Assembly (NCBI GenBank): GCA_048939765.1
Contig: JBHLPF010000013.1
Span: 1-39,106, forward strand
DNA: 39,106 bases
Origin: Promethearchaeota archaeon
GTDB lineage: Archaea > Asgardarchaeota > Thorarchaeia > Thorarchaeales > Thorarchaeaceae
Direction of reading: 5' to 3'
The notes below the pieces were generated by a model. That model had not been told where the DNA came from and did not search any database. It saw only the letters and a list, made by a program, of their open reading frames with translations. Position numbers and translations under genes: made by a program. Shown here in pieces: positions 1-39,106 of the stretch. Every line of letters begins with the position of its first letter. Within the stretch, counting starts at the first letter, position 1.

Positions 1-3000
1 GTACTGGCGATAAGAATTGTGAATGAGACAATATCGAGGTATGCAGGCTCGTACCCATATTTGCTGATATTGACAACAACAGTATGAAATCCAAGGTCAA
101 ATCGCTTGTCTAGAATGATTCTATAGATTCCAGTTGTGCCAAGAAGTGTTCCCAGAGTTGAATTAACCCAGACTTCCTTCTGAGTAGCTGTATCGATTAA
201 TGTGCCATGCGAATCTCTATACTCGAAGGAGAGAGTAGTTGAGTTATGATATTCAAACTCCTCATAGTCCCAGCTTGGAGTAATCGTTGTTGGTTCTAAG
301 CGAATGGCTAGTGATGTGCTGGGGGTCTGCTCGCCATATCCAAACTTCCATGCGCTGATATTCAATGTATGGCTGCCAAATCCCGGAGGATCATCTGTTC
401 CATCGAACGTAACCTCATAGGATTCTAACAAGCCATTATAGGTGAGATTCCAATGTAGTCCTGAAATCGTGACATTGACAGTCGCATCAGTTATTGCTGT
501 CCCATTGGGAAAAGTATAGCTAACATAAAGCGTGGTGGATTCAAGAAACGTGATGTTATTGCCGTACGTTATTTCCCAACTCAATAATGCATTAGTTGGC
601 TCTGCAGCTATGACCAGCGTATCTCCATATCTGAATCCATCATCGTAACCATATTTGGAAGCTGAAATATTCACGCTGTGGGATCCCAATCCAGGAATCA
701 AGTCTGTGCCATTGAAGGTTATCTCATATATGCTACCGGTCCAACTCAAATTCCATGAGTGAGACCCTATATCTACGACAACATACGCGTCTGGTATTGT
801 CGTACCATTACTCATTGTGTAGTTGATTCGCAAGGTAGTCTTCTGCAAGTATGTAATGGAGGCGCCATTGGACCAAGTGATGAAAAGATAGGTTGACTCC
901 TCGTCGATGATAAGAATCTCAGAAGAATCTTCTTGAACTTCATAACCATATTTCCATGCAGACACAGTGAGGAAATGGATTCCGAATTCGGGTGGATTAT
1001 CAGTACCATTGAATCGAATCTCATACAATTCTAGTCCGGGGTTCCAATGAAGGTCCCAATACTGACCCAATATACTGATACTGACATTCACGGTTGCGTC
1101 AGTGAGGGGTGTCCCATCAAGCATAGTATAGTTAGCATACAAAGTCGTGTATTCTACAAATGTTATGATGTTATCATGAGTGCTTTCCCATGTCAGAATC
1201 AATTGTGAGGACTCTGGATCTATTGTGAGAGATTGTGTGCCATTGGAATTGCCTGCAAATCCGAGTTTTGATGCTTGAACTGTGATAGCATATGTCCCCA
1301 CCCCAGGAATTGGGTCTGTGCCATTGAATATGATTTCATGAAAGCCCGAACTTGCATTCCATCGAACGGGCCAAGAATGAATACCAATGTACACTACCAC
1401 ATTCGCCTCAGAGATGGAAGTTAAGTTGCTCATACGATAATCCACTTGCATAATCGTGCTCTGTAGGTATGTGATAGTGTCTGACGGTGACCATGAGATC
1501 ACTATGCTCGTCGGTTCAGGTGCTATGACAAGTGTTTGAGTGTCTGACCTATTCTCGTAGCCATATTTCCAAGCTGAGATAATGAGAGTGTGAGCTGCAA
1601 GACCTGGTGGGTCGTCTGAACCGTTGAACCTTATTCTATATGTTCCATCAGTACTATTCCACCATAAGTCCCAGGTTTCATCAATTATGGTCACATTGAC
1701 TGTTGCACCTATGATTGGGGTTGTATTTGTTAGAGCATAGGTGACTATCAACTGCGTTTCTTCGACATATGTTATGAAACCCTCTTCCACAGTACTGGAT
1801 ATTGTAGTAGGCTCATAATCAATTGTCAGGGTTTGACCTACATTCTGTTTATTCTGAAAATGCGCTTTCCCGGCTTTGATGATGAGGCTATGCAAACCAA
1901 AGCCTAGTTCTATGTCTGTCCCATTGAAAATAATGGTGTAGTACGCCCCGCTCCATGTGAGATTCCAGGTCTTGGTTCCGATTGTGACATTGACAATTGC
2001 ATCGAGAATAGATGTGCCATTGTTCATCTCGTAGAAAACTTGCAGCTCAGTATATTCTAGGTATGTGATAGAGTTGAAATTTGGTGCGGTCCATGATGCA
2101 CTCAAATCAGTTCCCTCAAGGGTTATGATGAGTGATTGTGACCAATTGATTGCAGATTCAAATCCATAGGCTGAGGCAGTAACGTTCAGTGGATGGGTGC
2201 CCAAACCTGGAATTGCATCTGACCCGTTGAACCTTATTCCGTATGCCTGCTGTGTGCTGTTCCAGAGAAGATCCCAAGAATCGCTACCTATCGTGACATT
2301 CAGTGTTGCACCTGGTATTATGGACGAGTTGCTCATTCTATAATACACAAAGAAGTATGTGTACTCGAAGTAGGTAATATTGTCAGCAGGCAGCCAGGAG
2401 TAGGTTAGGTGAGTTGGCTCCTCTTCGATAACAAGAGTCTGTGATGTGTCTACTGATTCAATGAATCCATATTTCCAAGCACTTATGGTCAGGGCATGGG
2501 TTCCTAGGAACGGGCTGTCTGTTCCATTGAATGTCAGCTTGTAGGCACTGTCAAAACCATCCCAGGTCATATCCCATGTTTCGCCACTGATGGTTACGTT
2601 GACCATCGCGTTTTCGATGTCTGTACTATTACTCATCCTATAATGAACTACCAAGGTTGTCCGATTCACATAACGGATAGTGGAGCCATCTGGCCAATCT
2701 GTTGTTAGCGTTGTGGGATCTCTCCGTATGACGATACTTGTGGTATCAGAATTCCCCTGAAAGCCATGTTTCCATGCCTGGACAGAAAGGCTGTGATTCC
2801 CAAATTCTGGCGGGTTGTCCGTGCCATTGAAAACAATCCAGTATCTCTGCAAGCCGATATCCCAATTGAGGTTCAGAGTCGTAGTGCCAAACGTGACATT
2901 GACTGTCGAGAGCTGAATGGGTGTGTTGTCCAATATTGTGAAGTTAGCATAGAGCGTGGTCTGCTGGATGTACGTGATATTGTTGAGATATGGAGCAGAC

Positions 3001-5570
3001 CAATAGAGTACTATGGTTGTTGGTTCTTCTCGAATTGTGAGATTGATGCTTGAGTCTGATGCGTCATCGTATCCATATAGCGTAGCCTGAATGAGTAGAT
3101 AATGAGTACCTAATCCAGTAGATGCATCGGTCCCATTGAATTGAATCTCATAGGCTTTGCTACCACTATTCCACGTGAGATTCCAAGTTGTTAATCCAAT
3201 TGTTACATTCAATTCAGCGTCTTGTATCTCCGTGCTAGTGCTGTTGCTCAGATACTTGACAGAAAGGATAGTGCTGTCGAGGTATGTTATGTTGTTGGTA
3301 TTGGACCAACTCACTTCCAGTGACGTGCCCTCTCTATCTATGGTCAGATTCTGCGGATAGCCTGATTGTGGTTCGTAGCCACTTTTCCATGCATTTATCG
3401 TGATATTGTGAGAACCAAATCCAGGCGGATTATCGGAACCGTTGAATCGAATTCGATATGATCCATCAAGCTGCTGCGTCAGGTTCCATGTCTTGATTCC
3501 AATTGTTGCATTGACCTGAGCATTGGTCACATTGTTTCCATTTGTTCTTCTATATACAACAATGAGTTCCGAGCTCTCAACATATGTTATATTCGGTCCA
3601 TTTGACCATGAGAAATCCAGGGCCTGTGTGTCATGGATTAGAGTCACCTTAATGACTCGACTCACATTCTCAAATGCAAATCCCTCACCATATATAACTA
3701 AGTCATAGGTTTCTGGGCTCCTGCCTGTGGTGTCTATTATGCCACTCCATGTGCCATTGGCATGGTCTGTCATCGTAATATTGTTGCCTCCGGCAAAAGA
3801 GTAGGTTACTTCTGCGAATGCTCCATCAAGATACTGCGGTGTATAGCTATCTCTGAAGAACACACTGAATGAGAAGGTGCTGTCAGTGAATGCATCGATA
3901 GTTGAAACAGATGTCAGTTCAGTCGGATAGACAATCACGACGTCAAGTGTGCGATAGCCGGCCTCAGTGCCATTGCTCCAGAATACGGCAACCGTGTGAA
4001 TTCCATTCTCATCATGGTCTGTTCCAGTATTCCAGCTATGATGACCAAGCCCTGCAGTGACGGTGGCATTAGCAGGGGCATATGCTGTCACGCCCGAATG
4101 GATAACTGTGAGGTTGACTGAGCCCGTGGTGGCCGCGTCAAGAGTTGGGCTCTCAACCGTTGTATTGACATCCAGAACTGTTCCAACATTAGCTGAATGA
4201 ACAACTGCACTGTCATCAGATGAGTCATACAACGCCACATTCGATACATAATTTGGCGCAATTGAAGATAGAACCCAGCTCTCTGTGCCCACATTGCTGC
4301 AGATCACTACATCTCCGGCTCTTGAGTACTGACTATGATTTAGGCTTGGATTCGTGGCATTATACAGTCCAGAAACCGTCCAATCAGCAGGTATAGTGAA
4401 GTTCAAGTAACGCTTAATTTGCCCGCTCAAGCTGGGATACGTGACAGATATCGAAGAGTTCCATTCAACTTGTCCTCCAGAAGCATCCACTTCCCAATCG
4501 GTGGTTCCTTCTTCATTCCTAGAATACCATAGAGTAATGCTGTAATCGAGATCAACTGATTGATTCGCGGATAGTGTAATTGCCGAGATATTCTGTGCAA
4601 AGGTTGCTGAATTCCAAGCATCATTGACAAATGCAGTGGAGTTGCATTCCAAGCTCACGTCGCTCGTTGTGCTGTAAACTTGGGCTGAGTTGGTGTCAAT
4701 GTCCCATGGTATGTATGTGTAATTCAGCAATGCCTCATAGGAAACGCTGAACCAATCTAAGATTTCAGTGCTATATATTCTGGTGGCATAGGATCCTGCT
4801 GCTGACTCCACGCCCCAATAGATAATCGGATAATCATAAGAGATTGTATCTTCGTGCAAGTCGGTGCCATTTATGACTGTATAATAGACAGTATTCTGAG
4901 TGAGATTGATATTCTCGCCGTCAACGGTTGTCCACGCAAAAGCTGAATCGTGAGGAGACATGGCTTCAGGAGTTGTCAGGCCGCCGGAGCTATCACGGTA
5001 GTCATCGCTGATTACCAAATAAGACGTGCCTCTCAAAGCAGTGTTGTAGTACTCCGTAGAGTATGATAGGGAATAATTCAACAGGGATCCATTGTGCGGC
5101 TTATTGTAAAATCCATTTGCGAGCTGGGTATAATAGAAATTGGGTATATACTCCTCTATTCTGAAATCTTGACCTGGAATGGAAGCTACACCGACCACCT
5201 CTCTTTCTGGGGCTGCCGTGACGCTCTGAGCATCAATTTCCACTTTATAGAGCAACCACCCGGATTCTAGATATTCAGAGAGATCAAGCAACATTTCGTG
5301 AGTATCAGGGCTTGTGTAACTGTTGAGGATGGAGACTTGCTGACTTCCAATGGTGCGTGACATATAGGCTGTACTGACTTGTTCTTCTCCTTCCCCTGAT
5401 GCAGATGAAGGTGTAAAGGCATTTTCTAGTAGCTTGTTAACTGAGCTAACTGCGGGGAAAGAATCAGTTCTCATCTCTAGAGATGCTGGCTGTGCAAAGG
5501 ATGCAAGTAGCATAAGAAGCAGCGGAATAACTACTCTTGAGCATCTCTTGAGAGAGGACTTCTTATGCAG
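1..5570 (-). CDS. Giant secreted/cell-surface glycoprotein with tandem Ig-like ~100-aa repeats (3' end runs off the window; >1850 aa)
   Basis: The minus-strand frame gave coherent protein where I spot-checked it: 5570 (LHKKSSLKRCSRVVIPLLLMLLASFAQPA, signal-peptide-like), ~800 (YTMSNGTTIPDAYV) and 1-70 (VNISKYGYEPAYLDIVSFTILIAS). Its absence from the ORF track fits an ORF with no stop in the window. The start (CTG 5570, after GGATGGTG) is uncertain. Confidence 0.85.
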   Translation of the reverse strand, partial: MHKKSSLKRCSRVVIPLLLMLLASFAQPASLEMRTDSFPAVSSVNKLLENAFTPSSASGEGEEQVSTAYMSRTIGSQQVSILNSYTSPDTHEMLLDLSEYLESGWLLYKVEIDAQSVTAAPEREVVGVASIPGQDFRIEEYIPNFYYTQLANGFYNKPHNGSLLNYSLSYSTEYYNTALRGTSYLVISDDYRDSSGGLTTPEAMSPHDSAFAWTTVDGENINLTQNTVYYTVINGTDLHEDTISYDYPIIYWGVESAAGSYATRIYSTEILDWFSVSYEALLNYTYIPWDIDTNSAQVYSTTSDVSLECNSTAFVNDAWNSATFAQNISAITLSANQSVDLDYSITLWYSRNEEGTTDWEVDASGGQVEWNSSISVTYPSLSGQIKRYLNFTIPADWTVSGLYNATNPSLNHSQYSRAGDVVICSNVGTESWVLSSIAPNYVSNVALYDSSDDSAVVHSANVGTVLDVNTTVESPTLDAATTGSVNLTVIHSGVTAYAPANATVTAGLGHHSWNTGTDHDENGIHTVAVFWSNGTEAGYRTLDVVIVYPTELTSVSTIDAFTDSTFSFSVFFRDSYTPQYLDGAFAEVTYSFAGGNNITMTDHANGTWSGIIDTTGRSPETYDLVIYGEGFAFENVSRVIKVTLIHDTQALDFSWSNGPNITYVESSELIVVYRRTNGNNVTNAQVNATIGIKTWNLTQQLDGSYRIRFNGSDNPPGFGSHNITINAWKSGYEPQSGYPQNLTIDREGTSLEVSWSNTNNITYLDSTILSVKYLSNSTSTEIQDAELNVTIGLTTWNLTWNSGSKAYEIQFNGTDASTGLGTHYLLIQATLYGYDDASDSSINLTIREEPTTIVLYWSAPYLNNITYIQQTTLYANFTILDNTPIQLSTVNVTFGTTTLNLNWDIGLQRYWIVFNGTDNPPEFGNHSLSVQAWKHGFQGNSDTTSIVIRRDPTTLTTDWPDGSTIRYVNRTTLVVHYRMSNSTDIENAMVNVTISGETWDMTWDGFDSAYKLTFNGTDSPFLGTHALTISAWKYGFIESVDTSQTLVIEEEPTHLTYSWLPADNITYFEYTYFFVYYRMSNSSIIPGATLNVTIGSDSWDLLWNSTQQAYGIRFNGSDAIPGLGTHPLNVTASAYGFESAINWSQSLIITLEGTDLSASWTAPNFNSITYLEYTELQVFYEMNNGTSILDAIVNVTIGTKTWNLTWSGAYYTIIFNGTDIELGFGLHSLIIKAGKAHFQNKQNVGQTLTIDYEPTTISSTVEEGFITYVEETQLIVTYALTNTTPIIGATVNVTIIDETWDLWWNSTDGTYRIRFNGSDDPPGLAAHTLIISAWKYGYENRSDTQTLVIAPEPTSIVISWSPSDTITYLQSTIMQVDYRMSNLTSISEANVVVYIGIHSWPVRWNASSGFHEIIFNGTDPIPGVGTYAITVQASKLGFAGNSNGTQSLTIDPESSQLILTWESTHDNIITFVEYTTLYANYTMLDGTPLTDATVNVSISILGQYWDLHWNPGLELYEIRFNGTDNPPEFGIHFLTVSAWKYGYEVQEDSSEILIIDEESTYLFITWSNGASITYLQKTTLRINYTMSNGTTIPDAYVVVDIGSHSWNLSWTGSIYEITFNGTDLIPGLGSHSVNISASKYGYDDGFRYGDTLVIAAEPTNALLSWEITYGNNITFLESTTLYVSYTFPNGTAITDATVNVTISGLHWNLTYNGLLESYEVTFDGTDDPPGFGSHTLNISAWKFGYGEQTPSTSLAIRLEPTTITPSWDYEEFEYHNSTTLSFEYRDSHGTLIDTATQKEVWVNSTLGTLLGTTGIYRIILDKRFDLGFHTVVVNISKYGYEPAYLDIVSFTILIAS
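300..3640 (-). repeat. 11 tandem ~300-nt (~100-aa) degenerate protein repeats
   Basis: F[ND]G[TS]D motif near 400, 710, 1005, 1320, 1620, 1920, 2220, 2520, 2820, 3130 and 3435. Each unit also has ITY, VNVTI, W-x-L-x-W, G-x-H-x-L and K-x-G[YF] motifs. Boundaries approximate. Confidence 0.85.
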
Positions 5571-5727
5571 AAGCGTACACCATCCATTGTTTCTATCTTG
5601 AAGACAGGTCACCAGCAATCCATCATTTATAGATGGTCCAATAGCCTGACAATCCCTTAATTTAATCACTACATCGATATTTCAAGCTGTCTTGGGTTGA
5701 TTCCTTTCGATTTTACGAATCCAGTAC

Positions 5728-6246
5728 TTAAGTATAGTAGGACGGTCCGGAGTCGGGCGTTTCTGTGGGTGGCTTCATTCCCGCTTGTCCAGTGACCTCA
5801 TTCAGTATTGCTATCGACATATCGACAGCTGAATGAAGCTTTCTCATCACCTCCCAGAGGCGGTCTTCACTGAATCCGTCGTCATAGATTCTGTCTGAAA
5901 CCACAAATCCTGGGCCAGGGGGCTTAGGCCCCTGTTGTGCAGGATTCGGTCTGATGAACCCAAGCTGAACCCCGTGTGTAAAACTGAACTTCACTGCTTG
6001 TATTTGAAACTCGCGCATCTTCTCCGCATTCAGGACCTTCAAGTGTTGTGGTGAAATCATCACTTGCGATTCCAATTGAATGAAATTCTGTTCGTTAGGT
6101 CTTACCACTGTGAAGAAGAATCGCTGGAACTTCACCTTGAACAGAAATTCCGCTCGAGGGTTTGAGATGGTCTCCAATTTAGAACCCTCTTTTCTGAACC
6201 AATTCTTCACAGCTTTCTTGATGCGTTTTGAGGGGGTTTCAGACAA
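5728..6246 (-). CDS. DUF2299-like conserved archaeal protein
   Basis: Motifs W-x3-EG, ISPQH and RIYDDG-x-S-x-DR recall DUF2299. Likely TTG start at 6246 (MSETPSKR) within ORF 5728..6288. Confidence 0.6.
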   Translation of the reverse strand: MSETPSKRIKKAVKNWFRKEGSKLETISNPRAEFLFKVKFQRFFFTVVRPNEQNFIQLESQVMISPQHLKVLNAEKMREFQIQAVKFSFTHGVQLGFIRPNPAQQGPKPPGPGFVVSDRIYDDGFSEDRLWEVMRKLHSAVDMSIAILNEVTGQAGMKPPTETPDSGPSYYT

Positions 6247-6311
6247 ATTATCTCTCTCCAACTCACGTTGACATCTTTCCGCTATCACTTAACGCTTATG
6301 CTGAGGCTGAA

Positions 6312-7115
6312 TCACCCCTTGAACCACTGAGCTTTGTCATAGCCTTCGGGTGCCATATCAGCGTAGCATGTAATCTGCTCCCGAACTGACTTGATCATGG
6401 CTGTATCTATCTGGGAAGTGAACACCTCGTTCTCAGAATTGATTCGCGTGAACCGTACCCCCCAAGGGTCCACAACTTGGCTGTGTCCAAAGTAGGTCTT
6501 TCCATCAAACGAGGGACCGACTCTGTTAGCTGCAGCAACGAACAGTTGATTCTCAATTGCTCTGGCCATCACCAGATTGTCCCAGTGAGCCACCCTTGGA
6601 TCTGGGAACGCAGCAGGTATCAGGATTAACTCTGCACCCTCAAGAGCAAGCTTTCTGGAAACTTCTGGAAATCGAACATCATAGCATATCTCGACGCCCA
6701 CCTTGACACCCTTGATATCGAGGAGCGTGAGCATGTTTCCTCCGGCAAATACCTCTCTCTCGCTCTGGAACGGGTGAATTTTCCTATAGGTCCCAATGGT
6801 CTTTCCTTCAGGTGATGCCACCACCAAGGTGTTGAAGAATAGTGACTCAGTCCCTTCAAGCCCTGTACCAACCACGTAGCTGGAATACTCTTCTGCTAGA
6901 TTCTGCACGAATACACTTGTCGGTCCTGGAATTCCTGCTCCAGCCTCAGAATAGTCCTCATATCTGAATCCAATATCGAATAACTCTGGAAGCACTATGA
7001 ATTCCAGATTCTCTGTGCTCTTGTGATTCTGCAGAAGCCCTCTTGCCCATTCATAGTTTGCTTCCCTGTCGCCCTCAACACAGGGCATTTGTACCAACGT
7101 CAACTGGAGTTTCAT
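6312..7115 (-). CDS. Carbon-nitrogen hydrolase (nitrilase superfamily, omega-amidase/Nit-like)
   Basis: Glu-Lys-Cys triad motifs VLPELF, YRKIH, ICYDVRFPE, plus ARAIENQ and GHSQVVDPWG. ATG at 7115 (MKLQLTLVQM). Confidence 0.92.
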   Translation of the reverse strand: MKLQLTLVQMPCVEGDREANYEWARGLLQNHKSTENLEFIVLPELFDIGFRYEDYSEAGAGIPGPTSVFVQNLAEEYSSYVVGTGLEGTESLFFNTLVVASPEGKTIGTYRKIHPFQSEREVFAGGNMLTLLDIKGVKVGVEICYDVRFPEVSRKLALEGAELILIPAAFPDPRVAHWDNLVMARAIENQLFVAAANRVGPSFDGKTYFGHSQVVDPWGVRFTRINSENEVFTSQIDTAMIKSVREQITCYADMAPEGYDKAQWFKG

Positions 7116-7268
7116 CGAGAACCATCTCTCTTCAAACACTGAGTGCTTCTCAACAACACACCTGACACTTAAGCTTGACCAAAGGAGCCCGAATTTTGGA
7201 CTCATCATAATCCTAATATGGCTCATTCCCGCGTGGTGTCATACTGGCTCCCAACGGATGTCTGATTT

Positions 7269-7580
7269 ATGGTCAATGAAGTCAACACCGAGCCGAAGAA
7301 ACGGGCTGATATGCCGAAGACCTCGTTTTCCAGGCCCACTGTCGGAGCGACTGGTGAAACAGGAAGCTGGAGAACGTTCTCTCCGAGAATCGATTATGAG
7401 CGCTGTAATAAGTGCCGCACATGTTGGCTCCACTGTCCCGAGGCTGTAATATCCATTGATGATGAAGGATTTCCCCGAATTGATATGGATTACTGCAAGG
7501 GATGTGGTATTTGCGCTCAAGTCTGTCCACCAGAATGCATAGAGATGATTAGAGAGGGAGAAGAGGAGGCTGCTACATGA
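7269..7580 (+). CDS. porD: 2-oxoacid:ferredoxin oxidoreductase delta subunit (2x[4Fe-4S])
   Basis: TGSWRT motif; CNKCRTCWLHCP and CKGCGICAQVCP; overlaps the alpha gene (ATGA). Confidence 0.9.
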   Translation: MVNEVNTEPKKRADMPKTSFSRPTVGATGETGSWRTFSPRIDYERCNKCRTCWLHCPEAVISIDDEGFPRIDMDYCKGCGICAQVCPPECIEMIREGEEEAAT

Positions 7581-8755
7581 AGACCAAGCTAATGAGTGCG
7601 AACTATGCAGCAGCACGAGCAGTGGTTTCTGCACGCGTCGAGGTCGTTGCTGCATATCCAATTACCCCTGCAACAACCGTGCCTGAACAGGTCGCATTGT
7701 TGAGTGAAGAGGGCGTATTCAAGGGTGAGTTCATACGTGTCGAGTCCGAGCATTCTGCTATGTTTGCATGCATAGGTGCAAGTTCCACGGGGGCACGAGC
7801 GTTCACTGCAACGTCATCCAATGGTCTGCTCCTGATGGATGAGGGCCTTCATTGGGCTGCTGCAGCACGATTGCCCATCGTGATTGCTAACATCAATCGG
7901 TCTGTTTCGCCAAGCTGGAACATCCATGTTACACATGACGACAGTATGAGTAAGCGTGACACCGGTTGGATTCAGTTCTATACAGCCAGTGTGGATGAAT
8001 TGTATCACACAATTATCCAGGCGTTCAAGCTCGCTGAGGATGAACGCGTGCTCCTACCTGTGATGGTGAATGCAGATGGTTTTGTACTTAGTCATACATT
8101 ATCAACCTACGACTATCTAGAGCCTGAGGAAGTGGACAAATTCCTCAAGCCCTACACGCCCCCTCATTGGGTGATGGACCCTGAGAACCCTGTATCTCAT
8201 GGAAACATTGTCTTTCCAGAATTCTATCAGGAGTTTCGTTATGGAATGCACGAATCAGCGATCAACTCTCTGAAGGTCTATGAAGAGGTTGAGAAGGAAT
8301 ACAAGAAGCTCTTTGGCAAGTACTTTGGAGGTCCAATTGACTGTTACAAATGTGATGATGCTGATGTGATTTTCACTTCTCAAGGCTCAGTTGGTGCGGA
8401 GGCAAAGGATGCCATTGATGAACTCCGTGAGGAGGGATACAAAGTAGGAAATGCTAGAATGCGAATTGTCAGGCCATTCCCTGTGGATAAGATTCGAGAA
8501 CTGGGATCAAAGGTCAAGGGCATTGCTGCATTTGACAGAGGAGCATCCTATGGATTCGCTGGACATGTGGCGGGAGATATCCGATCAAGCCTTTACAATT
8601 CGAAGCATAGGCCTCTAGTGATTGACTATATCGGCGGCATGGGTGGCCGCGATGTCACAGTTGATGACATCAAAGAGATGTTGACTAATACGGTGAATTA
8701 TGTGGAGTCAGGTGAGCCAGCCCCTGAGCAGATCTGGCACGACCTCCTGGAGTGA
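7577..8755 (+). CDS. porA: Pyruvate/2-ketoisovalerate-type ferredoxin oxidoreductase alpha subunit
   Basis: YPITP, VESEHSA, TATSS, RLPIV, DGFVLSH, RPFP and GGRD motifs. Substrate specificity cannot be determined. Confidence 0.92.
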   Translation: MKTKLMSANYAAARAVVSARVEVVAAYPITPATTVPEQVALLSEEGVFKGEFIRVESEHSAMFACIGASSTGARAFTATSSNGLLLMDEGLHWAAAARLPIVIANINRSVSPSWNIHVTHDDSMSKRDTGWIQFYTASVDELYHTIIQAFKLAEDERVLLPVMVNADGFVLSHTLSTYDYLEPEEVDKFLKPYTPPHWVMDPENPVSHGNIVFPEFYQEFRYGMHESAINSLKVYEEVEKEYKKLFGKYFGGPIDCYKCDDADVIFTSQGSVGAEAKDAIDELREEGYKVGNARMRIVRPFPVDKIRELGSKVKGIAAFDRGASYGFAGHVAGDIRSSLYNSKHRPLVIDYIGGMGGRDVTVDDIKEMLTNTVNYVESGEPAPEQIWHDLLE

Positions 8756-9666
8756 TTAAGATGGTAACAACAAAAGAAATGCCCCTAAAGGAATACGTAC
8801 TCAAGGGTAATGCGGCATGTGCCGGCTGCCAAGACATGGTTGCACTCCGTCATGCGCATAAGGCTCTAGATGGAGATGTTATTCAGGTCGTCCCGGCGTG
8901 TTGCACAAGCGTTGTTCAGTCACTCTGGCCCAAGTCAGGTCTTGCCATTCCAGTGCTTAACACAGCATTCATGGCCTCAGCCGCCACCGCATCTGGTGTC
9001 AAGGCCGCATTGCGTGCAAAAGGCAATGACCATACACAGGTCATGGTGTGGGCGGGAGATGGTGGCACCTTTGACATTGGCCTTCAGGCTTTGAGTGGAG
9101 CATTTGAGCGGAGAACAGACATGCTCTATGTCTGCTACAACAACCAGGTCTATTCCAATACAGGCACTCAACGCTCAGGAGCTACTCCTCTTCATGCAGA
9201 GACGACTACAACCTGGTACGGTAAGACCGAACCTGAGAAGATGCTTGACCTGATAGTTGCAGCACATGAACCAGTCTACCAAGCCACTGCAAACTCATCC
9301 TATCCAAGAGACCTCTATGACAAGGTCAAGCGAGCCAGCGAGATTGAGGGGCCCAAGTTTATTCACATCTTCCTACCTTGTCCTCAAGCATGGAACTATC
9401 CAGTTGAGAGAGGTGTGGAAATCGGAAAGCTTGCAGTAGAAACTGGCTATTGGATTATGTGGGAACGCATTGGCGACGAGTTCAAACTTGGTCGTGAGAG
9501 CAAGAGGTTCCAGGATCCTGCAAAGCGAAAACCCATTGAAGAGTTTCTCCAACTGCAAGGTCGCTTCTCCAAGCTCTTCAAACCCACGAAGGATGAGAAG
9601 AAGATCAAAGAACTTCAGGACTTTGTCCAACATAGATGGGACCTTGTGATGCGCACATTCACATGA
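8752..9666 (+). CDS. porB: 2-oxoacid:ferredoxin oxidoreductase beta subunit (TPP-binding)
   Basis: ACAGC, GDG...NN TPP motif, NTGTQRSGATP and PCP. Start is GTG 8752 or ATG 8761. Confidence 0.92.
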   Translation: MIKMVTTKEMPLKEYVLKGNAACAGCQDMVALRHAHKALDGDVIQVVPACCTSVVQSLWPKSGLAIPVLNTAFMASAATASGVKAALRAKGNDHTQVMVWAGDGGTFDIGLQALSGAFERRTDMLYVCYNNQVYSNTGTQRSGATPLHAETTTTWYGKTEPEKMLDLIVAAHEPVYQATANSSYPRDLYDKVKRASEIEGPKFIHIFLPCPQAWNYPVERGVEIGKLAVETGYWIMWERIGDEFKLGRESKRFQDPAKRKPIEEFLQLQGRFSKLFKPTKDEKKIKELQDFVQHRWDLVMRTFT

Positions 9667-9685
9667 ATACAGACTTGACAACCTG

Positions 9686-11644
9686 CTAGTCGCCTGGATG
9701 GATCCAGTATTTCTGATAGTAGACGTACCCTCCAACAATGACTGTTGCCACAGTTCCTGCAATACCCATCACAATCACCATGGGGAGGTCATAGTGATTT
9801 GGGTTTGTACCTCGTAGGTACTCATCGAGGTTGCTGACTCCATCTTCGTCTAGGTCGTCCGATGAGTCATCGACCAATGGATCGAGGCCATTCTCCACCT
9901 CGTAATTGTCAGGCATGGAATCTAGATCGGTATCAGCACTGATAGGTGATGTCCCGAGATTATACTCAACGATGTTCGTCAGGGTGTCTTCATCAGGGTC
10001 ATCGAAAGAGTCCACTGCAAGGGGATCTAATCCATAGAACACTTCCCATTTATCATCCATGCCGTCTCCTTCAGAATCCGCACTTTCTGGGTCTGTGTTC
10101 GCATTGAACTCCTCCACATTGATGAGACCATCTCCATCAAGGTCTCCAGCGGAGTCATCTACCAGAGGATCAAGTCCATGATAGTATTCCCATCCATCCG
10201 GCATGAGATCTGAGTCTGAATCTGGATTCAGACTATCCGTTCCCAGAATCATCTCTAATCCATTTGGAAGAGAATCTTGGTCTGTGTCTTCTCTGAAAGA
10301 GTCTGGGTAGAACCACGGATAGTCCCTATCCAGATACCCATCTCCGTTGTAGTCCACATCATACTCCACATCAATCGTATAGCCCATCAAAGAAGCGCCA
10401 TCATACTCTATGACCAGTCTGTAAAGCCCCAATTGACTCACGTATGTGTCAAATATCGTTTGTTGAGTGTCTGCAGGCACATCCTCCACTGAATCGACCA
10501 ACGATCCGTCGGGACCATAAAGGTAGAAATTAGCAGTTTGGTCGGAAAGGGCTTTGACCGTGATATTGTTTGCGAGACTCATTGCGAAGAGGTACTCTGT
10601 TTCAAAGGCAGAGTTGTCAGATCCAGAATAATGAATAGATTGTTTCTTGCCAAATTCTAGTGACATGACGAATGCCATGGCGGCTCCCAGACTGGCCACG
10701 AGCTCGGTAGCGACATCATAGTCGTAGTCTGGATTGTCCCATGTGTCTCTGGACGTGTGGTAGTCATCGTCCACTCCCGACTGATACGCGAATAGAGATC
10801 TCGGATATCCTTCATGGATGAAGGCATAATGGTCCGACCGTGTCCAAGCTCCGAATTCATCTGATGGCACTGGTTTGATCATGTCATTGCCTACATTGTT
10901 GCTCATCATCTGAGCGATTTCAGCCCAGAGTCTTCCCACATGGTAGTTTTCCGTATGACCAATGGGGTACACAAGTAGCAGCTTTTCATCTGAAGGGCCA
11001 TATTCATCCGGAACAAGTAGCATGTCTATGTTATAGTAGACCAGTATCTCAATTCCTCGACTCATGAACTCGTCTGCAACCTCATAGCTTCCGCGAAGTC
11101 CAATCTCCTCAGCATTCCAAAACCCGAAATAGATGTCTAACGGCCATTCAAACTGAGACATGACCCCAGCCAACTCCATGGCTGCAGCGACGCCCGATCC
11201 ATCATCGTTGGCACCTGGTGCACCAGCTACAGAATCAAAGTGCCCCCCTACCAGCATAGCTGGGCCCCCTCCCAGATATCCAGGAAGTCGTCCGATAACT
11301 GATTGATAGGTCCCTACAACTTCCGTTTCTATATGCCCATCAGAGACTTCCTCTAGCTCGCTGATTATCCACTCTCTTGCATACGCATTTGCACTGCTGT
11401 ACTCTGTTGGCGAAGAAATCCATCTTGAACCATTCTCAGTTATCTTCTGCACATATCCGAGATAGGAATCTCGATCGACTAATGAGTGAATCAAATCAGA
11501 ATAGTCGACTCCGTACACCTCTGTGTCTGAAAGATTTCCCCCGTCCTCTCTAGTATCCACTTGATTTAGAACTGGAGACCGGGCTAGAGCTGAACCTCCA
11601 AGAAAGAGAACCAACACAAGGGAGAGAGCCCACACCCGATTCAT
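9686..11644 (-). CDS. Secreted, C-terminally anchored M28 family zinc aminopeptidase with Ca-binding repeats
   Basis: Signal peptide; HFDS, GANDDGSG, AEEIGLRGS, NIDM, SDH and YHT motifs; DxDxD repeats; C-terminal TM helix. Confidence 0.9.
   Translation of the reverse strand: MNRVWALSLVLVLFLGGSALARSPVLNQVDTREDGGNLSDTEVYGVDYSDLIHSLVDRDSYLGYVQKITENGSRWISSPTEYSSANAYAREWIISELEEVSDGHIETEVVGTYQSVIGRLPGYLGGGPAMLVGGHFDSVAGAPGANDDGSGVAAAMELAGVMSQFEWPLDIYFGFWNAEEIGLRGSYEVADEFMSRGIEILVYYNIDMLLVPDEYGPSDEKLLLVYPIGHTENYHVGRLWAEIAQMMSNNVGNDMIKPVPSDEFGAWTRSDHYAFIHEGYPRSLFAYQSGVDDDYHTSRDTWDNPDYDYDVATELVASLGAAMAFVMSLEFGKKQSIHYSGSDNSAFETEYLFAMSLANNITVKALSDQTANFYLYGPDGSLVDSVEDVPADTQQTIFDTYVSQLGLYRLVIEYDGASLMGYTIDVEYDVDYNGDGYLDRDYPWFYPDSFREDTDQDSLPNGLEMILGTDSLNPDSDSDLMPDGWEYYHGLDPLVDDSAGDLDGDGLINVEEFNANTDPESADSEGDGMDDKWEVFYGLDPLAVDSFDDPDEDTLTNIVEYNLGTSPISADTDLDSMPDNYEVENGLDPLVDDSSDDLDEDGVSNLDEYLRGTNPNHYDLPMVIVMGIAGTVATVIVGGYVYYQKYWIHPGD
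9790..10354 (-). repeat. Acidic DxDxDG (TSP3-like) calcium-binding repeats
   Basis: DYNGDG, then DTDQDS, DSDSDL, DLDGDG, DSEGDG, DPDEDT, DTDLDS and DLDEDG units with alternating 22/26-aa spacing. Confidence 0.8.
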
Positions 11645-11802
11645 AGCTGTCCAACGAGCCGCATCAACACATGAACATTTTCATTCTTGTATTTGTTCTG
11701 AAGTTGGAAGAAAACATTTGCGCATTCCAGCCGTATCCTCAAATCATATTACACAGTTACTTACTTGATTTCGGACCCAAAACGAATTGGCTGTGTAGAA
11801 TT

Positions 11803-13080
11803 ATGCCACTGACAGACTTCCCCAAAGTGGTTGAGATTAAGGATCCGGTGCATGGCTATGTAGCTCTATCCGAAGTGGAGAAGGCGGTTACAGACCTGCG
11901 ATTAACTCAGAGACTGAGAACTATTCGTTCACCTGCAGGAGTCTATATGGTTTTCTCGGGTGCTGACACTTCACTGATGGGGAAGCTGCTGGGATTCATG
12001 CATACCACTCACATTTTCATGGACTATCTGGGAGCCAGCAAGGAAGAGATTCAGAATGCTCGCCTTGCCGCAATGTTTCTTACACTTTCCACAGGTCCTT
12101 GGGAGAATGTAATCAACGAATTCTTGACAGTGCGTGGGCTCAATCGCAGACAGCTTGCCGAACTAATCATCAAGAACTCGCCTGCAGGCGAGGCGCTCGA
12201 AGATTTCGGCTATTCCCGTGATGAGGTTGCGAATACTATCAAACGCGGTGTGCCATTGAAGGGAGTTATTTTTGATCTTGAAACTACTCCAATCAATCCT
12301 GAGCTGGTTGATCGGCTTGAGCGAGATTCATATTTCTCAGGAGTTGAATATGCACAACTCGAGTTCCGGAGACTCTTCCAATCCACCAGAGTGGCGAAGA
12401 ATAAAATTGCCGTAGAACGCGGTGCATTGTTCACATTTGAGTCATATCTCTCAGCTGGGGCAAACATGTTCGATGCTGTATACTATCATAAGTCCGTACG
12501 TGCAGCTGAACTCATGCTTCTTAGGATATTGGATGAAGCAGGGGCTGAACTCGCACCTTCGCCCAGAGATGACCTCAATGCGTTCCTAAGTCTGGATGAT
12601 ATCTCTTTCTTGGACCAATTGCTTAATCCACTGGAGGATGCATCAGAAGAAATGCAGACTGCTTGCAAGCTCTTTGAAGATTTCAGCGCTAGGTACCTCA
12701 TCAAGATGGCAAGTGAACGTGCAATTAGCGATGTTGCGTTTCTGGATTCAATCTCGACTCCGGATGGACTGTTCAATATCGAGAAAGAGATTGCCGATGA
12801 TGCTGGGATCGACCCAAGTAATGTCTTTGTTGATTACCCTGACAGACAGTCTGTGAGCTTCTATCCGGGGAAATTTGACATTGAAGATCTTGTATTCTTC
12901 GAGCGCGGCTCCAAGGGCTACGAGTTCTGGCCGGTTGAAGATATCAGCTTGCTTGCAAGGAGCTTTGAGAGAAGAATCAAACTAATTCGCGTTTATACCA
13001 CTCGTGGCTATCGCTCAAAGGTAAAGAAAGCTGCTGATGCCCTTCTGGAGAGCATCGATGCTCCTGGAACCACTGATTGA
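11803..13080 (+). CDS. SAMHD1/dNTP triphosphohydrolase-like HD-fold protein with degenerate active site
   Basis: Family hallmarks IKDPVHGY, TQRLR, RDSYFSGV, VYYHKSVRAAELML and IRVY are present. The expected RFEHSLG reads SLMGKLLG and LHDxGHGPFSH reads FLTLSTGPWEN. ATG 11803. Confidence 0.85.
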   Translation: MPLTDFPKVVEIKDPVHGYVALSEVEKAVTDLRLTQRLRTIRSPAGVYMVFSGADTSLMGKLLGFMHTTHIFMDYLGASKEEIQNARLAAMFLTLSTGPWENVINEFLTVRGLNRRQLAELIIKNSPAGEALEDFGYSRDEVANTIKRGVPLKGVIFDLETTPINPELVDRLERDSYFSGVEYAQLEFRRLFQSTRVAKNKIAVERGALFTFESYLSAGANMFDAVYYHKSVRAAELMLLRILDEAGAELAPSPRDDLNAFLSLDDISFLDQLLNPLEDASEEMQTACKLFEDFSARYLIKMASERAISDVAFLDSISTPDGLFNIEKEIADDAGIDPSNVFVDYPDRQSVSFYPGKFDIEDLVFFERGSKGYEFWPVEDISLLARSFERRIKLIRVYTTRGYRSKVKKAADALLESIDAPGTTD

Positions 13081-13151
13081 ATTTTCAAAACCCTTACAAA
13101 GGGAAAGATAGAATAGCTCCTTTCATCTTGGCCACATCAGTTGTGGTCACG

Positions 13152-13583
13152 ATGAACGATGATGTTACCTCTGAGACTGGATTTGACGATGTTGTGAGAG
13201 ATCCAAACTTCTTGATCATACTTCTGGGGGCAGTCCTATGGATCTTGGGGTCCTACATCCCTTTGATTGGTCCATTCTTTATCACTGCAGGATTTGCCAT
13301 TTCAGTGCTAGCCACAGCATCTACAGCTTCTGTGCGACCACAGAGCGGGAATTGGCTGGGCTTGGCCATAGGCTCTCTAATCTACCTTGTTGGACTATAT
13401 TTGCCATGGATTCCTCTCTTGGGATTGCTGGCTCCACTAGTACGAGTTCCGGGAGCTGTGCTCATTCTCTTCTTCGGAATCCCTATTGCGCTGAGATATG
13501 GCAATGCACCCTTGATAGATACATTTCAGAGCGAGTGGAGGAAGAGATCAGAATTTAGAACTTACAAATCCAATGAAGATTAG
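13152..13583 (+). CDS. Small membrane protein (~4 TM, internal duplication), unknown function
   Basis: Two similar halves (LGAVLWILGSYIPLIG / IGSLIYLVGLYLPWIP). ATG 13152. Confidence 0.7.
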   Translation: MNDDVTSETGFDDVVRDPNFLIILLGAVLWILGSYIPLIGPFFITAGFAISVLATASTASVRPQSGNWLGLAIGSLIYLVGLYLPWIPLLGLLAPLVRVPGAVLILFFGIPIALRYGNAPLIDTFQSEWRKRSEFRTYKSNED

Positions 13584-13716
13584 TCAGAATCAAACGAATA
13601 GGTATCAATGCCAAATTACAGCATTGTCTACCTACTTACGAAATACCTAATAGACACCAAGTATGAATGAAGGAGGCAAGGACCTCCACCCTGCACGCCA
13701 CAGGAGAGGGAGTACC

Positions 13717-15555
13717 ATGTTCACTTGTAGGAAATGCAGGGAGCCTTACTTCGTACTAGCCGCCCAGACACGCGGCAGAAATCTTAGGGTCTTTTTACAA
13801 TGTATCAATGGTCACAAGGATAAACGCGACCTGTCACAATTCCAAGCTGACAATGCGGCATTTGAGTTGTTTCAAGGTCTATTCACATGTGTGCAATGTG
13901 GCTCAATTATGGATATTGCGAGCACCGATGCACATAGAGACAAAGTCGAGTACATCTTTCTCTGTCCGATTCACGGGCCTCAGAGAAGGGTGGCACCAAC
14001 CTTGTACCATCCAACAGTCAATCAGTTGCGGACAGAGGTCAATGCAGCGAAGTCAGTGCTAGATTCAATGAGCTGTCCACGTTGCGGCCAAGTGTTTGCA
14101 ATCCATGAAATTGAGGAGAAAGGCGAGTTTCTGGAGCTAAAATCGAAGTGTCCTAATGGTCATAAGGAACTACGATTTGTGGCTCGCGATGCTGATGAAT
14201 CAATAATGAAGACGGTTCTCAAACGTCTGGTTCACTGTGACACCTGTGGGCTGCCATGTAGCATTCAAGATAAGAGTTCCAAGCGCGACAAAATGCGTTT
14301 GGAACTGGTCTGTCCAGTGCATGGTTCAAGCAAGAAGGAATTCCCTGTAGCTTACGCGCCCTTACTTGATGATGTATCTCAAGCTGTGACAGAGGGTTCA
14401 CGCATTCGCACCACCTTGAGATGTTCTGACTGTGGCAAGGCGCTTTCGATTCGCAGTATCGAAGCCTCAAAAGATGAGTACAAGATAAAGGCGACCTGTC
14501 TGAATGGGCACTCGCTTGAGATGGTTCAGAGCATTGACTGGAGTGATGAAGCCACTATCGAAATCTCACAGGCGCTTCTAAAGTGCGAGAAGTGTGACTT
14601 GCTAACTGAGATCGGTTCCACGAAAGCTGATGGTACGAAAGCCGAAATCGAGGTCTATTGTCCGATTCATGGTTCTATGCGCAAAGGAATTACTGTTGAT
14701 GCACTCAAGAACTTGGAGCGAGTACAAGAGGAAATTGATAGGCAACCATCAATTGATGAAAGCCTTAGATGTGTGAGATGTGGAACTCCAGTTGTTATAA
14801 AGGAGCTAAAGGCTGGCAAGGAAACGGTAGAGGCTAAGATTGAGTGTCAAAGAGGACATGGCGATAATCGCTACTACCTTAATTCGCTCTCGCCAGCAGC
14901 TCTACTGACGGTATATGATAGGGCGTATGAATGTCATAAATGCCATCAGCCACTTACTCTCCTGGATATAGAGCAGGAAGAATCAAAGAGTACAGTGAAG
15001 ATGAGCTGCGAAAAGCACGGAGAACGAAAGCATGAGGTCCCTGTTGAGCATAGTGCCGCAGTAAGAGATGCGTACACTGCCAGAGCAACTATGCCGTTCC
15101 TTGAGTCCGCGATGGAGAAACTGGGGCATGAAGACATGTGTGAATTCCAGTTTGATGCTGGAACTGACCCCGAAGAACTGATTCAAACCGTAAAGAGTGT
15201 GATCGAGCAGCATGACCTTCACTTTGTATCAGAAGGCAAATCAAACAATATGATGTCTGCTTGGTATTACGGCATGGGCTTTCATGGCAGTCAGTTCGTA
15301 GTTGTGGGATCTGTGTCGGAGGAGAACCGGAAAATAAAGATTCGAGTGTTTTCGGATAATGAGGAGAAGCTCAGCACAATTCTGGCACACATGCGTGAAA
15401 ACCTTCGGGAAGTACTGCTCCGAATCCGCGCAGATGCAGACGACATTCAGCCACTCATCATTCAGTGCGAGAAATGCGGTGCTGGTCTATCGAAGAGAGG
15501 TCTGCCCGGCGAAACCACGCTATGTGAGCACTGTGGAGTGCCATTACACTGGTGA
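13717..15555 (+). CDS. Protein with 8 tandem Cys3His metal fingers, an alpha/beta domain and a C-terminal zinc ribbon
   Basis: Eight C-x2-C-x21-C units ending alternately in C-x2-GH and C-x2-HG; terminal CEKCG...CEHCG. SD-like AGGAGAGGG precedes ATG 13717. Confidence 0.85.
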   Translation: MFTCRKCREPYFVLAAQTRGRNLRVFLQCINGHKDKRDLSQFQADNAAFELFQGLFTCVQCGSIMDIASTDAHRDKVEYIFLCPIHGPQRRVAPTLYHPTVNQLRTEVNAAKSVLDSMSCPRCGQVFAIHEIEEKGEFLELKSKCPNGHKELRFVARDADESIMKTVLKRLVHCDTCGLPCSIQDKSSKRDKMRLELVCPVHGSSKKEFPVAYAPLLDDVSQAVTEGSRIRTTLRCSDCGKALSIRSIEASKDEYKIKATCLNGHSLEMVQSIDWSDEATIEISQALLKCEKCDLLTEIGSTKADGTKAEIEVYCPIHGSMRKGITVDALKNLERVQEEIDRQPSIDESLRCVRCGTPVVIKELKAGKETVEAKIECQRGHGDNRYYLNSLSPAALLTVYDRAYECHKCHQPLTLLDIEQEESKSTVKMSCEKHGERKHEVPVEHSAAVRDAYTARATMPFLESAMEKLGHEDMCEFQFDAGTDPEELIQTVKSVIEQHDLHFVSEGKSNNMMSAWYYGMGFHGSQFVVVGSVSEENRKIKIRVFSDNEEKLSTILAHMRENLREVLLRIRADADDIQPLIIQCEKCGAGLSKRGLPGETTLCEHCGVPLHW

Positions 15556-15563
15556 CCTGGTCT

Positions 15564-16127
15564 CTATACACCCGTCCATTCATTGGTGGGCTTGTCCAAA
15601 GCTCCAAGATGAACCGCAATCCTCTCTACCAGAGAGCCAACTAGGTCCTCGATCCTCTTAGGCCGATGCCAGAATGCTGGGCTGGCAGGCATCACAACTG
15701 CTCCCGCTTCAGTCACCGCAGCCATATTTCGAATATGTATAAGGTTCAAAGGGGTTTCTCTAGGCACAATGACTAGCTTCCTTCGTTCCTTTAGCGCACA
15801 GTCAGCAGCCCTGGCAACCAGATTGTCTGCATATCCGTGAGCAATGCCGGCCAGCGTTTTCATTGAACAGGGGACAATGGCGACTGCATCCAAAGGAAAG
15901 GATCCACTTGCAGGTCCTGCGGCTAGATTGTTCTCAGGATATACCCTATCCACTTCCTTGCCAAGAGACTCAGCGGTCAGACCTGTTTCATGCTTGAGGG
16001 TTGCCTCCCCCCACTTTGTGACAACTAGATGCACTTCATGTCCCAGTGCTTTCAGTTGACGGATTAAATCCACTCCGTAAATTGTGCCACTTGCGCCGGT
16101 AATGCATACAAGGATCCTCTTACTCAT
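15564..16127 (-). CDS. ubiX: Flavin prenyltransferase UbiX
   Basis: ITGASG, ASGS, PCSMKTLA, RAAD, LKERR, PRETP and P-x-F-x-H-x-P motifs. Confidence 0.93.
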   Translation of the reverse strand: MSKRILVCITGASGTIYGVDLIRQLKALGHEVHLVVTKWGEATLKHETGLTAESLGKEVDRVYPENNLAAGPASGSFPLDAVAIVPCSMKTLAGIAHGYADNLVARAADCALKERRKLVIVPRETPLNLIHIRNMAAVTEAGAVVMPASPAFWHRPKRIEDLVGSLVERIAVHLGALDKPTNEWTGV

Positions 16128-16203
16128 TCCTTCTTCTACTCCTTTGGGTGATACCCTTCAAGACTGACTCTTGATTTGCCTTTCTGTTATGACACTTGCC
16201 TCT

Positions 16204-18048
16204 TTACAATAGAAAGGCAAGCAATAGTACAATCAGAAATGATGCTGCACCAACCCGGATACCGACTCTTTTAGCAATCCCTGCGGCTTCTGCGATGTCT
16301 TGGGTCAGAATATCAAACCCTCTCTCACCGAATGTGCAAAGGCCTTTGACCTCGCCAAACCCCAGACCAATTCTGACAGGTTTGACCTTCTCACGCGCCT
16401 TGTTTGCTGCAACGATGATTGCTTCCATAATTTCCTCAGGCTTATTCTGTCCAATTGGTGGATACCCTCGACTTGAGAGAGATATGGCATTCACAATATG
16501 GGTGTCTGTTGTAATGACCTCTGCATCATCAAATCCCTGGGTCTTCAGGATACGAATCGCCTCTTCTCGAAAGCCTAGCTCCATGTTATTTCCATCAAGG
16601 GATAGGAGGACTACTTCACGTTCTCCACCATCCATGACCAGAGCTGTCACGCCTCCAGGACCCATTCCTTCATCCGGTCTAACATCCTTGGGTATCACTC
16701 GATAGATGCCTGCAGATATTCTCTGTTTCGGATTTTTGATTGTAGAGAACACAGCACTGGAGATTGCCCCAACATATTCACCTGCTTCAGTATCTCCGGG
16801 CATCACTGAAACTGCATCTCCATCAATACAATTGTGCGCATCGACGATGGAAACCCCCTTGATCTCAGGCATTCGTTTTCTCACCATATCCGCGGCAGAT
16901 CGTCCCACATCCAAGGAAATATCATCAGTAAATTCAGGAGCGCTGGTGCTTATGGTGAGAACATCTTCTCCAGTAAAGAGTGTCCAGACCTTGAACCTAC
17001 CAAGGTCTGACCAATGAGGACCCGATATCGTGTCATGAACATCGGTCTCTTCAATCAGGCGATCAACTTCTGTCATGACGATTGGGAAGTCTTTCTTTGA
17101 AGTGAGGTTTTGCTGATGCGTGCAGGTTCCATGCATGATGAAAGCTGGTACTCCATGCTTTTTCTCAATGTGCTCAATTATTGCTGAAGGAAGACTACTA
17201 CTTCCTATCTGTCGGAATGGTCCTGGGTGCACATACTCTACGACTCCCACCGCAACAAGACCCGCATCATTCCTAATAATGAGGACTTCCATCGGGACAT
17301 TTTGCATTTCTCCTATCTTTGATAGGGTTGTTTCCATTGGCTCCGAATTGTTGGTGAGATAGTCATATCCGAACGCTCGTAGTAGTTCTGGTCCATTGAT
17401 CCCTAAATCCCTCTCAAACGGTACGCTTACGGCCCTAAAGATATAGTTGACTGCCAAGGATAACACTGGGAACATGATAATGGCAGAAATTGGCCACCAG
17501 GCGGGTAGTGCAAAGATTGCTCCTCCATATCCTCCCAAAGCAAAAACAATGAGATACCAGAGGAATGGTATCATCATCGCTGCAGCGAAGTTACGAATAG
17601 GATGATGGTCACTCAGTCCAGTAACAAGAAATGCAAACAGCATGTATGCTGCTCCAAGTCCCAGAATCCAGAACCGCACCTCATAGTACTCGTTGCTCAT
17701 CACGAAGCTAAGAATGCTGCCAAGTACTCCAAACGCAACCCAGAAGAAGATACCAAACTGGACAGAACCTGCTGTCCTTCTAGCATCAAGGGGTGAACCC
17801 TCTTTCCTGATAATCAGGAATAGAAGGCCTGTACCTGCAAAGGAGGGAATTGCAAGGATAAGGAGGGAAAGAAGAAGTGTGGCAACGGGATCGCTCCCGG
17901 GCGTGTATGCAACTCTGAACACGGCTGACACGATTGAACCAATCAATACGGCCACGAGAATTCTTGTGATGATTCCTCGAGAGGTTGGAAGCTGCCAGAC
18001 TCTAGAGTAGAGCCTCACTGTTTCCTTTACCTTGGCTTTCTCTCCCAA
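16204..18048 (-). CDS. DUF2070 family membrane protein (predicted ceramidase-superfamily lipid hydrolase)
   Basis: N-terminal multi-TM region; HPGPF, HGTCTH, DAHNC, DGNN and TTDTH motifs; C-terminal TM. Likely TTG start at 18048. Confidence 0.8.
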   Translation of the reverse strand: MGEKAKVKETVRLYSRVWQLPTSRGIITRILVAVLIGSIVSAVFRVAYTPGSDPVATLLLSLLILAIPSFAGTGLLFLIIRKEGSPLDARRTAGSVQFGIFFWVAFGVLGSILSFVMSNEYYEVRFWILGLGAAYMLFAFLVTGLSDHHPIRNFAAAMMIPFLWYLIVFALGGYGGAIFALPAWWPISAIIMFPVLSLAVNYIFRAVSVPFERDLGINGPELLRAFGYDYLTNNSEPMETTLSKIGEMQNVPMEVLIIRNDAGLVAVGVVEYVHPGPFRQIGSSSLPSAIIEHIEKKHGVPAFIMHGTCTHQQNLTSKKDFPIVMTEVDRLIEETDVHDTISGPHWSDLGRFKVWTLFTGEDVLTISTSAPEFTDDISLDVGRSAADMVRKRMPEIKGVSIVDAHNCIDGDAVSVMPGDTEAGEYVGAISSAVFSTIKNPKQRISAGIYRVIPKDVRPDEGMGPGGVTALVMDGGEREVVLLSLDGNNMELGFREEAIRILKTQGFDDAEVITTDTHIVNAISLSSRGYPPIGQNKPEEIMEAIIVAANKAREKVKPVRIGLGFGEVKGLCTFGERGFDILTQDIAEAAGIAKRVGIRVGAASFLIVLLLAFLL

Positions 18049-18137
18049 AGTCAATCCATCCTGAGCCCTTACACCTCGGTCAATGCCTCTCTTATCAACA
18101 TTATCGAAGTGGCGGGGCTTGCCGCCTATACAACAAC

Positions 18138-18193
18138 CTTTATATCGCATTCGATAATCGCATTCGATATTAGACTATTATCATATTCGATAT
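18138..18193. promoter_or_regulatory. Putative PadR operator array (TATCG-N4-CGATA x3) overlapping a TATA box
   Basis: ATCGCATTCGATA occurs in perfect tandem at 18144-18156 and 18157-18169. A third copy, TATCATATTCGATA, lies at 18179-18192. CTTTATAT at 18138-18145. Confidence 0.7.
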
Positions 18194-18208
18194 TGAGCGT
18201 GTGTACTT

Positions 18209-18751
18209 ATGGCCAATCCTAGGGACCAAGATTCCGAATGCGAGCCAATTAGGATGCCTCACTCCATTCCCCGGGGCCTTCTGAGGCATGTAATCATCAG
18301 ACTTCTCTTTTCTGGTGATATGACAGGATCAGACATGATGAAAATCATGCGTGAGCGGACTGATGGGCAGTGGAGTCCCAGTCCTGGGTCTATCTACCCT
18401 TTGCTTTCCCATTTGGAAGAGAAGGGAATCATTGAAACGGTCAAGACCGAAGGGAGAAGTAAGACCTATTCGCTCACCGAGATAGGTCGCGCTCGGTTCA
18501 ACGAAGTTCTTCACAAGCGGGGTGATGTAGAGGATAAGGCACGACTCAATCGAATGATGCTATTGCAGCTATTGGAACCGTCCGACCGTGTTCATTTTCA
18601 CATCAGCATGTTCAATCATGCCATAGACAACATTGCTGATACGATTGAAGAACTATCTGCATCTGAGAGACGCACAATTGGGACCAGGCTGAAGAAAACA
18701 TCCAAGAAGATGAACTCGCTGATAAATCGTATTGAGCAGGGTGAAACATAG
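18209..18751 (+). CDS. PadR family transcriptional regulator
   Basis: RGLLR, W-x-PSPGSIYPLL-x2-LEEKG and KTYSLTEIG motifs. Confidence 0.92.
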   Translation: MANPRDQDSECEPIRMPHSIPRGLLRHVIIRLLFSGDMTGSDMMKIMRERTDGQWSPSPGSIYPLLSHLEEKGIIETVKTEGRSKTYSLTEIGRARFNEVLHKRGDVEDKARLNRMMLLQLLEPSDRVHFHISMFNHAIDNIADTIEELSASERRTIGTRLKKTSKKMNSLINRIEQGET

Positions 18752-18752
18752 A

Positions 18753-20612
18753 ATGACCAAAGCTACCAAAAACAGCAACAAGACGGGCCGCAGAGCGGCG
18801 ATGCGGTACATGCTCGGGGGTCTTGCAAGGCATCCTGCGCACATAGCATTTGCATTGGCCTTGACTGTCATCACAACTCTATTAGTGACAATACCCAGTG
18901 TCATTATTGGATTGGCAATTGATGAATTGGAGCTATCAGGTCTGAGTTCTCAGTTCACGTTCCTGGTCTGGATCATTGCCCTCTTTGGCGCGACCTATTT
19001 AGCAATGTACTTCGTCGTAGGTTATGTCTGGGCAATCGTCACATTGAGCTGGGAACGCGACTCGAGGCAAGAGTTCTTTGAGGAGCTCCAAGATTTCAGT
19101 ATGACATTCCATGATGAGGTCGACAGCAAGAGATTGCTCTCGGTGGCTATGCAGGACATCAGCTGGGTGAGATTCTCATTGAATCCCGCGTTGAGAAATC
19201 TATTTGGTGCTCTCATCTCCTTTGTCATTACAGGCATATACCTCATTCTAGTGGACCAGACTGCTGGCTTGACTGGGACCTTCACCTTGTTCGGGTATCC
19301 GATTCCTGTACTAACTACAATCATGTTGGTTGGCACCCCGATTTATCTGGCATTTGCATATCGGTATGCCAACGCCGTTGAGCCAGTCCGTAGGCAACGT
19401 GCAGAAGACATGGAGAAGCTCACATCCGTTTCACAGGGCGTATTCCAGGGGATTGAAGTGGTCAGAGCATTCGGGTCTGAGGATCGTGAACAGGAAAAGT
19501 TCCACGAAGTAAGCAAGGCATATGAGAAGATGGTCGCTCGAGAGGGTCAACTAGCGGCATTCTACATACCTGCACTTGTCCTGACTGCAATGACCACTCT
19601 TGCATTCGCCTATGTTGGCTTTGCAGTGCTTTCTGGAATCATAACCACGGGTACGATGATCGCGGTATTAGGTCTCCTTCTGGCATTGGAGGGCTTGAAC
19701 TACCAGCTGCCATTTATGCTGCTAATGCTCCGCGGAGGCTATGTAAACGCTCAGCGCATCGTGGACATCCTCAACTGGGAAGACCCACTGAAAGAGCCAG
19801 ATGAAGAGGTTGCGGAGATCGATTGGCTGGGTGACATTGTGTTCGATAATGTCAGTTTCGCTTACAACTCTAACAATGGAAAACCTGAGCACTACGCATT
19901 AAAGAACTTGAATATCACAATACCTGGCGGTTCTAGAGTCGCTCTAATCGGCGGACCAGGAGGTGGCAAAAGCACCATACTGAAGCTCCTACTACGGCTC
20001 TATGATCCCACGAAGGGGTCGGTCAGTGTTGGCGGTGTCGACCTCAGGAACGTGACGACTGAGCATGTTCGAAACATGGTCGGATTGGTTGAACAAGACA
20101 TATTCCTATTCAGAATGAGCGTCCGTGATAACATCGCGTTCGGGAGAAAGGATGCCTCAGACCGGGAGGTAATTGAAGCTGCGCGTCGTGCCCAGGCAGA
20201 TGAGTTTATAGATGAAATGGAGAAAGGATATGATTCCGAAGTTGGGGAGCGGGGGATGACCCTGAGTGGCGGTCAGAGACAGCGCCTAGCAATTGCGCGA
20301 GCGCTCATTCAGGACCCGAAGATCCTTCTTCTGGATGATTCAGTGAGTGCAGTAGACGCTAAGACTGAGTACCTGATGAGAAAGGCCCTAGATGAGGTCA
20401 TGGTTGGCCGCACGAGCATTACGGTTACTCAACGGCTTCGTACACTTCTTGAGTCCGATTTTGTGCTAATAGTAGATAAGGGCCAGCTGATCGCAGCTGG
20501 AACTCATGACGAACTCATAAGGACGTCGGAACACTATCAACGTATATTCGAGCGTTTGCCAGGAGCAAGAGCACTTCTTGATAGCATGTCTGTACGGGGA
20601 GGTGCTGTGTAA
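18753..20612 (+). CDS. Heterodimeric ABC exporter half-transporter, degenerate-site subunit
   Basis: TMD + NBD. Walker A GGPGGGKS, LSGGQ signature, Walker B LLLDD (E->D), switch TQR (H->Q). Confidence 0.92.
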   Translation: MTKATKNSNKTGRRAAMRYMLGGLARHPAHIAFALALTVITTLLVTIPSVIIGLAIDELELSGLSSQFTFLVWIIALFGATYLAMYFVVGYVWAIVTLSWERDSRQEFFEELQDFSMTFHDEVDSKRLLSVAMQDISWVRFSLNPALRNLFGALISFVITGIYLILVDQTAGLTGTFTLFGYPIPVLTTIMLVGTPIYLAFAYRYANAVEPVRRQRAEDMEKLTSVSQGVFQGIEVVRAFGSEDREQEKFHEVSKAYEKMVAREGQLAAFYIPALVLTAMTTLAFAYVGFAVLSGIITTGTMIAVLGLLLALEGLNYQLPFMLLMLRGGYVNAQRIVDILNWEDPLKEPDEEVAEIDWLGDIVFDNVSFAYNSNNGKPEHYALKNLNITIPGGSRVALIGGPGGGKSTILKLLLRLYDPTKGSVSVGGVDLRNVTTEHVRNMVGLVEQDIFLFRMSVRDNIAFGRKDASDREVIEAARRAQADEFIDEMEKGYDSEVGERGMTLSGGQRQRLAIARALIQDPKILLLDDSVSAVDAKTEYLMRKALDEVMVGRTSITVTQRLRTLLESDFVLIVDKGQLIAAGTHDELIRTSEHYQRIFERLPGARALLDSMSVRGGAV

Positions 20613-22753
20613 TGGGAATGAGAGGCCATGGAGGTCCGAGGGCATTGGCACGTGGAAGAGAGAAAAGAAGCCGTCCTATCCGCGTCCTACTCGGTCGAAT
20701 GTTTCAATACCTCGGTAGGTTCAGGCGTATTGTAGCAATTGGAGCCGTGCTATCAGTTCTAGCCACAATAGTCACTGTATTCGATCCCCTTGTGATACGG
20801 TTGGGCATTGATTCAATCACCCCTCATGATCCTACTTCGTACAACACATTGCTTCTCCTGATAGGAATCTACATCGTGTTGAGAATCACGAGCTGGGCAT
20901 TATCAGGTGGGAATACATGGATTCTCGCGAATGCACAGGCCGGATTCGTGCAAAACATCCAGGAGGATGTCTATTCCCACCTAGTTAGAGCTGATCTCTC
21001 ATTTCACAAAGCTGAGCAGAGTGGCAATGTCACATCCAGAGTCACTTCAGACACCGTTTCGCTAGGGACTGGCATTCAGGTAATAATTAGCTTTGCAAGT
21101 CAAGTTCTCATGCTAATAGGAACATTCCTGCTTCTATTCTTTACGTCACAGGTACTAGCGCTAACATCTCTCATTATAGTACCTGGCGTCGTTTTCATTG
21201 CGGTTCTCTTTGGTACAGTTGGTCAGAGAATCATGTTGGCATCCCAAAGGGCAGCTGGCGAAGTTTCTGGTCAGATCGCCGAAAACCTAAGCGGTATTCA
21301 TGTCGCAAAGGCATTCAATCGAGAGAAGGAACTCGCCGACGAGATGATGGAGCTTAATCAGAAGTCATACAAGTTTGGTTTCCGATTCATGATCTTGATG
21401 AGTGCTATGCAACCCCTTGTAAGGAGCATAGGTCAGTTCGCGATAGCTGCTTTATTGTTTGTTGGGGGTACTTTGGCTGCCGGGACATTACCCATTCTGA
21501 CAACTGGAGAAGTATTCCTTGGGATAATGCTTGTCAGCCGTTTTATGTGGCCGCTTCTCTCCCTCTCTATGATGGCTACACAGGTGCAGGCTTCTCTAGC
21601 AGCTATGGACCGTATTTCAGATGTGCTTGAATCAAAGCGGGCCATAGATGATCTCGAATATGCAATCCCTCTTGCGGAAACAAGTGATGGCATCACATTT
21701 GAGAATGTAACCTTTGAATATGTGAGAGACACTCCCGTTTTGAAGAATGTCAACTTTGCAATTGAACCAGGAGCAACTGTTGCTATTGTGGGACATACCG
21801 GAGCTGGCAAGACAACATTGGCTGCCCTAATTAATAGGTTCTATGATCCTCAAGAAGGCAGCATCCTGATTGGTGATCAGAATCTACGAGAGATTGCGTT
21901 AGACTCTCTACATGGCAACGTCGCTCTCATACCTCAGGAACCGTATCTATTCGATGCATCCATAATGGACAACATTCGCTATGGTCAACCTAGAGCCACC
22001 GATGAGCAGATAAAGGACCTGTGCTCCTTGATTGGAGCGAACGACTTCATTGAGGTCTTGGCTGATGGCTATGACACTTGTATCCTAGAAAATGGAAAGA
22101 ACCTTAGTGCAGGACAGAGACAAATGATTACTATTGCTCGAACCATGCTTGCAGATCCTCGAATTCTCATCCTTGATGAAGCCACAAGCAGACTAGATGC
22201 CTATAGTGAGTCACTTGTACAGGATGCTCAGGCAATGTTGTTCTCAGATAGAACCACCGTTGTCATCGCACACCGGCTCACTACAATTGCCAACGCATCG
22301 AGAATCATAGTATTCGAGAATGGTGAAATCATTGAGGATGGCACACATGAGGAGCTCCTAGCCTTGAATGGTACCTTCAAGTCGCTCTATGAAACATACT
22401 ATGCTCACCAAGGCGTTGAGGAAATCACTGAAGAAACTGCTAGAATTGCAGAGGAAGAAGTGTCCAAAATAGGTGGAGAATCTATTCTTGAAGCTCCTCA
22501 AACAAGCAAGGGAATGGGTATGATGGGTATGATGGGTGGTGGAGGACCGCCGGGTATGGGCGGCGGGCACGGTGGAATGCTTGCCGGAGGCATGGGCGAT
22601 CGGCGTGAAATGCTCAAGAAAATGCTCAAGAACCCAGATAATATTCCGCCACAAATGCGAGGTCATTTGATTGAGAGGATGGAGCAATCTAATGATCCTG
22701 AGATACTAGAACTCCTACAAAAGCTGAAGGCGCTTGAAAGAAGCGACGACTAG
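20612..22753 (+). CDS. Heterodimeric ABC exporter half-transporter, consensus-site subunit, with Gly/Met-rich tail
   Basis: GHTGAGKT, LSAGQ, LILDEATS and AHR motifs. TAATG coupling to the upstream gene. Confidence 0.92.
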   Translation: MGMRGHGGPRALARGREKRSRPIRVLLGRMFQYLGRFRRIVAIGAVLSVLATIVTVFDPLVIRLGIDSITPHDPTSYNTLLLLIGIYIVLRITSWALSGGNTWILANAQAGFVQNIQEDVYSHLVRADLSFHKAEQSGNVTSRVTSDTVSLGTGIQVIISFASQVLMLIGTFLLLFFTSQVLALTSLIIVPGVVFIAVLFGTVGQRIMLASQRAAGEVSGQIAENLSGIHVAKAFNREKELADEMMELNQKSYKFGFRFMILMSAMQPLVRSIGQFAIAALLFVGGTLAAGTLPILTTGEVFLGIMLVSRFMWPLLSLSMMATQVQASLAAMDRISDVLESKRAIDDLEYAIPLAETSDGITFENVTFEYVRDTPVLKNVNFAIEPGATVAIVGHTGAGKTTLAALINRFYDPQEGSILIGDQNLREIALDSLHGNVALIPQEPYLFDASIMDNIRYGQPRATDEQIKDLCSLIGANDFIEVLADGYDTCILENGKNLSAGQRQMITIARTMLADPRILILDEATSRLDAYSESLVQDAQAMLFSDRTTVVIAHRLTTIANASRIIVFENGEIIEDGTHEELLALNGTFKSLYETYYAHQGVEEITEETARIAEEEVSKIGGESILEAPQTSKGMGMMGMMGGGGPPGMGGGHGGMLAGGMGDRREMLKKMLKNPDNIPPQMRGHLIERMEQSNDPEILELLQKLKALERSDD

Positions 22754-22765
22754 GATCTCAGCAAT

Positions 22766-23539
22766 TCAGAATAGCTCAATCGACTTTGCAGAAATAAGAG
22801 CTATGCCTAGCACAATATAGGCTTCAGTTCTAACTATCTGCCCTAGCGGCTCTATTGGAGAGAGTTCTATACAACACCATAGTACTATCTGCAGAGTGAG
22901 GACAAGGACTGACAAGAAGGCCAATACGAGAGGCCGGGCTAACCTGCCGCTGCGAAAGACAAGAAGCACGTATCCCAGGGCTAAAGTGATGACTCCCATA
23001 CCAATAGCGAGGGGTGCTATGGTGAACACTTCCACAGGATTTCTAGTCGGATTCAGAACTATAACCAGAGATGCAAGAATCAGCATAGCGACAGCAGGAA
23101 TAATCACCACCATTGCCAATAGTCTGTTATCATTGGTTGATTTCAGTACTGAGTTTGAAGCCCGTAGATACCCAACAACACCAATAGCCCAAAGTATCAG
23201 CCCAGGCATTTGAACTAGACTAACTGTGAACAGAAATGCTTCGCTACCTTCCTGATTTGCTAGCAGGCTTGCTGTGACCTCAGAAATCGCATAGAGAACA
23301 AGCCCCAGAGAGAAAAACAGATTCATCAGATGAAATCTGTCTTCCGGTCTGAAGTCCTCACGCCCAAAGAACCACAGGCCAAGGATTCCCATGATGAAGG
23401 CTGAAACTGGGGCCGAAACGACACCCAAGGAAGACAGTATAGATTGATTGTTGAGTCCCCAAGCAATCGCACTTACAATTGGAATGGCAAGCGCACTGAC
23501 CACGAATACAAATGTCAAATATCTTCCTTGAGATGACAA
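22766..23539 (-). CDS. Integral membrane protein, ~8 TM
   Basis: Eight hydrophobic segments in an apparent 4+4 arrangement; TTG start. Confidence 0.75.
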   Translation of the reverse strand: MSSQGRYLTFVFVVSALAIPIVSAIAWGLNNQSILSSLGVVSAPVSAFIMGILGLWFFGREDFRPEDRFHLMNLFFSLGLVLYAISEVTASLLANQEGSEAFLFTVSLVQMPGLILWAIGVVGYLRASNSVLKSTNDNRLLAMVVIIPAVAMLILASLVIVLNPTRNPVEVFTIAPLAIGMGVITLALGYVLLVFRSGRLARPLVLAFLSVLVLTLQIVLWCCIELSPIEPLGQIVRTEAYIVLGIALISAKSIELF

Positions 23540-23633
23540 ATGTCAACAGCTCTCCACGCAAATGCAAATACGATGTCGTGCTATCCTCGATTTGATTGTT
23601 TTCCTTATCAATGAGTTTCCGATGGGTATGTGG

Positions 23634-24830
23634 CTAATTCACCTGAAATGTTTCCCAATGAATGTCAAAAGCAGTACTTGGAAATTGTCGTTCAACTGAG
23701 ATTCTAGCTCTGTTGAGAATCGTGTTAACTGGACTAGACCCCATAAGCGTACCCATTCTTCTAGTGTATTCTTGAAAGAGGTTTCTGAATCCTTCACTCA
23801 ATGTTTCAGGCGTAATGCTCCCCCTGACAGTAGCGGACACTAAGGAAGTCTTGATCTCGACGTCTACTCCTTCCTCAAGGCCTACAAAGGCCAACCAGGG
23901 CAACTCTGGTGCCAGTTTATCCCGTGAGCTGAAAAACAGGCTTCTTGCGGGCTTAATTCCTAGTATTTTTGCAGTCCTGTTGAGGGTTTCCTGCAAGGCG
24001 GCGGTATACAATACCGTAGTGGCTTGAGCTGGAGATACAAGTTCCACTGCCTTTCTCTGGGCAAGAATCGCAATCTCATCCAGAAACCGCTTGAGGTCAC
24101 TTGTCTTAACTCTCTCCGCTGCTATTGAGAGTGGGGTTTCTCCATCAAGCTGCGGGAGCACTCTTGCTGTGTCTTCGGAGATTCCATTTACAGTTTCCGT
24201 TGGTTGAATCAGACTTGTGGCTTGGTAGATGTCATCTGGCTTGGCAGATGGGGCTAATGTTATCGCCTTCTCCCAATAGGCCTCAGCAGCCATATTCATT
24301 GCCAATTCAACAGGAATCTCCAGGAAGGTTGCTGCTTCTTGCACCGTACATACTTCAGGTATGAGCTTCAGAAATGATACAACATCTGCCGATTGAGTAT
24401 AGAATTCCCAATCACGCTTGAGACGCATGGTTGTCTGGGGTTCGATCAAATCCCTCACGAATTCCTCAATCACGTTGCGTTCAAATCGGGTATACACTGC
24501 TAAGTCGAGGTCAACCCATCTAAGCAAGCCGAATTGATCCTCAAACGCTTCAATAAGCCTCTTGACTTTCTCTCTAACAATTTCTGTGTCTTCTCTGACC
24601 GTGACTGCACCAAGCGTCCACTCACCAAATTCGACAATTATCTTGCTGTCTGTTCCCTCAAACGCTCGAGCCTTTGAGGCGACTGAGCGAGTAGCTTCAT
24701 CAAAGAAAGAGGTCATTGCAACGAGGAAAGAGGACAGAAGATCAGCGTCAAACTCAGGCTCTGCGAAATCATGGTGATACATGCAAACACCAGTATCGCG
24801 TCTGATGATGTATACGCTTTCTACCTGCAT
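23634..24830 (-). CDS. Longin-domain protein with tandem winged-helix domains (NPRL2-like architecture)
   Basis: The N-terminus VYIIRRDTGVCMYHHDF...DADLLSSFLVAMTSFFDE fits the Asgard longin pattern. Two wHTH-like segments follow (TVQEAATFLEIP; LPQLDGETPLSIAAE). Confidence 0.75.
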   Translation of the reverse strand: MQVESVYIIRRDTGVCMYHHDFAEPEFDADLLSSFLVAMTSFFDEATRSVASKARAFEGTDSKIIVEFGEWTLGAVTVREDTEIVREKVKRLIEAFEDQFGLLRWVDLDLAVYTRFERNVIEEFVRDLIEPQTTMRLKRDWEFYTQSADVVSFLKLIPEVCTVQEAATFLEIPVELAMNMAAEAYWEKAITLAPSAKPDDIYQATSLIQPTETVNGISEDTARVLPQLDGETPLSIAAERVKTSDLKRFLDEIAILAQRKAVELVSPAQATTVLYTAALQETLNRTAKILGIKPARSLFFSSRDKLAPELPWLAFVGLEEGVDVEIKTSLVSATVRGSITPETLSEGFRNLFQEYTRRMGTLMGSSPVNTILNRARISVERQFPSTAFDIHWETFQVN

Positions 24831-24991
24831 CTATCCTTTCCTCACCATGTGTCTTGCTTGGCGCGCAAACACACTATCCCTCGGCGCGTACTAACGGACC
24901 TATCAGTCACCTTTTGAGGATTCTAGTGAAACTGCTAGAGTCAGTATCACTATTCACTAGGACTATAAGGATATGAAAGTGGTGTGGATGT

Positions 24992-25603
24992 ATGGCCCAA
25001 GAAGAGTCCCTAGTCATCATATGTCCTGCATGCGAGGAGAGCGAGCTCAAAGTCAACTCAATGCTCTACAGCGTGCCGTACTTCAACGAGCTCGCGATGT
25101 TCACTATGAAGTGTCCGAACTGCAATTTCACGCATAATGACATCTTCTCTGCAGAGGAGCGGCCACCAAGTCGATGGACTCTGAGAGTCGACGATGAGGC
25201 GCATCTTAGAATTAGGGTTGTCAGATCTGGTTCGGGTACAATCAGATTACCTGAGTTCGGTATTGACGTGGAACCAGGTCCTGCAGCAGAGTCGTTCATA
25301 AGTAATGTTGAAGGAGTCTTGCTTCGTACCAGGCCAGTCGTTGAGACCGCAGTCCGATTTGCTGAGACTGAGTCAGAGAGAGAAAGGGGAAAGGAGGTCC
25401 TTGACATGGTTGACAAGGCAATGAGGGGTGAACTGCCGTTCACACTGATTCTTGAGGACCCAGTCGGCGTAAGTGGGATTCTGCCTGATGATCTCACTCT
25501 AGTGGAACATGTACGCTTGAATCAGGAAGAGGCCTCGCAGTTGAAGGGCGCACCCGCCTGGATTGATATGGCTCGTCAGGACTATTCGGAGCGTAAGGGC
25601 TAA
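24992..25603 (+). CDS. ZPR1-type zinc finger protein (archaeal single-module form)
   Basis: CPAC, VPYF, CPNCNF, RVVRS, IRLPEFG, PGP, SNVEGVL and TLILEDPVG motifs. Confidence 0.9.
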   Translation: MAQEESLVIICPACEESELKVNSMLYSVPYFNELAMFTMKCPNCNFTHNDIFSAEERPPSRWTLRVDDEAHLRIRVVRSGSGTIRLPEFGIDVEPGPAAESFISNVEGVLLRTRPVVETAVRFAETESERERGKEVLDMVDKAMRGELPFTLILEDPVGVSGILPDDLTLVEHVRLNQEEASQLKGAPAWIDMARQDYSERKG

Positions 25604-25635
25604 AAGGCCAGTCTTGGGACTGAGCAGTCAACAGT

Positions 25636-25712
25636 GGGCCGATAGATCAGCCTGGCAGATCGTCTGGTTTGCATCCAGAAGGTCGCGAGTTCAAATCTCG
25701 CTCGGTCCACCA
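25636..25712 (+). tRNA. tRNA-Ala(UGC), intronless, CCA encoded
   Basis: Acceptor GGGCCGA/TCGGTCC with the G3:U70 Ala identity pair; D stem GATC/GATC; anticodon arm TCTGG-TTTGCAT-CCAGA; T arm GCGAG-TTCAAAT-CTCGC; ends ACCA. Confidence 0.97.
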
Positions 25713-25785
25713 ACTCCCCTAGCATTCTATACTGACTCATTGATTTTGGTGCGGTAACCTTTAATCTCTGGATACATTGGATGAT

Positions 25786-26226
25786 ATGGTTCAATTGGAG
25801 TCAGTATATCCTGATGACGATTCAGCATTGAGAAATGCTAGAAGAATCGGGCTAGTGTTTGTTGCCTACGCCATAGGCCTACCTATAATGAGTCTAGTGT
25901 TGGATGCCCAGTCTCCTCCAAGCACTGGATCACTCATAATATCATGGGTGCTGATTTTTATGATGCCTTTCGATATTCTCCTCTCCTACGCATCCTACCG
26001 GTTCTTTAACAAGAAAGGCAGATTCCAGAACATCATGGGTCCGGCTGTTCTCATGTATACATTTGGCACTGCACCATCAATCTACGCATTCGTGATAGGG
26101 TTCATTTACTCAGATCTGAGATATATTGCAATCCCGCTTGGTCTGATGTTCTCAATAGTAGGTCTTTGGCTAGTTTCTAATTTCCTATCCCGTCTTGGGG
26201 ATGCTTTGAAAGGTGCGAATCTCTAG
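25786..26226 (+). CDS. Small 4-TM membrane protein, unknown function
   Basis: Four hydrophobic segments; TTTAAT about 26 nt before ATG 25786, as expected for a leaderless transcript. Confidence 0.7.
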   Translation: MVQLESVYPDDDSALRNARRIGLVFVAYAIGLPIMSLVLDAQSPPSTGSLIISWVLIFMMPFDILLSYASYRFFNKKGRFQNIMGPAVLMYTFGTAPSIYAFVIGFIYSDLRYIAIPLGLMFSIVGLWLVSNFLSRLGDALKGANL

Positions 26227-26265
26227 GCAAGAGCAAAGCCGGATTTTGCTCAATCCTCAACCTTC

Positions 26266-27822
26266 CTATCTGGAACTAATTTTATCTTCGCATTTGCTTT
26301 CAGGGGGCATTCTCACCAATGCAATTTCGGCTTCTGCCGCATTCGTGAGGCAATCCCTTTGAGAGCGTTCCACGTTTCCATCGGTATCCTTGTACTTATA
26401 GCTCTTATGTGTCAAGGTTGATTCCTGTCTTGCTAGACTAGTTCTCTTCCGAATGTAAGCTCTAATCCCCTCCAAGATCTTCCCAAGTAAGTATACGTTC
26501 TTTGATTTGAGTTGACGCCAAATGACAGATGGACGTAGATAGAACTTGAAATATGCTTGATACAGTATTCTCTTGAGTTCCTTCTTACTGATAGCCGGAT
26601 ACTCCATGACTGGTGCCAGTACTGAATAGTCCCTCCACGATTCAGCCTTAAGCAATCCCTCCTTCTGGGCGTGTTCGAAGAGCGGTGTACCAGGGTAGGG
26701 AGTGCAAATTGTGAATTGTGCAATCTCAGGATTTAGACGGCATGCAATATCAATAGTTGACCTAGCTTCTTCTTTTGTCTCACCAGGATAGCCAAGCACA
26801 AAGGAGAATATTCTCTCGAGATTAGCCCATCTGGCAATTTCGTTTGCCTTCCAAACCTGGCTAATTGTGATTCCTTTTCGCATCATATCTAGAACTCTTT
26901 GATTTCCTGATTCTACCCCAATGTATACGGAACGACATCCTGCCTGCTTCAACCACCTAGCCATGATTGGATTATTGCATAGTATATCTGCACGTACAGA
27001 ACAAGTCCAATCTAGAGAGTAATTTCGCGTCTTCATTAACTCACAGATTTGTTTCACTCTCAAAGGATTGTAGCAAAATAGGTCGTCTAGGAACTCCAAC
27101 TCATTAATCTTGTATCTCTTAGCGAGTAAATCCACTTCTGCAATCACATTTTCAGCAGATCGGCCTCTCCATTTCTTTCCAGATGATCTCGATGAAGAAC
27201 AGAAAGTGCAACTATACGGACATCCTCTACTGGATATCATAGTGCCAACGCGAATTGGCTCCTGCAGATACTGATTCATATCCATCAAGTCATAGGCAGG
27301 GAACGGGAGTGTGTCTAAATCCTCAATCGGGCGAGATAGGGGATTCCGTTTAATTTCCGAACTTATCCGATATGTAATGCCCTTGACCTTTTCCAATTGA
27401 CCTGTTCCCATTCGTTCCAACAGATCTAACATGACATATTCGCCCTCCCCCCTCACGACAAAGTCAATTTGAGGTGCATCTCTTAGGATGAGGGCATCAG
27501 AGAAAGAGGCATGTGCTCCACCCACTACCACTCTGCAATCAATGTCAGTTTTTTTAGCTACTGCAGCCAATCTATAAACATCATAGATCGCAGGAGTAGC
27601 TTGAGCGCTGATTCCAACAACATCGGGTCTGAATCTCGACATTAATTCTGCAAACTCAGCATCATCAGTTTTGTGAAGCATTCCATCATGAATCACTACT
27701 TTATGGCTTCCAGACTCCCTGAGGTAACTTGCCAAATATCCAAGGCCAAGTGGAGGCGTAACAAATCCAAGTGAGTCTCTAATGTCATTGGGAGAGTAAG
27801 GAATCGTAAATAATACTCTCAT
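26266..27822 (-). CDS. Cobalamin-dependent (class B) radical SAM methyltransferase, Gmm (GMGT methylase)-like
   Basis: B12 domain (PPLGLGYLAS, GGAHAS, RGEGE); SRGCPYSCTFC; GVESG; GYPGET; AQFTICTPYPGT. The class is secure; the Gmm-like call rests on recalled similarity and adjacency to the Gms-like gene. Confidence 0.8.
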   Translation of the reverse strand: MRVLFTIPYSPNDIRDSLGFVTPPLGLGYLASYLRESGSHKVVIHDGMLHKTDDAEFAELMSRFRPDVVGISAQATPAIYDVYRLAAVAKKTDIDCRVVVGGAHASFSDALILRDAPQIDFVVRGEGEYVMLDLLERMGTGQLEKVKGITYRISSEIKRNPLSRPIEDLDTLPFPAYDLMDMNQYLQEPIRVGTMISSRGCPYSCTFCSSSRSSGKKWRGRSAENVIAEVDLLAKRYKINELEFLDDLFCYNPLRVKQICELMKTRNYSLDWTCSVRADILCNNPIMARWLKQAGCRSVYIGVESGNQRVLDMMRKGITISQVWKANEIARWANLERIFSFVLGYPGETKEEARSTIDIACRLNPEIAQFTICTPYPGTPLFEHAQKEGLLKAESWRDYSVLAPVMEYPAISKKELKRILYQAYFKFYLRPSVIWRQLKSKNVYLLGKILEGIRAYIRKRTSLARQESTLTHKSYKYKDTDGNVERSQRDCLTNAAEAEIALVRMPPESKCEDKISSR

Positions 27823-27834
27823 CCCTTAATCCCC

Positions 27835-29388
27835 TCAGCTGATGTCAGGTGCTGCTTTTGACTGTCCCTGCACTACTAGTTGAAGAGAGGGCTTCCTAGT
27901 CCTAATTGGAAATAGACCTTGCCAAGCGTCCCGATTATTGATACACCCAGGATCTGGTCCGAGATAATCATTGAAGTAGCCCAAAGCTCTTGCACGACAA
28001 CCACCACAGACATTTCTATGCTGGCACGATCCACATGCTCCTTTCAAGAGGTCCTTATTTCGTAAGTCACTTAGAATGTCTGAGTTGACCCAAAGGTCAT
28101 GAAAGTCATCTTCCAGTATATTGCCAATACGTACCTCAGGAATGTGCGGAAAGAAGACGCATGGATAGATGTCTCCATTTGGCTCAATCGCTACATAGAA
28201 CCGGCCAGCGCCGCAACCGCCAATGAACTCCGAGAGCTCCTTCATCTGAAAAGGCAAACGAGCATTGAAAAAGTGAGTGGGGTACACCTGATTATCAGCA
28301 TTGAGGGAGGAGGGAGTACACAAACTACAGGCTGCCTTCCGGGCAAGGCGGCCGAGCTGTGGTGCTGTAGTCAGCACTTCCATGCCTTCAGGGTCTTTTG
28401 ATGAAATCATATCCAGAATTTTCTGGAGCATGTTCTCCCTTTCATCAGGTGTGAGATCTGAATCAAGGATATCTAGTCCTCGACCAGTGGGTACAAAGTT
28501 ATAGACCATGAACCACTTGGCCCTAAGTTTTCTGCCGAGTTCAATGGTGTCGTGGAGCTCGACAAGATTGTGATGTGTGGCAGTCATTGCAATCTCAACG
28601 AAAAGACCCTCTGCCACACAGTTCTTGATTCCCTGAATTGCTCTTTCAAAAGCTCCGGATACACCCCGGAAACTATCATGAGTTTGCGAGTTAGCTCCAT
28701 CAAGGCTAATTTGCACAAACTTCAATCCAGCTCTCTTGAAGCGTTTCACACGCTCGAGTCTTGAGAAGGTATAACCATTGGTTGCCACTGCGACATACAT
28801 TCCTTTTCTTGTCGCGCTCTTGATTAGCTCCAGAATATCTGGCCTTAGAGTAGGCTCGCCACCAGAGAATGCCAGGAACACCACTCCTGCGTCTGCTAGC
28901 TTATCTATACATTCAAGAGCGTCGTTCGTGGACATCTCATCCGCAGTTCTTTCTCCAGCGCTTTCGTAGCAATGTTTACATCTTAGATTGCAAGCTCTGG
29001 TGATATTCCATACAACCTGAAAGGGCGACCCCGGAACAAATGGAGTTCTTGCGCCAAACTTGACCAAACCCGATATTACACTTGATAGCGATTTTCTGAA
29101 TATGGGATTACCAAGGCCAGTTATGATCGAATCCAAGTCGGTGCCGAAGGTATCTGCACCTGCGGAGATAACACGGCGGATAAGCTTTGCTACAAATCTA
29201 CACAAGAAGCACGATTTCAATCTTGTTCCTGCGATTAGTTCAAGTGCAACATTGAGCCGCCGATCACCACATGCTCTGCATCTCTTTGTAACCCGGCCCA
29301 AAATTGGACGGACCAAACGGCTCTTCGAAACTGCGTCCAATACGCCTGCTTTTGTGACTTCTTCATTCACACCTTCCGTCAACGACAC
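27835..29388 (-). CDS. Radical SAM/SPASM protein with N-terminal extension, Gms (GMGT synthase)-like
   Basis: CNLRCKHC, SGGEP, NFVPTGRG, TTAPQ and EFIGGCGAGRFY motifs; SPASM CGSCQHRNVCGGCRARA...DPGC; ~120-aa N-terminal extension containing CRAC...CFLC. Start uncertain. Confidence 0.8.
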   Translation of the reverse strand: MSLTEGVNEEVTKAGVLDAVSKSRLVRPILGRVTKRCRACGDRRLNVALELIAGTRLKSCFLCRFVAKLIRRVISAGADTFGTDLDSIITGLGNPIFRKSLSSVISGLVKFGARTPFVPGSPFQVVWNITRACNLRCKHCYESAGERTADEMSTNDALECIDKLADAGVVFLAFSGGEPTLRPDILELIKSATRKGMYVAVATNGYTFSRLERVKRFKRAGLKFVQISLDGANSQTHDSFRGVSGAFERAIQGIKNCVAEGLFVEIAMTATHHNLVELHDTIELGRKLRAKWFMVYNFVPTGRGLDILDSDLTPDERENMLQKILDMISSKDPEGMEVLTTAPQLGRLARKAACSLCTPSSLNADNQVYPTHFFNARLPFQMKELSEFIGGCGAGRFYVAIEPNGDIYPCVFFPHIPEVRIGNILEDDFHDLWVNSDILSDLRNKDLLKGACGSCQHRNVCGGCRARALGYFNDYLGPDPGCINNRDAWQGLFPIRTRKPSLQLVVQGQSKAAPDIS

Positions 29389-29426
29389 CTACTTGGTTTG
29401 ATATCCAAAGCGGGGGCATTGAGACG

Positions 29427-30020
29427 CTACCTGCTGCCATTGGATTCGAGAATGCCCCCTGTGAAAACATCGAGGAAGTCATCAAAGGCCTTCTCATGGT
29501 CATCAATGAATTCTTCACCAAAGAGGAGTTCCGCCATCCGGCTGAAAGAAATATAGCTCAAGAGAATGAGTGCTGCAGCCTTGGGGTCTATCTTCCGGAC
29601 AGTCCCTTTTCGAATCTGCTCTTCAAAGTACTTTGTCAAGCTTTTCAAGATCTGCTGGGGGACTGAAGACAGTGACTCAGCGACCGAAGGTAGTCTCAGA
29701 CCTTCGGCATACTGCAAAATCATGAGGTCCTGCTCTTTCCTTGTGAACTTGATCAGATTATGGCCAAATGCTCGAAGAGCGTTCTGGACAAACGAGTCTT
29801 TATCCAAATCAAAGATAGGTTCTAGGGATGCGAGTGCGTTTGCTTTTGTATTGGCTATGACCGTTTCCATCAATCTGCCCTTCGTCTTATACTTCCTGAA
29901 CAATGTGACCTCGTTCACACCAGCGTTCTCCGCAATCCTCTTTGTCGTTGCGGCATTGTAGCCATGCTGGACGAAGAGGTTCTTTGCTGCTTCTAGGACT
30001 CTTTCCTCGACTGATTTCAT
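29427..30020 (-). CDS. TetR/AcrR family transcriptional regulator
   Basis: VLEAAKNLFVQHGYNAATTKRIAENAGVNEVTLFRKYKTK helix-turn-helix. Confidence 0.95.
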   Translation of the reverse strand: MKSVEERVLEAAKNLFVQHGYNAATTKRIAENAGVNEVTLFRKYKTKGRLMETVIANTKANALASLEPIFDLDKDSFVQNALRAFGHNLIKFTRKEQDLMILQYAEGLRLPSVAESLSSVPQQILKSLTKYFEEQIRKGTVRKIDPKAAALILLSYISFSRMAELLFGEEFIDDHEKAFDDFLDVFTGGILESNGSR

Positions 30021-30052
30021 TTATGCAAGTAAGTGCTTGCTTGCATAATAAA
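30021..30052 (-). promoter_or_regulatory. TetR operator palindrome and TATA box of the tetR/radical SAM operon
   Basis: TTATGCAAGTAAGT|GCTTGCTTGCATAA (30021-30048, arms match 12/14) abuts the ATG. Minus-strand TTTATTA at 30052-30046. Confidence 0.8.
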
Positions 30053-30215
30053 TGTGTTCCTCAGAGCAATATTGAATCTTGCCGTTCCTTTGATACGAAA
30101 TATAAGACTCAAATGTACAAAAGATAGTTGTTCAACGCTGCTAGTTGATGAAAACTGAAATGCTCGATGGCCCGAAGAGTGGATAGATCCACGAAATTCA
30201 ATATAGATTACAGGG

Positions 30216-30233
30216 TCAAATCACGCTCGGTCC
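30216..30233 (+). repeat. att-like copy of the tRNA-Ala 3' end
   Basis: 17/18 identity to 25691-25708, followed by GTCA where the tRNA has ACCA. Confidence 0.75.
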
Positions 30234-30241
30234 GTCACTTT

Positions 30242-30703
30242 CTAGTATGACCTACGAAGCGGGGAGCCTCCCATGGCCATCTTCCCATCGACCACGATGC
30301 AGTCCCTGCACGTTGCTTGGTTTGCATAGACAATCATGTATCCAACATGAGCAGTCTCTCTTGAGTCTTGATTTGTCGATATTACGAGTCCACAGGAGGT
30401 AGCATACAATCCTGACTCAGATTTTCTCTTCAAGGACTTTCCTGAGTGTATTGATTCGCCAGCCTTTGTGAAAAAGGGAATTCTTTCTTCGACACTTCCA
30501 AGAATCCTCGCACCGCAATAGGTTATAGTGATACCAGCGAGAAATAACGCCATTAGACCCTGGATGTCAGATGTTGTAGGACCAACTTCGCCAGAGTTCC
30601 TGTAGAAGATGGAGACCCCCATTATGGGTATGGAAAACACTAGTATGAATAAACCACTGGTGACCAGTCCTTTGCCAATCAAGCGAAAGAGTCTATCTTT
30701 CAT
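30242..30703 (-). CDS. Hypothetical 2-TM protein with Cys-containing C-terminal domain
   Basis: Two TM segments, then TSCG...TCRDC. Probable ATG at 30703. Confidence 0.6.
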   Translation of the reverse strand: MKDRLFRLIGKGLVTSGLFILVFSIPIMGVSIFYRNSGEVGPTTSDIQGLMALFLAGITITYCGARILGSVEERIPFFTKAGESIHSGKSLKRKSESGLYATSCGLVISTNQDSRETAHVGYMIVYANQATCRDCIVVDGKMAMGGSPLRRSY

Positions 30704-30863
30704 CCAGCTTACTCTTCCGTCCTTATATTGGATGAATAGCAATATCACGTTTTCGCAACATCATGGTCTTTCATCTTGAGTTAGTTGTTGACTCCAATCT
30801 AGGTCAATGAATCCAATGGAGTCATTTCTGCTCCATCTTCCCATAACGGGTTGAAATTCTAAT

Positions 30864-30989
30864 TCAATAGTAATCCTTTCGACCACTATGCTTGCTGCCA
30901 CTATCAAAGGCGGCGGCAACGCCTGCTAGAAAAACCGTTGTGACAATGATTGACAACACCACTAGTATCTCGAGCATCTCAATTCTCAT
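30864..30989 (-). CDS. Putative 41-aa single-TM microprotein
   Basis: MRIEMLEILVVLSIIVTTVFLAGVAAAFDSGSKHSGRKDYY*. TTTATTA (31016-31010) starts 27 nt before the ATG. Confidence 0.5.
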   Translation of the reverse strand: MRIEMLEILVVLSIIVTTVFLAGVAAAFDSGSKHSGRKDYY

Positions 30990-31170
30990 GTTAGTATTCG
31001 AATCTGAACTAATAAACAATCTGTCATTTCTTCAATCATCTGTCATAAAGTAACCCTTAAGAGGGGTGATTCTTGCCTCGGGATTTAATTCACACAGGGA
31101 ACTAGGTTGTTGACTTTCCATCATCTGAAGGAGGATTTAGCGCCTAGGTCAATCAGTGGTGATACACATT

Positions 31171-33537
31171 ATGCAACTATTCGAGACATTCTACGAGATG
31201 GTCTTAATTGAGAAGATCATGATCTTTACGGTTATAGCTGCAGCCATAGCTAGTCTCGTGTATGCCTGGTGGCTCAGGAAAGGCGTATTGAAACTGCCCA
31301 AGGGTACTGAGCAGATGCAGAGGGTGTGGAACGGAATCAGGGAGGGTGCTTTATCCTATCTCCATAGGCAGCTGAGGACTATTCTGCCAATATTGGCCGT
31401 ATTGTCATTCCTTCTATTCTTTACCGTCTATATTACCACACCAGAGCGAGGAACGGAGATTCTATTTGGTCATACTCCAGACCAGGGACGACTTATCGTC
31501 GGAATTGGGAGGGCGTTGGCGTTTGTCTTAGGTGCTAGTTTTTCGCTCATAGTTGGACAGCTTGGGATGAGAATCGCTGTCGAGTCCAACATCCGTGTTG
31601 CACAGGCTACACGCGAAGGTGAAGACCGGTATAATCGTGCCTTGACAATTTCCTATCGTGGTGGCACTTTTACGGGAATGCTGACTGACGGACTAGGTCT
31701 GATGGGAGGTACGATAATATTCATTATCTATGGAATTGCTGCTCCAGATGCGCTCCTCGGATTTGGCCTGGGCGGCACTCTCTTGGCTCTATTCATGAGA
31801 GTCGGAGGAGGAATCTATACAAAGGCCGCTGATGTTGGTGCTGACCTAGTTGGCAAGGTTGAACATGGCCTGCCAGAAGATGACCCGCGGAACGCTGCTG
31901 TTGTTGCAGATTTGGTTGGCGACAATGTGGGCGACTGTGCAGGGATGGCAGCTGACATTTTTGAGTCATATGAAGTCACTATTGTGTCGGCTCTTATTCT
32001 GGCAATTGTGCTATATATTGACAATCCTGGACTCCTTGTCTTTCCATTTGCTGTTGTGGTGTTCCCCCTATTCGTGAGGGCAATTGGAGTTATCTCTTCG
32101 ATGATTGGTACCTTCATGGTTCCAGTCTGGCCAAGGATTCTAAGGAAATCTGCAGTCTACGCAGAGAAGGCAATGTTTCTATCATATGAGGCATCTAGTG
32201 CCTTTACAATTATACTGTCTACAACGCTTTCATGGCTGTATGTTGGAGACTTGAGATTTGGATTGCTCATTGCAGTCGGTGTCATGCTGGCTGTTTCCTT
32301 CAATCCAATCACAAGTTACTTCACTTCACTGAAGAAGCCCCCTGTCCAGGAGATTGTCAAGTCTGCTGAAACTGGCCAGGCAACATTCATTCTCTCAGGT
32401 ATTGTTGCTGGATATGAGTCGACTGTGGCCGCTTTGGTGGTTATTGTTGTTACATTTGGAATTTCAGCTGTGCTTTTCCTTGTTCCAGTTGCAGCTGCAG
32501 TACCGTGGTTCATCGACGGCATACATGGGAATCTCTGGACTCTCTATGGTATTGCTCTAATCGGTATTGGAATGCTCTCCCACACAGGAAACAACGTTGC
32601 AATGGACTCCTATGGCCCGATTAGTGATAATGCAGCTGGAATTGGCGAGCTATCCCCTGGAGACTTCGATGATAATGCAATGAGAACGATGGCTGAACTC
32701 GATGCAGTTGGAAATACGACAAAAGCTATCACGAAGGGTGTTGCTATTGCATCTGCGGTGATTGCAGCAGTCAGCCTCTTTGACAGCTTTGTAGTTGTCG
32801 CGGGAATTGAACATCTTCTTTTGGATAACCCACTGGTGTTCTCTGGTCTTCTTCTAGGTGCTGCACTGCCCTGGCTCTTCTCTGCCTTAAACATCAAGGC
32901 TGTGACTCGGGCTGCAGGACAGATGGTGATGGAAGTGCGCAGACAGTTCAAGATACCTGGAATTCTGGAGGGCACGAAGCAACCCGACTATGATCGTGCG
33001 GTTGGCATATCGACGACTGCAGCACAGAAGGAACTTGTTTCTTTGGTTGCGCTCACAGTATCTATACCAATAATGGTAGGGATACTTCTTGGTGTGAGCG
33101 CCTTAGGAGGCTTCCTCGGCGGAATCATTGTGTCTGGTCAGTTACTTGCTGTGTTCATGTCGAATGCTGGTGGTGCATGGGACAATGCAAAGAAGAGCAT
33201 TGAAGATGAACCGTGCAGCATTGAGAACAACACAGGAAAGGGGTCGGAACGGCACAAATGCGGTGTTGTTGGTGACACCATTGGTGATCCACTCAAGGAC
33301 ACTGCTGGGCCTGCGCTTAATCCAATGATTAAAGTCGTCAATCTACTGGCTTTGATTCTAGCCCCGCTACTAGTCCAATTCGGTTTTGGAGTGGATGCCA
33401 CAACAGATGTGGTTCTAGTGGTAGTGCTGTTTCTGTTGTTCATCATGACTGTCTGGGCAATCCGAAAGAGCACCAAACCTGCTGACTTTGGGATGGACAT
33501 TCAAGTCCTGCATCCAACCATGGTAGCGAATGAGTGA
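31171..33537 (+). CDS. hppA: Membrane-integral pyrophosphatase, predicted K+-independent H+ pump
   Basis: GGGIYTKAADVGADLVGKVE, DNVGD, GNTTKA (Lys at the K+-dependence position), GGAWDNAKK and GDPLKDTAGP. GGTGA SD precedes ATG 31171. Confidence 0.95.
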   Translation: MQLFETFYEMVLIEKIMIFTVIAAAIASLVYAWWLRKGVLKLPKGTEQMQRVWNGIREGALSYLHRQLRTILPILAVLSFLLFFTVYITTPERGTEILFGHTPDQGRLIVGIGRALAFVLGASFSLIVGQLGMRIAVESNIRVAQATREGEDRYNRALTISYRGGTFTGMLTDGLGLMGGTIIFIIYGIAAPDALLGFGLGGTLLALFMRVGGGIYTKAADVGADLVGKVEHGLPEDDPRNAAVVADLVGDNVGDCAGMAADIFESYEVTIVSALILAIVLYIDNPGLLVFPFAVVVFPLFVRAIGVISSMIGTFMVPVWPRILRKSAVYAEKAMFLSYEASSAFTIILSTTLSWLYVGDLRFGLLIAVGVMLAVSFNPITSYFTSLKKPPVQEIVKSAETGQATFILSGIVAGYESTVAALVVIVVTFGISAVLFLVPVAAAVPWFIDGIHGNLWTLYGIALIGIGMLSHTGNNVAMDSYGPISDNAAGIGELSPGDFDDNAMRTMAELDAVGNTTKAITKGVAIASAVIAAVSLFDSFVVVAGIEHLLLDNPLVFSGLLLGAALPWLFSALNIKAVTRAAGQMVMEVRRQFKIPGILEGTKQPDYDRAVGISTTAAQKELVSLVALTVSIPIMVGILLGVSALGGFLGGIIVSGQLLAVFMSNAGGAWDNAKKSIEDEPCSIENNTGKGSERHKCGVVGDTIGDPLKDTAGPALNPMIKVVNLLALILAPLLVQFGFGVDATTDVVLVVVLFLLFIMTVWAIRKSTKPADFGMDIQVLHPTMVANE

Positions 33538-33722
33538 ATCTCTGTCAACAAGAGGGTGGCTTAATTGCCACCTTCCCTTCTGTTTTTCTCCAATGTCTGT
33601 CAAATGGATGTTGCATTCCCCGCGATGGCTTTGCTTAATCGACATGCTTTTCTTCGCAAATGCAATACAATGTAACAAATAGGTTAGAGTCTCATCGAAT
33701 CGAGGTCAGCGAGAGGATATTG

Positions 33723-34871
33723 ATGGAAGAGGAACTGGTTCCTGACACCTGTTTTGAAGGACATGAGTTCACAATTTGGTCTCTTGCCTTCACACCTGAT
33801 GGGAGATACATAATATCAGGCGGACAGGATGCAACAGTCAGGGTATGGGACCTACAATCAGGTAGTCAGGTCCACAGACTCAGCGGACATCGTGGCGCCG
33901 TCTACGGGCTGTCCGTCCTGGCAGATGGAACTAGGGTTGTTTCTGTTGCGGATATGGACCTCGCAGTCCGAATTTGGGACATTGAGGCAGGAGAACCGAT
34001 TAGCGCGCTAGCTCCGAATTCGGCACATGTCAATGCAGTGACATCTTCTCCGGATAATCGATATGTCGTGACTGGCGGAGATGATGGCAAGGCAAGAATC
34101 TGGGACATAGACAGTGGAGTCCTGCTGAGAGTCCTTGACCACGCACGAAGCATATACACAATGACAATTTCCCCCGATGGTCGGCATTTGGTCATTGGCT
34201 CAAAGACCACCGCAGGATCGGTTGAGAAAGGACTCATCTGGGTATGGGACTTTGAGCTAGGAATCCTACTTCACACCCTTGAGAGCCATACAGGCCATGT
34301 CACATCCCTCGCGATGACTGCAGACTCAAGATACATTCTCTCGGGAGGCCAGGACGGCACAGTTCGTCTTTGGGACCTTGAAACCGGCACTCTTCTCTAC
34401 TCTATGGCTGGACACGAAGGGCCCGTGGTGATTGTCGCTGTCACACCAGATGGCCAACACATCATCAGTGGATCAAGCGATAACACCCTCCGTCTTTGGC
34501 AATTGCATGGAGGAGTGTTCATCCATTCAGTGGAACATACTGAGAACGTTCATGCAATTGCCGTGAGTGCCAATGGTAGACATATTGCAACTGGCGATGT
34601 TGAGGGCATCGTTCAGCTTTGGGACTTTCGAATTGGCACAAGCTGGGTTGATGACTCCATTGATAGGGAGGAAGCAAAGGAAGCTGAACTTGCAGCATTC
34701 AGAGAAGTTCAACTCAGAAAAGTGATCAACCGCTATGAGACCTTGCCACTTGAGAGACTGAAGACTCTCCTGCGCTTCGAGGATATGGCTGAACTTGAAG
34801 ACTGGTTATTGGATTTGCCAGAGGAATCACCTGTCAAGATTGATGGAGATCTACTGATAGTCCGCAAGTAG
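33723..34871 (+). CDS. Seven-bladed WD40 repeat protein with C-terminal winged-helix/PCI-like tail
   Basis: Seven GH...WD-type repeats, followed by a ~50-aa domain (RYETLPLERLKTLLRF...KIDGDLL). Confidence 0.88.
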   Translation: MEEELVPDTCFEGHEFTIWSLAFTPDGRYIISGGQDATVRVWDLQSGSQVHRLSGHRGAVYGLSVLADGTRVVSVADMDLAVRIWDIEAGEPISALAPNSAHVNAVTSSPDNRYVVTGGDDGKARIWDIDSGVLLRVLDHARSIYTMTISPDGRHLVIGSKTTAGSVEKGLIWVWDFELGILLHTLESHTGHVTSLAMTADSRYILSGGQDGTVRLWDLETGTLLYSMAGHEGPVVIVAVTPDGQHIISGSSDNTLRLWQLHGGVFIHSVEHTENVHAIAVSANGRHIATGDVEGIVQLWDFRIGTSWVDDSIDREEAKEAELAAFREVQLRKVINRYETLPLERLKTLLRFEDMAELEDWLLDLPEESPVKIDGDLLIVRK

Positions 34872-34989
34872 ACAACTTAGGATTGTACATCATACTACGC
34901 ATACGCCGCGTGAATGCAAAGTCTATTATTCACCATTTTGGAGATTCTCGTCTAATCTCCATTTGGGAAACTCAATGAGAGGGAATAAG

Positions 34990-36699
34990 ATGAAGCCTAA
35001 AGCTATGCATTTGCTTCTTTTGACACTCTTACTCAGCTCTTTCCTTTTGCCAGTGGGAGTTTCAGCCGAAATGGATTCGACTATTGTGGTCATTGAGAAG
35101 GTAGATTACCCGTCAGTAGATCGAACATGGGAGGATATTTCTCTACTCTACGAAGACCAGTTTCATAGCGCTGCCGAGGTCGATGAGGAAATAGAACATT
35201 TCCAATCTCTCGTCCCAGAGCTCGTTGATTTGGAGGTGATTGGCGAGAGCTATCAAGGTCTAAACATCAGCGCTCTTCGCATTACAAATGAACGAAGCAC
35301 TGTTCGGAAAGCAGAGACCCTTGTTGTAGCTCATCATCATGGTCGTGAGCAAATCACAATTGAGATGGCACTGCGATTCATCCTGAGGCTTCTGAATCTC
35401 TATGGAGTGGATGATGCAATAACGGAATATGTAGACACGCAGGAAATCTACATCATCCCAACGATCAACCCGGACACGTTAGAATATGTTCTCAGTGGGA
35501 ATCATTGGCTGCGGAAAAATGTGCATCCTTTTGATGATGATGGTGATGGTGAATCTGATGAGGACCCCTGGGATGATGCCAATGGGGATGGAGTAATCTC
35601 TGGATATGATGTCTACACAAAAACAGGTCCTGGAGGATCCACTGTATATCAATACACATACTACGAGGGTGATGACGATGACGGCGACGGATTGTTCAAC
35701 GAAGATCCAATTGGATATGTCGACCTGAATCGCAATTATCCCAAAGGATGGGGAACAGATGACAAATCATCCCCTGATCCTCTCTCTCAGATCTTTCGAG
35801 GTCCCTCAGCCTTTTCCGAACCTGAAACACAGGTATTTCGTGATTTTGCATTACAGCACAGCTTTACCATGGCTTATTCTCTGCACTCGGGAATCAATGC
35901 CACGTACTTTGCGGCAGATGATTACGGCAGTTGGGTTGAGCCTAGTATCTATTACCAGATCGTGCTGGATTTCAATGAGCTCATGGGGGAGGGCTTCAAT
36001 GATGTTCCAGGATACCCGCGTGTTGAACACAAGGCACCGCATCAGCTTGAACGCTTTGCATACTCGGGATATTGGGAAGACTGGATGTATACTGAGTGCC
36101 GGACAACAGCTCCTATCACTTTCGAGCTCTATCATAATGCTACCGTTGACGGACCTGCGCATCATACCGTCTACGAGGATAATTCTACTCACTACATAGA
36201 GGAATTCACGGGCATCTATGGTTACTTTGCTCCGGTTGAGTCTGCAATAGAGAGTACTTGGCAAGACATGATGCCCGGTTTTGGCTATCTGCTCGAGAAC
36301 ACTCCAATACTTACTGGAGTGAACCCCACAGTGTCAGGTGGCACTGATGAGGGTGATTCGGTGACTGTACGCTTGTCTGTCACTTGCCAGAGCATTCTGT
36401 TCGACGCCACAGACCCAATCTATGGTCTCTTGGAATATGGCGCACCTGTTGCATCAGCTTTCACAATCCTAACAGCAATATTGGACGCCGGGGAGACCAG
36501 GACTCTTTCAACTTCATTTGACTTACCTACAGACTTGAGTTCTCCAGTCCAACTCTATGTCGGGAATAACTTCACAGGCTACATCCACCTTCGACTCTCA
36601 CTTGGCGAAGCACCGCCCTTTGACTGGCTTCCGATTGTAGCAATCGGCAGCGTAGCCGTGGTGGCAATAGTCATCGTGATCGTTTGGAGGAAGCTATGA
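34990..36699 (+). CDS. Secreted, membrane-anchored M14 zinc carboxypeptidase
   Basis: Signal peptide; HHGRE, RKN, VDLNRNY, FSEPET, SLHSG and FELY motifs; DxDGDG insert; C-terminal TM + WRKL. Alternative ATG at 34975. Confidence 0.92.
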   Translation: MKPKAMHLLLLTLLLSSFLLPVGVSAEMDSTIVVIEKVDYPSVDRTWEDISLLYEDQFHSAAEVDEEIEHFQSLVPELVDLEVIGESYQGLNISALRITNERSTVRKAETLVVAHHHGREQITIEMALRFILRLLNLYGVDDAITEYVDTQEIYIIPTINPDTLEYVLSGNHWLRKNVHPFDDDGDGESDEDPWDDANGDGVISGYDVYTKTGPGGSTVYQYTYYEGDDDDGDGLFNEDPIGYVDLNRNYPKGWGTDDKSSPDPLSQIFRGPSAFSEPETQVFRDFALQHSFTMAYSLHSGINATYFAADDYGSWVEPSIYYQIVLDFNELMGEGFNDVPGYPRVEHKAPHQLERFAYSGYWEDWMYTECRTTAPITFELYHNATVDGPAHHTVYEDNSTHYIEEFTGIYGYFAPVESAIESTWQDMMPGFGYLLENTPILTGVNPTVSGGTDEGDSVTVRLSVTCQSILFDATDPIYGLLEYGAPVASAFTILTAILDAGETRTLSTSFDLPTDLSSPVQLYVGNNFTGYIHLRLSLGEAPPFDWLPIVAIGSVAVVAIVIVIVWRKL

Positions 36700-36804
36700 G
36701 AGAACCTCGTCACATAACGGGTCTGCGCCTCACTTTCTACCGGAAATTAACTCTGTAAAATCCAACTATGATTAGATTGCATGAGTAATGTGACCAAGAA
36801 TGAG

Positions 36805-36959
36805 TTAGGGCACCGGTTCAAATCACAAAAGGAAAGTAGGTATTCGCGTGGTTATTCCCCGGGAGCCGGGAAATCCGTATTGGCTTTTGTGAGTTCACCC
36901 CAGTTCAGCCGCTCCCTGGAGGGGAGATTGTTTTTGATGATACTGAACCGGTCCCCTAA
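36805..36959 (-). ncRNA. Candidate structured ncRNA (alternatively a MITE), ~155 nt
   Basis: 15/16 terminal inverted repeat, nested 9-bp stem and two GC-rich hairpins. Minus-strand TTTATTA lies at promoter distance (36988-36982). Confidence 0.5.
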
Positions 36960-37050
36960 GACCTCCCAGATTGGGTTTTTCTAATAAAGCTACTTTTTGG
37001 GGAAAATGCGGCAAAAACAACGCGCCCATCTCAGTTGCGTCATAAAGAGA

Positions 37051-37088
37051 GTCCACTAAATGGACGAGGAAATGTCCCACGAAGGGAC
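37051..37088. promoter_or_regulatory. Two GTCC-N7-GGAC palindromes (operators or 3' hairpins)
   Basis: GTCCACTAAATGGAC at 37051-37065 and GTCCCACGAAGGGAC at 37074-37088. Confidence 0.4.
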
Positions 37089-37447
37089 TAGTATCCCCAT
37101 TCCTGTCCCAGTCTCTGCCTATACCAACGTTGACCTCGCTTTGTGAGGGAGTATTTGCCTCCTATTTCTTGAAGCAGGCCCATGCTGATCATACTCTCAA
37201 TCACGCCAAAGAGTTTGTCATCTGACGCTCCTGTGGCTTTCTGAAGCATTGGGAAATCCATGTTGCCTTCCCGTTTCAGGTGCTGCGCGACATCAAACTT
37301 GCCAACTGCTCTAGTTTCTCTTCGAGTCACAACATGTCCACAATTGGTACAGAGCAGGTCACCCTTGAGGTCGTCTCTTGCAACCTCTTTGCTACCACAA
37401 ATGGGGCAGGTCGCCTTTGAGAATCTAAGGCTTCTTCTATGTGACAT
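37088..37447 (-). CDS. TFIIB-type zinc ribbon fused to a winged-helix domain (119 aa)
   Basis: CPICGSKEVARDDLKGDLLCTNCGHVV, then an HTH/wing segment ending GLLQEIGGKYSLTKRG. ATG 37447. Confidence 0.8.
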   Translation of the reverse strand: MSHRRSLRFSKATCPICGSKEVARDDLKGDLLCTNCGHVVTRRETRAVGKFDVAQHLKREGNMDFPMLQKATGASDDKLFGVIESMISMGLLQEIGGKYSLTKRGQRWYRQRLGQEWGY

Positions 37448-37805
37448 TGCTTTGACCGTGCGATTCTGTTCGGGTTTCCTGATAAAACTAGCGACGTGTA
37501 TCCTAAACACAATCGCGTTCTTTACCACCAACTGACCAGAAACACGGTCACCAATTCTCAGTAATACCATATTCAGTGACCACTCAATAGTACCATGTGA
37601 ACAATCATGGCACATGCACTCAATGGACGCAAATCACAATTCAGGAACACTCGAAAGCATTCATAAGCTCCCTCTACGGAGGTCATCTTGCGAGCCTACT
37701 TCATCATCTTGCGTTAGAGGGAGCACATGTTTCAATGCTAGTACTTATCTTAGAGAGTGCTGACATCAATTGACTAGCTAGGGAGCATTAATCTTGGAGA
37801 GCAAA

Positions 37806-39106
37806 TTGACGCAAGCAGAGGAATCAGAGTCACCCTATCGTCGAGTTCTCAGGCAAAGTGACTTCACCCGGCTTTGGAGTGGACAGCTCATATCAAATGC
37901 AGGCTCATCAATAAGCTATCTAGCGCTTCTTTTCTTTGCGTTTGATATTTCGGGAACCGCTAGCGCCATGGCAGTTCTTGCAATGGTAGAAGTGCTTCCT
38001 CTTATTGCGCTCTCAGGCCTCATTGGTGTATATGTGGATCGATGGGATCGCAAGAAGATCATGATTGGTGCGGATCTGTTTCGCGCAGTATTAATCCTGC
38101 TCTTCCCCTTTGTCACACTCTTCCCAAGTTTCATGCCTCCTATAGTCTGGCTCTACATACTAACATTCATCTATTCCTCAGTCAACGCATTCTTCTTTCC
38201 CGCACGCAGTGCTGCAATCCCTTCCCTTGTCGAAACCAAGGATCTTGTCACGGCAAACTCTCTGTCTACTATGACCTTTCAGATCATCTCACTAGTCGTG
38301 ACGCCTCTAGGTGGAGTCTTAGTTGCTCTTCTGAGACCTGATTATTTCCCGGCCTTCTTCATAGATGCCATGACCTTCATTCTTTCAGCAATGCTTCTCT
38401 GGGGAATCAAGACCTCACTCGTTCCTGAGAGGGTAGATGCCAGAGAAGTATCATTCGTTGAGGAGATTATCGAAGGTGCACGAATAATCCGTATTAGCGC
38501 ATTGACGAGCTTCATAATTGGCATGTTTACTGTTCTGAGTCTGGGCTCAGGAATGGTCAATGCCTTGGTGATTCCATTCTTTGAAGGTGAGCTGGGATTC
38601 GGTTCGATACAGTTCTCATTGCTGATTAGTGGCGGTGCTGTTTCGGGTCTTCTTTCAGCTTTCTACCTTGGTAACAAGAGTCGATTGTCCAAGCCGCTCT
38701 TTCTCATAACGGGATCTATGATCCTAGCTGGGTTTGTCATTCTCGGAATGTCGCTCATATCAGACTTCACAAGTGCACTGATGCTCTTCTCGATGATTGG
38801 CCTTGTCAATGTACTACTTGGTGTTCCAGCCAACGCATTGATTCAAGAGATCATTGAGCAGGATAAGCTAGGTCGAGTATTTTCCTTTGAGAATATCATG
38901 ACCAACATCGCCCTTATACTGGGCATGGGAATCGGAGGAGTATGGGCTGATGCGGTTGGATCCAGCCGGCCGCCATTCTTCCTGGGAGGTCTGGTCATCG
39001 CAACGGTCGGGATGGTAGGTGTCCTGCTAGTGATGAGGCTCCGCCTACATTCTCAGATTGACGAAATAAGGGATGAGCGGGAAGCAGAGCCGATCCCAAT
39101 GAGTCA
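37806..39106 (+). CDS. MFS transporter (DHA3/EntS-like), 3' end beyond the window
   Basis: TTG 37806 after GGAG; FTRLWSGQLISNAG; motif A GVYVDRWDRKKIM; FFPARSAAIPSLV; LGRVFS. Frame open at the window end. Confidence 0.9.
   Translation, partial: MTQAEESESPYRRVLRQSDFTRLWSGQLISNAGSSISYLALLFFAFDISGTASAMAVLAMVEVLPLIALSGLIGVYVDRWDRKKIMIGADLFRAVLILLFPFVTLFPSFMPPIVWLYILTFIYSSVNAFFFPARSAAIPSLVETKDLVTANSLSTMTFQIISLVVTPLGGVLVALLRPDYFPAFFIDAMTFILSAMLLWGIKTSLVPERVDAREVSFVEEIIEGARIIRISALTSFIIGMFTVLSLGSGMVNALVIPFFEGELGFGSIQFSLLISGGAVSGLLSAFYLGNKSRLSKPLFLITGSMILAGFVILGMSLISDFTSALMLFSMIGLVNVLLGVPANALIQEIIEQDKLGRVFSFENIMTNIALILGMGIGGVWADAVGSSRPPFFLGGLVIATVGMVGVLLVMRLRLHSQIDEIRDEREAEPIPMS

Follow-up and report, generated by a model that had tools for sequence, protein, structure and literature searches.

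SAMHD1-type dNTP triphosphohydrolases (dNTPases) control dNTP pools and take part in antiviral defence, from bacteria to humans; Asgard archaea are the closest prokaryotic relatives of eukaryotes. In SAMHD1, residues D137, Q142, R145 and R451 form the guanine pocket of the allosteric site A1, each allosteric site being built from three subunits, and H376 is exceptionally conserved in the prokaryotic SAMHD1-like enzymes (PMC7854603). G-containing single-stranded DNA or RNA binds A1 via D137/Q142/R145/R451 and H376, and catalytically inactive dimers and tetramers form with G-specific nucleic acid (PMC7854603, PMC10711556); R333, R451 and K455 are the cationic residues that contact the nucleic acid (PMC10711556). 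It is debated whether the guanine-specific allosteric site does more than activate catalysis, for example by sensing nucleic acids (PMC7854603). On the prokaryotic side, the known SAMHD1-like relatives are the proteins from Aquifex aeolicus (O67745; PDB 2HEK), Enterococcus faecalis (EF1143; PDB 2O6I, 3IRH and 4LRL) and Bacteroides (2Q14). The gene considered here belongs to the same family and was found in a stretch of 39,106 nucleotides of a metagenome-assembled Thorarchaeota genome, hereafter the window. A sequence-only reading of the window had proposed that the encoded protein is a pseudoenzyme, i.e. that it has lost catalysis and kept the regulatory sites, rather than the product of a decaying gene; the roles suggested for it were sensor, regulatory subunit or nucleic-acid binder.

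The gene occupies positions 11803-13080 of the forward strand, and its translation gives an intact open reading frame (ORF) of 425 amino acids with no internal stop (protein P0001). A longer frame of 469 amino acids begins at 11671; since in an alignment of 25 sequences the orthologues all begin at the ‘MP..’ of 11803, the latter position was taken as the start. The substituted and the retained motifs listed at first reading were each found again by translating their own coordinates. P0001 matches Pfam HD_assoc_2 (PF19276) with 65 bits (E = 9e-18, cut-off 23.1), has no match to the Pfam HD domain and returned nothing relevant from NCBIfam. The best phmmer hit among PDB sequences is 2HEK (3e-23), followed by EF1143, 2Q14, the fungal SAMHD1 9MR6 and then human SAMHD1; with a 115-sequence family profile, the human SAMHD1 chain 8gb1_A aligned end to end (1e-72) and 2HEK scored 5e-102. 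The residue map to SAMHD1 used below derives from the phmmer comparison with PDB and from the family profile aligned to 8gb1_A. The correspondence is far beyond chance (HD_assoc_2 at 9e-18, 2HEK at 3e-23), and the alignment with SAMHD1 and its prokaryotic relatives bears out the residue equivalences that had been claimed.

An AlphaFold2 model computed with only 25 close orthologues had a pLDDT of 70.8, the most conserved segment being at low confidence, and was superseded by a model based on a 115-sequence alignment including active relatives (pLDDT 95.8, pTM 0.93). A Foldseek search of PDB with the latter gave full-length matches to SAMHD1 of human, pig and fungal origin and to 2HEK (TM 0.73-0.78, prob 1.00). 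Since these matches extend over the full length, the SAMHD1-like scaffold is intact in the predicted structure, C-terminal lobe included.

The H..HD..D metal-ligand signature of SAMHD1-like dNTPases is absent from this scaffold: H167, H206, D207 and D311 of SAMHD1 are replaced by K61, L93, T94 and E167. The residues for substrate binding and catalysis are likewise substituted, Q149 by S43, L150 by P44, R164 by L58, H210 by T97 and H215 by N102 in the first part of the protein, then H233 by R115, E234 by R116, K312 by L168, Y315 by R171 and R366 by G219. For the set Q149, L150, R164, H210, H215, H233, K312, Y315 and R366, this makes nine replacements out of nine, most of them at positions that vary within the clade. 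Motif by motif (all on the + strand), IRSP (11923..11934) stands in place of the substrate-contacting IKQL that carries Q149 and L150, with P44 invariant and S43 variable; DTSLMGK (11965..11985) in place of HxRFxH, which removes R164 and the first metal-binding histidine, H167; FLTLSTGPWEN (12076..12108) in place of LLHDxGHGPFSH, with loss of the H206/D207 dyad and of H210, the equivalent of H215 (N102) being invariant in the dead clade; RR (12145-12150) in place of HE (H233/E234); and NPELVDR (12295..12315) in place of DxDxxDY, where the fourth metal ligand D311, K312 and Y315 are gone and the equivalent of D314 (D170) is still present.

The losses are not evenly spread over the protein. In an alignment of 87 active relatives, 55 positions are conserved at 80% or more; the dead clade keeps the identical residue at 28 of these, including D14, P15, Q36, R37, R39, D170, R174, D175, R190, Y227, H229, R297 and K301. 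The conserved positions that contact metal or substrate are all replaced except the equivalents of D319 and Y374 (D175 and Y227). Family-conserved positions were kept at 2 of 20 sites in the catalytic pocket versus 8 of 10 in the allosteric pocket (Fisher p = 3e-4, a value that is only indicative since the sequences are related and the grouping into two pockets is our own, taken from the SAMHD1 map). All conservation counts given here likewise come from related orthologues and are not independent.

One could imagine that the remodelled pocket (P44, W100, N102, N165, E167) now runs a different reaction, perhaps a metal-independent or single-metal one. P44, W100, N102 and N165 are replaced positions that have become invariant in the clade, and E167 could still ligate a metal. 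However, E167 is only 69-85% conserved, three of the four metal ligands have given way to residues that do not ligate metal and are themselves variable (K/R/G at 61, L/F at 93, T/S/M at 94), and 12 replaced active-site positions vary freely within the dead clade. This variability argues against a new catalytic use, which we consider very unlikely, and we take the alignment as evidence that the former catalytic pocket has been relaxed rather than repurposed.

How far does the loss extend? A database search revealed more than 250 homologues of P0001 at 58-96% identity, and the named relatives are nearly all labelled ‘Candidatus Thorarchaeota archaeon’. The H..HD..D motifs were found in none of 25 aligned orthologues, whose mean column identity is 72%. 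A profile search of 1.8 billion representatives gave one tight cluster (616 bits), with the next scores only at 277 bits; among the top 150 representatives, the full-length ones outside the dead clade all keep H..HD..D save P0125, a second HD-dead protein. In a whole-genome search with an orthologue threshold of E <= 1e-80, dead orthologues (49-94% identity) were detected in 71 of the 85 genomes, and in all 16 genera, of one Thorarchaeota family (f1); no orthologue passed this threshold in 314 genomes covering another 32 families of the phylum. The f1 genomes without the gene are mostly 52-88% complete, three of them (G038, G041 and G269) being 92-93% complete.

For P0125, a match at 78% identity was found in the only genome sampled from the sister family f2. 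The f2 gene is a positional orthologue of the dead gene, because it adjoins the same genes for the alpha and beta subunits of OFOR and lies near a homologue of the 648-aa gene that belongs to the same locus in f1; its product is diverged and also HD-dead. A FastTree phylogeny recovers the f1 dead clade as monophyletic, and likewise the f1+f2 clade (support 0.998 for each), with stem branches of 0.60 and 0.59 compared with a median internal branch of 0.105. On the evidence of the alignments and the tree, the loss of H..HD..D is clade-wide and old, and is not the drift of one copy. The finding that had been named in advance as fatal to the pseudoenzyme proposal, namely orthologues keeping H..HD..D while this copy alone drifts, was looked for, and all orthologues proved to be without the motif. 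The in-frame TAG codons noticed in the orthologues of genomes G026 and G014 are not real interruptions: they are the natural stops of slightly shorter proteins.

Selection acting on the gene was estimated from unsaturated within-genus pairs (dS 0.2-0.65), which gave a dN/dS of 0.05-0.08 for the dead gene; the active paralogue described below, compared in those very genome pairs, gave 0.03-0.06. The wider ranges of the comparison are 0.04-0.08 for the dead gene and 0.02-0.06 for the active one. The gene is not decaying; it is maintained under strong purifying selection. Constraint differs along the protein: residues 161-250, which comprise the RD motif, E187, R190 and the YYHK motif, have a conservation of 0.84 in the dead protein versus 0.89 in the active one, and the former HD region 0.66 versus 0.85. 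A decaying pseudogene, or a copy drifting in one lineage, might have been suspected from the loss of the catalytic motifs and from the G029 orthologue, which is split into two frames, but some 70 genomes in 16 genera carry an uninterrupted frame, and the low dN/dS and the confident model (pLDDT 96) with its intact fold leave practically no room for this explanation, which we regard as already refuted.

P0001 thus combines homology to an enzyme family and absence of the catalytic residues with purifying selection and conservation across lineages. We consider, with a probability of roughly 0.9, that it is a pseudoenzyme maintained by selection; by family, it is paralogous to the archaeal dNTP triphosphohydrolases of the SAMHD1/EF1143 type. 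The check among orthologues, with the gene present in 71 of 85 f1 genomes and its low dN/dS, together with the clade-wide motif loss, the intact fold and the coexistence of active paralogues, supports the view put forward from the sequence alone that this is a pseudoenzyme and not a decaying gene.

What the protein has kept can be read from the same residue map. At A1, D137, Q142, R145, R451 and K455 of SAMHD1 correspond to D31, Q36, R39, R297 and K301; at A2, V156, F157, D330, R333, H376 and K377 correspond to V50, F51, E187, R190, H229 and K230. Lost at A2 are the phosphate ligands R352, K354 and R372 (now E205, G207 and A225), which are missing in the active archaeal paralogue too. The first segment, D31-x4-Q36-R37-L-R39 (DLRLTQRLR, 11893..11919, + strand), is equivalent to D137/Q142/R143/R145 of the A1 guanine pocket, with Q36, R37 and R39 conserved at 100% and D31 at 88% in the clade. 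E187-F-R-R190 (12361..12372, +) corresponds to D330..R333, a part of allosteric site A2 and a nucleic-acid contact, and there E187 is invariant and R190 is 88-100% conserved. Y227-Y-H229-K230 (YYHK, 12481..12492, +) corresponds to Y374/Q375/H376/K377, with H229 at 100% and K230 at 84-90%. Finally, R297-Y-L-I-K301 (12691..12705, +) matches R451..K455 and provides the fourth residue of the A1 guanine pocket and a cationic backbone contact, both R297 and K301 being 100% conserved. At the sequence level, the residues that in SAMHD1 hold the guanine (D137/Q142/R145/R451) and H376 are accordingly all represented, by D31, Q36, R39, R297 and H229, at 88-100%. The retention of D-x4-QR-x-R and of YYHK had been noticed correctly, and R297, K301 and R190 can now be added to the list.

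The meaning of this retention is less straightforward. Q36, R37 and H229 are 98-100% conserved in the active relatives as well (see also PMC7854603), and the retained residues are, as judged from the family alignment, family-wide signatures; because they are conserved throughout the family, what we see is an ancestral constraint that survived, not an acquisition or innovation. The f2 protein keeps the D/Q/R/R of the N-terminal motif and has N at the position of H229, the H376 equivalent. This last replacement is the only clear one; the f2 equivalents of R297 and K301 are ambiguous, a one-residue shift of the alignment altering the answer. The proposal of retained regulatory sites thus stands in so far as the sites are present across the dead clade; they are not special to it, and the H376 equivalent is lost in f2. 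That the guanine tetrad has been kept as a whole speaks for continued use of the regulatory pocket, but residues conserved family-wide could also persist for the stability of the fold or of the interface alone.

The source genome (3.37 Mb in 108 contigs) contains two more genes with HD_assoc_2, located on its contigs C37 and C46. One (L001, 1468-2763, - strand) encodes 431 amino acids and matches HD_assoc_2 at 3e-22, the other (L002, 691-2178, + strand) encodes 495 amino acids and matches it at 2e-17; unlike P0001, both match Pfam HD and keep H..HD..D intact. The nearest relative of P0001 within the genome is the 431-aa protein (30% identity, E = 2e-51), and a search of 61 genomes of the order found this type in every one. 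It evolves more slowly than the dead protein, with a mean pairwise identity in 26 matched genomes of 76% versus 59%. At the D137 position the dead copy has D, while in roughly half of the genomes the active 431-aa type carries N.

Coexistence of the two types raises the possibility that the dead protein is a regulatory subunit, which would join the active 431-aa protein in hetero-tetramers, give it allosteric half-sites, though no active sites, and thereby tune its dNTPase activity. The partner is of the same length and architecture and is present throughout the order as sampled; SAMHD1 allosteric sites are assembled from three subunits (PMC7854603), both paralogues carry the Q/R/R, H, K and R..K residues, and the D/N difference at the D137 position could give mixed specificity. 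Nevertheless, the two genes are unlinked and lie on different contigs, and an identity of 30% together with the long stem branches makes conservation of a hetero-interface uncertain. We regard such a subunit as unlikely.

Another part of the protein shows constraint that is proper to the dead clade. With positions defined as clade-specific when at least 95% conserved in the dead clade and below 40% in active relatives, we found 51 whose invariance is confined to the dead clade; many of these cluster at residues 348-417 of the C-terminal lobe. They include the invariant block FERGSKGYEFW (12898..12930, +), which forms a beta-hairpin in the model (strands E363-368 and E373-377). This suggests that the C-terminal block is a new conserved surface. 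As to charge, the mean pI is 5.5 for the dead protein versus 5.6 for the active paralogue, so pI is uninformative as a hint of nucleic-acid binding, and an acidic value lends no support to general binding of nucleic acids.

A gene for a predicted membrane protein of 168 amino acids (13077..13583, +), without Pfam match, has a 4-nt overlap between its start and the dead gene's stop and was detected in 9 of 16 orthologous loci examined. Further downstream, a gene for a 630-aa protein made of repeated zinc-ribbon-like units (13663..15555, +) was detected in 11 of the 16. The family-wide collinear backbone consists of the OFOR alpha/beta genes, an M28 peptidase gene, the dead gene, the membrane-protein gene, the zinc-ribbon gene, UbiX and the 648-aa gene, the M28, membrane-protein and zinc-ribbon genes being variably present. 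An obligatory module of three genes (dead, membrane, zinc-ribbon) is ruled out, as G001, G007 and G010 have neither of the downstream genes; G005 and G055 also lack the zinc-ribbon gene. The two are frequent and dispensable neighbours of the dead gene. A PADLOC search gave no match for the dead protein or its neighbours and a weak dGTPase match for the active paralogues, and lends no support to membership in a defence system.

These observations bear on the idea of a pure scaffold, in which nucleotide binding would be lost too, the ‘allosteric’ residues would merely stabilise the fold or the homo-oligomer, and the function would reside in the C-terminal surface, which could bind the neighbouring membrane or zinc-ribbon proteins. 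The concentration of clade-specific invariant positions there, the frequent presence of the membrane and zinc-ribbon genes next to the dead gene, the family-wide character of the retained residues and the loss of the H376 equivalent in f2 are all consistent with it. On the other hand, the guanine tetrad is kept together at 88-100%, and stability alone is a less likely reason for keeping polar, pocket-forming residues; moreover, both neighbour genes are absent from 3 of the 16 loci and one or the other from several more. A scaffold of this kind seems to us quite improbable.

For the pseudoenzyme reading, the following scenario can be offered. The paralogue most likely goes back to the common ancestor of a single Thorarchaeota order; the loss of all four metal ligands and of the residues that bind substrate would have followed, with purifying selection keeping the gene ever since. 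It would oligomerise via the ancestral interface, and GTP/dGTP, or single-stranded nucleic acid containing G, would bind in the inter-subunit pocket and not be hydrolysed. P0001 would then serve as a sensor or scaffold for nucleotides or nucleic acids, its output or partner interface being either the clade-specific C-terminal surface (~348-417) or contacts made by joining the active paralogue. The precedent from which we infer guanine binding is the catalytically silent, G-specific dimers and tetramers of SAMHD1 (PMC7854603, PMC10711556). We lean only slightly towards this mechanism, in which an oligomer without catalytic activity binds guanine nucleotide or nucleic acid containing G. Against it may be noted that the retained residues are family-wide, that several A2 phosphate ligands are missing and that f2 has lost the H376 equivalent.

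In the literature searched, we found no description of a dead SAMHD1-like archaeal paralogue or of an equivalent. A paralogue that throughout a lineage has discarded catalysis and kept the guanine site is a natural test case for non-catalytic function alone, and it would add a pseudoenzyme to the nucleotide metabolism of Asgard archaea; the dead family is confined to a single order of uncultured archaea, and its function is a proposal. As a more tentative possibility, which we rate well below even odds, Asgard archaea may possess a natural separation-of-function SAMHD1 that would retain nothing but the guanine-specific interface for allostery and nucleic-acid binding, a sensor of G-nucleotides or G-rich single-stranded DNA or RNA acting alone or as the non-catalytic member of hetero-tetramers with the active dNTPase. 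If true, the binding of nucleic acids without catalysis, a role still under debate for human SAMHD1, would be of ancient origin, and selection could act on it independently.

Compared with known systems, P0001 is close in organisation to the prokaryotic SAMHD1-like dNTP triphosphohydrolases (COG1078), from which it differs neither in length nor in its two-lobe architecture (HD lobe plus HD_assoc_2) and with which it has in common the motifs DPxHG, QRLR, RD, YxHK and RxLxK. In contrast to these enzymes, all four metal ligands and the substrate residues are replaced in P0001, and Pfam HD no longer recognises it. From human and fungal SAMHD1 (PDB 4ZWG, 7A5Y, 8GB1 and 9MR6) it is more distant in sequence (17-19% identity), and it has neither the SAM domain nor the C-terminal regulatory tail; its catalytic centre is erased and the A2 phosphate ligands R352, K354 and R372 are missing. 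Nevertheless, the two resemble each other in structure over their full length (TM 0.75-0.78, prob 1.00), and both have D137/Q142/R145/R451, R333, H376, K377 and K455 or, in P0001, their equivalents.

A 630-amino-acid protein is encoded at window positions 13663-15555 (+ strand), and its gene is conserved beside the dead HD gene in 11 of the 16 orthologous Thorarchaeota loci fetched. The protein is made up of about 8-9 zinc-ribbon-like units of the form CxxC ... C(P)xHG and has internal repeats of roughly 118 amino acids each; against Pfam, every family scored below the cut-off. Also downstream is the gene of a predicted multi-pass membrane protein of 168 amino acids (13077-13583, + strand). 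Its start, listed as TTG, shares 4 nt with the end of the dead HD gene at the stop codon; the gene was found in 9 of the 16 loci, and the product has no Pfam match. Upstream and divergently transcribed lies a gene (9686-11644, - strand), variably present among orthologous loci, whose 652-amino-acid product looks secreted or membrane-anchored: besides a Peptidase_M28 domain it contains TSP3/EF-hand-like repeats rich in Asp, and it ends in a hydrophobic C-terminal anchor.

Only one broken dead orthologue was seen: in genome G029 (C4:160524-161781) it lies in two adjacent pieces, residues 4-203 and 203-422, a split that is due to a frameshift or an assembly error. The positional orthologue of the sister family (413 amino acids, L048:9219-10460 on G002:C20), HD-dead and P0125-like, keeps the equivalent of the first metal His and carries N-P where YYHK has H-K; these features suggest that its function has diverged further.

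At the position of SAMHD1 D137, the active paralogue in the same genome (L001:1468-2763, - strand), taken with its orthologues, has Asn in about half of 26 genomes, whereas the dead copy retains Asp in 88%; judging from these residues, allosteric base specificity may thus differ between the two paralogues.

Follow-up and report, generated by a model that had tools for sequence, protein, structure and literature searches.

A likely Gms/Gmm-type tetraether lipid operon with its own TetR regulator at a variable tRNA-Ala site in a Thor-type Asgard archaeon

Introduction

GMGTs serve as sediment biomarkers, and their producers beyond the cultured thermophiles are deduced from gene presence only. 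The GMGT synthase (Gms) is described from T. guaymasensis (Tg-Gms, WP_062369926.1), P. furiosus (Pf-Gms, AAL80771.1) and M. okinawensis (METOK_RS04425) (PMC11214058; PMC11186832). It has an N-terminal extension of about 100 residues (COG4001) that is absent from AhbD (Garcia et al., 2024) and that forms a domain of six helices (Li et al., 2024; PMC11186832), followed by a CX3CX2C radical SAM core, a bridging region and a SPASM domain with seven cysteines. The GMGT methylase (Gmm) of T. guaymasensis (Tg-Gmm, WP_062369928.1), with B12-binding and radical SAM domains, is encoded directly downstream of gms (PMC11214058), while other members of its family are the GDGT methylases Cgm and Pgm and the desaturase Ted (preprint 10.1101/2025.10.20.683597). 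Clusters of gms and gmm in Thorarchaeota, and 23-26 Asgard homologues, have already been reported (PMC11214058).

Two other kinds of system bear comparison. TetR-family autorepressors (TetR, QacR, AcrR) combine the TetR HTH with a helical C-terminal domain, have a palindrome of about 28 bp that overlaps their own promoter, and regulate genes for membrane or hydrophobic chemistry. Islands left at tRNA genes by tyrosine recombinases are bounded by attL and attR, which are duplications of the tRNA 3′ end, can accrete in tandem, and vary in content from genome to genome.

The Locus

The window studied here is a stretch of 39,106 nt (GCA_048939765.1, JBHLPF010000013.1:1-39106). A first-pass annotation had read part of it as a tRNA-Ala-anchored islet, horizontally acquired by an Asgard archaeon and carrying a TetR-controlled lipid operon; as checks it proposed trees, base composition, empty sites in relatives and a search for tes elsewhere in the genome. 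The host is an Asgard archaeon of Thor type; in comparison with the sources of the described Gms enzymes it is mesophilic, of sediment type and uncultured. The ORFs, their order and the two short gaps (38 nt between tetR and gms, 12 nt between gms and gmm, all on one strand) are as that annotation described them. The features are as follows.

25636..25712, plus strand: tRNA-Ala (anticodon TGC), found by ARAGORN; left anchor of the variable site
25691..25708, plus strand: proximal 18-nt T-loop/acceptor tail copy, inside tRNA-Ala, sequence TCAAATCTCGCTCGGTCC
25777..26226, plus strand: gene for a small membrane protein (149 aa, by hydropathy) that matches no Pfam family; convergent with gmm
26266..27822, minus strand: gmm, homologue of the GMGT methylase (518 aa), with B12-binding and Radical_SAM domains
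27835..29388, minus strand: gms, homologue of the radical SAM/SPASM GMGT synthase (517 aa), with Radical_SAM and SPASM domains
29427..30020, minus strand: tetR, TetR-family regulator (197 aa), with TetR_N and TetR_C_7; first gene of the operon
30021..30048, no strand assigned: 28-bp imperfect palindrome TTATGCAAGTAAGTGCTTGCTTGCATAA, putative TetR operator by its conservation and single copy in the genome
30046..30052, minus strand: TTTATTA, a TATA-box-like heptamer seen on inspection, its function presumed
30216..30233, plus strand: distal, decayed copy of the tRNA-Ala tail (17/18), found by repeat comparison; right border of the islet
30242..30748, minus strand: gene for a fast-evolving membrane protein (168 aa) just beyond the islet, without family match

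From the homology to characterised enzymes, the domain architecture, the conservation of the palindrome and the reciprocal empty sites, we consider it likely that these genes form a TetR-repressed tetR-gms-gmm operon for tetraether lipid remodelling, native to the genus and moved as a module to tRNA-Ala.

Relocation at the tRNA-Ala Site

The tail of tRNA-Ala at 25691-25708 recurs 4525 nt downstream at 30216-30233 with one mismatch; this is the 17/18 copy that had been placed about 4.5 kb away. The chance expectation for the 18-mer at up to 3 mismatches is 0.04 matches in the window, and two matches appeared in 0 of 100 shuffles. A chance origin of the repeat was ruled out by its conservation in two relatives: G005 has an orthologous copy at the equivalent place (L023 11236-11253), with its one mismatch at a different position, and in G014 the copy is exact and longer, covering 43 nt of the 3′ half of the tRNA. 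In every congener examined apart from G004, where it was not detected, the tRNA-Ala gene comes after ZPR1.

The cassette lies at ZPR1-tRNA-Ala in the near clade, the window's own sub-clade (G005, G015, G001 and G002). Congeners of the far clade have the order ZPR1-tRNA-Ala-other genes-PPase with no cassette, and G014 is also without the module at tRNA-Ala. The far-clade cassette site is in turn empty in the window genome, with both flanks syntenic (C46:64676-65104), and no operator or tail remnants were found in this empty site (C46:64601-65200). These reciprocal empty sites establish that the three-gene module has changed location. Which way it moved is not polarised, as gms-gmm stands in yet other contexts in sister genera. 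The empty sites also show that a lipid-tailoring module can change place as a whole inside one genus, which matters where gene presence or absence is taken as a proxy for lipid production.

We think it unlikely that the islet is, as first proposed, what is left of an integrase-bearing element which carried the lipid operon from another lineage into the 3′ end of tRNA-Ala, with the 18-nt copy as its attR scar. The tail duplication does have the geometry of attL and attR, its copy is conserved in G005, the module is missing from the site in far congeners and in G014, and the slot adjoining tRNA-Ala is filled by a different gene in almost every genome. Furthermore, the duplicated part in G014 begins exactly at the anticodon, a classic crossover zone. 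However, integrase domains were found neither by Pfam scan of the islet genes, as the first pass had also seen, nor among the scanned islet genes of relatives (where a 533-aa gene of G002 matches no Pfam family), nor by PF00589 in the whole genome (completeness 88.5%). Unlike that of tyrosine-recombinase islands, the cargo is native to the genus: near-clade Gms and TetR have their closest relatives in the far clade, the Gms tree agrees with genus and family taxonomy, and gms has ordinary codon usage for this genome. The expected foreign composition did not materialise either, with an islet GC of 45.2% vs 47.0% for the genome and low GC3 in gmm only. The window repeat is short (18 nt) and decayed for such an island, and the G014 repeat flanks one small gene only, the operon being absent there, so that the scar need not stem from the operon's arrival. 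What stands of the original reading is a real variable spot with a cast-off tRNA tail, and a module that changed location there; its horizontal acquisition does not. The operon most likely reached the tRNA-Ala hotspot by moving within the genus, not from outside.

A split integrase of SSV type at the edges of the islet was also rejected, since the ORFs there encode a membrane protein and TetR and the 168-aa ORF does not contain the repeat.

TetR and the Putative Operator

Both domains of the TetR protein score above cut-off (PF00440, 47 bits; PF14246, 30 bits). The linkage and order tetR-gms-gmm are kept in both sub-clades of the genus, in two genomic contexts; tetR was not found beside gms-gmm in the sister genera g22 and g26. 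The palindrome at 30021-30048 ends 1 nt before the tetR ATG and occurs once in the window genome. It is nearly invariant in seven genomes or loci, and perfect in G011, whereas the TetR proteins of these genomes are only about 65% identical and their other intergenic DNA cannot be aligned. The heptamer TTTATTA stands at -32 to -26 from the tetR ATG, overlapping the outer edge of the palindrome, and its position implies a leaderless tetR transcript.

Control of the operon by TetR, proposed before the palindrome was known, is therefore backed by an operator-like element and is plausible; binding, repression, a ligand and the leaderless start are predicted from the sequence. The arrangement resembles that of the autorepressors named above, with two differences: the predicted promoter is archaeal, having a TATA-like box and probably giving a leaderless transcript, and tetR heads the operon that it would control rather than diverging from it. 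No description of TetR control of gms-gmm was found in the literature searched. To our knowledge, published work covers only effects of temperature and amphiphiles on lipid profiles, and names no regulator.

The Enzymes

The identities of Tg-Gms, Pf-Gms and Tg-Gmm as references were confirmed by accession look-up. P0001, the gms product, aligns pairwise with Tg-Gms over residues 17-492 at 40% identity (E 3e-128, 371 bits) and with Pf-Gms at 36% (E 6e-113), these two being the described enzymes used for comparison; in a genome search the match to Tg-Gms has E 8e-113. With its 517 residues it lies within the limits for Gms given by Garcia et al. (2024), namely E <= 1e-80 to Tg-Gms and a length of at least 400 aa. 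Both gms and gmm are reciprocal best hits with the Thermococcus enzymes in the window genome, the runners-up scoring 1e-29 and 3e-56.

The domain architecture points the same way. The AhbD profile match begins at residue 125, so the radical SAM core starts near there; the extension before it aligns with the N-domains of Tg-Gms and Pf-Gms, and the AF2 model (pLDDT 87 overall) has six N-terminal helices at 13-111, mostly above 88. The radical SAM cysteines C133, C137 and C140 (CX3CX2C) and seven SPASM cysteines (C392, C410, C452, C455, C461, C464 and C482) are invariant in 40 homologues that include both reference enzymes. P0001 shares with Tg-Gms and Pf-Gms the motifs NFVPTGR, TTAPQ and EFIGGCGAGR, which the first-pass annotation had named as typical of Gms. 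One difference is a C-x2-C...C-x2-C knuckle in the N-domain (C37, C40, C60, C63), present in 28 of the 40 sampled homologues as four cysteines or with Asp replacing the second, which Tg-Gms and Pf-Gms lack.

A tree from a quick search (54 rows, the outgroup rows classed by NCBIfam and without M. barkeri AhbD) has a 44-row clade of N-extended proteins, with SH-aLRT 98, apart from AhbD, NirJ2 and TIGR04053 rows. P0001 and Tg-Gms fall in its 31-row core (support 95), and Pf-Gms lies deeper in the clade. Pairwise comparison, tree placement and predicted architecture thus bear out the assignment of the SPASM protein to the Gms type, and its place apart from AhbD and NirJ relatives answers the check by trees. 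The identification of P0001 as a Gms homologue is supported by sequence and model, and GMGT would be its product in this uncultured host. The search for tes was also positive: a Tes gene is present at C87:10226-11872 (NF045702, 628 bits vs a cut-off of 450), which makes a supply of the GDGT substrate plausible.

Several other searches around Gms can be noted. A PDB sequence search gave no solved Gms, AhbD or Gmm structure, the best matches being PqqE and AprD4. The M. okinawensis enzyme, sought by published cysteine numbering among 270 homologues, gave no match. The 540-aa radical SAM protein that adjoins gms in T. guaymasensis, presumably Grs, has no homologue in the window genome. A profile search aimed at Thermococcales yielded Thermoplasmata, DPANN and Methanomicrobia; the Thermococcales proteins were reached by a scan for a PolB motif, then by family searches and look-up of exact accessions. 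Nearly all sequence representatives, when looked up by cluster to put names on clades, proved to be metagenome proteins without a name.

P0002, the gmm product, matches Tg-Gmm over residues 1-450, a stretch that takes in the whole of Tg-Gmm, at 37% identity and E 5e-114. Its 518 residues and its PF02310 and PF04055 domains agree with the definition of Gmm (E <= 1e-65 to Tg-Gmm, at least 400 aa, B12-binding and radical SAM domains). Its similarity to Tg-Gmm far exceeds that to the Pgm type of T. aggregans and T. sibiricus (E 4e-59 to 3e-65, T. aggregans 4e-59) or to the genome's own paralogues; the outside references compared were Tg-Gmm and this Pgm type. The order gms-gmm is that of T. guaymasensis, P. 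kukulkanii and the Thor-family genera g1, g22 and g26. Similarity, the reciprocal hit and clustering with gms support P0002 as a Gmm homologue, as first suggested.

There is a small chance that Gms is a true GMGT synthase beside a B12 enzyme of a different kind, which would methylate unbridged GDGT or archaeol or act as a Ted-like desaturase, and which may be a near-clade allele from another Thor lineage. Gmm homologues are diverse in activity (preprint 10.1101/2025.10.20.683597), and P0002 has a C-terminal extension of about 50 residues that Tg-Gmm lacks. The allele of the near clade stands unusually far from that of congeners: near- and far-clade proteins are 49-51% identical for gmm vs 64-68% for gms, and gmm has a GC3 at the genome's 4th percentile. 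In a 20-row Gmm tree whose base is unresolved, near-clade gmm does not group with far-clade gmm but with the lone gmm of genus g22 (G304, 77% identity). From this grouping and the low GC3, gmm may have a partly separate history. However, the relevant nodes are among those left unresolved, the E value to Tg-Gmm lies comfortably within the published Gmm limits (1e-65 and 1e-70; Ted, about 1e-60), and the 12-nt gap and conserved gene order match the characterised pair.

It is very improbable that the two are not lipid enzymes at all, that is, an AhbD- or NirJ-like cofactor (heme or heme d1) enzyme or RiPP maturase with a B12 methylase acting on peptide or cofactor: the best NCBIfam profiles are NirJ2, AhbD and TIGR04053 for the SPASM protein and BchE, HpnJ and ApyD for the B12 protein, all below curated cut-offs, but the scores fall far short (AhbD 252 bits vs 500), characterised Tg-Gms shows the same profile pattern, P0001 has an N-terminal domain of about 120 aa that AhbD lacks and branches with Gms, no candidate precursor-peptide gene lies between or beside the genes (ORFs of at least 60 aa), and gms-gmm is syntenic with the characterised Thermococcus pair.

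Proposed Mechanism

In the Gms/Gmm reading that we favor, GDGT would be the product of Tes, whose gene lies elsewhere in the genome. Gms, with its N-terminal helical domain predicted to bind lipid, would join the two biphytanyl chains of GDGT to give H-shaped GMGT, and Gmm, as a B12-dependent radical SAM methylase, would then methylate the GMGT chains. A single leaderless promoter most likely serves tetR, gms and gmm, and the 28-bp palindrome would cover its TATA-like box and start site. A TetR dimer on the palindrome may repress its own operon until a ligand, probably hydrophobic or amphiphilic, releases it. The module would be native to the Thor-type genus and, in the window's sub-clade, have moved as a unit to the variable spot by tRNA-Ala, a spot marked by cast-off tRNA tail copies where unrelated small genes appear to be swapped in and out, presumably by recombination.

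A bolder version is possible, though we hold it doubtful: TetR would be a dedicated sensor of membrane state that answers a tetraether or amphiphile ligand by de-repressing GMGT cross-linking and methylation, and the module, lacking an integrase, would hop between chromosomal sites by recombining at discarded copies of the tRNA tail. If true, this would be the first defined ligand-gated transcriptional switch for the remodelling of archaeal membrane-spanning lipids. The locus is a well-supported Thor-type Asgard example of gms-gmm, of which such examples were already listed in the 2024 papers; its extra value is regulatory, as the TetR protein and its conserved 28-bp putative operator offer a testable handle on the signal that induces GMGT.

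Small Membrane Genes at the Hotspot

By hydropathy the 149-aa protein shows three strong hydrophobic segments and a fourth, weaker one, so that its first description as a 4-TM protein was approximately right. Its gene has no paralogue in the genome and is absent from far-clade cassette loci, while a homologue, 59% identical, lies on the opposite side of tetR in G005 and G015; the gene occupies a variable slot of the hotspot. Circular permutation of a G005-type islet was considered for the side on which the 4-TM gene lies, and rejected, as the 4-TM genes share 68% DNA identity vs 87% for the adjacent operon. The 168-aa membrane protein beyond the islet matched no family in profile scans. It is 37-44% identical to its homologues in G005, G015 and G014, where flanking genes are 82-95% identical, and in the window, in G005 and in G014 a member of its family directly follows the tail copy of tRNA-Ala.

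The locus and its repeat

The host assembly comprises 3.37 Mb in 108 contigs (47% GC, 88.5% completeness), of which the window is contig C80. A single tRNA lies in the window, tRNA-Ala(TGC) at 25636-25712 (ARAGORN), followed by these ORFs:

25777-26226, plus strand: small ORF of 149 aa with no Pfam family and with four hydrophobic segments, three of them strong and the other weaker
26266-27822, minus strand: gmm ORF, Pfam B12-binding and Radical_SAM
27835-29388, minus strand: gms ORF, Pfam Radical_SAM and SPASM, the core beginning near residue 125
29427-30020, minus strand: tetR ORF, Pfam TetR_N and TetR_C_7

Gaps among the three minus-strand ORFs are 12 nt and 38 nt. The 18-mer TCAAATCTCGCTCGGTCC (the tail) spans the tRNA-Ala from T-loop to acceptor end, and a second copy with one mismatch, at 30216-30233, closes the islet; in shuffles 0.04 chance matches were expected, even with three mismatches allowed. 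ARAGORN, ORF, repeat, Pfam and hydropathy analyses thus reproduced the first-pass annotation's layout as written: the tRNA-Ala, the tail copy, and tetR, radical SAM/SPASM and B12-radical SAM genes with these gaps.

Family assignment of the enzymes

Gms is an AhbD-like radical SAM/SPASM enzyme carrying an additional N-terminal domain of ~100 aa, and Gmm is the B12-radical SAM methylase adjoining it (PMC11214058, PMC11186832). PMC11214058 already describes clusters of gms and gmm in Thorarchaeota, and counts 23 Gms and 26 Gmm sequences among Asgard archaea. Neither window enzyme passed any NCBIfam model, the top scores, all sub-threshold, being NirJ2/AhbD for the SPASM protein and BchE/HpnJ for the B12 protein. 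Reference sequences were reached by a Thermococcales PolB motif scan leading to Thermococcus loci, a Gms-family search and exact accession look-up, which identified L068:6692-8131 as T. guaymasensis WP_062369926.1 (Tg-Gms), L072:2800-4443 as P. furiosus AAL80771.1 (Pf-Gms), and L068:8131-9516 as WP_062369928.1, the accession named Tg-Gmm in a 2025 preprint (10.1101/2025.10.20.683597).

The window SPASM protein shares 40% identity with Tg-Gms (E 3e-128, residues 17-492) and 36% with Pf-Gms (E 6e-113). Both window enzymes are reciprocal best hits, with runners-up in their own genome at 1e-29 (SPASM protein) and 3e-56 (B12 protein). A 54-row tree separates an N-extended clade (SH-aLRT 98) from AhbD-like, NirJ2-like and TIGR04053 rows; the window protein falls in a supported core together with Tg-Gms, with Pf-Gms as a deeper branch, and is therefore bracketed by two proven enzymes. 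Its AlphaFold model (pLDDT 87, pTM 0.88) puts six helices (13-111) at the N-terminus, before the radical SAM barrel, which agrees with the description of Gms in PMC11186832, and the cluster cysteines, three radical SAM and seven SPASM, are invariant across 40 homologues. Identity, reciprocal best hit, tree and model all bear out the suggested Gms assignment. A gene for Tes (GDGT supply), proposed as something to look for elsewhere in the genome, is present at C87:10226-11872 (628 bits vs the cut-off of 450).

For the B12 neighbour, the suggested placement in the Gmm family also stands, on a case that is good but less complete than for Gms: it is 37% identical to Tg-Gmm (E 5e-114, spanning all of Tg-Gmm), and much nearer to it than to the Pgm-type methylases of T. 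aggregans and T. sibiricus (E 4e-59 to 3e-65) or to its own genome's other B12 enzymes. A Gmm tree of 20 rows, without Cgm, Ted, MoeK5 and Gmm2 references, did not resolve at its base.

Both enzymes thus belong to the Gms and Gmm families as published, for which examples from this phylum and class were already listed. What appears to differ from published gms-gmm pairs is a dedicated TetR with a conserved putative operator, a cysteine knuckle in the Gms N-domain, and placement at a tRNA-tail hotspot. The predicted TetR switch is the most useful lead from the locus, which is otherwise a solid, ordinary-to-moderate example.

The knuckle, a C-x2-C/D...C-x2-C motif (window 29200-29280, Gms residues 37-63), occurs in 28 of 40 sampled homologues and may form an extra metal site. 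Unlike the window protein, Tg-Gms and Pf-Gms, both of Thermococcales, are without it, and the motif is not discussed in PMC11214058 or PMC11186832.

The tRNA-Ala site across the genus

The cassette also occupies the ZPR1-tRNA-Ala site in the near-clade genomes G005, G015, G001 and G002 (ZPR1 83-92% identical). At the G005 right border the tail copy has one mismatch, at another base than the window's, and the G015 copy is decayed. The slot between tRNA and gmm is variable, holding a membrane gene (window), a class I methyltransferase (G005, G015), nothing (G001) or a 533-aa gene (G002); the window membrane gene has a homologue of 59% identity in G005 and G015, there on the opposite side of tetR. 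Two islet genes of G005, with likewise their counterparts in G015, are missing from the window: the class I SAM methyltransferase downstream of gmm (L023:5980-6858), and an alpha/beta hydrolase past a 152-aa gene (L023:11781-12905).

In G014 (ZPR1 82%) the site is without the cassette, and no Gms was found in that genome (80% complete). There a 166-aa gene comes after the tRNA, then an exact copy of the tail and a 143-aa paralogue of that gene. They form a tandem duplication (L030:6480-7820) with its start precisely at the anticodon of tRNA-Ala; the two units agree in full over 43 nt of the tRNA 3' half, and the homology runs on at ~80% identity into the two membrane-protein genes. This copy shows that tail scars exist at the site independently of the operon; arrival of the operon may have made its tail scar or used an older one. 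In the far clade of the genus, unrelated genes follow tRNA-Ala in G011, G007, G012 and G006 (ZPR1 65-70%), with a pyrophosphatase beyond them where contigs are long enough (G011, G007, G012); in G004 neither tRNA-Ala nor pyrophosphatase was found downstream of ZPR1.

The two G014 membrane-protein genes belong to a fast-evolving family that includes window 30242-30748 and whose members come after a copy of the tRNA-Ala tail in G014, G005 and the window. The tRNA itself is polymorphic within the genus for an intron of ~30 nt after the anticodon, present in the tRNA-Ala(TGC) orthologues of G015 (L024:7165-7250) and G001 (L036:1457-1563) and missing in the window, G005 and G014.

Relocation and origin of the module

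In the far clade tetR-gms-gmm lies at another site, syntenic in all four genomes examined (G011, G004, G012, G006). The window's own genome has this site empty (C46:64676-65104): synteny covers seven genes of the left flank and the genes of the right flank, the flanks are contiguous with ~430 nt between them, comprising a small conserved ORF and ~150 nt, and neither an operator nor a tail remnant was seen there. The two locations are reciprocally filled and empty, and therefore the three genes moved together, as one module, within the genus. The move may have gone in either direction, because the sister genera g22 and g26 hold gms-gmm in yet other contexts.

The first-pass annotation had proposed horizontal acquisition, with an empty site in relatives and codon usage as checks. 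The reciprocally filled and empty sites uphold the mobility; arrival from outside the genus is unsupported. The Gms proteins of the near and far clades form a sister pair (support 99), outside which g22 (including Thorarchaeota SMTZ1-45) and then g26 branch, and Gms identity drops with taxonomic distance (82-89%, 63-68%, 59-63%, 41-54%). Codon usage of gms is typical of its own genome (gmm GC3 is low), and no integrase domain turned up among the islet genes scanned (window and relatives) or, by PF00589, in the window's genome (88.5% complete). Tree, identity gradient, codon usage and the lack of an integrase domain all argue that the module did not come from outside the genus.

The gmm gene possibly has a history apart from gms: identity between near and far clades is 49-51% for gmm vs 64-68% for gms, near-clade gmm has low GC3, and it groups with a solitary gmm in G304, a genome of g22. 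That gene (L074:7430-9682) is 77% identical to window gmm, vs 48-53% for other g22 genomes, and could reflect transfer of gmm between genera. No gms adjoins it, but a different gene with a TetR_N domain stands beside it in divergent orientation, which makes this a second association of TetR with gmm, independent of the first.

A predicted TetR switch

The order and spacing of tetR-gms-gmm are constant in both sub-clades, in two unrelated genomic contexts; g22 and g26 have the gms-gmm pair, with no homologue of the window TetR found there at E <= 1e-25. When the 200 nt upstream of tetR were aligned from seven genomes, a near-invariant block, TTATTATGCAAG(C/T)AAG..CTT(A/G)CTTGCATAA, was found directly before the tetR ATG, the remaining intergenic DNA not being alignable between sub-clades. 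In the window it is:

30021-30048: putative TetR operator, a 28-bp imperfect palindrome

The G011 version is perfectly palindromic, with arms of 13 bp, and a search of the window's genome found no further copies. The palindrome overlaps a TTTATTA heptamer spanning -32 to -26 relative to the ATG, where the archaeal TATA box of a leaderless transcript would be expected. The layout matches that of a classic TetR autorepressor, here on an archaeal promoter, from which we infer binding, repression and a ligand. In the literature searched, GMGT and TetR co-occur in a single paper, where TetR is a genetic tool. Because amphiphile-induced lipid methylation has been reported in other archaea (10.1101/2025.10.20.683597), an amphiphile or lipid is at most a reasonable guess for the TetR ligand.

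Other observations

The window's genome encodes one further N-extended radical SAM/SPASM protein, very divergent and outside the Gms clade, and two further B12-radical SAM proteins (C85:10593-12080, C14:994-2352, C55:4012-5520 for the three); the two B12 proteins are 32-34% identical to Tg-Gmm and may have other roles in lipid tailoring, Ted- or Grs-like.

Two distinct Gms types occur within Thermococcaceae. T. guaymasensis-type Gms/Gmm share 90% clusters (those of P0524 and P0539) with Cloacimonadota- or Hydrothermae-labelled MAG proteins, and this Gms type is 70-85% identical to Thermoplasmata, Aenigmarchaeota and Methanophagales MAG proteins; these foreign-labelled cases may stem from recent transfer between organisms of vents, or from carry-over in binning. 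Contigs of 372-682 bp with the Thermococcales family-B DNA polymerase motif (L041, L046, L048, L062), from Paraburkholderia, Clostridiales and Chryseobacterium assemblies, look like carry-over of reagent polymerase gene DNA.
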